4,219 bases of DNA from a virus. Lineage: Duplodnaviria > Heunggongvirae > Uroviricota > Caudoviricetes. Both the position numbers and the translations under genes were made by a program. Positions 1-4,219 of the stretch are shown here, in pieces (within the stretch, counting starts at the first letter, position 1; every line of letters starts with the position of its first letter). The stretch lies in the IMG/VR virus record IMGVR_UViG_2693429700_000012, one strand, 5' to 3'. The notes under the pieces were generated by a model. The model saw only the letters and a program-made list of their open reading frames with translations, had not been told where the DNA came from and did no database searches.

Positions 1-128
1 GGGAAGGCTGGGCCATACTCCTCCGGCAGAAGCAGAAAAAGCTTATTATGCTTCCATCGGAAACGATGATCTGGCAGCCTGAGTTCACAGATAAAACACT
101 CTCCAGGAAACCCGGGGCGGTTCATTAA
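1..128 (+). CDS. 3' end of an upstream nin-region gene (partial, product not recognised)
   Basis: Reading frame 3 is open from the window edge to a TAA at 126-128 (tail ...LPSETMIWQPEFTDKTLSRKPGAVH). The other two + frames carry stops before position 95. No start codon lies in the window, so this is only a C-terminal fragment. Confidence 0.3.
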   Translation, partial: EGWAILLRQKQKKLIMLPSETMIWQPEFTDKTLSRKPGAVH

Positions 129-145
129 GTGATTTTGAAATTAAC

Positions 146-469
146 GTGGCGGTATTCGAAGCCATTCATAACGGATCGCCGGATTACAAAGAAGGTGAGA
201 ATGGCGATATGGTGTTTGTCTCATTTGAGGGAGACATTGTAAACGGAGACGCAGTTGAAGTAGAAGTTGAGCGCGGATCCTTTAACCCATGCGCAAACCC
301 AGCAGACTCATGGCCGATTATTGAAAAATACAGGATTAGCATTATCAATCTCGATGAAGACGAGTGGGGTGCACGCGGTGTGGCCTACTGTAAATCTAAG
401 CGAGCTATACATGAAAATCCCCTTCGCGCCGCCATGATTGTCTTTCTCATGATGCAGAGAATCCAATAA
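146..469 (+). CDS. hypothetical phage nin-region protein (start uncertain: GTG 146 or ATG 209)
   Basis: 107-codon ORF from the supplied track. It starts at GTG 146 with no obvious Shine-Dalgarno; an in-frame ATG at 209 is preceded by GAAGGTGAG about 10 nt upstream and may be the real start. Its TAA stop (467-469) overlaps the ninF ATG (TAATG). I do not recognise the family. Confidence 0.5.
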   Translation: MAVFEAIHNGSPDYKEGENGDMVFVSFEGDIVNGDAVEVEVERGSFNPCANPADSWPIIEKYRISIINLDEDEWGARGVAYCKSKRAIHENPLRAAMIVFLMMQRIQ

Positions 470-645
470 TGCTTAGCCCATCCCAATCCCTTCAATACCA
501 GAAAGAAAGCGTCGAGCGAGCTTTAACGTGCGCTAACTGCGGTCAGAAGCTGCATGTGCTGGAAGTTCACGTGTGTGAGCACTGCTGTGCAGAACTGATG
601 AGCGATCCGAATAGCTCAATGTACGAGGAAGAAGACGATGAGTGA
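469..645 (+). CDS. ninF: NinF-like small protein (58 aa) with paired-Cys motif
   Basis: Not in the supplied ORF track (probably below its length cutoff). Own translation from ATG 469 gives MLSPSQSLQYQKESVERALTCANCGQKLHVLEVHVCEHCCAELMSDPNSSMYEEEDDE, stop TGA 643-645. This matches my recollection of lambda NinF almost residue for residue, including the CxxC...CxxCC cysteines. It overlaps the neighbouring genes at both ends. Confidence 0.75.
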   Translation: MLSPSQSLQYQKESVERALTCANCGQKLHVLEVHVCEHCCAELMSDPNSSMYEEEDDE

Positions 646-850
646 TTACCTGAAATGGTATCTCTGCCACCGCTGGCTAATTAAGTTTGCTGTAAAAGAC
701 TGGATGACAGCGGATGCCAACAAACTTAAGCAAAGAAAGGACTATTACTACGCCAGAATGAAGGAAAACTACTGCTCAATTCGCACTCGCATATTTATTA
801 AAAAAGACCTTCAGTCAATTCTTCAATTGCGAGGGAAGGTAAATGGCTAA
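638..850 (+). CDS. hypothetical small phage protein (70 aa)
   Basis: ORF in the same orientation, overlapping ninF at its start (ATGAGTGA, 638-645) and ybcO at its end (ATGGCTAA, 843-850). Basic, Lys/Arg/Tyr-rich product. No family recognised. Confidence 0.5.
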   Translation: MSDYLKWYLCHRWLIKFAVKDWMTADANKLKQRKDYYYARMKENYCSIRTRIFIKKDLQSILQLRGKVNG

Positions 851-1133
851 CCTACGCAAAGAAGCGCGCGGCAGAGAATGCCAGGTACGTATTTACGGCG
901 TATGCAATGGCAATCCTGAAACTACAGTTCTGGCACATTACCGGATGGCTGGAATTTGTGGAACGGGGATGAAGCCTGACGACCTGATCGGCGCATGGGC
1001 TTGTAGTGACTGCCACGCGGAGATCGACCGACGCACAAGGATTCTCGACAACAAAGACACCAGACTTTACCACCTCGAAGGCGTGATCAGGACGCAGGCG
1101 ATACTGCTGAAGGAGGGGAAGATTAAGTCATGA
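843..1133 (+). CDS. ybcO: YbcO-like protein (DUF1364 family, Cys/His-rich putative metal-binding nuclease) at the ninG position
   Basis: 96 aa, the same length as E. coli DLP12 YbcO. The N-terminus MANLRKEARGRECQVRIYGVCNGNPETTVLAH and the ACSDCHAEIDRRT segment match my recollection of YbcO. Conserved Cys/His positions are C13, C21, C39, C54, C57, H58. Its stop overlaps the rusA start (ATGA at 1130-1133). Confidence 0.8.
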   Translation: MANLRKEARGRECQVRIYGVCNGNPETTVLAHYRMAGICGTGMKPDDLIGAWACSDCHAEIDRRTRILDNKDTRLYHLEGVIRTQAILLKEGKIKS

Positions 1134-1492
1134 ACGAATATCAGTTTGTGCTTCCATACCCGCCGTCGGTGAATACCTACTGGCGAAGACGGGGAAGCCA
1201 ATACTACATCAGCGATAAAGGCCAGAAATACCGAAAAGACGTTCAGCAAATCATCCACCAACTCAAGTTAGATATTTTCACCAAATCACGACTCCGCATC
1301 AAAGTAATCGCAGACGTTCCAGACTCCCGCCGCCGCGACCTAGATAACATCCTGAAGGGTTTACTCGACTCCCTTATCCATGCCGGATTTGCGGAAGACG
1401 ACGAGCAATTCGATGACATTCGCGTAATTCGTGGTGTGAAAGTACCAGGCGGACGGCTTGGAATAAAAATCACCGAACTGGAGAACGCATGA
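1130..1492 (+). CDS. rusA: Holliday junction resolvase RusA
   Basis: 120 aa, the same length as E. coli RusA. Conserved blocks are LPYPPSVNTYW (cf. LPWPPSNNRYY), PDSRRRDLDN carrying the catalytic Asp pair, AGF..DD and GGRL..ITE. Synteny ybcO-rusA matches DLP12-type prophages. Confidence 0.85.
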   Translation: MNEYQFVLPYPPSVNTYWRRRGSQYYISDKGQKYRKDVQQIIHQLKLDIFTKSRLRIKVIADVPDSRRRDLDNILKGLLDSLIHAGFAEDDEQFDDIRVIRGVKVPGGRLGIKITELENA

Positions 1493-1677
1493 ACGCCACA
1501 ATTCAAACGATACCAGAGCTTCTTATCCAGACACGAGGCAATCAGACCGAAGTGGCGAGGATGCTTTCCTGCGCAAGAGGAACAGTGCTCAAGTACAACC
1601 GAGACAGCAAAGGCGAGCGTCATGTAATAGTTAACGGCGTCCTGATGGTCAAACAGGGCAAGAGGGGAAGACGATGA
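1489..1677 (+). CDS. ninH: NinH-like small DNA-binding protein
   Basis: 62 aa. The core TIPELLIQTRGNQTEVARMLSCARGTVLKY...HVIVNGVLMV matches remembered lambda NinH (TIPDMLVEAYGNQTEVARRLKCSRGTVRKY...HAIVNDVLMV). ATGA start/stop overlap with rusA at 1489-1492. Confidence 0.75.
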   Translation: MNATIQTIPELLIQTRGNQTEVARMLSCARGTVLKYNRDSKGERHVIVNGVLMVKQGKRGRR

Positions 1678-1763
1678 GACTCGAAAGCGTAGCTAAATTT
1701 CATTCGCCAAAAAGCCCGATGATGAGCGACTCACTACTGGCCACAGTTTATTGGTTTTCGTAA
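1674..1763 (+). pseudogene. 5' remnant of a lambda-type antiterminator Q gene (first ~20 codons conserved, then divergent and terminated)
   Basis: ATG 1674 overlaps the ninH stop (ATGA). Translation is MRLESVAKFHSPKSPMMSDS LLATVYWFS*. The first 20 residues equal the N-terminus of lambda Q as I recall it (MRLESVAKFHSPKSPMMSDSPRATA...). Similarity decays by about 1747 and the sequence then turns abruptly AT-rich. Confidence 0.55.
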
Positions 1764-1805
1764 CTGAGTCATTTTATTATTTTATTGCAACTTTTAATCT
1801 TTTAT

Positions 1806-1855
1806 AGTGCGAAATAAATGGAGCTGGCATTCATTTCGCACTTTATGTTTTTGTT
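1806..1855 (+). terminator. candidate rho-independent terminator for rightward nin transcription
   Basis: Inverted repeat AGTGCGAAATAAATG (1806-1820), loop GAGCTGG, CATTCATTTCGCACT (1828-1842): 14 of 15 bp pair. It is followed by the T-rich run TTATGTTTTTGTT. On the - strand the hairpin is followed by an A-rich run, so it is mainly a + strand terminator. Confidence 0.4.
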
Positions 1856-1888
1856 GGACTTATGTTATTTTGATTGAATTCAATTCAG

Positions 1889-2848
1889 TTAAAAAAAGAA
1901 GGTGATTGCTCCATTTATAAATGAATAGTCATCCCCTGTCTTGAATTCTGATGTTACTTTATTAAATGCTAGTGTGAAGGCTACAGGTGCATACCCAATT
2001 GTTGCGCCAACTTGATATTCATCAACAGTTTTGTTTAGCGATACTGTTGTTTGTTTCGTCTGTATTGTTTTTCCTTCGAGAGTATAGTTGCGATTGACAT
2101 CTCGTCTTTCCATACCTGCAAAAATCTTGTATTTGAATCCGCTTGTATCGGACATATGCATTAAACCACGGGGAGCCAGCAGACCAAAGCCATTATCCGA
2201 ATTGAAGGTTTTATCATTACCAATGGCAATGGTTGCGCCATATGCTACATATTGAAATAAGTTTCCAGTAACAGCAGAAACTTCAGGGTATAATCCAACA
2301 TTAGCACCTAAAATATCCATACTTGGTGTCATGGATAGCATCCCTTTTACAGTATAACCGTAGCGATTCTCTATTTGATCATCCCATGCATGATATTTTT
2401 CTGCCCCAATAATCTCATGAGCTTTATTTTGTACTTTCTGACCGCCTGCGTCGGGGCCAACAACACCTATGTCAGTACCTAATCGATAGCGAATCCAGTC
2501 ATTCGCAAGGGAGTTCCATTCAATACCAGTGTGAGTGTATGCACTAAAAGCTCTGTCTCCAGTTACAGCTGTGTTGTGTCTTTTATTACTGCCTGATGGA
2601 GAGTAAATATCTTGCGCAATATGGAGAGATAATTGGCTCGAGTCTGAGATATCGTGGCTATATCCCAGAAATAAGCCTTGTGAGTAATCATCTCTGTTTT
2701 CATGTTTATTGCCATAAATATCATTAAGTATTGGTTGAAACTTCCCTGCATCATCATTTGCTAATGATAATGCAAGGCTGTTCGCGATAGCTGAACACGT
2801 GGTAAATGACAGAGCAATAAAGACGCCAGCGATGACACTTTTTTTCAT
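1889..2848 (-). CDS. lpxR: outer-membrane lipid A 3'-O-deacylase LpxR family protein (prophage moron)
   Basis: 319 aa. N-terminal signal peptide MKKSVIAGVFIALSFTTCSAIA; C-terminus ends ...NGAITFFF, typical of a beta-barrel outer-membrane protein. With a 22-residue signal peptide the mature protein has N9, D10, S34 and H122 (precursor N31, D32, S56, H144), the positions I recall as the LpxR active site, and the mature length (~296-297 aa) agrees. Good SD AAGGAAG 8-9 nt upstream of the ATG. Lower GC than the flanking nin genes. Confidence 0.8.
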   Translation of the reverse strand: MKKSVIAGVFIALSFTTCSAIANSLALSLANDDAGKFQPILNDIYGNKHENRDDYSQGLFLGYSHDISDSSQLSLHIAQDIYSPSGSNKRHNTAVTGDRAFSAYTHTGIEWNSLANDWIRYRLGTDIGVVGPDAGGQKVQNKAHEIIGAEKYHAWDDQIENRYGYTVKGMLSMTPSMDILGANVGLYPEVSAVTGNLFQYVAYGATIAIGNDKTFNSDNGFGLLAPRGLMHMSDTSGFKYKIFAGMERRDVNRNYTLEGKTIQTKQTTVSLNKTVDEYQVGATIGYAPVAFTLAFNKVTSEFKTGDDYSFINGAITFFF

Positions 2849-2884
2849 ATGTTATTGTCTTCCTTTTTTTTGAATGGTGCGCGT

Positions 2885-2912
2885 ATTTTACATACATGAG
2901 TTTGTAATACAA
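2885..2912 (-). promoter_or_regulatory. candidate sigma70 promoter for lpxR (TTGTAT-16 nt-TAAAAT on - strand)
   Basis: On the - strand, TTGTAT (complement of 2907-2912), a 16-nt spacer, then TAAAAT (complement of 2885-2890), about 35 nt upstream of the lpxR ATG. Found by eye in an AT-rich region where such matches occur by chance. Confidence 0.2.
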
Positions 2913-3323
2913 GGTGCGTAATCAATATGATGTTTTATAATTGCGTGAGACAATTGATTTATTCGTTTTTTATTGCGGTTTTTATTATCTTTTAATGTAA
3001 CGGTGTTTTTATTAAGTGTGTTTGCGTGGTGTTTTATGTTTTTTATAATTTTTATTTTATTAAATTTAAAAGCATTAGTAATGGCTATTCTATATAGCAA
3101 TATAAGAACTGTTACAAAAAAAGGGGGGGCAATTACAGGTAGTTATGGATGATGAGTGAAACAGATATTGGAGAACCGGGGAATGAATGATGTCTGAGTC
3201 TTATATATCAGAACTCCTTCGCTGTCGCTGGGGGCTCCTGTGCTTATGTCGTTTCCCCGATTCGGTTTTGAACGATTACCGAATGTTGAAGAATTATGCC
3301 AAAATATAGAAAGGATTTACTGC

Positions 3324-4013
3324 ATGAATACCCAATATTTACAGTATGTTCGTGAGCAACTTATGGCAGCTACTGCTGACTTGAACGGAGCAACGAAAGG
3401 CCAGCTCGAAGCCTGGCAGGAGCATGCACAATTTGATACTGGTACATACAAACGAAAGAAGCCGCGCATTCTGGATGTGGTAACTGGCAAGATGATTACG
3501 CTGGATAATACGCCGACTTCCGGTAAGCAGTCGTACGCAAAAGGTTCATCCATTGCTTTGGTCAGCCCGGTTGAATTCTCAACCTCTTCATGGCGCCGCG
3601 CGGTTTTGTCTCTCGATGAACATCAGAAAGCATGGTTGCTTTGGTGTTACAGCGAAAGCGTTCGATGGGGGCATCAGGTCACCATAACGCAATGGGCATG
3701 GAGCGAGTTTAAAGATTTGTTAAGTAACAGAAAAATTGCAGGTAAGACACTGGATCGCCTGAAGACGTTAATCTGGCTGGCTGCACAGGATGTGAAGAGC
3801 GAACTTGCAGGGCGTGAGGCCTATGAATACCAGACACTGGCATCATTGGTGGGAGTGACAACAAAAAACTGGTCCGAGACATTTACTGAACGCTGGGTTG
3901 CAATGAAGCACATTTTTCTACAGCTTGATAGTGATGCTTTATTGCTTGTGACGAGAACACGTTCAAAACAAAAGGCAGCATTTTTACAGCAAAATATTGC
4001 AAAACTGGATTAA
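3324..4013 (+). CDS. putative late-gene antiterminator Q, non-lambda type (possibly phage 82/QuuQ-like); start may instead be 3240 or 3246
   Basis: Long ORF 3240-4013 in the track. I favour ATG 3324 (229 aa) because it has SD AAGGA 8 nt upstream and the 3240-3323 stretch is full of rare codons (CGA x2, ATA, AGG). The identification is by position: last gene of the nin/early-right operon, directly followed by a promoter and terminator pair, with a lambda-Q remnant upstream. The C-terminal region has an HTH-like segment (YQTLASLVGVTTKNWSE). I do not recall a matching sequence. Confidence 0.5.
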   Translation: MNTQYLQYVREQLMAATADLNGATKGQLEAWQEHAQFDTGTYKRKKPRILDVVTGKMITLDNTPTSGKQSYAKGSSIALVSPVEFSTSSWRRAVLSLDEHQKAWLLWCYSESVRWGHQVTITQWAWSEFKDLLSNRKIAGKTLDRLKTLIWLAAQDVKSELAGREAYEYQTLASLVGVTTKNWSETFTERWVAMKHIFLQLDSDALLLVTRTRSKQKAAFLQQNIAKLD

Positions 4014-4025
4014 AAGCCATATACT
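3997..4025 (+). promoter_or_regulatory. candidate late promoter (pR'-like): TTGCAA-17 nt-TATACT
   Basis: -35 TTGCAA (3997-4002), 17-nt spacer, -10 TATACT (4020-4025), overlapping the Q stop codon (4011-4013). Predicted start site near 4032. The first ~25 transcribed nt contain -10-like elements (TATGTT, TAAAAAAT), as expected for sigma-dependent pause sites at Q-dependent promoters. Confidence 0.4.
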
Positions 4026-4058
4026 TCATGCAAATTTGGTATGTTGTAAAAAATGTAT

Positions 4059-4085
4059 AAACCCGCTGCCGAGTGGGTTTTTTTT
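4059..4085 (+). terminator. candidate intrinsic terminator (tR'-like) about 30-50 nt downstream of the late promoter
   Basis: AAACCCGC (4059-4066), loop TGCCGA, GTGGGTTT (stem includes one G-U pair), followed by a run of 8 T (4078-4085). With the promoter above it would give a ~50-nt terminated transcript unless antiterminated. Confidence 0.45.
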
Positions 4086-4219
4086 ATGCCCTGAGTTGTA
4101 CTTGTACGGTAAACATGCTGGCTGCTATGTAATAGAGTTTTTTTAGCCTGTAACCTCTTGACGGCATTGAATTGCTTTTGTTATGAGTTGTAAGCCAATG
4201 TTATCATCTTGTATTGGGG

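Follow-up and report, generated by a model that had tools for sequence, protein, structure and literature searches.

The 29-codon open reading frame (ORF) that directly follows ninH in this DNA is very probably the first 61–78 nt of a lambda-type Q gene, a non-functional scar left by replacement of the late-control module. The window, by which we mean the whole stretch of 4,219 nt analyzed here, covers the region from the nin genes to Q in an E. coli lambdoid prophage. Over its full length it is 99.9% identical to NZ_CP148401.1, and from position 125 onward many other genomes are 100% identical to it. After the nin genes come the 29-codon ORF, lpxR in the opposite orientation, ylcG and a second, full-length Q (Table 1).

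The stump is already known at the level of annotation, and as a lambdoid mosaic joint that left part of a gene behind it is a textbook case. The GenBank record of phage 434 calls the ORF an "antiterminator-like protein" and notes that it is an N-terminal fragment of lambda Q, and PGAP annotates 1674–1745 as a pseudogene, an incomplete antitermination protein without its C-terminus. We found no paper that discusses the stump explicitly, only database annotation. What is added here are both breakpoints, the rusA stump inside the inserted block, the comparison with phage 2B8, the single-origin distribution and the two left contexts. Lambdoid mosaicism is a familiar picture, to which this adds no new concept, and its significance is modest; the scar does show by what route lpxR came to be fixed in the late-control region of a lambdoid lineage that includes phage 434.

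Table 1. Features of the window in order of position
Feature	Position	Strand	Remarks
ninX, 5'-truncated			first gene in window order
ninF, then a hypothetical gene, then a YbcO/DUF1364 gene			between ninX and rusA
rusA	1130–1492		directly before ninH in gene order
ninH	1489–1677	+	left neighbor of the stump; ORF list; PF06322, E 2e-24
29-codon ORF	1674–1763	+	made by the junction: MRLESVAKFHSPKSPMMSDS + LLATVYWFS
Lambda-type Q 5' stump, perfectly conserved part	1674–1734	+	codons 1–20 plus 1 nt; 61/61 nt identical to lambda and HK620 Q
Left breakpoint interval	1735–1751	+	ragged 12/17 nt match to Q codons 21–26
8-bp tandem duplication, ATTTTATT twice	1771–1786	none	missing from phage 434
Hairpin, 14–15 bp	1806–1842	+	U-rich tail at 1843–1856, on the + strand only; RNA folds
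lpxR, lipid A 3'-O-deacylase gene, AT-rich segment	1889–2848	−	PF09982, E 6.8e-40
AT-rich region upstream of lpxR	2849–3172	none	GC 0.23–0.40; most polymorphic part of the cassette
rusA 3' stump (…EPGNE, stop)	3173–3190	+	doubles as ylcG translation-initiation region; internal joint of the block
ylcG (orf45 of phage 82)	3190–3309	+	82–86% nt identity with phage 82-type ylcG
Full-length phage-82-type Q	3324–4013	+	PF06323, E 1.1e-91, 216/220 profile positions
Promoter-like TTGCAA-N17-TATACT and ~20 nt leader	3997–4045	+	promoter scan; conserved with 82-type phage PhiR47_2
Right breakpoint interval	4046–4060	none	PhiR47_2 similarity ends ~4045; 2B8 similarity starts ~4060
Intrinsic terminator after late promoter	4059–4088	+	terminator scan, fold, phage 434 annotation

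The Q stump and its match to lambda Q

The ninH gene, 98% identical to that of HK620, ends in an ATGA (1674–1677) in which its stop codon is overlapped by the ATG of the stump. Residues 1–20 of the ORF are identical to those of lambda Q (NP_040642.1; a lambda-type Q is also found in HK620, HK97, HK022 and, as gp23, in P22), and BLASTP aligns the two with 22/25 identities at E 3e-13. The likeness covers the first 61 nt, the ribosome-binding site and the ATGA overlap. A sequence-only reading of this DNA had proposed such an ORF, overlapping ninH, opening with the first 20 residues of lambda Q and stopping after 29 codons, and each of these points is borne out. The stump differs from lambda Q in that residues 21–207 are missing, it has no Pfam match (none at E <= 0.01) and no lambda-type pR'/qut follows it. 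Since everything after residue 20–24 of a 207-residue protein is missing, the stump would be unable to antiterminate.

The same reading had the ORF diverge after those 20 residues. Divergence is indeed what we see, but not as a clean cut, since a ragged zone of 17 nt intervenes before nucleotide similarity to lambda Q ceases past 1751. The match in this zone has a chance probability of about 1e-4 at fixed register, and its five differences from lambda Q are all GC-to-AT. Substitutions relative to lambda Q are thus very unevenly placed, 0/61 at 1674–1734 vs 5/17 at 1735–1751 (Fisher p = 2.9e-4). In about 100 phage records with an intact lambda-type Q, the match to the window stops at 1744–1746. 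The abrupt AT-richness reported from about 1748 was also recovered, GC falling from 0.48 (1651–1750) to 0.29 (1751–1850) across the junction.

A tblastn search of 50,697 phage records returned, as the best full-length Q matches to the ORF, alignments of 22/24–25. No full-length Q allele with the "LLATV" tail (through "...SDSLLATVYWFS...") was found in these records, nor any homologue of the last nine codons. Further pieces of lambda-type Q, pR' or qut are absent elsewhere in the window, by tblastn as well, and past nt 71 of Q nothing in the window resembles the Q-to-S interval of lambda or HK620. Taken as a functional lambda-type Q, then, the ORF is a product of 29 aa without a family match and without its cognate pR'/qut; taken as a gene remnant, it is a perfect 61-nt match at the native Q position after ninH or ninI, with the rest of the gene missing. 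A chance similarity, or an assembly chimera at the junction, deserves practically no credence in view of the 61/61 nt and the BLASTP score, and the same junction is present in 620 complete genomes, 53 viral contigs and the independently sequenced phage 434.

The replaced module and the inserted block

Q allele identity sets late-gene expression levels in lambdoid prophages. The sequence-only reading had taken the stump as the mark of a recombination that swapped the Q-qut-late promoter module and brought lpxR with it, and the comparison of two phages of the genus Alegriavirus, 434 and 2B8, upholds this, as do the co-travelling junctions described below. Phage 434 (OL657226.1) has the identical 29-aa ORF (CPT_434_64, UMO75328.1) and the identical junction to the lpxR flank, and it shares lpxR, ylcG, the 82-type Q and the post-Q region with the window at 99–100% identity. 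It differs from the window in having ninI, a serine/threonine phosphatase gene, and not ninH as left neighbor, and in being without the duplication copy at 1779–1786; it is also a complete viable phage, whereas the window belongs to an IS-disrupted prophage fragment.

Phage 2B8 (NC_049952.1) is about 97% identical to 434 on both flanks. The left flank, 96.7% identical, comprises ninF, ninG, ninI and the opening ~71 nt of Q; the right flank, 97.2% identical, starts at the post-Q terminator, extends over at least 1.9 kb of downstream sequence and takes in the membrane protein, TciB and esterase genes. Between these flanks, about 0.67 kb of 2B8 holds a complete lambda-type Q together with a lambda-like late promoter, whereas 434 and the window have a block of 2.3 kb that 2B8 lacks. 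Collinear flanks around a non-homologous middle, as seen in 434 vs 2B8, are the pattern of a mosaic module replacement. The comparison places the left breakpoint at 1735–1751 and the right one at about 4046–4060, at the post-Q terminator, and 2B8 similarity resumes at about 4060, inside the terminator hairpin. Alignment with relatives that carry an intact lambda-type Q had been suggested as a check; carried out with 2B8, lambda and HK620, it gives the left breakpoint just named. With its right end at about 4046–4060, the swap includes the 82-type promoter and leader, in line with the late-promoter module named in the sequence-only reading.

The Q of the block lies 1,561 bp beyond the stump, in agreement with the earlier remark that a different, full-length Q candidate sits some 1.5 kb downstream. 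It is 89% identical at the amino acid level to phage 82 Q (203/229) and has no similarity to lambda Q, and it is presumed to be the working late-gene regulator. The promoter-like element and leader that follow are presumed to be the pR'/qut of the swapped module, and their conservation with PhiR47_2 fits a Q travelling with its cognate promoter and qut. In the elements that carry this arrangement, late genes would be driven by a Q and promoter of the 82 type, not of the lambda type.

The order rusA 3' end, ylcG, Q and promoter is that of the phage 82/DLP12-type module (X92588.1; PhiR47_2), from which the window differs in that just the last ~6 rusA codons are left. Homology to phage 82 and PhiR47_2 begins within these codons, at 3173, and not at ylcG. 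The encoded rusA end is GEPGNE in the window vs TEMGNE in phage 82, each followed by the stop codon. In other ylcG-Q relatives in E. coli genomes, the match starts at 3173–3179, directly after an intact rusA. The rusA stump argues that lpxR was joined to the rusA-ylcG-Q82-type module in a separate illegitimate event. Because the AT-rich lpxR segment (~1752–3172) sits between the Q stump and the rusA stump, two illegitimate joints are preserved.

The LpxR product matches its Pfam family over the full length (profile positions 2–320 of 323). GC is 0.23–0.45 across 1751–3150 vs 0.44–0.58 in the nin genes. Promoter-like matches that could serve lpxR are no more numerous than expected by chance in a promoter scan, and the upstream region (2849–3172) has no homologue outside the cassette. 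More distant lpxR loci (71–73% aa identity) adjoin phoPQ on a Citrobacter chromosome and, in a viral contig, lie beyond tail-fiber genes and IS fragments; their flanks have no similarity to those of the cassette, and a donor of the lpxR segment was not found. LpxR is a lipid A 3'-O-deacylase. Pch and Ler switch on its gene along with the LEE, and a statistical association links the gene to LEE-positive strains, EHEC and EPEC (PMC6393859).

Phage morons (PMC3594210) are cargo units of lambdoid phages that are independent and differ in composition from the surrounding genes. Like them, lpxR is AT-rich and oppositely oriented, has its own upstream region and a hairpin, offers a host benefit and is under host virulence regulators. 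Could lpxR simply be a moron that landed in an intact lambda-type Q, the downstream Q being an unrelated resident and no module having been replaced? Composition, orientation and the separate flanks of lpxR agree with this, but where a moron has two intact adjacent genes as neighbors, lpxR has the Q 5' stump on one side and the rusA 3' stump on the other. The 3' part of a lambda-type Q, pR' or qut is missing to the right of lpxR and everywhere else in the window, which excludes a simple insertion into Q; moreover, the right side opens with the rusA stump and the 82-type module, and in 2B8 about 0.67 kb stands where 2.3 kb now stands. We regard plain moron insertion as extremely unlikely. The position of lpxR between two stumps implies that it came by, or together with, gene-truncating illegitimate joints.

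On the favored reading, illegitimate recombination inside Q codons 21–26 produced the stump, and the rest of Q, pR' and qut gave way to the 2.3-kb block extending from ~1735/1752 to ~4046/4060. The block has two parts: the AT-rich lpxR unit, in opposite orientation and with its own upstream region and downstream hairpin, and a phage-82/DLP12-type late-control fragment comprising the last ~6 rusA codons, ylcG, the 82-type Q, the promoter and the leader. Neither an lpxR flank without the stump nor a ylcG-Q of the same allele behind an intact rusA was found among 5,426 E. coli genomes, the phage collection and IMG/VR, and because such intermediates were not found, the order and number of the block-building events are only inferred.

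Phage 434B (OL657227.1), isolated in the laboratory, offers a witnessed replacement of a Q-late promoter module by another lambdoid element: DLP12 prophage DNA has taken the place of its Q, late promoter and lysis genes (PMC9119081), with the crossover at the ylcG end. Unlike the event recorded in the window, that one was a homologous exchange within ylcG which left no gene stump, and the Q stump and lpxR are still present in 434B.

How would such a locus work? Late genes would be under the 82-type Q at its own promoter, from which a short leader transcript would end at 4059–4088 unless Q modifies the polymerase. Rightward early transcription toward ylcG and Q would have to pass the hairpin with its U-rich tail (1806–1856) and then 960 nt of antisense lpxR, presumably by means of N-modified polymerase, as at the nin-region terminators of lambda. 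This hairpin is likely an intrinsic terminator against rightward phage transcription, to judge from the position of its U-rich tail. It folds with z = −3.7 on the − strand and z = −2.2 on the + strand, and on the − strand, where it lies 47 nt past the lpxR stop, the U-tract is missing. In a lysogen, the stem at 1806–1842 would keep unmodified rightward read-through out of lpxR. Phage 434, which has the same arrangement, forms plaques (PMC9119081), and a complete lytic cycle is therefore possible with it.

Distribution and the two left contexts

The junction has a single origin. The lpxR 3' flank alone (1752–1900), the flank joined to the stump (1640–1900) and the right junction (3060–3420) were each found in exactly 620 of 5,426 complete E. 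coli genomes, the left-junction and right-junction counts being taken at 80% or more of the query covered. Since these counts are equal, lpxR, ylcG and the junctions travel together. The cassette is always present as one chromosomal copy per genome, in 11% of the complete genomes. All 53 IMG/VR loci with the same lpxR allele have the identical junction, and these include one diverged lineage (L059) with identities of 96% in lpxR, 82% in the upstream region and 89% in Q. The ylcG-Q allele of the window occurs only next to lpxR; among its other relatives in E. coli, identity does not exceed 86%.

Two contexts are found to the left of this junction. The window and genomes of serotypes O111 and O26 have ninH with HK620-like flanks, and 434, O157:H7, O55:H7, O145 and O121 have the ninI phosphatase gene with lambda-like flanks. 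Both ninH and ninI are native neighbors of an intact lambda-type Q. Left of the junction, the sequence common to the window and 434 consists only of 1664–1760 and a 138-bp patch in ninF about 1 kb upstream. A change of the immediate left neighbor would need a crossover within about 1664–1751, because there is no other adjoining shared sequence. In at least one exchange with a phage whose lambda-type Q was intact, the ~70-nt stump probably acted as a homology patch. Such use would account both for the ninH and ninI contexts and for the contrast of 0/61 vs 5/17 substitutions. For the latter, microhomology at the original joint may be an alternative explanation, and selection on the first 61 nt could be another.

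It is tempting to go further and regard the stump as a scar now kept as useful DNA, that is, as a homology arm of ~70 nt that also serves as a translation coupling and terminating site for ninH or ninI. In that role it would let the lpxR-Q82 cassette enter any phage with a lambda-type Q by homologous recombination. The same junction does stand behind two native Q neighbors, the only sequence common to both next to the junction is 1664–1751 (the ninF patch ~1 kb upstream aside), and the undiverged 61 nt would fit a 5' part replaced time and again by crossovers. However, past use as homology is not the same as selection for such use, one exchange suffices to give two contexts, and any shared patch is a common site of exchange in lambdoid mosaics. 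We consider it unlikely that the stump is retained because it is useful as DNA in this way.

Coding status of the stump

Is the stump ORF a gene in its own right? An intact 29-codon ORF conserved among related prophages had been named beforehand as an observation that would speak against a remnant. Formally it was made: the ORF is intact in 55/55 loci, with the native ribosome-binding site and ATGA coupling in both contexts. It is not a sign of selection, however, because polymorphism in the ORF is at least as high as in the non-coding flank, and an intact ORF in relatives is uninformative when the whole cassette, non-coding DNA included, is 98–100% identical. Polymorphism density was compared in place of dN/dS, which was not used because just three variable sites are too few. 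Among 49 aligned cassettes, there are two segregating sites in the 90 bp of the stump ORF and 3.2 per 100 bp in the adjacent non-coding flank; lpxR and ylcG have 0.5 and 0.7 per 100 bp, respectively. The ORF is thus no less polymorphic than adjacent non-coding DNA and under no excess constraint. Three stump variants were seen, one of them non-synonymous (T24I).

A genuine small gene kept by selection, encoding a micropeptide possibly directed against the lambda-type Q of competing phages, would agree with the ORF being intact and translationally coupled in both contexts and with its undiverged first 61 nt. The uniform identity of the cassette and the polymorphism densities just given speak against it, as do the non-synonymous change among only three variants, the lack of any homologue of the last nine codons or any Pfam match, and the retention of just 20–24 of the 207 Q residues. 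We hold such a gene to be very improbable. Slightly less so, though still quite improbable, is that the stump is a selected element of the cassette in a broader sense, either through the 29-aa peptide (for example as a decoy of the Q N-terminus) or as a dedicated docking sequence of ~70 nt; if true, this would help to explain the presence of the cassette in 11% of complete E. coli genomes and in two nin modules. On the preferred reading of the stump as a scar, it is probably translated by coupling to ninH into a 29-aa peptide without a role, judging from the ATGA overlap, although the ORF, intact in every copy examined, may have a small-peptide function. The ORF is best labelled a pseudogene or a remnant rather than an antiterminator, and in surveys of prophage "Q type" the stump should not count as a lambda-type Q.

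Two RNA candidates at the junction were rejected. A stem-loop in Q codons 12–23 is labelled "terminator for PaQ" in some P22-like records, but a leftward paQ terminator inside the stump is not borne out, the stump having no RNA structure beyond chance on either strand (folding z 0 to 0.6). The PasD sRNA is linked to LpxR and Q within 10 kb in the Pas preprint, which places it directly upstream of the sialate esterase gene, beyond the window. Searched against Rfam at E <= 1, the whole window yielded nothing at 1674–1900 and only a sub-threshold STnc240-like match at 4020–4089. The candidate peptide product of the 29-codon ORF reads MRLESVAKFHSPKSPMMSDSLLATVYWFS.

Sequences flanking lpxR

Two features were found in the AT-rich flank between the stump, that is, the 29-codon 5' remnant of a lambda-type Q gene, and the stop codon of lpxR (see table). 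The first is a tandem duplication; the AT-rich flank as a whole varies by indels from one lineage to another. The second is a hairpin whose U-rich tail is confined to the phage-rightward (+) strand; folding of the lpxR strand gave a perfect stem (z = -3.7) lacking a U-tract. This orientation looks suited to stopping transcription that enters lpxR antisense, rather than to termination of lpxR itself.

Upstream of lpxR lies an extremely AT-rich region, with GC as low as 0.23, in which polymorphism is far higher than elsewhere in the cassette (lpxR, ylcG and the phage-82-type Q), at 8.3 segregating sites per 100 bp in addition to indels. The Ler/Pch-responsive promoter is expected to lie in this region. 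A chromosomal homologue of lpxR, 73% identical, is present in Citrobacter sp. ANG330, where it is located about 600 bp upstream of phoP-phoQ. PhoP-PhoQ is the two-component system governing other lipid A modifications.

Coordinates of the features described (window positions unless another locus is named)
Feature	Position	Remarks
Right end of IS3-family IS1203/IS629 element	1-124	window begins inside the IS
8-bp tandem duplication (ATTTTATT x2)	1771-1786	absent from phage 434
Hairpin, 14-15 bp stem	1806-1856	between stump and lpxR stop; RNA fold
Region upstream of lpxR	2849-3172	
End of ylcG	~3304-3323	second mosaic joint
Presumed short late-promoter leader and terminator	4020-4089	
Lambda-type Q of phage 2B8	L065 1433-2056	
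Region with the lpxR homologue, Citrobacter sp. ANG330	L007 3495-7201	

The Q region and the presumed late-promoter leader

A second mosaic joint was observed at the end of ylcG. The 434 isolate 434B, in which the Q, late promoter and lysis region is replaced by DLP12 DNA, and two viral contigs (L036 and L039) share all of the sequence through ylcG and then continue into a different Q region; the record of phage 434, which has the same cassette, notes the end of ylcG as the 434B crossover point.

The presumed leader together with the terminator gave a weak, sub-threshold Rfam match to the sRNA family STnc240 (28 bits, gathering score 55; E 0.32). According to a 2026 preprint, PasD1 and PasD2, two sRNAs bound by Hfq, map no farther than 10 kb from LpxR and Q in over 98% of cases, and their position is given as just upstream of the sialate esterase gene. 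That gene is past the end of the window.

For phage 2B8, the unswapped relative with a lambda-type Q after ninI, the RefSeq start of Q is an internal Met at codon 16. The frame stays intact through the 15 codons upstream, which overlap the stop codon of ninI in the same way as in lambda, and the RefSeq start is therefore likely to be a mis-call.

The left end of the window

The window opens within an IS element, the transposase of which ends at position 82 in the single genome that matches the full window length; in most genomes the match starts at position 125. Since ninX starts 15 bp upstream of position 125 in a relative lacking the IS, the element has removed approximately the first 5 codons of ninX. 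On the far side of the IS, upstream, the source strain has terminase genes in inverted orientation and a fragment of Rha. The nin-Q block is thus separated from its early promoter, and the prophage carrying the window is probably defective.

Follow-up and report, generated by a model that had tools for sequence, protein, structure and literature searches.

The window, by which I mean the whole 4,219-nt stretch of DNA analysed here, contains an intact lpxR gene set among phage genes that all lie on the plus strand, so that lpxR is antisense both to its left-hand neighbours (NinX, NinF, YbcO, RusA, NinH) and to the right-hand ones, YlcG and Q (Table 1). The initial annotation had placed such a gene, antisense and in DNA of lower GC content, between ninH and Q. 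This placement holds, with the refinement that the immediate neighbours are a remnant of a Q gene on the left and ylcG on the right. GC content is 48% in the nin genes, 39% in lpxR and 28-29% in the two spacers that flank it, which gives 36% for the insert at 1746-3189. The Q gene proper starts at the ATG at 3324, which is conserved with the Q of phage 82, and not at the GTG at 3240 that opens the longest ORF. Downstream of Q, the phage 434 record annotates a terminator at the same place as the one found in the window, and an Rfam STnc240 match falls on this terminator (4020-4089) at 28 bits, below the gathering score of 55; the Rfam scan of the window returned nothing beyond this sub-threshold match. 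At the left edge, the transposase CDS of the IS1203 copy in the E. coli chromosome NZ_CP148401 ends at window position 82. A very hydrophobic 59-aa ORF with a TTG start also occupies 2973-3152 on the plus strand, where the spacer that precedes lpxR is rich in T. It is unannotated in the records examined and is probably an artefact of composition.

Table 1. Genes and sequence features of the window, in order of position, with the evidence on which each rests.
Feature	Position	Strand	Basis or remark
IS1203/IS629-type IS3-family right end (last transposase codons and terminal sequence)	1-124	plus	abuts ninX
ninX, 5'-truncated	140-469	plus	Pfam NinX; RefSeq
ninF	469-645	plus	Pfam NinF; RefSeq
small hypothetical gene	638-850	plus	RefSeq
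ybcO/DUF1364	843-1133	plus	Pfam YbcO; RefSeq
rusA	1130-1492	plus	Pfam RusA; RefSeq
ninH	1489-1677	plus	Pfam NinH; RefSeq
lambda-type Q remnant, N-terminal 24 codons	1674-1745	plus	RefSeq partial antitermination protein; phage 434 lambda Q N-terminal fragment
AT-rich spacer downstream of lpxR, 28% GC	1746-1888		composition
hairpin with 14-15-bp arms, between Q remnant and lpxR 3' end	1808-1842		RNA fold
lpxR, lipid A 3'-O-deacylase precursor, 319 aa	1889-2848	minus	ATG start, intact
signal-peptide coding part of lpxR	2783-2848	minus	N-terminal sequence inspection
AT-rich region upstream of lpxR, 29% GC (right part of insert)	2849-3177		composition
lpxR ribosome-binding site, AGGAAG	2859-2864	minus	sequence; phage 434 annotates an RBS at the equivalent position
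candidate proximal lpxR promoter: TTGTAT, 16-nt spacer, TAAAAT	2912-2885	minus	read from sequence
right junction: last bases of the 3' end of a rus-type gene, GGGGAATGA	3178-3189	plus	alignment to phage 82 (X92588)
ylcG (orf45 of phage 82)	3190-3309	plus	RefSeq; phage 434 annotation; phage 82 alignment
phage-82-type Q antiterminator gene	3324-4013	plus	Pfam PF06323, E 1.7e-91; start conserved with phage 82 Q
late-promoter-like site (TTGCAA, 17-nt spacer, TATACT), then short-transcript terminator (stem 4059-4080 and T run)	3997-4090	plus	scan

The ORF is confirmed as a member of the LpxR family, and every defining feature of the family that could be tested is present. A profile search with the Pfam LpxR model (PF09982) gave a match of 137.4 bits (E 7e-40, against a curated cut-off of 26 bits) that runs from end to end, with ORF residues 10-318 aligned to positions 2-320 of the 323 in the profile, and LpxR was the sole Pfam family to match at E <= 0.01. 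The crystallised LpxR of Salmonella Typhimurium (PDB 3FID, chain A) was matched at E 3.6e-153 in an alignment that pairs ORF residues 24-319 with positions 2-296 of the chain. The assignment as LpxR-like, originally made from the letters of the sequence, is therefore borne out, and the identity can be regarded as settled because the ORF is 74% identical to a protein of solved structure and 100% identical to an annotated gene. RefSeq names the gene 'lipid A deacylase LpxR family protein'. PagL, by comparison, is an outer-membrane beta-barrel lipid A 3-O-deacylase that also reduces TLR4 activation, but it belongs to a different family and removes the chain at the 3-position, whereas LpxR acts at 3'.

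A MAFFT alignment of four sequences (the window LpxR, the Salmonella 3FID chain, a Citrobacter homologue and a plasmid-borne E. coli homologue) places the window protein at 74%, 73% and 80% identity to the other three, respectively. The 74% to Salmonella extends across the mature protein, which has the same length and the same active-site residues, with Thr34 in Salmonella against Ser34 here. N31, D32, Q140, H144 and E150 of the precursor, which are N9, D10, Q118, H122 and E128 in mature numbering, are invariant in all four sequences; position 56 (mature 34) is Ser in the window protein and Thr in the other three. The initial annotation had named N9, D10, S34 and H122 as the catalytic residues shared with Salmonella LpxR. 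All four are present in the window protein, but Salmonella LpxR has Thr at position 34 (PMC6863877). Ser is also the residue of the active EHEC protein, and the published list of active-site and Ca2+-site residues for EHEC LpxR, with precursor numbering 31/32/56/140/144/150, is the same as for the window LpxR (PMC6863877).

The same annotation had called the product a secreted beta-barrel protein, and manual inspection of both termini agrees. The N-terminus, MKKSVIAGVFIALSFTTCSAIA followed by N, has the form of a signal peptide, with a KK n-region, a hydrophobic core and an AXA cleavage motif (A-I-A before N), and the predicted cleavage point coincides with the start of the mature 3FID chain. 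The C-terminus ends in TFFF, and a terminal Phe is usual for outer-membrane barrels. From the 74% identity to 3FID, the window LpxR would be expected to fold as a 12-stranded beta-barrel; the same protein has been homology-modelled on 3FID (PMC6863877).

The boundaries of the insertion can be read from its relatives. On the left, BLAST matches to the lambda, HK620 and P22 Q genes extend as far as window position 1744; on the right, homology to phage 82 starts only at about 3178, within the final bases of a rus-type gene. Since the published fragment of phage 82 (X92588) reads rus-orf45-Q with nothing between these genes and no lpxR, the lpxR segment is best understood as an insertion, and the two limits of homology define a foreign segment of 1.43 kb at about 1745-3177. 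The window has a complete rusA as well, 1.7 kb leftward of the rus 3' remnant. The 24 codons of Q that remain suggest that a module comprising lpxR, ylcG and the phage-82-type Q replaced most of an earlier lambda-type Q. Furthermore, this remnant follows ninH here and ninI in phage 434 and in EDL933, which argues for a later exchange of the nin genes to the left of the module.

In position and in composition lpxR is a lambdoid-phage moron. The lambda genes bor and lom are envelope or outer-membrane morons of deviant base composition that lie between conserved phage genes and are thought to be expressed from the prophage for the benefit of the host. Like them, lpxR is an envelope gene of different composition between conserved phage genes. 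Unlike them, it encodes a lipid A enzyme rather than an adhesin or a serum-resistance lipoprotein, and its place is within the delayed-early transcription unit, ahead of Q and in antisense orientation.

The same gene occurs in a viable phage and in a decayed prophage. In phage 434 the gene is number 65 (CPT_434_65, OL657226), which the depositors of the record named 'outer membrane beta-barrel lipid A deacylase LpxR'; it is identical to the window lpxR at 960 of 960 nt. Identity also holds for the Q remnant, for ylcG and Q, and for the region of the late promoter and terminator. The spacers differ by a small number of substitutions and indels, with 1374 of 1444 positions the same in an ungapped comparison, and the left flank of 434, a viable phage, is ninG-ninI where the window has rusA-ninH. 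In E. coli EDL933 the CDS of Z0955 (WP_000750155.1) is likewise identical over 960 of 960 nt, and its immediate context, consisting of the Q remnant, lpxR, ylcG and a phage-82-type Q, is shared with the window; Z0955 is the published name of the EDL933 LpxR homologue (PMC4699771), and MC001 is the name of the EHEC LpxR as a vaccine candidate. The EDL933 copy sits in a defective prophage at ybhC that lacks the immunity and replication region. To its left lie ninE-ninF-ninG and a phosphatase gene, as against IS1203 followed by ninX-ninF-ybcO-rusA-ninH in the window.

The window as a whole matches the E. coli chromosome NZ_CP148401 at 99.9% identity over 100% of its length. In that chromosome IS1203 truncates ninX, and the prophage lies next to ybhC, rearranged between two IS1203 copies. 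Bases 1-124 of the window are matched by NZ_CP148401 alone, and all other strains match from 125 on. By comparison, NZ_CP148746 carries the order nin-Q'-lpxR-ylcG-Q inside an apparently complete lambda-like prophage with repressor, cro, cII, O, P, ren, nin, lysis and head genes. Across complete E. coli genomes, the 1.44-kb module was found in 622 of 5,426, nearly always in single copy, and in 620 of these genomes its identity reaches 99% or more. Carriers include O157:H7 (EDL933, 86-24), O26, O103, O111 and O145. Among 50,697 phage records, an LpxR homologue is encoded in just two, both of them phage 434. Literature searches found nothing relevant that links phage 434 to a deacylase or lpxR to the term moron.

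About 1 kb beyond the right end of the window, in an intact relative prophage, an STnc100-like RNA was found upstream of a sialate esterase gene (L008, 16072-16276; 41.4 bits, E 1.5e-6, gathering score 47). According to a 2026 preprint, the PasD sRNA lies no further than 10 kb from lpxR and Q in over 98% of cases, and the STnc100-like sequence would fit that RNA.

LpxR genes are also found away from lambdoid phages. A copy on the 101-kb plasmid pJNE23-001_1 of E. coli JNE23-001 (L004, 5001-5960; 80% aa and 81% nt identity) is flanked by IS fragments and lies near a gene for an M91-family zinc metallopeptidase. Such plasmid copies number two among all complete E. coli genomes. Citrobacter sp. 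ANG330 encodes a homologue of 73% identity (L006, 4995-5960) in an islet of 31-39% GC between purB and phoPQ, and no phage genes were found near it; a wider scan of genome contigs with a single protein query returned one Citrobacter locus only. The lpxR genes themselves have 37-39% GC on the plasmid and in the Citrobacter chromosome. These two contexts suggest that LpxR genes are AT-rich, horizontally mobile units for which the lambdoid site is one of several. Against the 81%-identical plasmid copy, dN/dS for the window lpxR is 0.14, which points to purifying selection on the LpxR family.

How lpxR is transcribed is less directly read from the DNA. The candidate promoter at 2912-2885 agrees with the consensus at 8 of 12 positions and falls below the threshold of the generic promoter scan, which found no site of at least 9/12 close to the lpxR start codon and one 9/12 site further upstream, at 3115-3087. 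The candidate is nevertheless the best conserved promoter-like element, since its -10 block, TGTAAAATAC, is kept in the plasmid copy of lpxR. I infer the position of the promoter, the silencing of the AT-rich region by H-NS and any interplay with rightward phage transcription. The 329-bp upstream region, at 29% GC, would on this basis be an H-NS/Ler-responsive control region.

Reviews describe repression of Salmonella lpxR mRNA by MicF (PMC4651636). The 5' 33 nt of MicF were scanned against the window lpxR mRNA, with shuffled mRNAs for comparison. The query was the E. coli micF sequence, which was confirmed to lie between ompC and rcsD. The best duplex with lpxR had an energy of -17.1 kcal/mol, against -15.5 +/- 2.3 kcal/mol for the best in the shuffles, and pairing at the ribosome-binding-site region was worse than in the shuffles. 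With no duplex above chance, the scan gives no support for pairing of MicF with the window lpxR. As a separate observation, the 5' end of MicF forms a perfect 9-bp duplex with the N-D-D-A codons of the ANDDAG active-site motif (2752-2762, minus strand); its energy, -13 kcal/mol, is within the range of shuffled sequences.

The hairpin at the 3' side of lpxR might bear on the antisense arrangement. It folds at -19.1 kcal/mol on the minus strand (z -6.95) and at -16.4 kcal/mol on the plus strand (z -3.4), and a U-rich tail, to about 1856, follows it on the plus strand only. On the lpxR strand no canonical terminator was found 3' of the gene, the strong hairpin there being without a U-tract, and a simple terminator scan did not flag the hairpin. 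Beside the plasmid lpxR its arms are kept and its loop is different (L004, about 4930-4965), and this conservation of the arms next to a plasmid-borne copy suggests that the hairpin is part of the lpxR unit. It may act as a terminator of rightward transcription, as a 3' stem-loop of the lpxR mRNA, or as both, and it could equally be a relic of a former convergent neighbour. A doubtful but testable elaboration is that it acts as an insulator: in the lysogen, nin transcripts would be stopped before they reach lpxR, and on induction N-dependent read-through would silence lpxR by convergent transcription. If true, lipid A remodelling would thereby be coupled to lysogeny. The hairpin is the sole lead here that is mildly new, and it is a speculative one.

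In an intact phage such as 434, polymerase must cross lpxR to reach Q. The earlier suggestion that antisense read-through confines lpxR expression to the lysogen may apply to 434 and to intact prophages such as the one in NZ_CP148746; no published expression data for a 434 lysogen were found. In the NZ_CP148401 and EDL933 copies no early-right transcription is expected, because the early region has been cut off by IS1203 or deleted. The phage cycle is thus irrelevant to lpxR in these copies, and the published control is that by Pch and Ler.

What the enzyme does is known from work on the same gene and its relatives, and its enzymatic activity, its control by Pch and Ler and its immune effect are here taken from the literature. 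LpxR enzymes are Ca2+-dependent hydrolases of the outer membrane, in which the attacking water is positioned by His122 (PMC6260217) and the Ca2+ site is made up of the remaining conserved residues (PMC6863877). As summarised in later papers, Ogawa 2018 identifies EHEC lpxR as a 3'-O-deacylase that removes the 3'-acyloxyacyl group in a Ca2+-dependent manner, describes its transcription together with the LEE genes, for which Pch and Ler are required, and reports that an lpxR mutant provokes stronger inflammatory and phagocytic responses via TLR4 (PMC6393859, PMC6863877). LpxR-dependent deacylated lipid A has already been reported for EHEC Sakai. Independent data are in agreement: lpxR belongs to the LEE/Ler modulon (PMC9263587), and its expression falls along with that of LEE when yhaO or yhaJ is mutated (PMC4699771) and when STEC has adhered (PMC7649339). 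Its product has been tried as a vaccine antigen as well (PMC6863877, PMC9629502).

Applied to the window, these reports suggest the following sequence of events. The precursor would be exported by the Sec pathway and cleaved after Ala22, and the mature protein would insert in the outer membrane as a 12-stranded beta-barrel. There, with Ca2+ required, it would hydrolyse the ester bond by which the 3'-acyloxyacyl group is attached to lipid A, with His122 activating the attacking water and with Asn9, Asp10, Ser34, Gln118 and Glu128 presumably forming the Ca2+ and oxyanion site. The under-acylated product would stimulate TLR4/MD-2 more weakly. The gene would be a moron in the full sense, benefiting the host and carrying its own expression signals while pointing against the early-right operon, and its transcription would start in its own AT-rich upstream region. 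In LEE-positive E. coli, Pch and Ler would switch it on together with the type III secretion genes. I put the probability of this account as a whole, a functional LpxR carried as a lambdoid-phage moron and controlled by Pch/Ler in LEE-positive E. coli, at about 0.93. The integrity of the gene, its family, active site, junctions, composition and distribution, and its identity to the 434 and EDL933 copies are matters of observation.

Two other roles for the gene deserve to be weighed against it. The carrier phage 434 is a fully functional laboratory phage from sewage without a link to LEE or to Pch/Ler, and the gene is also found in intact prophages of strains that do not look like EHEC (from humans, chickens, soil and seawater). 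Such carriers would suit a gene that keeps the LpxR fold but whose selected role serves the phage, whether by remodelling LPS against superinfection or by altering the release of outer-membrane vesicles, and in Salmonella lipid A deacylation has been linked to vesicle formation (PMC4958258). I nevertheless consider a phage-serving role very improbable: lpxR shows a strong association with LEE when genomes are compared (PMC6724679), and it is the response of the host that the published phenotypes address. The chemistry of the deacylase would in any event be the same.

It is also conceivable that lpxR is an inert passenger, intact because it was acquired recently and either unexpressed or inactive in its hosts. 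The chromosomal copies in E. coli are all at least 99% identical, so that conservation within E. coli alone cannot show selection, and Salmonella LpxR was reportedly found by Reynolds in 2006 to be latent under ordinary laboratory growth. The comparison with the diverged plasmid copy tells against this, however, at a dN/dS of 0.14, as does an active site that is invariant in four lineages. Expression is regulated in RNA-seq and modulon data (PMC9263587, PMC4699771, PMC7649339), and a mutant phenotype has been published (Ogawa 2018 via PMC6863877). Taken with these data, an inert gene is scarcely credible, even less so than one that serves the phage. A functional deacylase that benefits the lysogen is thus the reading to be preferred, and the lysogenic-conversion role first suggested for the gene stands, on published work with the nucleotide-identical EHEC gene (Ogawa 2018, as summarised in PMC6393859, PMC6863877 and PMC9263587).

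The finding of lpxR at this locus is therefore correct, but it is already known, and the window adds no new biology: all of it has been published for a gene of identical nucleotide sequence, and the name given in RefSeq and in the record of phage 434 is already the correct one. The additions made here are modest: the exact junctions of the insertion, marked by what is left of lambda Q on one side and of a rus 3' end on the other; the finding that the classical viable phage 434, intact prophages and decayed EHEC prophages share the gene unchanged; and a testable idea on the strand-specific hairpin beside it. For the bacteria that carry it, the meaning of the gene lies in its chemistry: 3'-O-deacylation lowers the endotoxicity of lipid A and helps attaching-and-effacing E. 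coli to escape TLR4-driven inflammation and phagocytosis.

Follow-up and report, generated by a model that had tools for sequence, protein, structure and literature searches.

Gene Content of the Window and Identity of the Q Gene

The window, meaning the whole 4,219-nt stretch of DNA that was analyzed from IMG/VR virus record IMGVR_UViG_2693429700_000012, was comprised of a lambdoid nin-to-Q region. Genes encoding NinX-like, NinF, YbcO, RusA, and NinH proteins were followed by a Q gene, with a minus-strand lpxR moron between the nin genes and Q.

The Q antiterminator gene (3324-4013, plus strand) encoded a protein of 229 aa. This ORF matched the Pfam family PF06323 (Phage_antiter_Q) with an E value of 1.1e-91 and covered 216 of the 220 profile positions. 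Its product was identical to phage 82 Q (record X92588) at 203 of 229 residues (89%), and the phage 434 record names the same gene 'Q82-like'. The first-pass annotation had called this ORF a Q protein, and both the profile match and the identity to phage 82 Q bear the call out. Three unrelated Q families exist, of which PF06323 is the Q82 family (PMC9388147). A search of solved structures found no relative of the window Q and no structure of any Q82-family protein. On the minus strand, a mechanically called ORF (3883-4029) was judged to be non-coding.

Predicted Late Promoter, Pause Element and Terminator

A predicted sigma70 promoter overlapped the 3' end of Q on the plus strand, and its key bases and 17-bp spacing were conserved in related loci (see below). 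The -35 element TTGCAA (3997-4002), which is palindromic, matched the consensus at four of six positions. It was followed by a 17-bp spacer (4003-4019) and the -10 element TATACT (4020-4025; five of six positions). The last codons of Q and its TAA stop codon (4011-4013) fell inside this late promoter (PR'), the stop codon within the spacer. An earlier claim of a TTGCAA-17-TATACT promoter overlapping the Q stop thus held for every element at these coordinates. The -35 was weak (4/6), and taken on its own the promoter match was not above chance.

Transcription is predicted to start at A4032, possibly A4033 (4032-4033), as judged from the distance of 7-8 nt to the -10. With +1 at A4032, a conserved TGTA lands at +23 to +26, in line with the pause published for the phage 82 PR' (82PR') at +25 (PMC3326312, PMC4914094). 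The literature places the Q binding element (QBE) between the -35 and the -10 (PMC4914094); the 4003-4019 spacer is the expected position in the window, and we infer that Q would bind there, at a putative QBE.

A candidate sigma70-dependent pause element (SDPE), the extended -10-like TGgTATGTT, lay in the initial transcribed region at 4037-4045 (+6 to +14). It was followed by the predicted pause site TGTA (4054-4057) within an A/T-rich stretch, and a pause near +25 would agree with the T at +23. The 3' end of the paused RNA would be at about T4056 (+25). Against the T-N-Y-G consensus of scrunched sigma-dependent pauses, the TGT at +23 to +25 agreed at T-3 and Y-1, with a mismatch at G+1 (PMC9191641). 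Overall, the leader was A/T-rich from +16 to +30, and an A/T-rich, backtrack-prone pause region has been described for lambdoid late promoters (PMC3326312). The -10-like elements noted earlier within the first ~25 transcribed nt were only partly retained: TGgTATGTT at 4037-4045 was meaningful, while others, such as TATAAA at 4056-4061, were unconserved.

Downstream of the pause site was an intrinsic terminator, tR' (4059-4085, plus strand), which is annotated in phage 434. Its hairpin, AAACCCGCT-GCCG-AGTGGGTTT at 4059-4080, consisted of a 9-bp stem and a GCCG loop, with a T8 run at 4078-4085. The hairpin folded at -12.5 kcal/mol (z -4.15), with one of 200 shuffles being as stable. The predicted leader as a whole (4032-4086) folded at -15.3 kcal/mol (z -3.56). 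Counting from A4032, the predicted +1, the hairpin spanned +28 to +49 and the T run ended at +54, which agrees, given that start, with the hairpin and T8 run earlier placed about 30-50 nt from the start. The stem began only 2-3 nt past the predicted pause site.

Start and terminator together predict a constitutive short PR' transcript of ~53-55 nt (4032-4085, plus strand), an analogue of the lambda 6S RNA. Short terminated PR' RNAs have been reported for lambda, 21, phi80, 82, and P22 (PMC7547250). A 49-codon TTG-initiated ORF at 3997-4146 was judged to be non-coding, since it crosses the promoter, the terminator and the T run and since the region is unconserved beyond +28 in homologous loci.

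Expected Frequency of the Elements and Conservation across Q82-Family Loci

Singly, none of the motifs was rarer than chance. The window contained seven promoter-like sites (9.6 expected), three terminator-like sites (3.1 expected) and 12 matches to TGNTANNNT (10.4 expected). Another of the promoter-like sites, at 4178-4207, overlapped the position at which the next gene is annotated to begin.

Such counts leave room for a plainer account of the locus, in which the hairpin and T8 run merely end the Q (delayed-early) transcript and the promoter-like and -10-like matches are incidental A/T-rich sequence. The promoter-like and TGnTAnnnT matches did occur at chance frequency in the window, and the hairpin would halt any unmodified polymerase coming through Q. 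The combination of elements was less common. A composite was defined as a promoter, a TGnTAnnnT match 8-20 nt past the -10 and a terminator within 110 nt; the null was a set of 1000 first-order Markov windows of the same dinucleotide make-up, scored on either strand and at any position. The composite occurred once in the window and was present in 4 of the 1000 simulated windows. From the sequence evidence we take conservation across homologous loci to be decisive.

The comparative set contained 100 loci encoding relatives of the window Q, drawn from viral contigs and a set of genomes with one member per species. Q protein identity among the collected loci ranged down to 59%. The hosts included E. 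coli, Citrobacter, Klebsiella, Raoultella, Enterobacter, Leclercia, Franconibacter, Superficieibacter, and Scandinavium. In total, 47 distinct leaders, from about a dozen enterobacterial genera, fit one pattern: TTGCrr, 16-18 bp, a TATAyT-like -10, and TGnTATnnT at +6. The spacer was 17 bp in 43 of the 47 leaders. TGnTATnnT started at +6 in all of the pattern-matching leaders except five, in which it started at +5 or +7. Three further loci carried CA in place of TG and retained TATnnT.

An alignment of 24 diverse loci revealed invariant columns in each element: TTGC of the -35 (within 3997-4002); the second and sixth positions of the -10 (A4021 and T4025); and G4038, T4040, A4041, and T4045 of the pause element. 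T4054, at +23, was also invariant. The invariant promoter and pause-element bases are those that sigma70 reads. Information content was highest at the -35 (1.89 bits), followed by the -10 (1.74 bits) and the pause element (1.55 bits), while the Q coding sequence just upstream averaged 0.90 bits and the region beyond +28 averaged 0.50 bits. Conservation of the spacer was moderate (1.26 bits, with 15 of 17 bases identical to the phage 82 proxy described below), a signal that is confounded by coding constraint since the spacer overlaps the last Q codons.

A terminator scan identified an intrinsic terminator within +26 to +115 in 40 of the 47 leaders. Some of the remaining leaders contained weaker, less canonical candidates for a hairpin and T run when inspected by eye. 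Altogether, such a pattern is the mark of a promoter and pause site that are conserved, attached to a terminator that can be exchanged. The consensus that emerges for the 82-family late promoter is TTGCAA, 17 bp, TATAyT, TGnTATnnT at +6, and T at +23.

These results argue against a terminator that simply closes the Q transcript. The bases that sigma70 would read were invariant at 59-73% Q identity, while adjacent non-coding bases varied; the spacing and the position of the pause element were fixed; the composite was rare by chance; and experiments have shown the homologous site of phage 82 to be a promoter and a site of pausing (PMC4914094). An incidental origin of the promoter and pause element is accordingly regarded as extremely unlikely.

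Occurrence in Phage 434, Prophage Sp3 and E. coli Genomes

Window positions 3300-4219 were 100% identical to phage 434 (OL657226.1), including Q, the promoter, the pause element and the terminator. The late region corresponds to 41957-42191 of OL657226.1, where the terminator is annotated (window 4062-4087). PR' and the pause element are unannotated in that record, which carries instead an annotated paQ/CII site on the opposite strand. The nin regions differ, with ninG and ninI in phage 434 vs. ybcO, rusA, and ninH in the window. In the announcement of the 434 genome, Q, the late promoter and the lysis region form the block that was replaced in 434B (PMC9119081).

The segment was present in 1243 of 5426 complete E. 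coli genomes and was at least 80% covered in 1110. Prophage Sp3 of E. coli O157:H7 Sakai contained the same module with T7 in place of T8 and a predicted start at 900,033. Downstream of the cassette, on the same strand, were one to four moron genes and then the holin, endolysin, and spanin genes. The lysis genes of phage 434 lay 3.7 kb downstream, and in Sp3 the terminase through tail genes came after the lysis genes. Late genes lying elsewhere had been named as an observation that would speak against a late control module; this is not the arrangement found, since the lysis genes, with terminase and other late genes behind them, lay downstream on the same strand, outside the window, in phage 434, Sakai Sp3, and strain Z1323CEC0019.

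Strain Z1323CEC0019, a near-identical chicken isolate, was the best-matching genome. Its prophage was rearranged around copies of IS1203, and for this reason, in the host of the window itself, a complete late operon may have ceased to be under the control of the cassette.

The opposite-strand annotation in phage 434 raises the question of whether TTGCAA belongs to a CII-activated, paQ-like antisense promoter directed against Q, instead of or besides the late transcript. The minus strand of the window contained TTGCAATATTTTGC (TTGC-N6-TTGC) at 4002-3989, and it is a minus-strand TTGC-N6-TTGC that the phage 434 record labels as the CII site and paQ -35. The tetrads were present, but the sequence 10-13 nt downstream on the minus strand (TGTAAAAATGCTGCCTTT) contained no -10-like hexamer at the distance required of a CII-dependent promoter of the paQ type, and the promoter scan scored no minus-strand promoter at 4002-3989. 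TTGYN6TTGY occurred three times in the window vs. 1.2 expected, a count reached in 20 of 200 shuffles. Furthermore, the upstream tetrad lies within the Q coding sequence and was shifted or absent in distant relatives (e.g., loci L082 and L084). An antisense promoter would in any case be compatible with PR' and could coexist with it, but it fails to account for the feature itself. As the account of the locus, we consider it very unlikely. The palindromic -35 TTGCAA does sit inside the minus-strand TTGC-N6-TTGC, an arrangement through which CII might conceivably occlude PR' directly.

A different question concerns the main product of the intact module in a lysogen. By analogy with StxS, a PR' leader RNA with a regulatory role (PMC7547250), the ~54-nt leader (4032-4085) might act in trans as an sRNA. 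Promoters of the PR' type fire constitutively, and lysogens of lambda, 21, phi80, 82, and P22 accumulate the terminated leaders (PMC7547250). The predicted RNA also ends in a hairpin and U8, as is typical of Hfq-binding sRNAs. The cassette itself is carried by about one in five complete E. coli genomes. However, the leader past +15 was unconserved among Q82-family loci. The sole Rfam match (E values up to 1) was to STnc240 (RF02074) and was sub-threshold, with 28.2 bits against a gathering threshold of 55 and an E value of 0.32. It was rejected as a chance match, as STnc240 is an unrelated sRNA that the core genome encodes between yeeY and yoeI (PMC8825220); the window site is in a prophage. 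No evidence for Hfq binding or processing of the leader was found. The Sakai Hfq cross-linking tables, from a study whose criteria disfavoured gene-proximal sites, listed Sp3 sRNAs only at 901,332-901,662, and none at 900,033-900,086. A trans-acting RNA as the module's main product in lysogens is, on balance, improbable.

Interpretation and Proposed Mechanism

The feature at 3997-4085 is very probably the late regulatory site of a phage 82-family Q cassette, consisting of PR', a Q-utilisation site and tR'. The first-pass annotation had read it as a pR'/tR'-like late control module, a reading supported by the Q family, positional conservation and the downstream late genes, which, like the sequence elements, were observed directly. 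Promoter, pause element and nearby terminator kept their positions beside Q82-family genes down to 59% protein identity. A Q cassette has been defined as a Q gene, PR', an SDPE, a terminator and late genes (PMC9388147), and the arrangement in the window fits this definition.

In phage 82 and in lambda, experiments have established that the pause depends on sigma, that Q is loaded and that the terminator is read through (PMC4914094, PMC9388147). We infer by homology that the same steps occur at the window allele, for which the precise start, the position of the pause, the length of the RNA and the QBE given here are predictions. Sigma70 RNA polymerase would initiate constitutively at about A4032 from TTGCAA-17-TATACT. 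Retained sigma70 would then re-recognise the non-template TGgTATGTT at +6 to +14, leading to a scrunched or backtracked pause with an RNA of ~25 nt; the polymerase would pause at about T4056. Without Q, polymerase would escape and terminate at the hairpin and U8 (+28 to +54), releasing an RNA of ~54 nt. Once accumulated, Q would bind the site in the -35/-10 spacer that overlaps its own stop codon and, assisted by NusA, would engage the paused complex. The Q-modified polymerase would ignore tR' and later terminators, and the moron, lysis and morphogenesis genes would be transcribed.

These results bear out how a control element that is very common in prophages has been annotated, and they supply coordinates at base resolution for PR', the pause element and tR' that are missing from the phage 434 and RefSeq records. 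The mechanism of the Q82 family is an open question (PMC9388147), and no structure from the family was found; for these reasons a natural allele with its terminator 2-3 nt past the pause site could serve as a convenient minimal template. Current understanding is unchanged by these results.

Comparison with Known Systems

Among well-studied systems, that of phage 82 is a close relative. Its PR', qut and terminator were reportedly described by Goliger and Roberts in 1989 (J Mol Biol 210:461). Locus L061 was used as a proxy for 82PR'. All of the 2190 nt that it shares with the phage 82 record (X92588), which extend to the Q stop codon, were identical, and on the strength of this identity its continuation was taken as 82PR'. 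L061 reads TTGCAA-17-TATATT, with TGATATTTT at +6 to +14, TGTA at +23 to +26 and a terminator at about +50 to +85.

A comparison with the phage 82 late promoter had been suggested as a check on the window, and in this proxy 42 of 50 bases (84%) were identical from -35 to +15. The -35 was identical (also in X92588 itself), as were the 17-bp spacing and 15 of the 17 spacer bases. TGTA occurred at the same distance, and a nearby intrinsic terminator was again present. The eight substitutions between -35 and +15 included the -10, which is TATATT in the proxy vs. TATACT in the window, and the pause element, where TGATATTTT corresponded to TGGTATGTT, both at +6 to +14. Past +15 the two sequences were unrelated except for TGTA. 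The phage 82-type leader contained an extra hairpin at about +14 to +36 ahead of its terminator at about +50 to +85, whereas the window RNA would be ~54 nt in total.

The likeness to lambda PR'/qut/tR' was one of cassette logic. Both have Q, a sigma70 promoter (predicted to be constitutive in the window), a QBE in the spacer (putative in the window), a -10-like SDPE in the initial transcribed region, an intrinsic terminator and late genes (PMC9388147). Lambda differs in its unrelated Q family (PF03589), its pause at +16/+17 and its tR' at +194, and no sequence similarity was found.

The terminator module and the sequence that follows it (4060-4219) were also found in phages with a lambda-type Q (PF03589). 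SfV shared the terminator module at ~79% over 62 nt, where it is annotated as a terminator; the SfV hairpin lies ~107 nt past Q and is preceded by an AACGAT pause element and a promoter like that of lambda. Phage 2B8 was ~91% identical over 160 nt of window 4060-4219, and its hairpin looked degraded. Both phages differ from the window in that Q belongs to PF03589 and that promoter and pause element alike resemble those of lambda (AACGAT type). A homologous hairpin behind different types of Q implies that the terminator works as tR' with either. The comparative set places the mosaic (recombination) joint of the window, where the 'Q plus qut' and 'terminator plus late leader' modules meet, between +15 and +28.

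In the Stx-phage PR'-tR' system (StxS), a terminated leader is likewise made constitutively in lysogens, and morons are carried between tR' and the lysis genes (PMC7547250). Stx phages differ in having another Q and PR' and a 258-nt primary leader that is processed to a 74-nt Hfq-bound sRNA. Overall, the element in the window is of an already known kind: it is the same allele as that of phage 434 and Sakai Sp3, and an ordinary lambda-like late-gene switch.

Remnant of a lambda-type Q gene and the replacing block

The window contained a 29-codon ORF (MRLESVAKFHSPKSPMMSDS...) at positions 1674-1763, identified as what is left of the N-terminal part of a lambda-type Q gene; this remnant is also annotated in the phage 434 record (OL657226.1) and in RefSeq. 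Window positions 1640-1744 matched the junction between ninH and Q in HK620 and HK633 at 98% identity, and the similarity ended there. Together, the remnant and this break in similarity indicate that an earlier lambda-type Q cassette was displaced by the lpxR-ylcG-Q82-type-PR' block.

Within this block, lpxR (lipid A 3'-O-deacylase), a moron, was encoded on the minus strand (1889-2848), antisense to the early-right operon, and was followed by a very A/T-rich intergenic region of 340 bp (2849-3186) ahead of ylcG and Q. With this arrangement, transcription from PR has to cross lpxR, in the antisense direction, before it arrives at Q.

Window positions 4060-4219, comprising the terminator and its following leader, were common to phages with lambda-type Q, namely: 2B8 (ca. 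91% identity) and SfV (ca. 79%). The corresponding stretches are L102 1501-1656 and L103 1501-1560. This sharing with lambda-type-Q phages places a recombination joint downstream of the pause element but ahead of the terminator, at +15 to +28 of the predicted PR' transcript. The hairpin copy in 2B8 appeared degraded. Copies that were identical in all other respects varied in the length of the T run (4078-4085): the window and most viral contigs had T8, Sakai Sp3 (an E. coli O157:H7 prophage) and at least eight loci had T7, and one locus had T9.

Promoter-like elements around PR' and the next gene

The minus strand carried TTGCAATATTTTGC (TTGC-N6-TTGC) at 3989-4002, overlapping the palindromic -35 hexamer of PR'. 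In the phage 434 record this site is labeled as a CII site and as the -35 of paQ, a CII-activated antisense promoter type. No suitably spaced -10 element was found on this strand near 3989-4002, and the TTGC-N6-TTGC motif is of low information content.

The next gene, a moron for a membrane protein, has its annotated start at 4198, and further elements occurred shortly ahead of this position or overlapped it. These included: a near-consensus -35 (TTGACG, 4158-4163); TTGTTA-18-TATCAT (4178-4207), which resembles a promoter and is preceded by a TG; and a TTGT-N6-TTGT motif (4178-4191) labeled as a CII site in the phage 434 record. The elements at 4158-4207 may constitute a promoter of the moron or else have arisen by chance.

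IS1203 at the left end

The first ca. 124 bases of the window (1-124) were the end of the IS3-family element IS1203, with its transposase CDS ending at ca. 82. Only genome Z1323CEC0019 matched the window from base 1; other genomes matched from base 125. In Z1323CEC0019 the nin-to-lysis segment lay between two inverted IS1203 copies, and the Rha gene was split, with one half at each end of the segment. The inverted copies and the Rha halves suggest an IS-mediated inversion in this genome, by which the structural genes would have become separated from the PR' operon.

Comparison with 82-type leaders

Most 82-type leaders contained an additional hairpin (TGCCAaTG...CAcTGGCA) at ca. +14 to +36, spanning the +25 pause site. 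It was present in L061, the phage 82 proxy (ca. 2228-2250), and in many other Q82-family loci, all outside the window, with variant stems in other subfamilies of these loci. In contrast to most 82-type leaders, the allele in the window is without this hairpin and the terminator comes directly.
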